Assembly: GCA_903813345.2 (NCBI GenBank)
Contig: CAIIXF020000001.1
Location: 124,001-188,000, forward strand
Source of the DNA: Owenia fusiformis
Lineage: Eukaryota
Direction: 5' to 3'
DNA: 64,000 nt
Shown: positions 1 to 64,000 of the stretch, piece after piece
Layout of the letters: each line of letters starts with the position of its first letter
Position numbering within the stretch: position 1 is the stretch's first letter
Notes under the pieces: generated by a model
Database searches by the model: none
Told to the model about the DNA's origin: nothing
Seen by the model: the letters and a program-made list of their open reading frames with translations, nothing else
Program-made: the position numbers and the translations under genes

Positions 1-3000
1 GTTTAATGTGATAGTTAACTGGAGACTTGGAATAATGAATCTTATTGTAAGTGAGAAGGGTACCTGCTTCCTGAACACATATCCTTGTTTAATGTGATAG
101 TTAACTGGAGACTTGGAATAATGAATCTTATTGTAAGTGAGAAGGGTACCTGCTTCCTGAACACATATCTTTGTTTAATGTGATAGTTAATTGGAGACTT
201 GGAATAATGAATCTTATTGTAAGTGAGAAGGGTACCTGCTTCCTGAACACATATCCTTGTTTAATGTGATAGTTAATTGGAGACTTGGAATAATGAATAT
301 TATTGTAAGTGAGAAGGGTACCTGCTTCCTGAACACATATATTTGTTTAATGTGATAGTTAACTGGAGACTTGGAATAATGAATCTTATTGTAAGTGAGA
401 AGGGTACCTGCTTCCTGAACACATATCTTTGTTTAATGTGATAGTTAACTGGAGACTTGGAATAATGAATCTTATTGTAAGTGAGAAGGGTACCTGCTTC
501 CTGAACACATATCTTTGTTTAATGTGATAGTTAACTGGAGACTTGGAATAATGAATCTTATTGTAAGTGACAAGGGTACCTGCTTCCTGAACACATATCT
601 TTGTTTAATGTGATTAAGTTAACTGGAGACTTGGAATACTGAATCTTATTGTAAGTGAGAAGGGTACCTGCTTCCTGAACACATATCTTTGTTTAATGTG
701 ATAGTTAACTGGAGACTTGGAATAATGAATCTTATTGTAAGTGACAAGGGTACCTGCTTCCTGAACACATATCTTTGTTTAATGTGATAGTTAATGAAGA
801 CTAAGAATACTGAATCTTATTGTAAGTGAGAAGGGTACCTGCTTCCTGAACACATATCTTTGTTTGATGTGAAAGTTAACTGGAGACTTGGAATAATAAA
901 TCTTATTGTAAGTGACAAGGGTACCTGCTTCCTGAACACATATCTTTGTTTAATGTGATAGTTAACTGGAGACTTGGAATACTGAATCTTATTGTAAGTG
1001 AGAAGGGTACCTGCTTCCTGAACACATATCTTTGTTTAATGTGATAGTTAATTGGAGACTTGGAATAATGAATCTTATTGTAAGTGAGAAGGGTACCTGC
1101 TTCCTGAACACATATCTTTGTTTAATGTGATAGTTAATTGAAGACTTGGAATAATGAATCTTATTGTAAGTGAGAAGGGTACCTGCTTCCTGAACACATA
1201 TCTTTGTTTAATGTGATAGTTAATTGAAGACTTGGAATAATGAATCTTATTGTAAGTGACAAGGGTACCTGCTTCCTGAACACATATCTTTGTTTAATGT
1301 GATTAAGTTAACTGGAGACTTGGAATAATGAATCTTATTGTAAGTGAGAAGGGTACCTGCTTCCTGAACACATATCTTTGTTTAATGTGATTAAGTTAAC
1401 TGGAGACTTGGAATAATGAATCTTATTGTAAGTGAGAAGGGTACCTGCTTCCCGAACACATATCTTTGTTTAATGTGATAGTTAACTGGAGACTTGGAAT
1501 AATGAATCTTATTGTAAGTGACAAGGGTACCTGCTTCCTGAACACATATCTTTGTTTAATGTGATAGTTAACTGGAGACTTGGAATAATGAATCTTATTG
1601 TAAGTGACAAGGGTACCTGCTTCCTGAACACATATCCTTGTTTAATGTGATAGTTAACTGGAGACTTGGAATAATGAATCTTATTGTAAGTGAGAAGGGT
1701 ACCTGCTTCCTGAACACATATCTTTGTTTAATGTGATAGTTAACTGGAGACTTGGAATACTGAATCTTATTGTAAGTGAGATGGGTACCTGCTTCCTGAA
1801 CACATATCTTTGTTTAATGTGATAGTTAACTGGAGACTTGGAATACTGAATCTTATTGTAAGTGAGAAGGGTACCTGCTTCCTGAACACATATCTTTGTT
1901 TAATGTGATAGTTAATTGGAGACTTGGAATACTGAATCTTATTGTAAGTGAGATGGGTACCTGCTTCCTGAACACATATCTTTGTTTAATGTGATAGTTA
2001 ATTGGAGACTTGGAATAATGAATCTTATTGTAAGTGAGAAGGGTACCTGCTTCCTGAACACATATCTTTGTTTAATGTGATAGTTAATTGGAGACTTGGA
2101 ATAATGAATCTTATTGTAAGTGAGAAGGGTACCTGCTTCCTGAACACATATCCTTGTTTAATGTGATAGTTAATTGGAGACTTGGAATAATGAATCTTAT
2201 TGTAAGTGAGAAGGGTACCTGCTTCCTGAACACATATCTTTGTTTAATGTGATAGTTAATTGGAGGCTTGGAATAATGAATCTTATTGTAAGTGAGAAGG
2301 GTACCTGCTTCCTGAACACATATCTTTGTTTAATGTGATAGTTAATTGGAGACTTGGAATAATGAATCTTATTGTAAGTGAGAAGGGTACCTGCTTCCTG
2401 AACACATATCCTTGTTTAATGTGATAGTTAATTGGAGACTTGGAATAATGAATCTTATTGTAAGTGAGAAGGGTACCTGCTTCCTGAACACATATCTTTG
2501 TTTAATGTGATAGTTAATTGAAGACTAAGAATACTGAATCTTATTGTAAGTGAGAAGGGTACCTGCTTCCTGAACACATATCTTTGTTTAATGTGATAGT
2601 TAATTGGAGACTTGGAATAATGAATCTTATTGTAAGTGAGAAGGGTACCTGCTTCCTGAACACATATCTTTGTTTAATGTGATAGTTAATTGGAGACTTG
2701 GAATAATGAATCTTATTGTAAGTGAGAAGGGTACCTGCTTCCTGAACACATATCTTTGTTTAATGTGATAGTTAATTGGAGACTTGGAATAATGAATATT
2801 ATTGTAAGTGAGAAGGGTACCTGCTTCCTGAACACATATATTTGTTTAATGTGATAGTTAACTGGAGACTTGGAATACTGAATCTTATTGTAAGTGAGAA
2901 GGGTACCTGCTTCCTGAACACATATCTTTGTTTAATGTGATAGTTAACTGGAGACTTGGAATAATGAATCTTATTGTAAGTGAGAAGGGTACCTGCTTCC

Positions 3001-6000
3001 TGAACACATATCTTTGTTTAATGTGATAGTTAATTGGAGACTTGGAATAATGAATCTTATTGTAAGTGAGAAGGGTACCTGCTTCCTGAACACATATCTT
3101 TGTTTAATGTGATTAAGTTAACTGGAGACTTGGAATAATGAATCTTATTGTAAGTGACAAGGGTACCTGCTTCCTGAACACATATCTTTGTTTAATGTGA
3201 TTAAGTTAACTGGAGACTTGGAATACTGAATCTTATTGTAAGTGACAAGGGTACCTGCTTCCTGAACACATATCTTTGTTTAATGTGAAAGTTAACTGGA
3301 GACTTGGAATACTGAATCTTATTGTAAGTGAGAAGGGTACCTGCTTCCTGAACACATATCTTTGTTTAATGTGATAGTTAACTGGAGACTTGGAATAATG
3401 AATCTTATTGTAAGTGAGAAGGGTACCTGCTTCCTGAACACATATCCTTGTTTAATGTGATAGTTAACTGGAGACTTGGAATAATGAATCTTATTGTAAG
3501 TGAGAAGGGTACCTGCTTCCTGAACACATATCTTTGTTTAATGTGATAGTTAATTGGAGACTTGGAATAATGAATCTTATTGTAAGTGAGAAGGGTACCT
3601 GCTTCCTGAACACATATCCTTGTTTAATGTGATAGTTAACTGGAGACTTGGAATAATGAATCTTATTGTAAGTGAGAAGGGTACCTGCTTCCTGAACAGA
3701 TATCTTTGTTTAATGTGATAGTTAACTGGAGACTTGGAATAATGAATCTTATTGTAAGTGAGAAGGGTACCTGCTTCCTGAACACATATCTTTGTTTAAT
3801 GTGATAGTTAACTGGAGACTTGGAATAATGAATCTTATTGTAAGTGACAAGGGTACCTGCTTCCTGAACACATATCTTTGTTTAATGTGATTAAGTTAAC
3901 TGGAGACTTGGAATACTGAATCTTATTGTAAGTGAGAAGGGTACCTGCTTCCTGAACACATATCTTTGTTTAATGTGATAGTTAACTGGAGACTTGGAAT
4001 AATAAATCTTATTGTAAGTGACAAGGGTACCTGCTTCCTGAACACATATCTTTGTTTAATGTGATAGTTAATGAAGACTAAGAATACTGAATCTTATTGT
4101 AAGTGAGAAGGGTACCTGCTTCCTGAACACATATCTTTGTTTAATGTGAAAGTTAACTGGAGACTTGGAATAATAAATCTTATTGTAAGTGACAAGGGTA
4201 CCTGCTTCCTGAACACATATCTTTGTTTAATGTGATAGTTAACTGGAGACTTGGAATACTGAATCTTATTGTAAGTGAGAAGGGTACCTGCTTCCTGAAC
4301 ACATATCTTTGTTTAATGTGATAGTTAATTGGAGACTTGGAATAATGAATCTTATTGTAAGTGAGAAGGGTACCTGCTTCCTGAACACATATCTTTGTTT
4401 AATGTGATAGTTAATTGAAGACTTGGAATAATGAATCTTATTGTAAGTGAGAAGGGTACCTGCTTCCTGAACACATATCTTTGTTTAATGTGATAGTTAA
4501 TTGAAGACTTGGAATAATGAATCTTATTGTAAGTGACAAGGGTACCTGCTTCCTGAACACATATCTTTGTTTAATGTGATTAAGTTAACTGGAGACTTGG
4601 AATAATGAATCTTATTGTAAGTGAGAAGGGTACCTGCTTCCTGAACACATATCTTTGTTTAATGTGATTAAGTTAACTGGAGACTTGGAATAATGAATCT
4701 TATTGTAAGTGAGAAGGGTACCTGCTTCCCGAACACATATCTTTGTTTAATGTGATAGTTAACTGGAGACTTGGAATAATGAATCTTATTGTAAGTGACA
4801 AGGGTACCTGCTTCCTGAACACATATCTTTGTTTAATGTGATAGTTAACTGGAGACTTGGAATAATGAATCTTATTGTAAGTGACAAGGGTACCTGCTTC
4901 CTGAACACATATCTTTGTTTAATGTGATAGTTAATTGGAGACTTGGAATAATGAATCTTATTGTAAGTGACAAGGGTACCTGCTTCCTGAACACATATCT
5001 TTGTTTAATGTGATAGTTAATTGGAGACTTGGAATACTGAATCTTATTGTAAGTGAGAAGGGTACTTGCTTCCTGATCACATATCTTTGTTTAATGTGAT
5101 AGTTAATTGGAGACTTGGAATAATGAATCTTATTGTAAGTGAGAAGGGTACCTGCTTCCTGAACACATATCCTTGTTTAATGTGATAGTTAATTGGAGAC
5201 TTGGAATACTGAATCTTATTGTAAGTGAGAAGGGTACTTGCTTCCTGATCACATATCTTTGTTTAATGTGATAGTTAATTGGAGACTTGGAATAATGAAT
5301 CTTATTGTAAGTGAGAAGGGTACTTGCTTCCTGATCACATATCTTTGTTTAATGTGATAGTTAATTGGAGACTTGGAATACTGAATCTTATTGTAAGTGA
5401 GAAGGGTACTTGCTTCCTGATCACATATCTTTGTTTAATGTGATAGTTAACTGGAGACTTGGAATACTGAATCTTATTGTAAGTGAGAAGGGTACTTGCT
5501 TCCTGATCACATATCTTTGTTTAATGTGATAGTTAATTGGAGACTTGGAATAATGAATCTTATTGTAAGTGAGAAGGGTACCTGCTTCCTGAACACATAT
5601 CTTTGTTTAATGTGATAGTTAACTGGAGACTTGGAATAATGAATCTTATTGTAAGTGAGAAGGGTACCTGCTTCCTGAACACATATCTTTGTTTAATGTG
5701 ATAGTTAACTGGAGACTTGGAATAATGAATCTTATTGTAAGTGAGATGGGTACCTGCTTCCTGAACACATATCTTTGTTTAATGTGATAGTTAATTGAAG
5801 ACTAAGAATACTGAATCTTATTGTAAGTGACAAGGGTACCTGCTTCCTGAACACATATCTTTGTTTAATGTGAAAGTTAACTGGAGACTTGGAATAATAA
5901 ATCTTATTGTAAGTGAGAAGGGTACCTGCTTCCTGAACACATATCTTTGTTTAATGTGATAGTTAACTGGAGACTTGGAATAATGAATCTTATTGTAAGT

Positions 6001-6644
6001 GAGAAGGGTACCTGCTTCCTGAACACATATCTTTGTTTAATGTGATAGTTAATTGGAGACTTGGAATAATGAATCTTATTGTAAGTGAGAAGGGTACCTG
6101 CTTCCTGAACACATATCTTTGTTTAATGTGATAGTTAATTGAAGACTAAGAATACTGAATCTTATTGTAAGTGACAAGGGTACCTGCTTCCTGAACACAT
6201 ATCTTTGTTTAATGTGATAGTTAACTGGAGACTTGGAATACTGAATCTTATTGTAAGTGAGAAGGGTACCTGCTTCCTGAACACATATCTTTGTTTAATG
6301 TGATTAAGTTAACTGGAGACTTGGAATACTGAATCTTATTGTAAGTGACAAGGGTACCTGCTTCCTGAACACATATCTTTGTTTAATGTGATAGTTAACT
6401 GGAGACTTGGAATACTGAATCTTATTGTAAGTGAGAAGGGTACCTGCTTCCTGAACACATATCTTTGTTTAATGTGATAGTTAACTGGAGACTTGGAATA
6501 ATGAATCTTATTGTAAGTGAGAAGGGTACCTGCTTCCTGAACACATATCTTTGTTTAATGTGATTAAGTTAACTGGAGACTTGGAATACTGAATCTTATT
6601 GTAAGTGACAAGGGTACCTGCTTCCTGAACACATATCTTTGTTT
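1..6644. repeat. 86-bp tandem satellite, about 77 copies, running off the left edge
   Basis: Unit gtttaatgtgatagttaactggagacttggaataatgaatcttattgtaagtgagaagggtacctgcttcctgaacacatatcttt restarts at 1, 87, etc., with few substitutions and occasional +2/-1 variants. It ends at 6644, inside the CNPY2 exon. Confidence 0.99.
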
Positions 6645-6714
6645 CTATTTCTGCCTCATCATCTCTCAGCAATGTGATCAGATCTTCCTCATAGTCCTCT
6701 ACAAAACTCTCACA
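6618..6714 (-). CDS. CNPY2: Canopy-2-like protein, coding exon 4 (CESFVEDYEEDLITLLRDDEAEIETKICVQEA+G)
   Basis: ttgcAG acceptor at 6716-6715 and CAG|GTACCC donor at 6617. 97 nt, phase 0 to 1. Resembles the CNPY2 segment CESIVEEYEDELIEFF...KLC. Confidence 0.9.
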
Positions 6715-8550
6715 CTGCAACAAACACAATTATAAAATGAAAGCATTTTTGCATGAACTTATTGAATGTCTTCAGGTACATGATGTTATTTAACAAATGA
6801 AATGTTATCATTATTTTGTTAAATTGATGAAAGTGGGCTACTTCATTTATTTAATAATACATGTATATTTAGTCCTATTGACTTTTGATTATTTCAATTT
6901 TTCATTTCAAATGGCGCAAGTCACAGAGTAGACTGGAGTCAACATTAACACAATCATGAATGTTGACAAAACTTAATAAAATGTGTCTATGATGTCTTTA
7001 TTTTTTTTAATGAATGTAGGAAATTGCTACTAATGACCATTATCTGTTAGAATATGTTTTAATAACCTGCTCCATTTCATTTAATTCAGCTTTACCCTTT
7101 AATGTTATTTCACATTTTCCCATTTGTTATCTAAATACGTAAGTCTAGAATTTTATCACATAAAAGCCTCTAGAAAGAGAGAGTTCTTACATTTTGGCGA
7201 GCACCCTAAAGACCTGTATCAAAATAATCCTTTATATCTTACAAAAGATTTGTGAGATTTGCCAAGGTGAACGAGGTGTCGAAAGCCACTAATTAGATGA
7301 TTAATTAAAGGCAGAACCAGATCTATAGGGGTGAAAAATATCACGCTATGTTATAAATTGGTGCAGTTATAATGGATTCAAAGTGCAAAAATAAGTGAAA
7401 AATGTTTAAATTCTCCCAAATAATAAGAATGGTAACCATTCTTACAGAAAAATAATACGTTGTTGTATATATCCCTAGTTTTCCTGAAATATAGTATGCA
7501 CTTTGGTGATTTTAAGAAAATAGACATGAGAAGGAATGACACAAGCCAGAAATATTTTAAAATTGAAACATATAGCATTCATCATTTCTAACTAGTTCAA
7601 TCAATACAATAGTGCAGTCAGTTAGCTGTTCAATTGCACATGCTATATATAAAGCACCATTATTTGACAGAAGTATCATCAATACATATATTTTTGATAT
7701 CTAACGAAGCGGTGGTGAAAAGTGGCCCCAGTTGATAATTTAAAGGCCTCAAAAATTTTGCACATTTTTTCTTTTGCCTTGTTCCAAAGTTATTAGCATT
7801 TGAATTTTGGAAAATCTCCATTGGCTGCCATTATAAACCGCTGTCAATATGGCTTTTTTAAATTGTCCTTTTCCCAAAAAGTCTACTCTGGAATTTTCTA
7901 ATATTGTAGAAGTGAAAAACCTATATTGAGCCCCGTGTTTATTTATCAATCTTTAAAAGACCCCCTGCAGAACAGTTTAAAAGTAATGAATCCCATATTC
8001 CTAGTATGTTACAATAACATGATTATCTTCAAAATTAGAAGGGTTTTTTTTTTTTTCTTTTGCCTACTTCCAAAGATACTGGCATTTGAATTTTGGAAAA
8101 TCCCCATTGGCTACCATTATAACCGCTATTAATATGTCTTTACTAAAGTGTAATTTTCTCAAATAGTCTACTATGAAATTTTCTAATATTGTAGATTTCT
8201 ATAGTATTATTCACTTAAAAGAAATCAAACAGGCACATAAAAAAAAAATTATTCCCTTCTCTCTTTTAATAGCTGGTCTATATAATAGAGAGATTTCGCA
8301 CATTAGTGAAAGTACAATTTATACGCATACGTATTCTTTAAAGGGTCATGTGGAACTATTATATTTACTAAAATCAATTTTATATTGTACTTAATGGATC
8401 ATAACTATTCCCGATATAGAAAAGCTCCATCAACTAGAGACTGTGAATGCACTGTCATCTGTATGTGTAGATTATGCACATTATAATTAAATGCTTGCTT
8501 CCGTGTCCTTGTAGTTGTAGTGTATTATAAAACAAACAAACCAAACAATA

Positions 8551-11500
8551 TTGACTATATTGCAATGGAATGCACATGGTCTATCACAACATACAAATAA
8601 AGGGGAACTACTTGAACGTTTCAATTCATATGACATTATAAATATCTGTGAAACTTGGGCAAAAATGAATCATGATTTTGACGATTTACTTGATACGCAT
8701 AAATGCTTTGGTCTAAGCAGACCTAAAACTAAATCAAGAGGCAGATACCATGGAGGGATATGTGTATTCGTTCGTAAATCACTATTAGATGGGATCAAAA
8801 ATGTATGTCATAACCTAAAAGAATCTACATTACTTCGGATTAGATAAAGATATTGGATTATTGTGCATATGTGTAGCTCCAGAAAGATCTTCACTTTATA
8901 ACCATGAAGAGGACGGAATATCTCTATTGGAAACAAAAATCATCCATTTGTTGGAGAAAGTGCCAGAATGTGACATATTATTAAGTGGTGATTCAAATTG
9001 TAGAACTGCACAATTGCAAGACTATATCACATCAGACACAGCAAAGAATATCCATTTTCCTGAACTATATAACCTTGACAACTTTCAAAAACCAAGAGCA
9101 AACCATGACACAGTAGATAACCAGTATGGCAGATCTCTTATTGATAAATGTAAAACATTTGGCATTCACATCGTAAATGGAAGAACAAAGGGTGACCCAG
9201 AAGGAAAATTCACATGTACATCAAATGATGGACTCAGCCAAGTAGATCTCACATTAGCACCAGATTCATTATTTGATAAAACTGAAAACTTTTCTGTACT
9301 AACAGTTGAAGAATCTGACCATTACCCAACACTCCTGCAGTTAAACATTAATATCCTCCATGAACAGCAACAAGACATTAACCGAAACCCGAAAATAATA
9401 AAAACCGATTCCTATAAATGGAAACATGATAAAGAACCAACATTTCAGAGAACCATGTGTGATGATGAAACAAAAGCTCTCCTGCAGAACTTTTCACGTC
9501 TGATAAATGATGGCAACATCAATGGAAGTATAAATGTCCTGAACAATATATACACAAGAGCAGGTGCAAGCATGAAACAAAAATCATCGAGCAAACAGGC
9601 AAAAAACAAACCCCAACAACCAGAATGGTGGGATAATGAACTACAGGAACTGAAAGCCAAGAAATACCGCCAATTGAACATTTTCAGGACAACACGCAAC
9701 CAAACTGACTACGAACAATACACATTATACAGGAATCAATTCAAGACATCAGTTAAACTTAAGAAGAACAAACTGAAGGCAAAGATGTGTGGCCTAATAC
9801 AAGACTGTGACAATAAATGGGCGACAATCAAACAATTGTTAAGAAAGAAACAACCTTATATCAATATTGACCCTAATGATTGGAAAGACTACTTCAATTC
9901 ACTACTGAATGATGAAACTGTAAATATTGACCAGGAATTTAAAATACTGATAGATCATACCATGCAACTCCATGACAACCTGTGTATTGAATGTGATAAT
10001 AATGACCCAGATATATTAAATGATCCAATTTTCATAAAAAGGGAACCTATATATGTCTAAATTTTCGAGGTATTTCACTTCTTGAAACCTTAGCAAAGAT
10101 GTTTAATTCAATATTCAATACAAGGATGTTAAATTGGAGTAAAGGTAACAGCGTTATAGATGAATCCCAAGCGGGATCGAGACCAGGGTACAGTACAATT
10201 GATAATATTTTCACTTTATCAGCAATGACCCAGAAACATTTGTCAACACCAGGTGGAAGGTTCTATTGTATGTTTATTGATTTCTCAAAAGCGTTTGATA
10301 ATATACCCCACCGCCACCTATTTTATAAAATGATGACTACAGGTATCCATGGTAACGTGTTAAAACTATATCAATCGATGTACAGTAAACTTCAATGCTG
10401 TGTTAAATGCGAGATAAATGTAAATATAGAGCAAGATATCCATACTATTAAACATGTAAAAGGAATTACAAATTTTTTTCCATGTACAAAGGGTATATTT
10501 CAAGGAGATTCACTCAGCCCAATGTGGTTCATTATGTATGTAAACTCATTTTTTAACATGCTGAGGGAACAAAACTGCCAAGGAATCCATATTGTAGAAG
10601 GTTCCCCTAATATAATGGCATTGTGTTATGTGGATGACTTAAATTGTATAGGTAACACTGTACCAAATGTGCAAAAACAACTTGATACCTTGGGTAGCTT
10701 TTCACGTAAATGGGGAATGAAAGTAAATTTATCCAAAACAAATGTGATGGTGTTCAGGAATGGTGGTCCCCTCAGGCAAAATGAAAAATTTTATTTTGAA
10801 GGTGCAGAGATAGAACAAATATCATATTATCAATATCTAGGTATACTATTTTCCACAAGACTCTCCTGGTCTCCAGCTAAAAGTCAGCTTGCTTCACAAG
10901 CAAAGAAATCGATTATTTTACTCAAACAACTTAACCAAAAGTGTGGAAGAATACCACTTAAACTTATGTTCTCTCTGTTTGATGCCATGGTAACACCCAT
11001 CTTGTGCTATGGTTCAGAGATGTGGGGATATGAATGGTGTAATGTAATTGAATGTACACAAGCTCAATTTTGTAAATATTATATAGGTGTGGGACCACAA
11101 TCAAATGATGCAGCAGCATTAGGCGAATGTGGCAGACTTCCACTTTGTACCACTTATATGCTTAAAACCATAAAATATTGGATAAAATTAACAGAAATGC
11201 CTAATCATAGACATCCTAAATCATGCTATACAATGCTTTATCAACTAGATCAATCGGGAAAAACAACTTGGGCATCAAAAATCAAATATTTGCTTTTTTC
11301 ACTGGGATTTGGACATGCATGGTTTGAGCAAAGTGTAGGGAACCAATTATATTTTATTTTTATATTTAAGCAAAGACTTCAGGATATGTACAGCAAAGCT
11401 TGGCTAGGGAAACTCAGGGAAAGCCCCAAATTATATACATGCATGCAATTTAAAAATATATTAGAGCCTGAATTTTATTTATTATGTAATTTAGAATATA

Positions 11501-11730
11501 GATGTATTAAAGCTCTAGCAAAATTTAGAGTTTCGAACCACTGTTTTGAAATTGAAACGGGAAGACACTGTAATATTGTAAGAGACAACAGAATGTGTAA
11601 ATATTGTACCATAATAATAGAGGATGAGTACCATGTAATGTGTAAGTGTCCTAGATACCATAATATTAGATTAAGTCTTGACATTACCTTTGTAGAAAAC
11701 TACAGCACAGATCAATTCATTCATCTATTA
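8551..11730 (+). mobile_element. Decayed RTEX/RTE-like non-LTR retrotransposon ORF2 (APE endonuclease, RT, C-terminal Cys/His motif)
   Basis: ILQWNAHGL, ICETW, GDSNCR and ESDHYP (APE). FIDFSKAFD, QGDSLSP and YVDD (RT). FRVSNHCFEIETGR...CKYC...EDEYHVMCKCP tail. Broken by stops and frameshifts near 8850 and 10060. Confidence 0.85.
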
Positions 11731-14700
11731 AAAGTATTACTTATAAGGGCAGGTGATATTCATACTAACCCAGGTCCACTGAGTAGAAATGTGGTGCATT
11801 TTGATCATTTGAACGTTTTATTCAGCAATATAAACAGTATCGGCTCTGATAACGGTGCTCGTTTTGACATACTCACCCAAAGAATAGAACTAGATCAGAT
11901 TAAAGTTGCTGGAATCTGTGAAGCTGGGTACCATGATCAAGATTTTATGAATTACAAAATATCTAATTTTCACATGCCAGTGTATTCCAATAAGGGAAGG
12001 GGTATACTTATTTATATCCATGAGTCTTTGAGATTTTCTGACAGGAGTGATATTGAAGTTGATGGCCTAGACATTGCTTTTGTGGAAATTGTAGTAAATC
12101 ACAAGAAAATTTTAAATGGAGTTGGTCATCGTTCTCCTAGCCAAAGCGCAGATGAAACGAGAATCTTCTTCAATAAACTTAGACAGGCCCTTAATAAAAT
12201 TGAGAATCAGTCATTCGATAGTGTTTTGATTACTGCTGATACTAATGCTAAGAATAGTATCTGGTATGCCGAAGGTACGTCAATAGATAATCTGGCTGGT
12301 GACCTTCTTTTTAATGTCACTCAAGATTTCAACTATTTGCAGCTAATTGACCAACCAACACGCATAAAAGATAACTCTAAAACTTGCATAGATCATGTTT
12401 TTACAAATACTCCCCTAGCTGTGTCTGCAGCTGTAGTTGACTCTCCAATAGGTGGCTCTGACCATTGCACCATAATTGTTAAACTTAATGTTAAAATTCC
12501 CAAGGAACCAGCTATTAAATGAACTGTTTGGAAATATGACCAGGTTAACCTTCAAGCAATAAATAACGCAGTTAGAGAACAAGACTGGAATGGAATTTTA
12601 GAAAATGACATTGATTCAAATACTTTAACCGAACAATTTATCTATGCCCTCAAGACAATATATTCGACCTTTATCCCTCATAAAACAATAACTGTTAAGG
12701 CCAACTCCCAACCATGGTTTACGGACAAAATAAAGCACGAAATTAACAAAAAGAAAAAATTTTGAAAAATATACTACCAAGACTAGAATTTTAAATGAAC
12801 AGATACAGCTTGCTAAGAGTGAATATGAAACCAAATGTAAAGAATCCATTACTGAACTCTCCAAAAACTCAAAACAATATTGGTCTATAACCAAGAAATT
12901 ATTAGGTATAAACTCCTCTCAAACCATCATTCCCACCCTCTATGACCAGCCCAAAGGTAAAACTTCATCTAGCTGTAAAGATAAGGCAAATGCTTTTTTA
13001 GAACATTTTTCAAGTAAATACCATTCAGATAACTCGTTTTTGGATACTACCCTACCTCAACGCTGTCATAATATAAAATTGATAACCTTAGAACCTCCCA
13101 AGAAGAGGTTATGAAAATAATTCTCAAACTTGATCCAAATAAAGCTTGTGGCCCTGATGAGATCACAATTAAAATGTTACAATTGACTGCTCATACTATA
13201 TCTCTACCACTTTCTAAGCTCATTAACAAACATATTCTCCATGAAACCTTCCCCGACATATGGAAAATGGGCAGTATCTGCCCTATATTTAAAAATAAAG
13301 GAGATAAAACTGACATTGGGAATTATCGACCCATTACTCTTCTAAATATTTTATCAAAGGTCTTTGAACGTGTTGTGGCAACAAGACTAAATGCCCACCT
13401 TAAAGCTAATAATTTAATATTTGAATTCCAATCTGGGTTTCTTGAAGGGCATAACACTGAATTCCAGCTACTTGGAATAAATCACTTTCTTCATTCAAAT
13501 ATCAAAGATCATAAATCCGGACGTGCAATATATTTAGACATTAGCTCTGCATTTGATCGTGTTCCTCATAAGCTGATGCTTGCAAAACTGAAAGCATATG
13601 GCATTGAAGGCCAATTTTATCAAATTCTCCTATCATATTTGTCAAATCGTAGTCAACGTAAATGTAGGTGGTCAATCATCGGATACTTCTTCTGCAAACT
13701 ATATCAACTGCGGCGTCCCTCAGGGATCTATCCTAGGTCCAATTTTATTTTTGATTTATATAAATGACTTACCCGATGATCTTTTGGGAAAGACATTTAT
13801 CTACGCTGATGACACATCACTATATTACCCCTTTGATCCATCTGATCCTGACATGCATACTATCAATCATGATCTTAATATCATAACTAACTGGTCTCAA
13901 AAATGGAAACTAGATTTCAAGCCTGAAAAAACAGAGGAAGTTATCTTTCAAAGCCAGCGCTGTGTATTTCCTACTCCGCCACCTTTAGCCAAACTTGGAA
14001 ATGGGGAAATAAAAAGGAATAATCTTCATAAGCATCTAGGGTATACTTTGGATTATCTTCTTTCTAACAAAAATCATATATATGACATTGTCAAGAGAGT
14101 ACAAAAACTGATTAATCCATTGAAAGCACTTACATCAAAAATTAACTCGAAACATTTGGAGACAATGTACAACTCATTCATAGGGCTCATTTTGACTACG
14201 CAGACGTTCTTTATCATTCATCAACTCAAGTACTGATCAATATCCCTAGCAAGTTACATTAGCAGGCTGCATTATTGTGTTCTGGGTGTCTCCATGGCTC
14301 TGATACAGGTAAAGTTATGGGGGTCTTAAACTGGTGCACACTATCCCAAAGGAGGGAACAACACATTCTTAACTTCATGTACAAAGTAATCAGAAACCAG
14401 GTACCCTCCTATGTATCTTCAATATTTGAAGAATTCAAAAATCCGTATACCAAATTCCTATAAGGTCAACTGCCCAATTTATTAAATCCCCTATTCCTAA
14501 TGCAATATCACTGTGGAACAAATTACTAAAACCTCTTTTAGAATATGCCTTAAAATTTTCCCTACCAGCGTTCAAAAAAGAAAGTAATAAACACTATCTG
14601 CCCAAGTTCAACGTCCCTGATTAATTTAACAAGGTCTCAAGAAATCACTCTTAACAGAGCTCGTGTTGACTTATTTTTGAAAGCAAGACTTTTTGCACAC

Positions 14701-15205
14701 CAATTTACTTTTATAGATTCGGCTCATTGTTCTTGCGGCAAACCTGAAACACTAAAACATTTATTTTTCAAGTGTCCTCTATGCCAAATTAATAGGCATG
14801 CCCTGATGGAAGAGGTCAACAATAATTTTTATAATAAGATCAGTCAACTAACAAACATGGATGATAAACTTAATTTTCTCTTATATGGTGACGAGACATT
14901 ATCCTTAGCAGAACTAAGTAAACTTTTTATCATCGATCGTCAGCAATTTTCTCCATGACAATAAGACATAGCATAAAGGTCTCATCTAAGCCCTGGAGAA
15001 CTCATAATGTATTTATCTTGTTTTCTACACATCTACTTGGCACAAACCCCTCTGTTCCCTGGGATACCCTTCGATGCACAGTCGTCCTCAAACAGCTAAA
15101 TACTATACTTAATTTTTTACGATGTAAGTGATGGCCAACCTATAATGCCACTATGGCGATTGGTGGCCGAAAATGTATTGACTTTACTTCAATAAAGTTT
15201 ATTAA
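11731..15205 (+). mobile_element. Decayed CR1-group LINE (2A-like motif, APE, RT, zinc motif, 3' UTR)
   Basis: GDIHTNPGP, NINS, DTNAK, GSDHC; then KACGPDEI, NYRPITLL, GVPQGSILGP, YADD, CSCGKPETLKHLFFKCP; AATAAA at 15191. Several stops and frameshifts. Confidence 0.88.
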
Positions 15206-17249
15206 CGTATACATAAAAATATTGGGTGAGACTTGAGATAATGTATGCGGCGCCAGTCAAAATTGAAACTTCTGATTGGGTTCGAAGCCGAGATGCCCGG
15301 ATATGTCCCAGCAAAAGCCGGAATTCACGTGATTTTTCACGAAGAAGGGGCGGAGTTTAAGCGAGATTCATCGAGACTTCTTCGTGTCAATCGTGTCAAT
15401 CCCTGCATTGCTTATTGTTAACTCCACCTTTTTGCCCATATATGGAGCTGGAGATGCCACTTGCGAGCGTGAACAGTTCAGTCTAGAAATAGAAATTTCT
15501 TAAGCGATGTCTTTCTTCAATTTTTCTACACGATATCTCGATAAATAGTGGACATATTTGTACCATTCTTTCGTCAAAATGAGGGTATCGCTGGAATACA
15601 TATTTCCAATCTGTTGGTCAATAGATTTATTCATTGATACTGGCAGGAATTAGATCGTAATAAACATGCTAAAATTGTAAAACTTGGAACGTTTGACAGT
15701 AATCTCCGAGTAATGTATGAAAGCAGGAGAAAAGATGGGACAGTCTGTTGTGTGGAGTTTGCAAAGCAATCCCGGATATAAATGACGTCATCTTAGCAGT
15801 TTACATGGTTTCGAAAGTGATATATTTTTGTGTCGTAGTGATGAGTTTGAATTATGTCGATTATTCGATTGTTATATATAAATAAACATCGATCTTCGGC
15901 GAAGATAAAGTAAGAACAACATATATATCCGAGAAACATGTTGGTAAGTACAGTATTTCATTTATAATGGCAGAAAATCAAATTGAATCGAAATCGAATT
16001 TTCAACTTTTTCAATTTTTTTTCGTTCGATTATTTTGATTTTCAATTTGATTTTTACATTCTATCTTCTTCGTCCTGCGGGACTATACTAGGCATAGGCC
16101 CGGAACATGTATAACCTGAGTCATAGAACATGCTGTAAGCTTTATTTCTTTACATTTTTACGGGCCTATGCCTGGGCTATGACTCTAGGCCTAGACTACT
16201 AGATCTATAGGACTTAGACTAGCCTAAAGCTAGAGCCTTAGATCTAGCTCTTTCAGAGGCTGTGACTGATATGTTAGAACAGCCTTTAGAGCCCCCTATC
16301 AACCGCTTCAAAATTGTGTTAGTGTCCTCCTTGCGAAAATCGAAAAAAATTAAAAGGTGCTTCTGTGCCGAACAGCAAATTCTCATTATACATTGAGAAG
16401 CTACTCTTTACCAAGAAACCAAAAATGGAAGTTTTGACGGAAAGACATGACGTACAAGTCAAAATCTCTGAATCTTGCTAGGTACATGACAGATAAAGAG
16501 AATTTAAATCCTGATCGGCAAAAAAGCCGCTAATAACTTACATATTTTCTCAACAAAAAGCACTGATGTAGCTCACATTGGGAGATAGTAGTAAGCACTT
16601 GAAGTTGATTTCAGTAGATCAGTTACACCTGTCATGATTTCAAGGAAAGACACAAAGTATCCGTCAAAAGAGAAAAGCTTACATAAATGCGAGCAAAATC
16701 TGCAGATTTATTATAGCTATTGACTTCTCGAATATGTTGAACGCACAACTCTAAACAATACTTGAAATTGAATAAAATTGACAAAATATGAGAAGACAGT
16801 CTAAAACCTAACTGGGAGAGCTGCCATTGTTTGCCCGGAAATCTTCAGAGATTTTGACTGGTACTTTGTGTCTTTCCATCAAAATTGCCATTTTGGTTTC
16901 TCGCTGGGTAATTCACAGATGAAGAGAAATCTTGATTGACAAAAATACAGCTGATAGCTAACAGCTTTTCTTAAACAGAAGATAAAGGAAGATATAAAGG
17001 AACCTGTTATGATTTTGAAGCGGGTGATAGCCGATAGGGGGCATGTTAAGGCTGTAAGTAGAGGGTGTAGCCGAATAAATCTAACCCAAATAGAGTTTAA
17101 CACATCTCAGTATAGGCAAAATTAAAATTCATTAAAGTTTCATCACTTTAGCATGTGTACATTTGCTGGCCTTCTAATATTTTGCCAATAGATTTGTTAG
17201 GCTTGATTGCAAATTCTTATGAAATATAAGAGTGTATGGTTTCAATGTA

Positions 17250-17544
17250 CTGTACTCCCGATATTTTTCGCGTGCAATTTAGTTTCGTGCTTTTCGCGAT
17301 TGTGTAAAAATCACGAAAATTAATAGTCGCGAATATCGCCAATTAAAGGCTGAGGTGCAACATGCCATTGACTAAGATCTAGAGATTGTAAATCTTATCC
17401 AAAGTATATGATATTGGGTAGGTGTAATTACTGTAGATAAGATAAGTTAATTTTGAGGATTCAGAGAATAATGGAAGATGGCCGCAAAATTGGTATTTCT
17501 CAAAATTCATGAAATTTAAACTCGCAAATTAACCGGTAGTACAG
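17250..17544. mobile_element. Tc1/mariner-type MITE with TA target duplication
   Basis: TA|ctgtactcccg ... ccggtagtacag|TA. A related decayed copy lies at about 19202-19402. Confidence 0.6.
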
Positions 17545-20500
17545 TATTTGCATGTGGAATAATTATGATATTGAGAGCATTGATGAAACAAATGCAATGA
17601 ACTGATTTGATTGGCCAAGGGAGCATTGGAATTTTGACCTGAAGTTCACATGATTGTTGCTATAGGCCTTATGATTTTTTGGAATTCCAGTAATACTATT
17701 AATGTCTATTATACTTATACAGTAAAACCTGTCTTATCCAAATGCCACCGCTACAAATTAAAAACATTCAGATTTAAACGTCTGATTTCGAGGTTTTTGC
17801 ATCCGAAAGATTCTTGATTTTGAAAAAATATTAATGCATTTTCACTTAATATTACTAGCATTGTAGGCGTTATGATTTTTTGGAATTCCAGTAATACTAT
17901 TATACTTATACAGTAATATCTGTCTAATACTTATACAGTAATATCTGTCTACTCCAAATGCCACCATGACCAGTTAAAACACCATGACCAGTTAAAAAAA
18001 ACATTCAGATGTGAAGGTGATCGGATTTCGAGGATTTTGCATTCGCAAGATTCTGCATTTTAAAAATATAAATGCATTTTCACTAAAAAGTATTAAGATT
18101 ACTTTTGACCGCATAGCTTTATGACATTCCAAAATCCAAATCGAATGCTTGAAAGGTAAAACAGAAGTGTGCAATCAGAGATGATAGATACTATTGCATG
18201 AGTATTTGAAGGCCATGTGTCAACTCTTTGATTGATAATACGCCTCGAAATAAACACCCACTGGCTTGGGAAAGCTATTTTCCCTCTTAATAAATGCCTG
18301 TCCCCTTGGAAAAATGTTTTCAATTTCCCTCTTAGTCTTAATAAAAGCCATTGGCATTTATTTTGAGTTCTTTCTAATAAAGGCCCTGTGCAAAATAAAT
18401 GCTCAGTGGGCCTATATGTTCGTTGAATTTAAAATTTCCCCTTCTACTCAATTTTTATAAATGTTTTATGCATCAGTATGTTGCATTTGGAGACACAAAT
18501 AAACTCTTAAAAGGAAAATATTTTCTCTTTAGTATGTTAACTTTGTCTACAAATGCAACATATTAATGTGAAAACATTATAAAAAAAATGGAAGGAACTG
18601 AAAATCAGGAAAACATTTTTGAAAAAAAATGTTGATGGGGTCTTTGCACCTTCCCTGTCTCAATCTCCAATTTTTTTTATCATCTGTATGAGTACTTTTC
18701 CTTTAGATAATGCATTGGCCTAACATACACACCTTACATTTTCAGAAAATTTCTGCAATTCAACATATGACCGTCTAAATTCTGTTGCGAAACCTTTAGT
18801 ATTCTTTCAAGAAATTTCCTGCTTACATGAAAGTCTTTTACAGTTTTACATTCTGTTTTTTTTTTAATGTAACATAATGGCTGATACCAATATTGTTCAA
18901 AGTTGTGTATGTTTACACTATGGAACTAATCATTCTTTGAATTGAGTTCGATTCCTGAACAACTGGATATTTGACTAAACATTCCTTGGATTTGATTTGG
19001 TTTGATGAAGAGAAATCTTGACTGACAAAAATGCAGCTGATAACTAACAGATTTTCCCATACAGAAAATATAAAAAAATTTAAAGTGAGCACTTGATTTC
19101 AATAGTTTAGTTTCACCTATGCTTTTGAAGCAGGTGATAGCTGATAGGTGTCATGTAAAGGCTTTAAGTACATGGTATAGCAATAATTAAAGGTAAGAAG
19201 GTACTGTTTCATTCATATTTCTTGGTTTTAAAAACATTTAATCAAATAAGCTGGAAATTTTTTTGAGAAATGATATGATGGTGAAAGAAATAGATACAAA
19301 ATTATAAAAAATTTATAATTAGCGAAAATTGATATCCGCAAAATTTCAAAATTGCAAAATTGTGAAAGATAACAGCATCAAATATTAGTGGCAGTACAGT
19401 ATTTGCATGTGAAATAATTATGATATATTAATATAATAATATAATAATTGATGAAACAATTGCAATGAACTGTTTTGATTAGCCAAGGCCAGAGCATTGG
19501 AATTTGAACTAAAGTTGAGTATAATGTTATTGTATAAATTAAAAAAATAATTATAGAGACTTCTTACAAAGTTGATCTTCATTTCAAATAGCTGAGAATA
19601 TTTCCCAAAATAGATTGACTAGGCCTTCAGATTTTTTTAATTTCAGTATTACTATTACTCATACAGTAAAACCTGTCTAATCCAAATGCCACTGTGCAGT
19701 TAAAAACATTCAGATTGGGAGGTGTTCGTTATCACAATAGATTATAATTATATCATTGATAATTTAGAGTTTATTCAAAGATGGCAGCAGCATTCTCAGA
19801 ACAAAACAATCAGAATCTCATTAATCTTTTGTTCACGTTAGTTATTTAAACTTTAGTTATTTAAACTTTATATTCATATATAGATGGCAGTTCTTAAATA
19901 TATGATAGACACCAATAATTCAACATCATAATTTAACCTTTTCCATTAAATATACCCTGTATCAAGCACAGAAACGTATTTACACCCTTTACTAAAATGG
20001 CAACCCCTGTATCACGCACTTGTACTATAAAAAAAAAATCAATTCATCCAACTGATGAAAACAAAAAATGCTATCCTCCTAAAGAAGTTATCACTATTAA
20101 TTATTGAAGCAGCCAATATTAAACTATTGTAAACATACTATGTACACAATGGGCCAGAGGCCTTATATGAAATAAAATCTTATTATTATTATTAATAAAC
20201 ATGATCCTTTAAAGTGAGTCATGATCCTTTAAAGTGAGTCATAACATAAACAAGTTGATTATTTCAAAGTGTTAATGATCAGTATAAGTTCAATGAACTT
20301 ACAAAAGGTATATATATATGTAGATGATAAACGTATACAGTTGGATCTCCGTATAAAGCTTTACCTACATGTGTGTGGAACAACTGACCGCAAGCATTTT
20401 TTAAATTAATTGGCTGAGTAGGAACAGTATCCAATCACATACTTTAACCATCAATTTGAAACACCAATCAAACCAGTAGGTTCTAGCAATTCCCGGAAAC

Positions 20501-21535
20501 GACCCATTCAGTAGCTCGACAAATGACATACAGGGTGTTTCATAACGAGCATCTCCAAAAAGTAAATTTGAGAAGAGATAGGTCTATAACATATGTACTA
20601 TATATGAGCCTATTTTATTCTAGACCAACACATTTGGATCAACTAAACATGCTACAATTCAAGAAAGTACAAATAGCATCCCTTTGACCTTTATTTATTA
20701 CAGTCCGAGAAGATCTTTCCTGACGAAAAGCCCACAATTTGAAACACCTTGTACGTTTACTTATAAATACGTTATAAGTTGTACTTTCACGCCATGCGAA
20801 ATCTCTCTAATAAGGCAAAATGCTGCGAAATCAAATCATTGCTGTAGTGAACACCTACCGACAGTGAACATTTTTTCTTGGCAAAAAATTGTTCACTATA
20901 CGCAGGTTTTACTGTATATGTCAGCATTAAACTCTTACTGTTTTTGAGAAATTCAATGTATCATTTTTCAACTTGTTTAAAGGACAATGCTCGGTTTGGG
21001 GAATGAAGTTCATCAGCTTATTTCAACGTTATCAATTTCGCCAACAATTTTGATTTTTTACATAGTGTATTATTAAGACAGATGGCTATTGACGACGGCG
21101 GCAGTTCGCTAATATTTGTTTTATGAAAGAAATTTTGTTTTGTGATTGAAAATTGTTTAAAAGTAAATTAGTAACTTAACTCATGTAATTTGCACAAAGG
21201 AGTTTTTCTGTACAAAGTAAATCCTTTCTGAACATAATGCGGTTACAATTCAATAAGTGACCATGGGGCTGTGAGTCCTTTATTATTATCATAAAATAAT
21301 GTAGTACATGATTTTGTAACAATACTGGGGCTGAGACTGAAAAAATACTGGGTTCGGCTCCCGCCCACCCAATATTTATTTCTTATAGGTATTCTGCCGT
21401 ATCCAGCTTCTGATCATCCAGTATTTGTTTTATTATGCACCTTTTCAAGCGATCTTTTGAGTGTACTGTTACATTCACGGATCCATAACCAGATCCAGTC
21501 CATTTGTGGTCATGGTGGTAGGCTCAATTAATAAT

Positions 21536-22231
21536 AGAGAGGTTAAGCAAGACAATTTTTTATGACGCGAACCGCAAATGTATGAACAAAAGTGCTTGAA
21601 GCTGAACACTTTAGAAAACGCAAACCTCAAAATGATTTTTTTTCTTTTCCAAGCGGCCTTTCATTTTATTTTGTTCTTTAAAAGTATAAAAAATATTACT
21701 TTTTGACAAATTGATGAAAGTGTTTAACAGAGGAGATGTTTCACAGCTTGGCAGTGTTCTATGGCATCTTGAATCTTACAAAATACAACAGGACGCAGTA
21801 ATATCTTTAATGTCTTTAAAGCATTCATAATTTTATTACTATGGTGTCACAATATGTATAGTAGAATTAAGATGAGTTGACATGTGGGGGATTGCCATGC
21901 ATGTAATCTCATCAGATTTTACATATGAAATGGGTGCCTCAATATTCAAGCTATATTTGATTAGATTGGACACAAATGATCTCGATATATACACAGATTT
22001 GTGTTAAACATATTCATGCATTCGACCTATATCATATTTATCTCGATCGACCTTGATAAAGTACTAAAAATCCTTTACAGAACGACCTACCTAGACTTTG
22101 ATTTTTCACGTTTGGATGTACGTAAACCGGGAAATAAGTAAAACAATATGAAGCCACATCCTGAGAAAAACCTGCGTGCGCCTTCCCGTTCTCGGTTTAT
22201 GTCGTAAAAAGTAGTGTTGCTTAACCTCTCT
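21536..22231. mobile_element. Non-autonomous TIR element (PIF/Harbinger-like)
   Basis: TIR agagaggttaagcaa...ttgcttaacctctct flanked by a 3-bp AAT duplication. Confidence 0.75.
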
Positions 22232-22739
22232 AATGTTTGTGTCACATCACAACAAACAGGCAATGGTGTTGGTAACCCCGGGTGTTACGACATTAATTGG
22301 AGTGACATCATATTCTCAGAATAGACATATGATTTTGGGAATAGACAGCATGATCACCAGATATTGCCAAAGGGAACATTATATTTCCGCATTTTATATA
22401 GCGTTTCGCTGTTGTATTGCACACAAGTTCTGACTAATAATGTTTGAAATGATTAGGTACACCTTTCTCTTTTGTTTGACACGTATGGCATTCATTTTAA
22501 TTAATACTCAAGTTATAGTGAAATGAGATTCTTAAGTTGAATTCTTCAAAAAATATTGAACTGTCTCCTGACCAATATTTTCTCAAAGGGTCAGATATTA
22601 AAAAATATTCCGCAGATTTCAGAAAAGGACAGAGTAATAAAATGCATTATTGGTCCCTAATATTTGATTTGTACATGTTGCGATCATCGAGTGGACATGA
22701 TCAATTGAGACCTTCACTGTGCCCTGATGTGACTCCTTG

Positions 22740-24006
22740 ACTATAGGTCAAAGGTCAAATCTAAAGTCAGATTTGAACTTCTGAGAACTTTTAAAGTCAA
22801 ATTTGAACTTCTGAAAAGATGTAGATGATTTTGAAAAAAACATTTGGTCAATTTGAAGCAAGTTGAAAACAGACCTTTTTGACCTTTTTTGACCTTGAGA
22901 AGGTCATTAAAGGTCAAATGTCAAATATAAAGTCAGATTTGAATTTCTGAGAACATGTAGATGATTTTGAAAAAAAATTAGTCAATTTGAAGCAAGTTGA
23001 AAAAAGACCTTTTTGACCTTTTTTGACCTTGAGAAGGTCATTGAAGGTCAAATGTCAAATCTAAAGTCAAATCTAAAGTCATATTTGAATTTCTGAGAAC
23101 ATGTAGATGATTTTGAAAAAAAATTTAGTCAATTTGAAGCAAGATGAAAAAAGACCTTTTTGACCTTTTTTGACATTGAGAAGGTCATTGAAGGTCAAAT
23201 GTCAAATCTAAAGTCAGATTTGAATTTCTGAGAACATGTAGATGATTTTGAAAAAAAAATGTAGTCAATTTGAAGCAAGTTGAAAAAAGACCTTTTTGAC
23301 CTTTTTTGAAAAGGTCATTGAAGGTCAAATGTCAAATCTTAAGTCAAATCTAAAGTCAGATTTGAATTTCTGAGAACACGTAGATGATTTTGAATTTTTT
23401 TTTTAGTTTAGTCAATTTGAAGCAAGTTGAAAACAGACCTTTTTGACCTTTTTTGACCTTAAGAAGGTCATTGAAGGTCAAATCTCAAATCTTAAGTCAA
23501 ATCTTAAGACAGATTTGAATTTCTGAGAACACGTAGATGATTTTGAAAAAAAAATTTAGTCAATTTAGAGCAAGTTGAAAACAGACCTTTTTGACCTTTT
23601 TTGACCTTGAGAAGGTCATTGAAGGTCAAATGTCAAATCTAAAGTCAGATTTGAAGGTCAAATGTCAAATCTAAAGTCAGATTTGAATTTCTGAGAACAT
23701 GTAGATGATTTTGAAAAAGATTTTAGTCAATGTGAAGCAAGTTCAAAAAAGACCTTTTTGACCTTGAGAAGGTCATTGAAGGTCAAATGTCAAATCTAAA
23801 GTCAGATTTGAACTTCTGAGAACATGTAGATGATTTGGAAAAAAATTGAAGTCAATCTAAACAGTATTTGTTAAGTTATAGGAAGTTGTAAGAAATTGTT
23901 AGACGCCAGACGCCAGACGCCGGACGCCAACCTCCAACCACCAACCGCCGTTGCAAAAAACGGAGACCATAACAATATGTCACCACTTTTGGTGGTGACA
24001 TAAAAA
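22740..24006 (+). mobile_element. Helentron-associated (HINE/pearl-like) element with about 135-150-bp tandem array
   Basis: About 7-8 units rich in gaaggtca/tgacctt, then an (agacgcc)n run and a terminal hairpin tatgtcaccacttttggtggtgacata at 23976-24002. Inverted partial copy at 29074-29452 and a fragment near 28015-28170. Confidence 0.7.
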
Positions 24007-24628
24007 TTATGTTTATTTTAAGATTTGCCAAAAGGGTAATTATACCCACAGTCGACAACATTAGAGACGACTTAGATCTGCCTCTAAGGCACACGGCCTC
24101 ACTCGCTCGGCAACTCAGAGAAATGTCTTACTTTTGTTTTTCTGCGCACAATTTGTGAGCTTCTACTTCCAGAAATGATCAATGATTTATTTGCGCTAAA
24201 ATCACCCCTAAATAGTCACCAATGAATACAATTCCTGTAAGATACGTCTTAAGAATGAATTGAAGCATATTTTAAGCCCAAATATGTGTAAATATAGTGA
24301 TCGTATCAAGTGTGGTTGGCGATCAAAAAATATTTCGAAAAATCAAGACAGGTTTTTTATGAATGTTTTCGATGTTTGAAGTAGAACAGAATTTATTTTT
24401 TCACAGAAAGATAGCAACAAGCCCAATGATTCAGAATAACTTGAACACCTCGCGAAAAATAGATGCATGTGAAATATAAGTGTTATACAGTAACCAGAAT
24501 TCTGATTCTTGTGAATATTTCTCTTACAAATGAAAATCAGAGTGGTAGATATTTTATGTTACATAATTTTTCACGAATGATTACCTGGCTTAACAATCAA
24601 ATGAATAAAGTTTGAAAACTTCACTTAC

Positions 24629-24826
24629 AGCAAATTTTAGTCCCTTTTGTATATCTCCGCTTAAATTTATATTACTAAGTTCTATTCCACCGCCATCTCT
24701 GGAATTCATTCTCACAAATCTCTGCTTCCCTGTGGCCTTATCGACAGTTTGTGCATAGTCAGACATTTTACTACATATTGTTTCTATTGTTTCTGTGATG
24801 TGGGTTTCTGATCTGGCCAATGGGAC
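24629..24826 (-). CDS. CNPY2: Canopy-2-like protein, coding exon 3 (VPLARSETHITETIETICSKM...GLKFA)
   Basis: ttcAG acceptor, GTAAGT donor, 198 nt, phase 0-0. Matches CNPY2 VPYARSEAHLTELLEEICDRM...TLKFA. Confidence 0.93.
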
Positions 24827-24836
24827 CTGAAATAAG

Positions 24837-25295
24837 GAACAAGACACAGAGTGAACAGAATCGCACCTTGAATAAAATAGTTTTCAGGATGGCTGCCCTA
24901 ACATTTACCCAGACTGCCCAAAAACTAACCAGTTCTAAACTTTCATATGTAGAAATATTCCTAAAATTTCAAATGAATCGCTGAAACGGTTTGGCTGGAA
25001 ACCTGTAGACAAGCCTCGACAAACAAGACTTTAGGATTGAAAATCCAAAAGGGTGGCCTTGACATTTACCAAGAATGCTCAAAAACTGATCAGTTCTAGG
25101 CTTTCAGAGGTAGAAATATCCCTCAAAATTCCAGATGAATCCATGGAACGGTTTGGCTGAAAACCTATATACAAGCCTCGACGGACAAGATTTTAGGATG
25201 GAAAATCAAAAATGGCCACGTTTACATTTACCCAGAATGTTGAACGAGACAGAGTGAACAGGATCACACCCTTGAATAGAATAGTTTTCAGGACA
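24837..25295. repeat. About 160-bp diverged tandem repeat (2-3 copies) bracketed by a about 50-bp direct repeat
   Basis: acattta...aaaaact...cagttcta...acaagcctcgac recurs; gaacaagacacagagtgaacag at 24837 is echoed at 25242. Confidence 0.6.
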
Positions 25296-25789
25296 GAGAA
25301 TTCAAACTTCACCCATTGGTAAGGACATGTTTGTTTCCTTGTATATCACATATTAAGGTCATCTAAGGTTAATTTTGTTTTTAACATCCAGATGGTCAAA
25401 TATTAGGAGGGTGAATCAGAACAGAGTGACTGAGTGTATAGATTAAAATAAGTTGATTGTCTAGGTTTATTTGGTAGCAAAAAGCTCTTCAAAGCTCTTC
25501 AATGAGAAGGAGTGTAAAGAATAGACTACTTTTGGTGCAAAATATTGAAAGAAAAATGTTGTTCTGTTGTGATTTAAGGACCACAAGCTGTGAAAGGATA
25601 AGATTTTCTTGTTCCGGAACTGAACCAAAATTTTTGTTCTGTGTTCCGTTCCGAGAGCGTAATTGCGAGGTTTGGAACACAATAGGGTATCCGTGACACC
25701 TCTAGTAATGAGAGCACGCACGGGTCAAGCCAAATCCAAGCTCTTTGGTGCTCAATCGCTGTAGTCAATTGCACAAGTTTGTGACCTTC

Positions 25790-26400
25790 AACAAATAGAA
25801 AATGCACTTCTTGGCTCAGGTTCAGCCTTCTGAGGATCAACATCAAACATGTGATGAAGAGAAGTTGACTGAAAGTTGTGTCATAATGGTGTTACTGGGC
25901 CCTACTGGTTTATGAATGCTAATGAATTATCATTTCCTGTGAAAATGGACTGATACATTGAAGTCATGAGAAGACAATTCATCCTGGCATTGGCGCGGAA
26001 GCGAGGGGTTGACATGGATACTGTTATCCATTGGAAAGATGAAGCAACATTGCACTGCTCCAATGCTTCACTTGAATACCTCAATGAATGAAGCAACATT
26101 GCACTGCTCCAATGCTTCACTTGAATACCTCAATGAATGAAGCAACGTTGCACTGCTCCAATGCTTCACTTGAATACCTCAATGAATGAAGCAACATTGC
26201 ACTGCTCCAATCCTTCACTTGAATACCTCAATGAATGAAGCAACATTGCACTGCTCCAATGCTTCACTTGAATACCTCAATGAATGAAGCAATATTGCAC
26301 TGCTCCAATGCTTCACTTGAATACATCCATCATCACTTCCCTGAAGACAAACTCATCTCCCATTGTATGGATCACACCTGATCTGCACAAGACGAAGACA
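25790..26400 (+). pseudogene. Fossil Tc1/mariner-superfamily transposase fragment interrupted by a minisatellite
   Basis: Manual translation HNGVTGPYWF...*YIEVMRRQFILALARKRGVDMDTVIHWKDEATLHCSNASLEYL, resuming after the repeat as EYIHHHFPEDKLISHCMDHT*SAQ. Resembles the GIIGPYxF...QQDGAxxH...FPxRLIS...WPxxSPDL catalytic region. Confidence 0.7.
26039..26323. repeat. 49-bp minisatellite, about 6 copies
   Basis: gaagcaacattgcactgctccaatgcttcacttgaatacctcaatgaat starts at 26041, 26090, etc. Confidence 0.97.
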
Positions 26401-26674
26401 TATCCCCAATAAAGGCTTTTGTTGGGGATACTATGCAAACAATCCCCAAACTATGGATGAGCTAAAGAATATTAAAACAGAGATCAGGTCCTTATAACAA
26501 CATAACAACATAGACAGGGAGATTTCGATGTGTGCAAGGAGCTTGGATTGAGCACATAATAATTGATCAGGGTTAGGGTTAGACATGCTCACATTATGGT
26601 GGTATATGATAATAAAATTTACACCACACAAAACTTACATGTCTGTAGGACATATATAAAAATAAATCGCTAAC

Positions 26675-26790
26675 CTGATATAAGTCCTGATTGCCACTAG
26701 GATCAACTCTGAAGCTGCCAACCTGTATAGTTTTCTTTGGGTCAACTTTGCTGATGGCATAGTTCATCTCATCAATTACAGCTCGACATG
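26675..26790 (-). CDS. CNPY2: Canopy-2-like protein, coding exon 2 (ACRAVIDEMNYAISKVDPKKTIQVGSFRVDPSGNQDLYQ)
   Basis: Manual translation (not in the ORF track). ccAG acceptor, CAG|GTTAG donor, 116 nt, phase 1 to 0. Contains the diagnostic VDPKKTIQxGSFR motif. Confidence 0.95.
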
Positions 26791-28937
26791 CTGGAACATT
26801 TAAGTTGCATCATTTAAGGCAAATTGTACCGATAAAGTGGTTGAAAAATATTTTCTGGGTTTAGAGATAACTGCATGGCTTAAAACCTTCTCTGATAATT
26901 CTATTTTCAAAATATGCATGAAGGCCTATTTTAAATTGGCTGTTATGTCCTGAAAAGCCATTGAGGATTGACTTTTCGAGTCGAGAAAATACACATACAT
27001 TTAACAATACATAAAATATTACAACTTTACAATAGCAGAAGAAATAGTAATAAAGTAAGAAAAACAAAAAGAATACAATACATATGCCATCTTATGAAAG
27101 GGGTGGGGGTCAAAACGTTTCTTATGGAAAATCAATTGAAGATTATTTAGATATATTTAAATACACAAATCTACAGCAGAATTTGAATTAAATTTTATGA
27201 AAACTCTTTTTGTCCAAATTACATGAGTTAGTTACTAAGTTATTGAGTTAGTTACTCAGTTACATAGGGGTGGGGTCAAAATATTGATGTTCATATTGAG
27301 ACGAAAGTATTTTGGCAAGGGGGGAGGGTTTTTTTGGGCAATTCGTTGACAAAAAAACATTGATTGGACGGACTGACGGATGGACAGGGGACTTCACTAT
27401 ATCCCTTCGTTTTTTAAGTGACCTAGACTTTCACCTAGAGGGGGGTGGGGGGTTATCTAAAAGAAAGTATGTTCGTCTCCATATGAAGGTCAGACATTGC
27501 TTCATAGTTTCAAATGCGTTTAAAATATACTAGTAATAGTGCTAGTTTTACTGATTTTGAAGAAATACTGCATAGACTTTTTTGGCATCGATAAATACCC
27601 AAAAAACAACTCTAACTTGACCGCTGGAAGGCACGAAGGGTCGGTCCGTATTAATTGATAAAACAGAGCAACTTATGGAAGCCAAAGCTGCAGAGAACAG
27701 ATATTCCAAAGATTCCATGCACAAGAATCTTAAAAAAGTCTTGAGAAAGACACTACTCTTTTCCATGCCCTTTTAACATCATATCCAGCTAGACTGACAG
27801 CCATTTTAGGCTGCCTAAGATGGTCATACTCACTTTTAAAAGTTACTTCAAAATATGTTTTATTTTCTATCATGCATCTTCATATTTTCACAATTTAACA
27901 ACAATTAAATGCTCTTTCCAATGGTATATAGTTTGTGTGTGTAACTCTCCTAGTTCATGCTGTGGATGGGGGGGGGGCACACCATTTGACAACCTATACA
28001 TGAAAATTCCTTAAACTTTTTGACCTTTTGAAAAAAATTGGAAAAATTGAAGCGAGTTAAAATTTGGTTTTAAATTTTAATCCAAATATTCTGTTTGAAA
28101 AATCAACTTTTTTGCCCTTTTAAAGGTCACTGAAGGTCAATTAAAGGTCAGATTTGAACTCCTGAGAACTTGTCCTTTTTGTCAAATGTTATCAGGTAAA
28201 CACCAAAAACTGTAATTCCAAGAGCTTTGAAATCTTCAGACAACATATCTTGCACATATAGCAACTACTAATATTTACTTGAAAGTTCTACTTCAAAAAA
28301 GTGTCTGATATTTGGGGAAAATTTGATTTTTCACGTCAAAATCGGCAATTTCTCGGAAACTGGGCGAACCAAACATGTTTTATATTTGTATTGTTATATA
28401 GTCAATTTTAACAGGGCCAATAATGCCTTGGCGTAGGCCCTGTACTACTGTATTGTACGACTTATTATTATGAAATAAAGAAAACATGAAAAAAAACTGG
28501 GCTAACTTGGGATGTGTCAATGACTAGTCAAATAGGCACTATGGATATACATAAAGTGAGTGTAGATATTACTTAATAGGAATAGCAGTGTTAGCAGTGT
28601 ATTTGCAATTCAGGTAAAGGGTCATGATTTACATTCATTGTAGCCTAAAGGGTTTACTTCAAGGGTTAAGATAAGCTTCCTGTATAAAAGCATTATGGTG
28701 GCTCCAGGTGAGTCAACTGGATCAGTCCATTTTTAAGAAATAATGGGAATTTTTGTCTGTTTACAATGATTCTGTAAACAGTAGAGAGGTTAAGCTACAC
28801 GTTCAAATGCAAACCGTGAACCTGAACGCGTTCATGCTCAAGTACACATTTAAGAAAATTTACTGTTAAGCTACACGTCTGAAACCATGTCAGTGGATGT
28901 GGAGGTATATTATGTGGTGACTGTCATTAAGGATCAT

Positions 28938-29007
28938 GGCTCTATGGTGTAATGATTAGCACTTAGGACTCGTGTCTGTTGGGCCTGGGCTCAAATCCAG
29001 TCAGCCA
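28938..29007 (+). pseudogene. tRNA-like (Gln-like) pseudogene
   Basis: ggctctatggtgtaatgattagcact...gggctcaaatcc...agcca with A-box and B-box-like motifs, a degraded anticodon arm, and a T6 run just downstream. Confidence 0.5.
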
Positions 29008-29544
29008 AATACATTTTTTATTTATTTTTGCTTTATTTCATATTCAACCACAATGCAATTACTTTAGTATCACTTTTTATGTCACCACCAAAAAGTGGTG
29101 ACGTCATGGTCTCCATTTTTTTGACGGCAGTCGGCGGTTGGTGTTTTGTGATCGGCGTCTGTAAATAATTCTTACAACTTCCAATAACTTAACAAATACT
29201 GTTTAGACTGACTTCAATTTTTTTCAAAATCACCTACAAGTTTTCTGAAGTTCAAATCTGACTTTATATTTAAGATTTGACCTTCAATGGAAATCTGACC
29301 TTAGATTTGAGATTTGAACTTCAATGACCTTCTAAAGGTCAAAAAGGTCAAAATACGTATTTTTTTTCAACTTGCATCAAATTGACCATTGTTTTCAAAA
29401 TCATCTACAAGTTCTCAAAATTTCAAATCTGGCTATAGTTTTGACCTTTAATGAAATATATATAATATACAATGAAAATGCCTCGTTCGCAAATCAAATG
29501 TAGTGATAAGGCAATAGTAGGCCCTGGTTGTCATTTCATTTTGT

Positions 29545-30085
29545 TTGATTTGATTTGATTTGAAAACTATATTTATTCTGGGTAGCTCTATCAGTACAAA
29601 AACTGGTCTTCCTAGAGGCCCAGTAATAATTTACAATTATTTACAATGTGTACAATAAATATAGAAACATACAAATAGATATATAGGACATATAGAACAA
29701 TTTGATATATATGCATCTTCAAAGTATGCATTTACATGAAACATAGAGAACAACTTATAAGAGAATAACATAAATATAAGGAACAATGTCTTTAAAATGC
29801 ATTTACATGATTTTCATTTTCTGATCTGATACACTTGTTTATATGCTTTCTTAAAAGAGTTTACAGAATCAGACTCATTGACGGTCTTATCAAGCTTGTT
29901 CCAAAGATGTGAACCACTGTATGATATGCTTTTCTTAAATATTTCAAGTTTTGGTTTTGGTACATAAAGTGAATTTTCCACAACTGCTCTAGTGGCATAA
30001 TTATGGACAGACTTTGTCTCTTTGAAACAGTTTTGAATATATGGGGGAGAGTTATTATTTGTTAAGTATATATACTGAACTTAGC
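29545..30085 (-). mobile_element. 3' fragment of an L2/Crack/Daphne-like LINE
   Basis: Minus-strand reading KPKLEIFKKSISYSGSHLWNKL...FKK, 3' UTR with AATAAA and a (CAAAT)n tail. Confidence 0.7.
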
Positions 30086-30606
30086 CTCGGGTATTAAACT
30101 ATATTAAATTATATTTATATTATACGATTACCAAAATGTATTCTTATTTCCTATTAAGGATTGGGGTTTACCAATATAACAAGCAAGGTTATATGTATCA
30201 AATATACGCTACTGGGCCATGCCAGAAAATAGCTAAAATCAATCACGTAACAAATGAGCGACATATAAAAGCTCAAGCTTCAAGCGTTGAAGTTTACGTT
30301 CATGCTTTGTTGAAAACACGTCTGTTAATTGCACCAATATAATATGATGTAAAAACTTGTAAACTTCACGCTAGCCAACAGAAATCTGACGTCAAATCCG
30401 ACAAATCTGACATCATTTATCTGTGACCACATTGAAGTTCACGTTCAAGTTTTGTTAAATACGTGTAGCTTAACCTCTCTATTGAGAAAGTGGATTATCC
30501 ACTGGTGCAAGATCCCAAAATTTCTGAATAAAACGTGAAATTGAATTGTCAAAATAAAGATCTCCCTTTTATAAATATGTGATGTTCTATACTTACTATA
30601 ATTGTT

Positions 30607-32163
30607 AGGGTTTACTGAAAAGACCGACCCCACCGACCACCGACCGGTCGGTGTTTTCCACTGGTAGCCTCAAAACAGGGTTTGAAGAAAATGTGTAAAA
30701 GACCGACCATATCATGTAAAAGACCGAACTTATTTGTAGCCTTGAAATATTAATAATTTGATTTTGAATGTCAATCGTTGGACTAGGAAACGTTTTTTAC
30801 CGATTTTGTACCTTGCAACGAATGGCAAGCAAACAAATTGGGCATGACTGTCTCCTCTCGATTAACTGTCCTGCCTTAGGTCCTAACCTATCATTAACCA
30901 ACCTATCGTTTCTATGGGAATCTATCCTAATTTTTTACTGAAATTTAACAATTTCGAAACAAAAATGATTTGTTATCGTCATAGCCTACTGAATACTGAA
31001 CACGATATAATGTTACATGCGTTCTCTTATCGGGATTAAAAGTGACTTACCATTTCAGAACACCATTAGAAAGCTTTTTTTGTCATATCAAATGTAGTTT
31101 TTACCAGTTGACGTTTAACAACTGAGAAATCAAACATAACGTTACGACATCAACATCGACGATGTTTGTGTGTTTTTGTTATTGCGTTTCATATGAATGA
31201 ACTTAATGCAATGTAACGTGCAGTTTTTCCAAAGTGAAACATCAACATCGACGATGTTTGTGTGTTTTTGTTATTGCGTTTCATATGAATGAACTTAATG
31301 CAATGTTACGTGCGTTTTTTCCAAAGTGACTAACCAGGATGAAATTGGTCTTCTAACAACTGAAACATCACTTAAAAATATGACATTACACACCACGACG
31401 ATGTAACGTTTTCATCGTGATTTGAAATGATTAATTATACGTTTTTAAATCACGACCTAGTAAAGGTACTATAGTCCACTGGTGATCCACTCGATTACGC
31501 TGGTTACAAAAACGGTTCGTTTTGGTAACAAAATGTCGGAACATCCGGAAGGTACGATTTTTCTCGTTTCCTTATTTTACACGTTGCAGGCAGAATTCCC
31601 ACGACATTTTTTAACACAAACGTGTATCAGTATCATATGTTTAAGAAAGTGTACATATTTGCGAGCAAATAGTTCAGAAGACAACAGAATCGTCGATTTA
31701 CTTCCTCACTTAAGTTACATAAACGGTTTGGGTTAAAAGTGCAGATCTTAACTATTTTTCGAAAACCGTTTATGTAACTTAAGTGAGGAAGTAAATCAAC
31801 GATTCTGTTGTCCTCTGAGCTATTTTTTCGCAAACATGTACATTTTCTAAAACATATGATACTGATGCACGTTGTGAGAAAAAACATCGTGGGGATTCTG
31901 CCTACAACGCGTGAAATAAGGAAAAAAGAAAAATCGTGCCTTCGACGCTCCGACATTTTGTTACCAAAACGGTTCGTTTTGGTAACCAGCGTAATCGAGT
32001 GGATCACCAGTGATAGTCATTGGATTCCCAGTTTTAGTTTTACTTCTAATTTTGCATTTTTTCAGCTTTATGTAAAAGACCGTCAGCCGACCACCGACCA
32101 CATGTACCCAACTGTGGAGAGTGACTGGTCGGTGGTCGGCGGTCGGTCTTTTCCGTAAACCCT
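30607..32163. mobile_element. Non-autonomous TIR element with ccgac/gtcgg subterminal repeats
   Basis: agggtttactgaaaagaccgacc ... ggtcggtcttttccgtaaaccct. ATTGTT occurs on both flanks (30601 and 32165). Confidence 0.75.
31477..32012. mobile_element. 536-bp foldback MITE, almost entirely palindromic
   Basis: Arms of about 250 bp start cactggtgatccactcgattacgctggttac and end with its reverse complement. Spacer about 33 bp. ATAGTC is duplicated at 31471-31476 and 32013-32018. Confidence 0.92.
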
Positions 32164-32288
32164 TATTGTTATATATACAGGCAGAGGTATTTACACCACG
32201 ATTTACGTTCATAGTCGCTTATAGGGTTTACTTTACAAGATGAGTGTAGCTCTTACATTACAATGTTAGGCTGAGATAATGTATTTAC

Positions 32289-32394
32289 CTGAACAATATA
32301 ATGATTTGTCACGTGCAGCCTCCCCTAATTCGACACAGAGCAGTAAAAATGCCAGCAGCAAATACAGAGGGTGTACTAGCCAATTGATCTCCAT
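32289..32394 (-). CDS. CNPY2: Canopy-2-like protein, coding exon 1 with signal peptide (MEINWLVHPLYLLLAFLLLCVELGEAARDKSLYCS)
   Basis: ATG at 32394, hydrophobic signal peptide, CAG|GTAAAT phase-1 donor that joins exon 2 to give LYCSACRAV. An acceptor (ttttcAG) at 32403-32402 implies an upstream non-coding exon. Confidence 0.9.
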
Positions 32395-34332
32395 TCTTTA
32401 CCTGAAAAGCAGAGAAGTCACATTATATTTTTGGTAAACATTTGACCATTTAATTATTGCATCAAATCTAGAATCTCTGTAATCTGATGTGATTCAAAAT
32501 ACAATATCGTATTTCAGCTCCCTCAAATATTTCATGGCAACAATAAATATTCATCTTTTAATGATTTGAAGAGGAGACACCATTGGTCCAAAACTCACAC
32601 TTCTGAAACCAATCATCCTAATCCAGTCTATATGAAGAGACTGCGCCAATTTTGATTTGGTAGTGATAAAGATCACAGTGAGCACTATCAATCTTCATTA
32701 TTCAGTAAGTGTTATAAGACTGAAAGCGCAGTTACTCTTTTGACTTCCGGTTTGGACTCCAGTTTTTGTTTGGTCATAATCACTGAGTTGGAGTCTCAAT
32801 ACTCTAAGCATTATTCTGATACTTGAAACATGGTCAGAATTCCTTGCAAATCGTAGATATTGAGCTTGAAGCACAAATTTCTAACTTTTTTGGGCCAAAA
32901 CTCTGCTCATGGACATGGCCTCATATCTATTTAGAGATCGCCAAGAAATGTTAAAACTCTTTTTTTCTGACAAGATACAAAAATAAAAAAGTTGAATAAA
33001 CATACACAGGCAAATTACATCGGGCCCCATGCAAGCTCGTACATGTCTCGAGAATTACGAGTCATTCCGGGCAAAAAGGAGCACATTCCTCTTACGGGCT
33101 TGTATGGAGCTCGTTTTCGAGACCCATATGAGCTCGTATGATGCTCAGAATTGTTCTTTTCGAGGCCTGTACGAGCATGTACGAGGCTCGTAATTTCGAG
33201 GCCCATACAACGTCTGTTATTGGACTCTTTAACAGCACAAAAAATTTATTTATAGTATGTCATGCTACATCATTCGCGTATCTATCTATACATGTTTTGT
33301 CATTTGAAACATTTGTCATACATTCGATGACAATTATATTTATCTACATCACATTTCAACTAATACCAGCATAGCACGCAAATGTTTTTATATGCAATTA
33401 CTTCACTAGTGGAGAAATATGGTGTTTCCCATTGCCAACCCTGTTTATTTTGTTTCCTAGCTTTTAAACTGTTTACCATGATGTTGATACAGACATGCAA
33501 ATATTTTAAAATTATCAAAGACATATTAATCCATAATTAGATATAATTGAAATGTAATTTCTCAAGTATGCTGTATTTTATTTCATCGATCAAAAAGTGT
33601 TCATCAAAATAAACGAGCAATTACGAGCCCCAAACACTGGCAAGTACAGTGCTTGAAAATTTCAAGCCATTACAGCATCGCACAGGCAAGTACAAGGCTC
33701 GAAAATTCTGAGCTATTACAGGCCTCGTAACAGGCAATACATGGTTGTTCAGATAGATTTACAGTACTTGCATATTCCTTCATAGTTCATTCAGTGTATG
33801 TTATTGTTCAAGCACAATTACTGTGTGAGGAAAGGAAGTAAATCATAATCAAGGATTAAGGCCAAGAGTAATAACAATTTGTTTACTAGACATATAATAC
33901 TTTAGCATAGAGGTGATACTGTTTAGTGATAATTTTGCTTTCGACTTATGTTAAAAATTCCCTTAAACTTGAATATGCATCAGTTTTAGTGGTTCACCGT
34001 TCACATTACCTTATTGTATCTGATAGTTGTACAAATTAAAATATGTCCAGTAAAAGAAAATATCATCTGCCCAACACAAGAAAAGATATTTCACTTTTTG
34101 TGGTTTTACAACATGGGGTCTATGGGGAATCTCCCCGACCTAAAAGTCACATTTTCAAAGAAAATTAAATTTTCAAAGTTGATAAATTCTTTTCAAAACC
34201 ACATTTCTAAATGTAATTTTACATGTAGATTCCAAATATGACATCAGTTTGAATGAATTGTGAATTTTTAATAACGTAAATTAAGATTATTTCTACTCGC
34301 ATCTGGGATATTGAACTAAGAGTGGCATAATA

Positions 34333-34482
34333 AGATTATATAATGGTTCATTCTGTATATCGTGCATTTTATACTCTCGTGAGAATATAATACATTCACT
34401 CGTTCGCTACGCTCACTTGTGAATTTATCATATACTCACTCGAGTATAAGCACGATATACAGAAAGAACCATTATATAACCT
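34333..34482. mobile_element. 150-bp palindromic MITE; a second copy begins at 63959
   Basis: agattatataatggttcattctgtatatcgtgc ... gcacgatatacagaaagaaccattatataacct. Confidence 0.75.
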
Positions 34483-34639
34483 CATATTATCACATATCAT
34501 ATATAATTCATATATCAGATAAAGGTACAAAGTTGTACATCTACTGTCCATATAGCATATAGTATAAATGGAAATCACTAATCTGAGGTTATTAAACTCA
34601 GTTGTCATATTCATAAAATACTAGTAATTATCTGTTAAA

Positions 34640-35750
34640 ATGGACGAGGGAGGAGAAAAAGATGATCAGTTTGAGATGTCAATGCAAGACAATAACCAAG
34701 ATCATATACCATTCGAAAGGAAACCAGATGTGCGAGAAAGACAACCTGACGTGAGAGAAAGACAACCTGATGTTAGAGAAAGACAGCCAGATGCCAGAGG
34801 GATGCAGAAACATGGAAACATAATATATATCCAAGATAAAACAAATGTACCAAAATTTGGTGGAAAACCAAAGCAAACCTGAGAGCTTGAAAGGATCTGT
34901 TACCCCATGTACCTAAAGGTGCCCCCAAAGGTTTCATTGAATATAACATGGAAATAGTTACTTTTATAAATTATGAACACATCCAAAACAAAATTAGGTC
35001 ATAGGGATTAAAACTAAGGTCATTCAGTGCATTTAAGTTTGACTATGCAAATCATCCTAAATATCATGTTAAGGGTATGTTAGTTTTCACTTCACTTGAC
35101 TATTTTAAGTATGTTGACCATTCAATCAATGGATATATCAAAATATCATTAAGGTAGGACACAAAGGGCAACATATTGAAAACACAAATCATAAAACAAC
35201 CCCTAAAATGTAATATATCTATGAATCTTAATCTTGAATCTCAGCAAAAGTATCACTTCAGTTGGTATGCAGTAGGTTTAACCTAGGATATTCAATTTAG
35301 AGGACATATTACACATCATTATCAAAGGTGGGACACAAAGCTTAATAGTGTGGTATGGTGATGACACCTCTACAGTACAGTCTAAGCAATTTAAAGTGGA
35401 AGTTGCTACAGTGAAACCTCAAGAACAAGATCAAATGTCAGAGTTGTTGAAGTCTCAAAAGGAGATGCTGTCATTATTACAATCCCAACAAAAAAACTGA
35501 AGAGCCATGTAGATTAAATGAAGAGTCAACAGGATCAAATACAAAAATGGAAGAAAAGTTGAGACAAGTGGAGGTGATAAAAGGTAGAAAATGCTGTAAT
35601 TGTGGGAAATTTGGATACATCTCAAGATATTGTTACAGCAAGAAGAGGCATGATAAAGCTAAGTGAGAAAAGCCAAGTAAATGCAACAAACTCAGTAACC
35701 TGTGATCCTGAAAATTTAATAGGTAGCTGCCCCCAAGTTATGCCCCAACT
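34640..35750 (+). pseudogene. Probable degraded LTR-retrotransposon gag remnant
   Basis: N-terminal ORF ending NVPKFGGKP with a 21-bp RQPDVRE repeat. Coiled-coil-like segment near 35420-35570, a degenerate knuckle CCNCGKFGYISRYC near 35592, then NLIGSCPQV. Confidence 0.5.
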
Positions 35751-35810
35751 TGAAAAAATACATACCAGTATAGTATAGTATAGTATTTATTTCATATATT
35801 TAAGGCCTTA

Positions 35811-36288
35811 GGGGCGGGGTCAAAATATCAATGTTCATATGGAGACAAAAGTAATTTCGTTTGGACAACAACCCCCCCACCCCCCCTCTAGACGAAAGCT
35901 TAGGTCACTTCATAAAACATTGATTAATAATCGTATCCTATTTGCCGGGTTATTATTACGGTGAATTAACTCACGTTCGCAATTTAACTGCATTGAACTC
36001 TTCAAAAGGAGGAGGGAAAAGTACGGAATTTATTTGAAAAATGATCGAATTATCGTCTTTATCTACCAATATTTTGGACCTATCACACAAAAAAGCTCAC
36101 GAACTATTGAAAACAAGCCTTTTTATCAGAACATAGCGCCAGAAAAAGTGGGTAAGTCCAATTATTTTTTGTATATCAGATCCGAATTATCGATGTTTTT
36201 TGGTCAACGAAAGTGCCCAAAAACCCCCTCCCCCCCTCGCGAAAGTACTTTCGTCTCCATATGAACATCGATATTTTGACCCCGCCCC
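35811..36288. mobile_element. Harbinger/Tourist-like MITE with TTA target duplication
   Basis: TTA|ggggcggggtcaaaatatc...gatattttgaccccgcccc|TTA. Related partial copies at about 27100 and 27266-27490. Confidence 0.88.
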
Positions 36289-36699
36289 TTAGGGCCATAT
36301 ACATTTTACTTAGTATACAATATACACATTGCTCTATGGTTGCGACAGGATGAGCAAAGCAAAAAACATAGAATTGGTAAAACTATTCCCATCTCACCTC
36401 GAAACCATTAGTAATCAAAGATAGAATAATATATGTCCTATTGAACAGCCCCTTTTTAGTCACACACATACACAGGAAGTGTTTTATATTGTATCTTTGA
36501 TCTATTTGTATTATTTATATCATATCATACATGGCTAGTAATGCCAGTATGGCACAGCCATTGAAATAAATTTATAAAAAAAAACAACAAACCAACAAAT
36601 GATAAATATTTTTAATAAAAAGAAAAATCTGGATAACCTGTGCGCAATTTGCATTACAGATAGATTAAACACAAACAAATGCGATAAATCAATTGAGTC

Positions 36700-39071
36700 A
36701 CCGCTGAATATTGAAACAGAATCATCAAAAACTGTGATCTAAACAAAGTGCAGACAGGAAGACATAGTCATAATTGACAAAATAGCCCAACCTTGTGAGT
36801 TCAAAAATAGTCAAAATATTAAAAGGGAAGTCAGTAAGTATCAGTCTCAGATTGACATTTAATATTTCTATAGTCTAAACAGAGGGGGGTTGCTACACAT
36901 TGTAGGAACTCTGAGGACGCAGACCTACTCAAGAACAACCTCAACAATAAGGCCTTTGGCGGTGAAGCACACGTCCATGACATGACTCCCCTACCGAGAG
37001 CTACGTTATCTACAGATGCAGTTAAAAAGGTCATAGAGGAGAACACTAAGGCAGAAGTGGATTTTTAACAGCTACACTACAAGGATACAGGTAAACCTTT
37101 GCCTATAGTAAAGATAACTTGTAAAAGTCACTCTGACCTAAATAGCTTATAGCTCAAATGCAAAATTTCTGTGCCTGGAATCAATTGGCAAATTCTACCC
37201 TTTAGAAAGGCAACTTGCAAGCCTGTACGCTGCTTCAACTGTCAAATTTTTGGGCACACAGCAAATTTATGCACAGCAAAAAGCAGATGCTCAAAATGTT
37301 CTGAGCCACATGAAGAAAGGCTCATTTGTGCAAACAAACCTAACTTAGTATTAATTGTGGGGAAGCACATGAACCAGGTAGTTCACTCTGTAGAACTTAT
37401 AGAGACATTTTGACAAAGTTAGAAAGCAGACATTAAGCAGTGAAATATGCTGGGCTACATAAATGCGCACAAAATAACACTATTTGTGACATTGATTGCA
37501 ATCATGAAAATTCTACAAGCAAACATAAGATCTGCAAATGCATCAATTAATTTTCTGGAGAATCTTGTATCAAAAGACATAAAACTCTTCTGCTTAAGTG
37601 AAATTTGGGACCCTGATGTTGAAAACTTCAAAATTTTAAAATCATGGAAATGGATAAAACATATAAGGAAAGACAGGGTTGGAGGAGGGGCAGCTATTGT
37701 GGCTGCGGGTGATGTGAAAATGATGTATGAAAGGAATGATCTCAAAAGAGACAATGTAGAGGCAGTGTGGGCCAATGTATATCTGCATGACTTTTTCTGT
37801 GTTGTAGGCTCAGTCTACATTCCACCTAACAACAATGAGGCAATGTGTGAGTTTTTAAGATGCGCTGAAATTGTTATGAGAAATAAGGCACCAGTTATTC
37901 TAGTGGGAGATTTCAATGCAAAGTACCAAATGTGAAACAGCAAAAATTCAGATAATCTTGGAATATTACTCATCAATTTCATAAATAGTAATGACATCCA
38001 TATTGTCAATAACAACACACCTACTAGAGGGGAGGCAATTTTGGACCTAACACTGTGCTCAACTAGCATCAAAAACAAAATAGCAAATTGGGCTGTCAGA
38101 CCAGAATTTTTCTGAAATCTGATCACAATGCAATCGTTTTTGAACTGGGCAAAGGACGTGGCCAAAGAGAGATGGAATTTCAAGTCTGCTGATTGAGATG
38201 GTTTCAGACTAAAACATAACTCGCTGTTTGCTGACTTTGTTTCAGATCCTGAAGATATTGAAGCCAGCTACTCTAAGCTTTGTGAGCTGATACTGTCTGC
38301 TGCTGAGCAAACCATTCAGAAGAAGAAAAGTTGTGGCAAAAGTAAAGGCTGGTGGTCGCCTGAATTGTCAATACTGGTAAAAAAAGGTAAGAAGAGCAAA
38401 GAGAGTATTCCAAAAAAGGTGCATTCCACAAAATGAGCAAATGTATAGAAATTCAGTTAAAACATTTCAAGAAGAAGCTCAACTTCGAAAAAACACGTAT
38501 TGGAATGATCTCTTTGGTCAGCTTGACCTTAAAATTCCAACAAAATGTGGAAGATTGTAGCAAGGTATAATGGCCCAAAAACAAAATGTGTCATCCAGCC
38601 AATCATCAGGCCAGATGGCACGATAGCTGTGACCAATAAAGAAATCACAGAAGCTTTTATGGTCAAATATGGAAATGAAATTATGTCTGTCCAATCTCAT
38701 TCAATATGGTACAATTACATTGAAAACACTGTTGAGAGAATTTTGACAACACAAAGAGCTATTATTACTGAAACGAACTACAGCAAAACTTGTGAAATAG
38801 AAAACATTGATCTGAATTTATATGAGATTGAGAATGCCATAAAATCATGTGTTAATTACTCATCACCGAGCCCTAGGGAAAAGATACATAAAATCATGTT
38901 AAAAAACGGGGGCAGTGCTTTGTCAAAATCACTTCATAATTTATTTCAAACCTGCTGGTCTAAAGGCGTATTGCAAGCAGAGTTTTGCATGGACTCCAAG
39001 TCCATGATTCCTTACCCTACCAGGGAATGTTATAATACTGATGTGAGTTACAGACCAATAACACTGGAATC
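36700..39071 (+). mobile_element. Decayed I-group (I/Nimb/Jockey-like) LINE, 5' part only
   Basis: ORF1 knuckles RCFNCQIFGHTANLC/CSKCSEPH. ORF2 APE MKILQANIRS...GDFNAK...SDH, continuing to SYRPITLES, where it is cut off by the poly(T) of the next element. Confidence 0.8.
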
Positions 39072-42000
39072 TTTTTTTTTTTAAACAATAGGTTTATTTC
39101 ATTGATATATTTTTCATGGCATAATACACAATCATGCGGCAAATCGCCTTCTGGCATTTTATGTCCGCTTTCAATTACAATGTTACATATGAATATACGA
39201 AAAATTCAAGAAAAATAAAACACACCCACTGTTTAGATGTGGCATGTTATAAATGAAGTGTACTGACGGGGACCTGCTGCAACATAGATGGGGCGACCAA
39301 TTACACATTTGGGTTGAGTAAGTGGGGTCTAAGGTAGTCAGATTATGTACAACCATGCACAACCATTAACAGTTTTCTAAAAGAAATGTTGCTGTCAACT
39401 GAAATAGATTGTCTAATTTATCATGGGTGAGTTCGGGATCACCAAAGAGATATAAATCAATTTTATCCTGTTGGGTTTTATAACGAGATGTATCATCCAC
39501 AATTAACTCAATGGCTTCATTGAATTGATGAAGTTTATTCATTCTCATGGGGCAGCTAAAAAATAAATGTATCAAGGTCTCAGGGGACCCAAACTCACAG
39601 TTTGGGGAGTCAACATTATTCCAGTTGTGAGATATCAATTGGGTCTTCAAAATAAGGTCGACTCTGGCTCTGTTGAGGTACATCTCTTGCCTGCGATTTA
39701 GAATATTGAGGGACACAGTAGATATAATCCCAGGGAACATTTCGATTTTTAGTCTCCTTTTAAAAGAGGCCAATGAAGGAAGGGACTTCAGATAAGGCTG
39801 ATCACGTTGTACATTGTTCCATATCTCGACCATCTTGTATATTGGTGATTTTCTGGGATAATTAATAGGCATGATATAATCTCTGTTAAAACGCGTATTT
39901 CTAATATTGACTCTTTTATAAGGAATGAATATATGTCTGTTATATATGATGGAATGAGGGCATTGTCGACTTTATACATAAGACTCTTAAAATGAAAATT
40001 TCTACGATCAAGTAAGCAAGACCAATTTAAAATTTTGAACACTTTACAGGCACTTGATCCTGACAGAGCTCCAGACACAATTAGACCAGCTTGGTACTGT
40101 AAACTTCTAAGCTTTTTTAGGTCAATTTGGTTTGCACCATCATATAGGACATCACAGTATTCAAAGAGTGACTGGATATAGGCATTATACATGATATTGA
40201 GATGTTCGGACTTCAGTCTTCCTTTCAGAGCTTTCATTGGATTAAGTGCTGTCTGGATCTTAGAGGCTAAATAGTTGATGTGAACTGATCCACATAGCTT
40301 ATTGTCAAAGTAGTAGCCAAGGTGTGTATGGGTGTCAGTTCTTGCGATTGCGTGGCCATTTAACACAATCGGAGGATAATTATTTGCATTATTATTCTTA
40401 GAAAAAATCAACTTTTTGCTTTTTTCTGGCTTAAATTCAAGTTTCCAGATGTCAGACCAATTTTCTACCTTTTGAATATCATTTTGGAGTTGAATATGAG
40501 ATAGGTTGTCATTTGGGCTTGTTGGCAAAAATATTGATGTGTCATCGGCGTATATGAAGCATTTCAAAGATAAAGTATCAGGCAAGTCATTATTAATGTA
40601 TATAAGGAAGAGGAGCGGCCCAAGGATACTTCCTTGAGGGACACTGCAGTTTATATAGTTGTCCGGGGATGTTTGAGATGATTTACCATTTACTGTGACC
40701 TTTATTTTTCTATTTGAGAGGTATGAAATAATAAAATTCAAGAGCTTTCCTGAAAAGCCATATGCTTTCAGCTTATGTATTAACAGATGGTGTGGTACCC
40801 TATCAAAAGCGGCCGAAATGTCCAAAAAGACCGACCTAGTATCAAAGCCATTACTAAAATTTGTCCAAATAAAATCATGAATCGCTAGAAGTTGGATTTC
40901 ATTGCAATGACCCTTCAAAAATCCGGATTGATAATTGTAAAGTAGATTGTTTTCAATAAGGTGCTTGTTCATTTTATCATAGACTATCCTTTCAATGATT
41001 TTGGAAACAATGCTTAGGAGAGAGATAGGTCTGTAATAATATTGTTAAGATTATTTTTGCTATCTTTTTTATGTATAGGGCAAACATTCCCAAGTTTCCA
41101 AATTTGAGGAAAAGTGTTTGCCTGTAAAAGTTTATTGAATAAAATGTAGAGAGGAAATGAAATTGACTTTGAGCATATTTGGAGCATTTTGATGGTGATT
41201 TCATCAGGGCCATTGGCCTTGGAAGGGTCAAGATTATTTATTATGTTAGTAATATCCTGTCTATCAAATGTAATATCACTTAACAGATTATCGCACCTCT
41301 GAGGAAATGGAGTGTCAAAGTGGTCAAAATTTTCATTTGAATGTTTTTTTTTCAACAAAGAAGTTAAGAAAGGCATCAGATTTCTCTTGACTAGAACTGA
41401 AGATTATGCCTGACTGTTTTTGATAAGTACCCAAAATTTGTCATTGGCATGAGTCTCGCCATTCAATGAGTCAACCTGTTCATTTGTAAAATTTTCCTTG
41501 GTAGATGTTACGAGATTTTTAACAACTTCTACCAAACTATTTTTTCTTTTTTTGAATAGCATGAGCAATTATCTCATTATACCAGGGTTTATCATTGGCT
41601 TTTACTTTTTTGAGTTTGCTTGGAATGTGCAGTGTAAACAATGCCATCATTTTATTTGTAAACACTTCAGTCAAAATATTTACATCTTCAGTCTGATTAA
41701 GAAATTCATTCCACACCTTGGAAAAATTCAAAAGGCCAGGTGAATTGGTAATTGTCAAATCAATACAGCTAGATGATGTTGGAGTTATTCTTGTGGGTTC
41801 TTTAACAGTTTGGTCAAATCCATTTTGAAATAGAATATCATTTAGAAGTTTCCCGGTGTAATCTTCATCTCCCTGGAGGAACCAAGATTTGCTTTTTGCA
41901 TTAAAATCTCCGTTTAGATAATCCCATCGAAATTAATGTTGTTCAATTGTTGGAGTTTTTGATTCATCAAGTTTAAATATTCATCTCTCTGATTGGCTGA

Positions 42001-42965
42001 TTGCGAAGGGGAACGATAAAAGACCCCGTAAAGAAATTTTTAATGTTTTATTTTTAACTCAACCCACATTGCATCAAGGCCATCAATAATACTGAGATCA
42101 GGCCTAGGTGTCTGCAAGATGTTCTCGTGGGTGTAAATCATTAAACCGCGACCATTTGGAGAGTAAAGGGGCGTGTGAAATCCCTTCAGCAAATATTTAT
42201 CATGTATGATGTTATCTGTTAAAAGACCAGCTTCACATAGTCCTATAACATTAGCATTATTATTTCTACTCCAAATATCAAGGGCTTCAAATCTAGCGCC
42301 ATTATCAGCCCTGAGGCTATTTATATTTGAGAAAACTATATTTAATTCATCAGGCCCAGGATTACTTTCAAAATCATTGGACAAGGTCAAAATGAGATCA
42401 GAAATATTGGGTTGACAGAAAAGTATACTGAAACCTTGTATAAGGCCTATAAGTAGTGACAGGCATGTAGTCAGCAACAGAGCCAGAGTGTACCTTGGAT
42501 TTAGCTTGTATTTATTTATACTGTAGAGTCTCCATGAAAAGGACACTGAAACAAAAATTGAAACAAGCATTGTACTCAAGATTTTACATATAACTAAAAT
42601 AGATATTATGCATGTTTTGATGTCAATGAGTTGCCTTAGGTTATATTGAGGATGATACAGTGTAAAGCATATTCCCAGCAAGAGAGTACTGATTGTTATC
42701 AGGAGAATTAAAGTGAGCTTAGAAAATAATAAGTTCTTAAACTGGAGAAAATTCAAATTGAAGTTATTGGTTGTATTTGTAGAAGTTACCTTACATAATC
42801 CCACTCTGAACATACCTATCGCAGACCTCAATTGCATAATACTAACCCCCATGTGCAACTACAGCCCCAGGGATGACAGCAGCAGCACTCCACCAGCACA
42901 CAATCATGGTTCTAACATCAAGCATACGTTGAAATGGAACACGAGAGGATCGCCTCGGAAAAATA
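39072..42965 (-). mobile_element. Near full-length but decayed CR1-group LINE with hydrophobic leader, 2A-like motif and poly(A) tail
   Basis: ORF pieces from 42858 to 39366: leader, NDFESNPGP, APE, KANGPDEI, VPQGSILGP, YADD, ETLIHLFFSCP. AATAAA and an A11 tail at 39072-39082. Clearly homologous to the 11731-15205 element. The 5' end is approximate. Confidence 0.9.
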
Positions 42966-43206
42966 AAAGCTTATGAGTAATTTATCAAGTAACAATTGGC
43001 TCAAAACAATAGTCTATATACACTGTGGTTGACATGCACATTTCTGTGCAGTTCAGAGTGATACAACATCACATGTACTTAAAGTTGACATTTCAAGGTG
43101 GATTATAGGTGTATACAGCTTGGTTATTATCATATAGTTGAATACCAAACCATAACAAAATACCATAGCATTGTATAGGAGAATAGTGTAGCGTTCCTAG
43201 CAGATA

Positions 43207-46200
43207 TAAAAATTAGTACCGTGGGTACTGGGCTCACATGGTGACAGAAAAAAACGGATATAATGTTTTGCTGATTTTTTGTCACAAAATTATTTCAAGC
43301 CACTTGCCACTATTTTGGACTGACGGAAAGACAGATGGACAAATCGATGTTAAGTAAAATTGCTGAAAAAAAACGGATATAATTTTTTTTCAATTATTTG
43401 GAACAAAATTATTTCATACAATAGGCCATCAGCTTCGCCCCAAAATTTAGGTTATCGGTATCAAGTTAGGGGAATAATCGCCATAGTGATTTTTGGGAAG
43501 GTTATGACCTCTAGAGTAAGAAAATGTGTGATAGCATTGCAACAGTTGTAGTTAAATGGGTGTTATCACCCATTTTTCAAAATGGCTGCCAGTGCACGAG
43601 TTACAATATAAAAGTAGGTATATCTAAGCATACTGAGGTACAAAAACTGTGATTTTAGAATCCATGTTTGGGTTTAAGGGGTCAGGGATTTCATCTATGT
43701 CTAAATTGGAGTCATCAAATAATCAGTTTTCATAAAAATCCAAGATGGCTGCTAAAATGGGTGCCAGAACGAATTTGTAATTATTGATATAAACTCAAAA
43801 AAAACACTTAAGAATAGTGATTTTGGAGCCCATGTCTACTTTATAGGGGCCAAGGATTTAATTTATGTCTAACGCTCCCAGTCCTTAAATAATTACTTTT
43901 CATAGAAATCCAAAATGGCCGCCAAAATGAGTGCCAAAACGAATATGTAACTTCGGATTTAAGCCTAAAAAAACACTAAGAACAGTGATTTTGGAGCCCA
44001 TGTGTACATTTTAGGGGTCAAGGATTTCATTTATGTCTAAACCTTCGAGTCATTAAATAATTGCTCTGCATAAAAATCCAAGATGGCCACCAAAATGGGT
44101 GCCAAAACAAATATGTAACTTCTGATTTAAGCTATAAAAAAACACTTAAAAACAGTGATTTGGAGTCTATTTGCACATCTTAGGAGTCAATGATTTCATT
44201 TATGTCTAAATCAAAGTCATCAAATAATAACTTTTTAAAGAAATCCAAGATGGCCACCAAAACGGGTGCCGAAACGAATATGTTAACATTGATTTAAGCT
44301 CAAAGAACAGATGAGAACAGTGATTTTGGAGACCATGTCCACATTTTAGGGGTCAAGGATTTCATTTATGTCTAGAATCAAGTCATCAAACAATTACTTT
44401 ATATAGAAATCAAATATGGCCACCAAAATGGGTGCCAAAATGAATATGAAACTATTGATTTAAGCTCAAAGAACAATTAAGAACAGTGATTTTTGCACAC
44501 CATGTATATTTTTGTAAAGGCCAAGGATTTCATTTATGTCTAAATCTAAGTTATCAAATAAATAATTTTTATAGAAATTCAAGATGGCCACCAAAATGGG
44601 TGCCAAAACAAATATGTAACTATTAATTCAAGCTTAGAACAGTTCAGAACAGTGATTTTTTGAGACTGTGTCCAGGTTTAATGGGATAAGAATTTCAATT
44701 ATGTGTATAACTAAGTCATCAAATAATTCCTTCATATGGACATCAAGAAGGCCGCCAAAATGGCTGCAGATGTGAATATGCAGAAGTAAACTTTTTATCT
44801 AAACATAGAGCAGTTAGGACATTATTTTTGGATGTCATTTCTAATTTGTGAGGTCAATGATTTTAATTTTGTCAAACAAAATCATTGAATAATTTATTTA
44901 TATACATGTCCAAGATGGCTGCCAAAATGACTGAAAAACAAAAAAATTATGGAGCTTAACTATTGATTTAAGCACACGGATCACTAAGAACGATAATTTT
45001 GAAACAATGGTATTCTCATCTCCTTTTGATTGCACAGTCTTAGTTTTTGTTCTGCTCTCATTGTACTTCCTTTTTAAGTTTTTCACGTGTGTGACACTTC
45101 TTCCGATGCCTAGCCTTGCTGCATATATATATGCATATCAGTCGTACACTGTTGATTCTGATGATTTATTTCGAGATGATCTTTTTGTGCATAGGCACTG
45201 ATACTAGCCCCCTCGCTTATCCTTTCAAAATGACTGTTGCTAACTGTTCTTTGAGCTTAAATCAAAAGTTACATATTCGTTTTGGCACCCATTTTTGTGG
45301 CTATCATGGATTTCTATAAAACGTGATTATTTGATGACTCAGATTTAGACATAAATAAAATCCTTGGTCCCTAAAATGTAGATAAGGGCTCCAATTCATT
45401 GTTCTTAAGTGTTTTTGAGCTTAAATCAATAATAACATATTCTTTTCGGCACCCATTTTGGTGGCCATCTTGGATTTCAATTAAAAAGTAATTATTTGAT
45501 GACTCAGATTTAGACATAAATGAAATCCTTGACCCCTAAAATGTAGACATGGGCTCCAAAATCACTGTTCTTAAGTGTTTTTAAGCTTCAATCAATAGTT
45601 ACAATAGTTTTGGCACCAATTTTGGTCGCCATCTTGGATTTCTATAAAAAGTAATTGTTTGAGGAGTTAGATGTAGACATAAATGAAATGATTGACTCCT
45701 AAAACCCAAACATAGGTCCTAAAATCACAATTTTTGCATCTCAGTGTGCTTAGATATACCCACTCTTATAGTGTAACATGTGCATTGGCGGCCATTTTGA
45801 AAAATGGGTGATAACACCCATTTAGCTACAACTGTTGCAATGCTATCACATATTTTCTTACTCTAGGGGTCTACACTGTCCCAAAAATCACTACGGGGAT
45901 TATTCCCCTGATTTGATACCGACCAACCCCCCAGGCTGATGGACTACAACTACTCTTTACAGTGACATGGCTTTTTGCAATGCAAGACACCTGAAATTAT
46001 TTGTAAAGCTAGGAAATGGGCCAAAATTGAATTTCGCGAGACAAAAATGACGACCATTTTGAAATCAGGCAAGCTTTTGAACCAGGAGTCAAAGGGGAGT
46101 TTTTTTGTATTGATGTTGAACAAAAATAACGTGAAACTGGAATCCTATCAACAGAGGTTTTAAGTAAATGGTCCAAAAGAGGATTTCGCGAGACAGATGA

Positions 46201-47430
46201 ACAAATCAATGTTAACTAAAATGGCTGAAAATAAAAAAACAGATATAATATTTTGCCTATTGTTTGTAACAAAATTATTTCATACAACTACTCTTTACAG
46301 TGACATGGCTTTTTACAATGCAGGACAGCTGAAATTATTTGTAAAGCTATGAAATGGGCAAAAAGTGAATTTCGCGAAACAAGAATGGCGACCATTTTGA
46401 AAGTAGGCGAGCTTTTGAACCAAGAGTCATAGGAGAGTTTTTTGTATTGATGTTGAACAAAATTAACTTAAAACGGGAATCCTATCGACAGAGGGTTTAA
46501 GGTAAATGGTCCAAAAGTGGATTTTGCGAGACAGATGGACAAATCAATGTTAACTAAAATGGCTGAAAATAGAAAAATGGATATAATTTTTCACTGATTT
46601 CTCGTAACAAAATTATTTCATACATCTTCTCTTTACATTGACATGGATTTTTACAATGTAGGACACTTGAAATTATTTGTAAAGCTAGGAAATGGGTGAA
46701 AAGTGAATTTCGCGAGACAAAAATGGCGGCCATTTTGAAAATAGGCGAGCTTTTGAACCAGGAGTCATAGGGGAGTTTTCTGTATTGATGTTAACAAGAA
46801 ATGACTTAAAACAGGAATCCTATCAACAGAGGTTTTAAAACGTGCCACTGTTATTGACGTAAAGTGGATTTCGCGAGTCAGATAGACAAATCAATGTTAA
46901 CTAAAATGGCTGAAAATGAAAAAATGGATATAATTTTTCGCTGATTTTTTGTAACAATATTATAACATATATCTACCCTTTACATTGACATGGATTTTTA
47001 CAGTGTAGGACACCTGAAATTATTTGTAAAACTAGGAAATGGGTCAAAAGTGAATTTCCCGAGACAAAAGTGACGTCCATTTTGAAAATAGGCGAGCTTT
47101 TGAACCAGGAGTCACAGGGGAGTTTTCTGTATTGATCTTGAACAGAAATAACTTAAAACAGGAATCCTATCGACAGAGGTTTTAAAGGAATGGGTCAAAA
47201 GTGAATTTCGCGAGACAAAAGTGACGGCCATTTTGAAAATAGGCAAGCTTTTGAACCAGGAGTCATAGGGGAGTTTTCTGTATTGATCTTGAACAGAAAT
47301 AACTTAGAACAGGAATCCTATCGACAGAGGTTTAAAAACGTGCCACTATTGTTGACGGACAGACAGACGGATGGACGGACAGACAGACGGACAAGTGAGT
47401 GATTGCAAAAGCTCACCATGTGAGCTTAAA
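43207..47430 (+). mobile_element. Helentron-associated (HINE/pearl-like) element with about 340-bp tandem array, interrupted by a foldback element
   Basis: Left hairpin agtacc-gtg-ggtact and subterminal gctcacatggtga (43232), inverted at 47413. Units at 45953, 46291, 46629 and 46977. (GACA/GACG)n run at 47354-47393 and terminal hairpin agctcac-cat-gtgagct. Confidence 0.75.
43422..45946. mobile_element. 2.5-kb foldback DNA transposon (Academ-like ends) with internal about 168-bp tandem repeats
   Basis: TAG...CTA termini, long inverted arms, and a 3-bp CAA duplication (43419-21, 45947-49). The empty site catacaactactc is seen in the neighbouring repeat unit at 46281. Confidence 0.85.
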
Positions 47431-47681
47431 AGACAAGTATGTGGACGATAATTATCGTTTTGTACCCGTGAGTGCAAATTCATTTTTGCAAAAACTTTTT
47501 AAAACAATACAACAATTTGCTCCCATAGGCATAAACAGTCATGTTTAGGTGTTCTACGATAGCACGATCACTGTATATATAGTCAGCTTTCGATAAACAG
47601 TCATTTAGTAGTGATAAAGTAAGTAGAATTCGTGAAACTTACGGAATTCATGAAATTTTTCAGCATGTTCAACAGGAAAAT

Positions 47682-50600
47682 TGTCATAATATATGCTAAC
47701 TTACTACCAAAACTGTTTGTCTCAAAGTACTAGTATATGTGAGATTACCAAAATGTACAACTCTGAGTTCAAGTCAATAAAGCATGTAAATGTTTTGATA
47801 TAAAGAAGATTCTTAATCTTGTCTTTACGTGATATTTAGAGTAGTTCTGATAGAACTTTATAGATCCTTATATGGTGTCAGATTCATAGAACAAGGAAAT
47901 ATGTATAGATTGGAACCACCCGAGCAATTTGATGTGACTCAACCCAAGTTATGGAGACATTGGATTTCCAGGTTTGAGAGATTTAGGACAGCTAGTAAGT
48001 TGAAAACTGAAGCTGAATCTAATCAGATTGACACTTTGATATATGTCATGGGCCCAAAGGCTGAGACTATTTACAATACTTTTACGTATTCTGAGGACCG
48101 CAAGATAAAAACAAATATGAGACAATTTCCAAGAAATTTGAGCAGTATTTTGTACCCAAGGTAAACATTATAGAGGAACAAAGACAGTTTCACAACCTAG
48201 CTCAAACCAGTAGTGTTGATAATTTCTTGAGGGAACTATACGACAAGTGTGAAGTTTGTCAATTTGGAGATAAAACAGCCCAGGATCGAGAAATTATGCA
48301 CCAATTAATTGTTGGAATGAAAAATAAAGAGCTTGCCGACAAATTGAAGATTATGGACTATACGAAACTCACTTTGGCGAAAGTAATTGAGATGGCACGA
48401 CTGAGGGAATCAGTCATTACCTCAAATGAAGGGTCGCCTTCGATTTCAGTGGACGCTGTTAAGAAAAACAATTATCGTGTCAAAGGACGCTACAGTCAAA
48501 GTAAATCGAGTTCACAGGATAATATAAAGTGTGGCAAATGTCTGCTACAACATGACAAGGGCAAATGTCCAGCCCATAACGAGACTTGCCGATATTGTAA
48601 ATCCAAAGGACACTACAAACGTGCTTGCCGTAAATTGTTGTCAAAATCGACACATAGTGCCCATAATGTTGAAGATTGTGATTCGACAGATGGTGATTCG
48701 TATCTCGGTGAAATATATGAGGCTCAGGCTACAGATTTTCTTGAGGAAGTTGTGATCGACTTGGATGAGATGATTACCAACGATAATGAACCTCCATGGT
48801 ACCAAGAACTGAAGGTATGTGGGGAGGGTATCAAGTTCAAACTTGACAGTGGTGCAGACGTGTCTGTAATTAACTCTTCCACTTTTCAGAAATTTCAGTC
48901 AAAACCACCCCTGGTTTCATCTAAGTCCAAACTTAATAGTCTGGGAGGTAGAATCAGGAGTTTGGGTCAATTTAAGGCCAAGATTGAATATCAAGGGAAG
49001 ATTTTCAAAACAAGTATTCATGTCGTAGATAATCCCAAGGGTTCAAATCTCCTGTCAAGAGGGTGTGCCACAGGGATGGGTCTTATCAAGCGTATTCATG
49101 AATTACGAGTACCTAAACTTGAATCTAAGGTGAAAGATCGAGTCAATGATCCTGATATTTTCGGAGATGTTGGTAAAATCAAATATCAGCCAATCAAGAT
49201 TAAGCTCAAAGATGATGCTACCCCATATTGCATACCAGTTTCTAGACGTGTCAGTCTACCCCTTATGCCTAGAGTTAAAGCTAAACTGGAGAAAATGGTG
49301 AAGCAAGGTGTTATTTCACGTGTTACAGAACCTACCGATTGGTGTGCGCCAATGGTCGCGGTTGAAAAACGCAATGATCCAGAGCCAAGAATTTGTGTAG
49401 ATCTTCGCCAGTTGAATAAAAACATAAAACGCGAGAAATTTATGCTTCCGTCAACTGAAGACTTGGTACATAAAATGAAAAATTCCACAGTGTTTTCCGT
49501 GCTCGATGCTTCAAGTAGTTTCTGGGGTCTAACCCTTGAACATGAAAGTTCGTTACTCACAACGTTCATATCGCCTTTTGGCCGTTTCAAATTCAATCGA
49601 GTTCCTTTCGGTCTGAATTTTGCGAGCGAGTTATACCAAAGAATCATGATGGAAACGTTCGAAGGTATTGATGGTGTAGAGATATTTATCGATGATCTAA
49701 TTGTTCATGGTAAAGATACTGCGGAACATGATCGACGGTTGTCAGCGGTTTTGGAGAAGATTAGGACAGCCGGCATCAAACTGAACAAAGCAAAATGCAA
49801 GTTTTCTCAGAGCAAGGTAAGTTTCATGGGTTTTACCATTTCAAAAGATGGGATAAGTCCATCAGCGGAGAAAGTACCTGCTATTCAAGAATTGAAACCA
49901 CCTACTAATCAGACAGAATTGAAACGTGTGCTTGGATTGATCAATTTTCTTGGAAGATTCATTCCAAAGATGTCTACAGTTGCAGCCCCGATGTACAGTC
50001 TATTGAAAAAAGACACAGTGTTTACGTGGGACACAATGCAGCAGAAAGCTTTTGATGATGTCAAAGCACTGGTAAGTAACGCACCGGTTCTAGCATTTTA
50101 TGATCCACAGAAAGAGACTATTCTGAGCGCAGATGCAAGTAGCTACGGTATCGGTGGATGTTTATGGCAAAAACATGGCAGTATTTTGAAACCTGTTTCA
50201 TATGCATCACGTTCATTGTCAGAAACCGAGAAACGATATGCCATGATAGAGAAAGAGTGCTTAGCGGCAGTGTGGAGTTCAGAGAAATTTTCACGATATC
50301 TCATTGGTTTAGATTATGAACTACTCACTGATCACAAACCATTGATTCCACTGATTAACACAAAAGACATTGATCAGGTACCAATCAGAACACAACGTTT
50401 ATTGATGCGACTTATGCGGTTCAATGTAAAAGCAACATACGTGCCTGGTAGAGATATGGTCGTTGCGGATACTCTAAGTCGTGATCCATTGCCATATGAT
50501 TGTGACGTTATCGAGAAACAGAACGAAATTGAACAACATGTTGAAGCGATTGAGAAAAATCGTCCTATTGCAGATTATCTGATTGAATTGATAACAACTG

Positions 50601-52125
50601 CATCCAGAACAGACCCGGATTTAATCCGTTTGCGAGATATGATCATGAAAGGTTGGCCTGACAGCGTAAAATCAGTGCCACCTGATTTAAAACCATACTT
50701 TTCGGAGCGTGGAATGCTTAGTATACAAAATGATCTCATATTACACGGTACACGAATCGTAGTTCCGAGTAGTTTACGTGCTGAGATTCTTGAGCGTATC
50801 CATCATGGACACTTGGGAATTAATAAATGTCGTGCACGTGCTAGCGGTTCAGTGTATTGGCCTGGGATGAGCGGTGAGATTCGAGATATGGTAAATAAAT
50901 GTACGCATTGTGCAACTTACCGGAATGCACAGAGAAAAGAACCATTAATCCCGACAAAACTACCGGATCGTCCGTGGAGTCAAATTGCAGCGGATTTATG
51001 TGAATACAAAGGTAAGCATTGGCTCGTGGTAGTAGACTATTTTTCGAGATTTCCGGAAGTTGCAAGATTAGAAAAGAATACAACTACAAAGACAGTGATT
51101 GACAAGCTTAAAGCTATTTTTGCGCGATTTGGTATTTGCGACACTTTAAACTCAGATAATGGTCCACAATTCAAAAGTGCGGAATTTGCTGAGTTCGCCC
51201 GTAAATACAATTTCAACCATGTGACTTCTAGTCCAAATTTTGCGCAAAGTAATGGTCAAGTAGAGAGGGGAGTCCAAGTATTGAAACGCTTCCTTCACCA
51301 AGATGATCCATGCTTAGCTTTACTGTCATATAGATCAACACCCCATGCATTTACTCAAGTTTCTCCTGCTGAGTTACTGATGGGGAGAAAAATCAAATCA
51401 ACCATACCTACTTTGGCTACCAACCTAAAACCCAAATGGCCAAACTTGAAAGTTGTCAAAATGAATGATGAGAAAGCCAAAAGCTCCCACAAACATTACT
51501 TTGACAGGCGCCATGGTGTGCAACCATTGACTGATCTTACACCGGGTCAAAATGTCCTGTTAAAACGGGAGGGGGAAACGGCTTGGAATGTTAAAGGGAA
51601 AGTGAAATGTTCACATGAAAGTCCAAGATCTTACATTGTAGACACAGGTAATGGGATATATAGGCGAAATCGCAGTCATATTTTGAAGGTTCCTGACTTT
51701 AGTCAACCATTAGATGAAACCACAACTCCCATTCAGGCTAATGGAGCCATTAGTTCTGATACATCTATTCAAGATCACATATTACCCAGTGATCAAGCTG
51801 TAACTGCACCATTGTCTATTGAACAACCTAATCCACAACCTGATGATGTTCAACCTAGTGGTAGAATGCAAACTAGGTCACAAACTGGAACTGTTGTGAA
51901 TAAACCAGTACGTTACAGAGATTAGGGACATAAACATTTAAAGTGATACTAAAGTACATAAACATTTAAAGTGATACTAAAGTACCAAAAGAAAGTTCAT
52001 AGAAATAACTTTATGTATTAGAAATAACTTCATAAATACTTTAGTGACTGTTTTACATATACATACCCATTTTGTAATCTTAAGGGGAGATGTCATAATA
52101 TATGCTAACTTACTACCAAAACTGT
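47682..52125 (+). mobile_element. Gypsy/Ty3 LTR retrotransposon, Mag-like, near intact
   Basis: 5' LTR 47682-47872, PBS TGGTGTCAGA at 47873 (tRNA-Leu type), PPT aaggggaga at 52082-52090. The 3' LTR is retained only for 52091-52125, identical to the start of the 5' LTR. Confidence 0.95.
47901..51925 (+). CDS. Gag-pol polyprotein with one frameshift near 48100
   Basis: Gag WRHWISRFERF, double knuckle CGKC..H..C/CRYC..GH..C, protease LDSGA, RT FIDD, RNase H DASSYG, integrase HHGHLG...CTHC, SDNGPQF, SNGQVERGV. Contains a 1232-aa open frame. Confidence 0.93.
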
Positions 52126-52299
52126 GATTGTTTTTAATTGATGCAAACAGTATTATCAGTAAATGTAGGTATTTGCCTGTCCGACAAAATAATGAGATAA
52201 TGTACTGATACACATCTATGTAGCATAGATTAAGGTTTTACTTGTTATTGTATGTTGCATTTATCATGCAAAGTTGTAGTAAATTGTGACAGATTTATA

Positions 52300-55200
52300 T
52301 GCATCCATAGGTACAAATGAAGTTCTAAATGGGTCTATAGTTTCTACGATGAAACTTGAAAGGAAGCTGGCCTCAGTAGAGGTGTGGTCTCCTTAATGCT
52401 GGACGAAGTTAATGGATTGGTGTTCAAGCTGTGTTGAGTGTCAACAAAGAAAGTCCCCGAAAACCAAACCAAAAGCTCCACTAACTTGTATTCCAGTGAA
52501 GGGGAGACCATTTGAGGAAATTGCCATGGACTTTGTCGAATTACCACCCACGTCACGGGGTAATAAATATGCCATGGTGGTGGGTGATTACCTGACTAAA
52601 TGGGTTGAGGCCTATCCCATGAAAGACATTAAAACTGAGAGAACAGCGTCACTACTGGTCCGGGAATGGATATCAAGGTTTGGTTGTCCAGTCAGTATAA
52701 ATTCAGACCAGGGGTCTCAATTCGAAAGTAGACTGTTTAAAGAGCTATGCAGGGTACTTGAAACCAAGAAAAGAAGGACCACTTCATATCATCCAAAGAC
52801 AGATGGCATGATAGAGAGGAATAATAAAATGTTGATCAACTCTCTCTCCATATTTGCAAAAGAAAACCGTGACTGGGATCTAAAGCTACCTCTAGTCCTC
52901 TTTGCATATAGAACAAGTGTTCATAGTTCTACAGGGTTTTCGCCATTCATGCTGACCTTTGGCAGAGAAGCTCATTTACCCATAGACTGGATGGTTGGTG
53001 AAGCTTACCCAATTGAAAGGGTCTCTGCACAATCTTGGGTGGCTACTCTTCAGAGGGATATGAGGAAGGTATTTAACTTGGCTCAAGACAACATCAGTAA
53101 ATCTCAGAAGCGACAAAAGGCTCAATATGATAAGGATCTCAAAGGAACGTTCCAGAAATATGAACATGGTGACAAAGTCATGCTGTTTGACCTAACTGCA
53201 CGTGGAAAAGATGGGAAGCTTCATAATCCATGGAAAGGGCCATTTAAAATCTTAAAGCGCACATCTGATGTCACATATAAGGTGGACTTAGGCAACAAAG
53301 TTATCCATGTGAATTATGATAGGCTCAAGAAGTTTATCAGTAGAAGAAACTTCAACACCAATCAAGCTGATATTGAAAAACCCACACAAGATGGGAAAGC
53401 CAAGGGGTTGTCCATTCATTTGCATGGGTCAGATAGTGAAATTGACATTTCCAGTTCAGATGAGGAATGGGAAGATGATGTTATTATCAATAACAGAAAT
53501 AACCATGAAGGTGGAGAACAAGAGACTGTCCGAGTTACCAATCATCTCTCTAGTGAGGAAGATGATCTGTCTGGGGAGGAAGATGATACTTCTTCAGAAG
53601 CTAACTTTCATGAGTTGTCGCAAGATGATGAGGAACAGTTTTGGGATGAAGAACAGGAACTGCCATATGGTAAATCCCAATATACTGTGAATTTTCCCAA
53701 ACACCATTGTGAGGTCAGCAATAAAAACATTTTGCCAGCAGGTAGTAAGCGCAGCTGTACTAAGCACAAATAAATTCATGGGATAGTGTAGGTCAAGGAA
53801 GGGAGGAATGTAATATGGTATATTTTTATGTGTTTTCAGGTATAGAGTATAGTAGATTATTCTTCCCAGTGGCCTTATACTAACGCTTGTGGTGGTGGTT
53901 TGCTTTACAGAATATAGCAACAATACCTTGAGATACACGACAAATTGCACGATTCATAGCATGTGATCAGTGTTGCTTGTAGATGTAGTTTTGTAACATT
54001 AACTGATTTGCCTAGCGTAACAATCAAAGTGTGTATTCACAAGTGAACACAAGACCCGAATGAGTATTGGCAATTTATAGAAAGATATCGTCACGATTTA
54101 TAGCATGTGATCAGTGTGCTCGTAGATGTAGTTTTGTAACATTAACTGATTTGCCTAGCGTACCAATCAAAGTGTGTATTAACAGTGTCCAGTATTCACA
54201 AGTGAACTCAAGACCCGAATGAGTATTGGCAATTTATAGAAAGATATCGTCACGATTTATAGCATGTGATCAGGGTGCTCATAGATGTAGTTTTGTAACA
54301 TTAACTGATTTGCCTAGTGTAACAATTAACAGTGTCCAGTATTCACACGTGAACACGAGACCTGCATGAGTATTGGTGATTTATAGAAAGACATTGTTAC
54401 AGAGTATCCCCATATACATTGACTATTATGGTATACGATTAAATTGATTGGCACTAGTAATTATAGTGCTTCAGTAACATTCATAGTGTATATTAACAGT
54501 ATTCACTATTCATGCGTGAACTGGAAACCAGCATGAGTATCAGTGATTATCGATACAGAGTATTCCCATATACATTGACTATTATGGTGTTATAGCATTA
54601 ATTGATTGGCACTAGTAGTTATTGGATGTCACAATTTGCAGTGATCATCAATTACAGTATGAACCAGACAGAATATGTACCAGAGCGACCATATAGGAGC
54701 CTAAGATACTAGCATACCAGCACAATATCATTATAGAGTGTAACATGATACATTGAGCATTATGATGGCATATGATTCAATGATCGACATATTTGAGTTA
54801 TTATAGAGTGGTACAATAAACTTTGACCATTTGTACAGAAGGCCAGTCAATTAGTTGCTATAGAGTAGGATTGTGCTGAGTTAAGTAGTTGAACAAATCA
54901 AAGCCTTCATTGTACCGGAGTGACGATTAGAGTAACTGTTACCAGCAAACATTAGAATATCGCTTATATCATTACAGGGTGTCCCAATATACATTGTCTG
55001 ATTATTAACATTGAATCAGCAACATTCTGACTGATATATACACATTTTATGGGTCATTATGTCTTAATAAGATATTATAGCTGGAAACTTAACTCTTAGT
55101 AGTATTTATGCATTCATGTGTATTCATAGCATTTTAAGTATGCAACCATTATAGGTTAACTTTAGTTCATGAGTTATTAGAATATAGTTAAGTGTTAGGA

Positions 55201-55551
55201 CTTGCGGAACGAAGAGTAGTGAGTTAGTTAATTCAGATGGAAACACAGTGTTCCCACATACAGTAGGTAGTATAGGGTATTCGTTGTGAGCGATTAGGAT
55301 TACTCAGTTGATTTGGTGGTACCACAAGGTTAAGTTAGGATCTCAGATAATTTGGGTAACCAGGGTCACAGACTAGTAAAAGTAGCGAGTAACCATTACT
55401 GGTCTTTATTTGGTTTCATTACTAACCGCTTTGAGAGTTTGTGGTATAACTACCCTTTTATTGTACATGTAATATAGATGTATATGTTACTTTAACATTG
55501 TTTCAAAATATATTTCCATATTAAAACTACCTATATTTGTGAGTAATTACA
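52300..55551 (+). mobile_element. 3' part of a second Gypsy element: integrase, acidic tail, PPT and 1.74-kb LTR
   Basis: ORF 52412-53773 (IAMDFV, SDQGSQFES, YHPKTDGMIER, WKGPF). Purine tract aaggaagggaggaa at 53795-53808. LTR TGTAAT (53809)...ATTACA (55551) with internal 144-159-bp repeats. Confidence 0.82.
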
Positions 55552-56085
55552 TTTCGAAAAATCTTCAAAATGGCTGCCAGAAAACAAGATGGCCACCCAA
55601 AAGTTAATCAGCTCTAGTACTTGATATCCTCTATCATTTGTGTAAATTTGAAGGAAATCCGATGAGCGGATTTTCTGAAATGGCGATGACAAGATTTTTC
55701 GAAAAATCTTCAAAGTGGCTGCCAGAAAACAAGATGGCCGCCCAAAAGTTAATCAGCTCTAGTACTTGATATCCTCTATCATTTGTGTAAATTTGAAGGA
55801 AATCCAATGAGCAGTTTTCCTGAAATGGCGATGACAAGATTTTTCGAAAAACCTTCAAAATGGCCGCCAGAAAACAAGATGGCCACCCAAAAGTTAATCA
55901 GCTCTAGTACTTCATATGCTCTATCATCTCTGCGAATTTGGAGAAAATCTGATTAGCAGTTTAACTTAAACGGCGATGACAAAAAGCGGGACGATCACGA
56001 TCACGACCACGACCACGATCACGACCACGATCACGATCACGACCAGTATGACGACTATATCCCACCGATGGTGTGATAATAACAA
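55552..56085 (+). mobile_element. HINE-like element end: 145-bp tandem repeats, (CACGAY)n microsatellite, terminal hairpin
   Basis: Units at 55571, 55716 and 55861; cacgat/cacgac run at about 55991-56045; tatcccacc-gat-ggtgtgata. Confidence 0.7.
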
Positions 56086-56660
56086 AAATACCAAGATTTA
56101 GCTTATGAATATCTTCTGATTTAAGTATCTTTATTTTCTTAAACTGTAGAGAGGAATCATCTGTTCTAACACTGTTTGTAATTAGTCTTAAGAATCTTTT
56201 TTGTACTTTCAGAATTTGAAACAATAGAGCTTTAGTTGCTGTTCCCCAGATAAGAATACAATAATTTATATGGCTATATATAAGAGAGTACTAAATAGAC
56301 ATCATTGCAGTGTGATTTATCTTATTTTTGACCTTGTAAAGAATTCCTACTACTTGTGAAATTTTGGTAGATACATGAGCAATATGCTCATTCCATTTAA
56401 GTTCATCATCGATAATAACTCCAGGGAAAGAAGTCTTTGAAATTCTTTCAATGGGTTTATTTCTAATTTTAATATTTAGCATTTTTATTTCAGATTCTTT
56501 TAATTTGTGTAGATGAAAGATCATGAATTTTGATTTTTCTATATTAAGCGATAATTTATTTGCACATAGCCATTCGTCAAGATTTTCTAATTCAGAGTTG
56601 ACTTGATTAATGAGAGTACTTAGGTTTTTATGTGAGCAGAGAAGGTTTGTATCATCTGTC
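56086..56660 (-). mobile_element. L2/Crack-like LINE RT fragment
   Basis: ADDTNLL...WLCANKLSLNIEKSKFMIF...GVIIDDELKWNEHI...QKRFLRLIT. Confidence 0.8.
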
Positions 56661-57013
56661 TATTACAAAGCATCTGAGGTACGTAAATTTATATGAACAA
56701 CTGAGTCAATAGGGATAAATAGCCCAAAGAGAGTCGGCGCTCTTGAAAAATACTTGGATCTTGATTACAATCCTGGTATTGATATCTTATCTCGTTTGAA
56801 GAACGTTTTTGACGTCTTTGACCAAAATGTTACTTTCCAGCTGAACCTAAAGTAACAAGTGAAAAAGTAACACTGTCTGTGCCAGTAATAAGTGTCAAAA
56901 TACAAAGAGACTAATCAAGCAGCATAAAAGTGCTTAATGGATAGAAAGAAAGAAAGATGAGGCGTCAGTAGAATAATTGCATTGCTTATATACCATGACA
57001 CATGAATACTTAC

Positions 57014-57395
57014 CAAGAATGTCGCCTAAAACACCATCCAACCAGAAAGTTCCCCGTTTTTACTAACGAGCTTCAACTTTTAGAATTCAAGTTAAAACTT
57101 TCATTTCCGCCAGATTTCCGCTTTGTCTTTGTTCACAAATGGATTCATTAATATTATGATTAATGTTTTTATTGAGGAGAAATTCAATCATAAAGCTGAG
57201 ATAGTATTTCAATCTCAATTTAGGTCATTACTTTGCTATATTAGGAAAAAATTGATATTAAAATTGTAACTGTGGTGCTGCCTTCCCAGGATGCAACATT
57301 AATGGTGGCAGTAAAATAAAACATCACATTTTATGACATAAATCAAGCCGCTTTGGGGAATTTACACAGAGAAAAGGATCACAAAGAGGCATAAA
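57014..57395. promoter_or_regulatory. Candidate bidirectional promoter and putative CNPY2 non-coding first exon
   Basis: TE-free interval upstream of the RAD23 ATG, with a strong minus-strand donor TTG|GTAAGTA at 57013 and TTTCCG (ETS/E2F-like) motifs near 57105-57121. Confidence 0.45.
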
Positions 57396-57461
57396 ATGTT
57401 GGTTACGTTGAAAACATTGCAGCAACAGACCTTCAAAATTGAAGTGGACCCCGACGATACG
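57396..57461 (+). CDS. RAD23: UV excision repair protein RAD23, first coding exon (MLVTLKTLQQQTFKIEVDPDDT)
   Basis: Manual translation closely matches the RAD23 ubiquitin-like N-terminus MQVTLKTLQQQTFKIDIDPEET. Followed by ACG|GTAAAT donor. Exon 2 was not found in the window. Confidence 0.93.
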
Positions 57462-57841
57462 GTAAATAAGAATTTTAATAATATTTAGGCAAAAAAATCT
57501 TTTTTTGATGAATCATGAAACTAGCCTACCTCTATTTAGATTCTAGGACCTAGTCTAGAAGCATATGTTGTTTAATTGTGTAGTTTCAGAAGAAAAACGC
57601 TTATTTGATTTTCAGATATCTGATTTGGTACTTTGATTCAACCTTGCATATAAGCAAGCATCTTCACAGATTGTTAGAACTATTACACTCGCCATAAACA
57701 AAAATCCCTTTGCCATGATCTTAAGGTGCTATGGAACTTAACAGGAAATGACAAAACAGGAAGTGACAATTTTTTTTGCATTTTTAGATATTTTTTGAAT
57801 AAAGATAACAAGAGTTCTGGTTTGACCTCCAGTCAATTTAA

Positions 57842-59497
57842 GGTAACCGTTAACTTAATCAAAAGTACAAAAAAATGGCAGCCATATATTTTTGACTAAG
57901 TCACATGATTTTGTATTCTGTTTTCCTTATATGTGAATGCATTTCCTGACTAAAGAGACATGTCAAAGAAAACTTCACTTTTAAACGCATTTTTTATAAC
58001 TATGAATTGGAGGTGCATGGGTCCCCAAAGCTAACATTAAGACCGTGAAATGAGGCTAATTTTTGAAAGTTTGAAGGAGTAGCCTTGCAACAGTCAAACA
58101 TTTGCAAGAATCCAAAATTTCCACAAGTCATCTTTAGTGCTTGCAACGGTAATGGATCTCACTGCCGGTAAATTTCACCTCCATTACCTTACCGTTACCG
58201 ATAATCGTTGATACTGATAATGTTCCTAAAATCCCGGGGAAAAACCTGAAAGTGAAACTAAAATATTTGGAAAAATCCTTAACGAAGCCGATTTCTCAGC
58301 TTGATTTCCCGCTCACATCAACTACAGTGGATAAATTGTATCATCGTGTATCTCGTGTGTGATTGTGTATTGTTTGGAAGTCTTTTAATGATAATATAGA
58401 GTGAATTCGATCAAAATTGATCAAACTATTTGTGTTTGTTTTTACATCACCGAAATATCACGTCACGTGATTTGTTAATCTCGCGGCACGGGAGATGATT
58501 GACAGAAGTGGGTGGGGTTTTGCTTATCCTCCCGCCTTTTACGAATGCTTTGCAGTTGATTGACAGATTAGCTCTTCAATTGTGGAGATTGAAATATACA
58601 TGATTGATAAAATATTCTTAAACGAACGTTGTTCCGTAAATTTGACAATGGATCGCAATGCCAATCATCATGTTGCAGCAGCATGGCGATTATCGGCAAT
58701 GGATTTTATTACCGGCAATTGAGAGTATCTACTGCCGCTGCCGACAACCCGGCATTACCGTAAGGCACTAGTCATCTTACCTTACCAAGGAACATCGAGG
58801 GAGCATGAAAATGTGTTCTTCTTGCATTGTTAGAGTATGATAAAGCTCAAACCATAGTTGCTGATAAATATTTCATGTCCACCATTTTTTCTGCCGGAAC
58901 TACTTCTAGACTTCCTGTAATCCTCATATAGGTTTTTGTGACTTCACTTAGAGGCATGGATTATCACTAGTTTACTTTATATATAACAGTATAATAATCA
59001 TGATAGATACATAATTGATATGTTGTTTTTTAAATGTAAACAATGGAAACATGAGTGAGGATTATTTTGGACTAGAAAATAGTCCCAGCAAACAAAATGG
59101 TAGACATGAAATATTTAGAATTTAATTTGGTTTGAGCTTTATTATACTCTAACAATGCATGAAGTACACATTTTAATGCTCCTTCAGTGTTCCTTGGTAA
59201 GGTAAGATGATTTGTGGAAATTTTGGAGTCTTACAAATGTGACTCCATTGCAATCCTACTCCTTGAAATTTTAAAAAGTTATCCTCACTTCACGGTCTCC
59301 ATGCTAGCTTTAGGGACCCATGCACCACCAATTCATCGTTAAAAAAAATGCGTTTAAATGTGAAGCTTTCTTTGACATGTCTCTTTAGTCAGGAAATGCA
59401 TTCACATATAAGGAAAACAGAAAACAAAATCTTGTGACTTAGTCAAAATAATATGCCTGCCATTTTTTTTGTACTTTTGATTAACTTAAGCGTTACC
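57842..59497. mobile_element. Nested palindromic TTAA-specific element
   Basis: TTAA|ggtaac...gttacc|TTAA with about 400-bp inverted arms. The empty site ccagtcagtttaactagttcc is visible in the tandem copy. Confidence 0.85.
58135..58770. mobile_element. hAT-type MITE; inverted second copy at 63535 to about 63955
   Basis: tagtgc...gcacta termini with a perfect 8-bp GTCATCTT duplication (58127-34, 58771-78). Confidence 0.9.
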
Positions 59498-60187
59498 TTA
59501 ACTATTTCCACATATCATTTACATGACCAGGATCACAATGTGCATGGTCAGAATGACCCTAAACATGATGAAATAACCTTTTTAGCCCTTTGAAAGTGTG
59601 ACTGAAAAAAAGCTAAAAGTAGGAGCGTAGGGAAGCTCACTGAACAGAATCTTTTGAATTTTTCAGAAAATGTGCCCAATATATTGCTCTAAATGATACA
59701 ATCTTTGAAAATTTGATATCATTCATAGAAAAAGAAAAAAAATGAAAAAACTGATTTGAAAAGCGATCTATTTTCCTTTTTATGACTGCCATTTTTGTTT
59801 AAGACAATTTTCTAAAATTTCAAAGATTGTACTAGTTAGAGCATTATATTGGGCACCTTAAGGTGCTATGGAAGTTAACAGGAAATGACAAAACAAAAAA
59901 TGTCAAAACCATGCTGGATTTTGAAAATTATTTGAACCAAGACAACAGACTTCTGTTTGGACCTCCAGTCAGTTTAACTAGTTCCACATATCATTTACAT
60001 GACCAGGAACACAATGGAAATGGTCAGAATGACCATAAACATGATGAAATAACCTTTTCAGCCCTCTGAAAATGTGACTGAAAAATGGCTAAGAGGAGGT
60101 GCTCAGAAAAGGTCACTGACAGAATCTTTTGACTTTTTCAGAAAATGTGCCCAATATCACAGGCTGGTATCGAAAAATTTGTCCGCT

Positions 60188-60810
60188 GTGACGGAGCATG
60201 CTATTTTTCATAAAAACACTAAGAATGCTTCACAATTTATTTTTTAACTCATATGTTTCGTTATATCAAAGATAGAATTACTTACTCCATCTTAAATCTA
60301 TTGAAAATGGCGCCAGAGTATCAAACTCTAAAATGTACCATTTCTTTTTTAATTTTTTAATGGCATGATATTGTGACACAACAATATTAACATATGTTTT
60401 AAGCATAACTCTGAATGTATTAATGAGATATTAATGCATTGGGTCTTTTTAATTCTTTTATAAAAACAATATTAATATTCTTTGTCCGCTGTGACGGAGC
60501 ATTTTCACAGTTCACATTTATACCTTCATAGTTATGCTGAAACCATGTGTAAATATTATCGTGTCACTATATTGTGCCATTAGAAAGTTAAACAAGAAAT
60601 GGTATAACATTTTGAAGTATGATACTCCGGCGCCATTTTCAATAGCTTTTCTTCCCAGCGTAATTGGACTTCAAACAGAAGTTACCCGCAAATGATAAAC
60701 CCATTGCATGGAGTAAGTAATTTTGTATGGTATAACGAAACATATGAGTTAAAAAATAAATCGTGAAGTATTCTTAGTGTTTTTATGAAAAATAGCATGC
60801 TCCGTCACAG
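60188..60810. repeat. Inverted-repeat element with about 80-140-bp arms
   Basis: ctgtgacggagcatgctatttttcataaaaacactaagaat ... attcttagtgtttttatgaaaaatagcatgctccgtcacag. Confidence 0.75.
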
Positions 60811-61007
60811 AGCAAGCCTCGAAACTCGCGTTGCTATGGTAGTTAATAACTACCTGATTTTAAAGAAAAGCTACCTATTATTTTACCCAGTAGTTATTTT
60901 GGCCACCAACACTCTTAGATTGAGCCAAGTATTGTATGATTTGAAGCAATTTTTAACAATTTTGCAAAGGGTTACTCAGTTACACTTGCACTTTACATAG
61001 TTCAACT

Positions 61008-61435
61008 TATATTATTATTATTATTATTATTATTATTATGAGCTTTATTATACTTGTATCCCACATTTGGGCAAAGTGTACAGCTTAAAAAGAAAAAAAA
61101 AAAATGAAAAAGCCTAACTAATTATCTATATATTATATTAACTAATCAAAGGGTGCTTGATCATTGCAAGATTTTATTGGATGCATTTCGTGTTTTTTTC
61201 TCTCTCGATAAAAATATTAGATATATATTTTGCTAGTATATTTAATATTATTCCCTCTGAATTAAATAGAAACATTAATTTATGTTCCACGTTATTCATG
61301 TTTTCTAAATTTTGACAGTGTTTTTTTATTTTATCCATGTAACTTGACCGAGCATCTTTTAACTCATTGCATTCTAATAGGAAATGGCATTCTGAACCGG
61401 TTTTCTTATTACACATTGAACATTTTCTTTCTTCA
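61008..61435 (-). mobile_element. RTEX-like LINE 3' end with (TAA)n tail
   Basis: CNKKTGSECHFLLECNELKDAR...ILAKYISNIF, then AATAAA and a (TAA)n microsatellite. Confidence 0.72.
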
Positions 61436-62339
61436 ATAGGAATATGAGAATACCCCTGGCCCTGTACATGTATAAATCAATTTTATCCTTCACTTGTTTT
61501 AAGGAAAGGGAAATACCCCAGAATTCATAGATGCACACTTCTCTGACGTAAACTAGATCATTGATTGGCCAAGGGGGGTTCATTTGGGGTTATGGGAAAG
61601 TACCTCTTCTTTGTCTTAGCGTGAGAAAATCTGATCACAGTGAAAATGAAATTCAAATCTGTCAATCAACTCATAAACAAAACCGCCCAGCTCTGACGTT
61701 TGACCAATCAGAAAGCATTTCAATGTAAACAACCTAGAATGTAGTAGTAGTATGAAGTGTGCCCAGAGTCAGCCAACAACCAATCAAATCATGTATATTG
61801 CTGTCATACTAAAACAATGCTTTACAGCTAATTATAAATAATACCGATCTCAAAGATGGAATGTAAACTTCAAATTATAAAAACTTGAAATCCCTATGAT
61901 GTTTTATTGGATCTATCTTCCCAATTAAATGTGCATTTAGAAGTCAGTAGTAGCATTAAGCCATCAAGTCCTATGCTTTTACTTCCTGCGAAAGCTATTT
62001 GGATTTTGATAAGTTTCAAAATCTAACATGGCTCTCGAAGTGAGTAACTATGCTTACTATAATCTAGGGATTACTGAACACATTTGGCTCAAATCTGCCA
62101 GGTCGGAAGAGTTATATAGGGATCTGAATTATTCCATTTGTGTCCAGTGGCAATTTGTACCTTAGGGAAACCCCTGGTCAGGGGGGTTTCACTAGAATAG
62201 TGAAAAACAACATGCAAAATCAATGGAAATCATTTATTTAACATGGAAAATTTGAAACGTCCCTGAAAAACAACAGCAGATTTTGTGAAAACAACATGAA
62301 AATCGCCTGTTGCTAATGAAACCCTTGAAATGAAATACA

Positions 62340-62640
62340 TGTAGGTACACCCCCTCCAAAAAGTTTGTAAACAATTGCAATCTAGTTTCAGTCCCCTCCA
62401 ACATAATATACTGTATAATGGTTATATGCGCACTCCCCTCCAAAAGTTTTTTAGAACAATTTTAATAGGTAAATTCCCCTCCCAAAAGTTTGGAAACAAT
62501 TGTATTAGGAATACTACCCTATAAAAGTATGGAAACAGTTATAAAGGAACACTCCCTAAAAAGTTTGGAAAGAAATGTAGTAGGTACACTCCCTCCAAAA
62601 GTTTGGAAACAATTGTAATAGGTGCACTCCCTTTCAAAAT
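62340..62640. repeat. About 40-bp diverged minisatellite
   Basis: ccctccaaaagtttggaaacaattgtaataggtacact-like unit, about 6 copies. Confidence 0.7.
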
Positions 62641-64000
62641 TATTTCTTATCTGACATATCTTGTGGCCCGCACTAGGTTTAACATCCGTGCCTATTCGGC
62701 CCTTGATGCAAAAATTTTAATTGTGGCCTATGGCAGCGCATGAAATTCAATTCGCGTTTTATTAATAACTGAGAATTTGCTACCAATGAAAGCTTAGCAC
62801 GGAAGTTAAACCCAATCATGGCAACAAGAACATTCAGATTAATAAATAATAAAAACTGTGGTATTGGGTTTACTTGTTGAACTATGTTCAGCTCATGCTT
62901 TAAGATGCAGTGGTTCATAATTGACTGTTCCGCCTTATCTTGCACCAAGACCATCTCTTCGTCCTGGTTTTGGAGTTAGTCTATATCCAACAGACTGAAT
63001 ATCTTGAGAATTCAGTCTATTGATCATCATGTCACTCCTGTGGGAAAAAACATGGAATTTTCTGCACAAAATTGTCGAATTTAGGAAGCTTCACTTCCCA
63101 AAAATAAACATAATAACAATTTAGGTACAATTAGATGCTATAAGAAGTAACACATCATATTGTTAAATGGAAATAAAGCTAGGGGAAGTAACAAATATGC
63201 AAATTAACTTACTCCATCGTCCATTTTGAATGACACTTCCTATATAAACAAATATTTTTCGATCCCACATTTTAACATATGTGGGCTATAGTCTGAATAT
63301 TTTCAATCCAAATTTCAAAAAAAATTCAGACAAGAGGCAAGAAGCACACATTATATTTTCAAAATTCAAAATTTATCGGTGCTAGCTTAACGCATATATT
63401 TCTTACCTCTATTGATTCTTGACTTCACAAGAAGGAGTCTTGCCCTAGACTATATCCTATTCACTCTGAATATATTCAGACTATAGTCTGTTAAACTGCC
63501 TCAAGACAATAAGTTGAACCAAATAGATAAGAAGTAGTGCCTTACGGTAATGCCGGGTTGTCGGCAGCGGCAGTAGATACTCTCAATTGCTGGCAATAAA
63601 ATCCATTGCCGATAATCGCCACGCTGCTGCAACATGATGATTGGCATTGCGATCCATTGTCAAATTTACGAAACAATGTTCGTTTAAGAATGTTTTATCA
63701 TGATATTTCAATCTCCACATTTGAAGAGCTAATCTGTCAATCAACTGCACAGCAATCGTAAAAGGCGGAAGGATAAGCAAAAACCCACCCACTTCTGTCA
63801 ATCATCGCCCATGCCGCGAGATTTACAAAACACATGACATTAGATTTCGGCGAAGTAAAAAACAAACACAAATAGTTTGATCAATTTTAATCGAATTCAC
63901 TCTTTATTATCGTTTCAAAGACTTCCTAACAATACACAATCACACACAAGATACTACGAGGTTATATAATGGGTCATTTTGTATATCGTATTTATACTCG

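Follow-up and report, generated by a model that had tools for sequence, protein, structure and literature searches.

How a LINE with a single open reading frame and no ORF1 packages and localizes its RNA, and how it sets the dosage of its endonuclease-reverse transcriptase (EN-RT), is a question raised by an element on the minus strand of the 64-kb stretch of DNA analysed here, indicated as the window (the whole stretch, 64,000 nucleotides). The ORF of this element opens with a leader, in which an earlier note, made from the sequence alone, had described three long hydrophobic stretches, followed by a 2A-like motif and by the start of an APE endonuclease; this observation was confirmed, the sequence being as described.

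The element is an APE-type non-LTR retrotransposon (LINE), as its endonuclease is located N-terminal to the reverse transcriptase. Its features, along with those of a diverged sister element present in the same window, are reported in Table 1. The leader begins with MGVSIMQLRSAIGMF, a polar and basic sequence, and ends with ...DLILTLSNDFESNPGP, that is ...LSNDFESNPGP, 167 codons from the methionine at 42852. Its NPGP corresponds to positions 42363-42352, and is followed by DEL and then by NIVFSNINS, where the APE domain starts; the interval quoted in the earlier note for the 2A-like peptide, 42375-42352, covers DFESNPGP only. The N-terminal part of the endonuclease is 39.7% identical to that of the sister element over 126 aa (E 7.5e-25), and a Pfam match to Exo_endo_phos_2 is found at 41537-41926 (4.4e-08). 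No target-site duplication was found, the longest word common to both flanks being of 8 nt, and no Rfam match was obtained on 42800-44600. The absence of an upstream ORF1, previously noted, holds: the 355 nt preceding the leader start contain only short ORFs, all of 37 codons or less. This same region carries 12 upstream ATGs before the start codon of the leader, an observation which weighs against the explanation favoured below.

Table 1. Features of the leader-bearing element and of its sister, in positions of the window
Feature	Position	Strand	Description
Diverged sister element	11767..14958	+	...LLKVLLIRAGDIHTNPGP, then APE, RT, C-terminal region
5' UTR	42853..43207	-	About 355 nt; covered by an X1 contig, different repeat from about 43208
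ORF with leader and endonuclease start	42040..42858	-	272 codons; first ATG at 42852
Leader protein, residues 1-148	42409..42852	-	Basic polar N-terminus (MGVSIMQLRSAIG...), then three hydrophobic segments
Hydrophobic segment 1, residues 46-66	42655..42717	-	Kyte-Doolittle peak 2.42; modelled helix 45-66 (low confidence)
Hydrophobic segment 2, residues 82-106	42535..42609	-	Kyte-Doolittle peak 2.47; within modelled helix 72-112 (low confidence)
Hydrophobic segment 3, residues 121-146	42415..42492	-	Kyte-Doolittle peak 2.11
2A-like peptide NISDLILTLSNDFESNPGP, residues 149-167	42352..42408	-	Predicted skip between G166 and P167
APE-type endonuclease, decayed	41537..42351	-	Likeness to sister element, Pfam
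Reverse transcriptase region	39788..41376	-	At least 2 frames; RVT_1 1.9e-23 on 39788-40972
C-terminal region of ORF	39366..39872	-	Cysteine/histidine motif remnant (...CEFGSPETLIHLFFSCP...); stop at 39366
3' UTR	39072..39365	-	Closes with an A11 run at 39082-39072

Of 24 public runs listed for a single organism, 20 contain the stretch with the leader-bearing element. Contigs from three of them (X1, X2 and X8, the first being tentatively taken as RNA) and raw RNA reads from a fourth (X22) were mapped to positions 38800-43500 with a likeness of at least 80%; the word depths reported here are depths, not copy numbers. The highest values are found in the 3' UTR (5378-6998 in X2), while the leader is at 284-606 in X2 and 485-721 in X8, close to the 5' part of the endonuclease (324-606 and 550-721 for endonuclease start and leader taken together), and the approximately 350 nt upstream of the leader at 229-253 and 763-854, respectively. 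Depth thus falls from 6998 at 39114-39270 to 324 at 42254-42410 in X2, and from 8995 to 721 in X8: this decrease from 3' to 5' is the usual 5'-truncation gradient of a dispersed LINE family. Further upstream, at 43196-43352, depth jumps to 344,248, where a different, hyper-abundant repeat starts (about 43208). In X1, one contig (record 5, depth 82.5) spans 42861-43212 with 3 differing letters, and another (record 4, 2257 nt) reaches from the RT region to 42829. Since the leader and the 5' UTR of about 355 nt are both found at family-level depth, they belong to the full-length copies of a family present in many copies. The raw RNA reads of X22, about 6/100 of the run, give depths of 0.14-2.24 (first mate +) and of 0-1.86 (-) in the leader bins, too little to describe expression or strand.

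The copy in the window shares about 98-99% identity with the abundant form of the family. Its endonuclease is interrupted by a 1-nt frameshift near 41917 and by an in-frame TAA at 42042-42040, private to this copy, where the abundant form has a sense codon. Three stretches of the abundant form are missing from the window copy: about 147 nt near 41712, belonging to the C-terminal part of the endonuclease, 53 nt at 41529-41539, and about 42 nt near 41417. Small frameshifting indels also occur, and indels in the RT region are at 41345, 41036, 40589 and 39929. Within the leader, F161 and Q139 of the window copy correspond to V and P in the abundant form, from which codons 136-138 are missing: all these differences bring the abundant form nearer to both relatives described below, in the (L/F)(I/F)PG pattern and in the V/I of the 2A core. 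Valine is found at position 161 in every contig covering it (one from X2, three from X8, one from X1) and in 3 of 3 RNA reads, and the relatives have V and I, so that F is a single-base change private to the window copy, in agreement with the earlier suspicion that F for V/I is a single-base decay. Among the differences listed between the two forms (241 further ones exist), five of the six leader substitutions are non-synonymous; such a 5:1 excess is that of neutral decay of a dead copy, and says nothing on selection.

Information on the coding nature of the leader was obtained from its composition and from its relatives. The leader frame contains no stops, as opposed to 16, 13, 12, 4 and 19 in the other five, and none of 20000 mononucleotide shuffles of its 501 nt is open. 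T frequency is 0.275, 0.449 and 0.365 at the three codon positions, and the excess at position 2 is the signature of hydrophobic codons in this frame. The Kyte-Doolittle peaks reported in Table 1 are 19-residue means, at residues 46-64, 82-100 and 123-141. Three or more hydrophobic windows are also obtained, however, in 111 of 2000 nucleotide shuffles of the T-rich leader (stops removed): hydrophobicity alone is therefore weaker evidence. Searches for known domains were negative: no Pfam family matches the 272-aa ORF, no PDB sequence matches the leader profile at E up to 1, and the ESM Atlas, queried with the leader, returns fungal clusters only, all scoring less than 0.9 (best score 0.87).

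A profile search of the leader, proposed in the earlier note, was carried out exhaustively by HMMER: the 167 aa of the leader were compared with 1.84 billion representative proteins, at a cut-off E of 0.001. Two proteins pass, both of which align end to end with the leader (query 1-167 and 2-167). One of them (P0001: 157 aa, E 4.4e-08, 35% identity) comes from a 34.9-Mb contig of the annelid Owenia fusiformis, where it is annotated as "unnamed protein product, partial"; the other (P0002: 172 aa, E 2.0e-06, 32% identity) comes from a 1151-bp environmental contig from ENA, and stops 25 aa past NPGP. The three sequences, when aligned, show 34 invariant columns, including M1, G2, S4, Q7, R9, A11, I12 and G13 at the N-terminus, N118, P119 and R120, and L157, S158, N159, D160, N164, P165, G166 and P167 at the end. 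They have in common an N-terminal MGxSxxQxRxAIG, an NPR loop and a terminal LSND...NPGP; in wider form, the conserved basic loop reads ...Y..N....NPR and lies directly N-terminal of the third hydrophobic segment, a G and an S are conserved inside this segment, and the end reads LxLSND...NPGP.

The similarity extends well beyond the 2A-like peptide. Even without the last 18 residues before NPGP, the relatives score 123 and 115 in local alignment with the leader, where shuffled sequences average 40 and 37 (z 11.2 and 11.5) and none of 2000 reaches the observed score; the first 20 residues of the leader alone give z values of 9.8 and 8.2. Hydrophobic blocks occupy equivalent places in all three leaders, where net charge ranges from +2 to +4 at the N-terminus and from +1 to +3 in the loop before block 3; tail charge is -3, -3 and 0, acidic in two of the three sequences. 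The comparison among these three sequences, from lineages at 32-35% identity, supports the leader as a genuine conserved coding module.

Other searches did not enlarge the group. The "near" search with the leader profile returned the same two proteins only; the "longer", word-based search found nothing either with the 270-aa ORF, among 2441 candidates, or with the leader profile, among 8000 scored, and retrieved no full-length leader-EN-RT protein, which is weak evidence. Of 58 pattern matches in viral contigs, none is a relative of the leader; in metagenome contigs, 106 pattern matches include 4 related to the 2A part only, not to the leader. The two relatives were retrieved only in very large databases, and a link to EN-RT is seen in the window family alone, which also weighs against the explanation favoured below.

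These data bear directly on the idea that the leader is no stable part of the element, but either a frame that happens to be open in T-rich 5' sequence or a host exon transduced in this family only. Such an origin would be compatible with the lack of matches in Pfam, PDB and Atlas, with the partly compositional origin of the hydrophobic windows, and with the sister element, which shows no leader. Yet no shuffled sequence stays open, two independent full-length relatives end with the same 2A, and family-level depth is found over the leader in all three contig runs: the idea is largely refuted, and we regard it as very improbable. According to the earlier note, its idea would be refuted by a leader not kept as an open frame in the family, with hydrophobicity explained by T-rich composition; this refutation fails, because the open frame is kept, and the hydrophobic blocks hold equivalent positions, in relatives at 32-35% identity.

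The sister element, in turn, is simply 5'-truncated or nested. Its NPGP lies at 11767-11778 (+), followed by an endonuclease recognized by Pfam (Exo_endo_phos_2 5e-12, Exo_endo_phos 4.3e-7). What precedes its 2A comes from another LINE (8819 to about 11700): the C-terminal region of the latter, with its cysteine/histidine motif, shares with the sister 2A one continuous open frame (10024..12522), with no methionine in between. Because of this truncation, or insertion in the 3' part of the other LINE, the sister supports the position of the motif, and is uninformative on the leader. In the earlier note it was taken as evidence that the motif is conserved, which holds for NPGP, kept before APE; it is no evidence for the leader.

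Hydropathy indicates that the leader is most likely a small polytopic membrane protein. Topology may be read from flanking charges by the positive-inside rule: in the window leader, net charge is +4 at the N-terminus, +3 in the second loop and -3 in the tail, which predicts a cytosolic location for the N-terminus and the second loop, with the tail and C-terminus outside. The structure modelled from the three-sequence alignment is of low confidence (mean pLDDT 54.6, pTM 0.30); besides the helices indicated in Table 1, it features a predicted helix at residues 150-161, just upstream of the 2A core. N-myristoylation of the leader was also considered: G2 is invariant, but N-myristoylation sites usually have S or T at position 6, found in one of the three sequences only, and this candidate was dropped.

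In all six frames of the window, NPGP occurs twice, each time just upstream of an APE start. Relative to the D(V/I)ExNPGP type, the core is DFESNPGP in the window copy, DVESNPGP in the abundant form, and SNDVHPNPGP and SNDIELNPGP in the two relatives; in both relatives and in the window leader, the residue before D is N, where G would be canonical. This N, the departure of the window motif from the D(V/I)ExNPGP type, and the H-P for E-x in one relative, count among the observations against the favoured explanation. The motif ends at residue 167 in the window copy, 164 in the abundant form and 148-152 in the relatives. Upstream of the core, L is found at -14, -12 and -10, and I at -13 and -17: this leucine-rich context fits active eukaryotic 2A-like peptides, which, in the accessible text of a recent preprint (bioRxiv 10.64898/2026.06.17.732966), are described as having a leucine-rich upstream helix.

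The substitutions just described might indicate that the motif is inactive, or largely so, with NPGP as a relic and a read-through EN-RT, anchored to membranes or directed to the ER lumen, as the main product. In the accessible part of Odon 2013 (PMC3708506), several 2A-like sequences of non-LTR elements are weak or inactive, and a non-conservative change at the E position leads to low or no activity; the core of the sister element has an E-to-H change, the one reported there for weakly active Crack-clade peptides. The N for G in all three leaders, and the DVHPNPGP of one relative, would agree with loss of activity. On the other hand, LSND and NPGP do not vary among lineages which are 32-35% identical, and the core of the abundant form is exactly DVESNPGP, which argues for selection on the motif. 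Moreover, with the predicted topology, EN-RT fused to the leader would end up on a side of the membrane from which it could not reach the nucleus. An inactive motif is accordingly judged improbable. The same topology differs from the earlier suggestion that read-through yields a membrane-tethered RT: as predicted by charges, EN-RT would be aimed at the lumenal side, instead of being tethered in the cytosol.

The explanation which we consider probable is that the window contains a decayed member of a young APE-type LINE family with many copies and a single ORF, which starts with a conserved leader, about 165 aa long, made of a basic N-terminus, three helices and a 2A tail, and acting in the following way. 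The first two hydrophobic helices would take the translating ribosome to the ER membrane, together with the element RNA. The Gly-Pro bond would then be left unformed at NPG|P, and the leader let go by the ribosome. Since some 30-40 residues fit in the ribosomal tunnel, and the 2A lies only about 20 residues past helix 3, this helix would still be in the exit tunnel at the time of release. If the leader is released before helix 3 emerges, EN-RT would start as a new chain, not threaded into the translocon, and, upon restart at Pro, would be produced as a separate cytosolic protein. The 2A would thus uncouple EN-RT from the membrane-inserting N-terminus and set the leader:EN-RT ratio; if fused to the leader by read-through, EN-RT would tend to end up on the lumenal side. 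In the absence of ORF1, the leader would take over an accessory role of the ORF1 type, plausibly by tying RNA or RNP to ER or nuclear-envelope membranes. ER translocation has been reported to affect the 2A reaction, according to the accessible part of De Felipe 2010.

It may be tentatively proposed, going one step further, that an animal LINE lineage replaced the RNA-binding ORF1 protein by a three-segment integral membrane protein, encoded in the same ORF and separated by StopGo, with translation and assembly on ER or nuclear-envelope membranes, or loading into vesicles. If this were true, it would represent a membrane-based route for a non-LTR retrotransposon, where 2A keeps EN-RT cytosolic.

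A different role may be envisaged for a leader which is conserved and coding: that of a translational throttle, where a hydrophobic, leucine-rich chain, along with the 2A, stalls ribosomes and lowers the amount of EN-RT, and the released peptide has no function as a membrane protein. A regulatory role for 2A has been put forward: in the accessible part of Luke 2013 (PMC3894237), it stands in for ORF1 as a down-regulator of ORF2 translation (dosage control). Most retrotransposon 2A-like peptides lower protein abundance (59% of the tested ORF2p cases), according to the accessible text of the preprint (bioRxiv 10.64898/2026.06.17.732966), where the effect is linked to leucines at -14 to -10, positions at which the leader has three. 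A throttle, however, needs only about 20-30 residues, and published non-LTR 2A sequences are located 40-80 aa from the N-terminus (PMC3708506, accessible part); about 145 extra residues, with a conserved N-terminal motif, block spacing and NPR loop, would be left unexplained. We therefore consider throttling as the main role unlikely, less so than an inactive motif, and maintain the membrane leader released by 2A as the probable explanation.

The non-LTR clades in which 2A sequences have been published belong to one wider group. In the accessible part of Odon 2013 (PMC3708506), 2A-like sequences are reported in the N-terminal region of ORF2 in the Rex1, Crack, L2, L2A, CR1 and Ingi clades, their presence correlates with ORF1 loss, and a discrete product N-terminal of 2A is proposed. 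The element described here resembles those of Odon and Luke: it lacks an ORF1 and comes from an invertebrate host, the motif is located directly before APE, the helix upstream of it is leucine-rich, and its core comes close to D(V/I)ExNPGP, which the abundant form matches. It differs in the length and nature of what precedes the 2A: the peptides of Odon 2013 lie about 40-80 aa from the ORF2 N-terminus, with no upstream domain described, and no membrane segments mentioned, in the accessible part, while here the 2A ends at residue 167, after a three-segment module.

Longer N-terminal additions are known from the preprint (bioRxiv 10.64898/2026.06.17.732966, accessible text), where sequences ahead of ORF2p 2A-like peptides are variable, and include, in algae and dinoflagellates, Josephin or OTU deubiquitinases and pentatricopeptide repeats. 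The principle is the same, an extra module joined to the front of EN-RT by a 2A-like linker; those modules, however, are soluble enzymes or repeats, found in other hosts, while the one described here has hydrophobic segments. In one copy of the preprint text the word "membrane" is absent, and in another "transmembrane" is found only once, in the title of a reference. In the openly accessible literature, no description was found of a transmembrane leader before 2A in a non-LTR element, and four motif strings retrieved no papers. A 2A before EN in a single-ORF LINE is already published; a conserved leader with three predicted membrane segments seems to be undescribed.

Hydrophobic N-termini and 2A recoding are also combined in the 2A signal sequences of sea-urchin NLR proteins (Roulston 2016, PMC4981915), which target membranes and whose cleaved and uncleaved forms reach different compartments. 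There, a 26-aa 2A is itself the signal, in a cellular immune gene, whereas the element described here is a retrotransposon with a separate leader of about 145 aa. Among related LINE clades, an accessory protein with affinity for membranes or lipids, predicted in the case of the leader, is found in the L2 element ZfL2-1: in the accessible part of Schneider 2013 (PMC3905857), its ORF1p esterase binds phospholipids and liposomes, a role of membranes in retrotransposition is suggested, and a Gag-like membrane targeting of the RNP is proposed. ORF1p of ZfL2-1 differs from the leader, being a separate, peripheral protein, composed of a coiled coil and an SGNH esterase, without 2A and without sequence likeness.

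The importance of membranes for elements of the L2/CR1 type was already hinted at by ORF1 proteins with a lipid-binding esterase, and the leader can be linked to that hint. "Functions N-terminal of 2A" are posited in the 2A literature, but only short leaders or soluble domains have been described, and a membrane leader offers a concrete, testable candidate for such functions. It would also provide a natural example, represented by three sequences in all, of a 2A separating a cytosolic enzyme from a membrane-inserting N-terminus.

Finally, four metagenome loci (L001-L004) carry SDLILLLSNDVESNPGP, where 15 of 17 residues are as in SDLILTLSNDFESNPGP of the window. Their leader is only about 43 aa long, with no hydrophobic segments, and is followed by a coiled-coil ORF1p-like protein, not by an endonuclease, unlike that of the window; 2A-like peptides before coiled-coil ORF1p-like proteins are also reported in the accessible text of the preprint (bioRxiv 10.64898/2026.06.17.732966). 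The presence of a nearly identical 2A in these loci indicates that this type of peptide moves between contexts.

The 2A-like peptide at the end of the studied element's leader recurs outside the element. In four metagenome contigs (L001-L004), related to it in the 2A part only, the peptide SDLILLLSNDVESNPGP is almost identical, while the leader ahead of it is about 43 aa long and begins with MEDLWMFLLKG. Downstream of the 2A lies a coiled-coil, ORF1p-like protein, which appears to be interrupted by introns; a Pfam search of the 359-aa ORF found there gave zero matches. Since a near-identical peptide precedes a protein of this kind, this 2A type serves another retrotransposon context.

A further joint involving a 2A is found at the sister element (plus strand), where another LINE is fused to it by its C-terminal region (window 8819-12522). 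The two share a single open frame (10024..12522, plus strand; 832 codons), which runs from the RT of the other LINE through the 2A into the endonuclease of the sister; the junction reflects a nested insertion or else a chimera.

In the studied element, the 5'UTR (42853-43207, minus strand) contains 12 upstream ATGs, and a short upstream ORF, starting from 42925 or 42907, overlaps the start codon of the leader. Contigs of the family end or begin around this codon, between 42829 and 42861. In the public run X8, a single contig (depth 56.8), about 10% diverged, links 42698 directly to 43093: it may represent a subfamily in which the leader lacks its N-terminal third and most of the 5'UTR is missing.

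Immediately next to the 5'UTR, where the element begins, a hyper-abundant repeat starts at about 43208, covering 43208-43500 and beyond. Its word depth in the run X2, to be read as depth and not as copy number, is 344,248, against about 250 in the adjoining sequence. RNA reads on 43208-43500 are strand-biased (590 vs 62). Joints recur at some 122-123 nt, pointing to a unit of tandem or SINE-like type. At the 3' end of the studied element, another endonuclease/RT-like element (37447-39084) adjoins it on the opposite strand. An Rfam search of window 42800-44600 gave zero matches. Two tandem arrays lie at 43673-44767 and 45226-45704, the second inverted relative to the first.

Coordinates of neighbouring and 2A-bearing features (window positions, except for L001-L004)
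Feature	Position	Strand	Unit, copies	Matches (range for both arrays)
ORF of endonuclease/RT-like neighbour	37447..37935	+		
ORF of endonuclease/RT-like neighbour	38545..39084	+		
2A-bearing metagenome region	L001:350-745			
2A-bearing metagenome region	L002:3098-3391			
2A-bearing metagenome region	L003:1149-1541			
2A-bearing metagenome region	L004:1064-1516			
Tandem array 1	43673-44767		~165-168 bp, 6.6	80-84%
Tandem array 2	45226-45704		~165-168 bp, 2.9	80-84%
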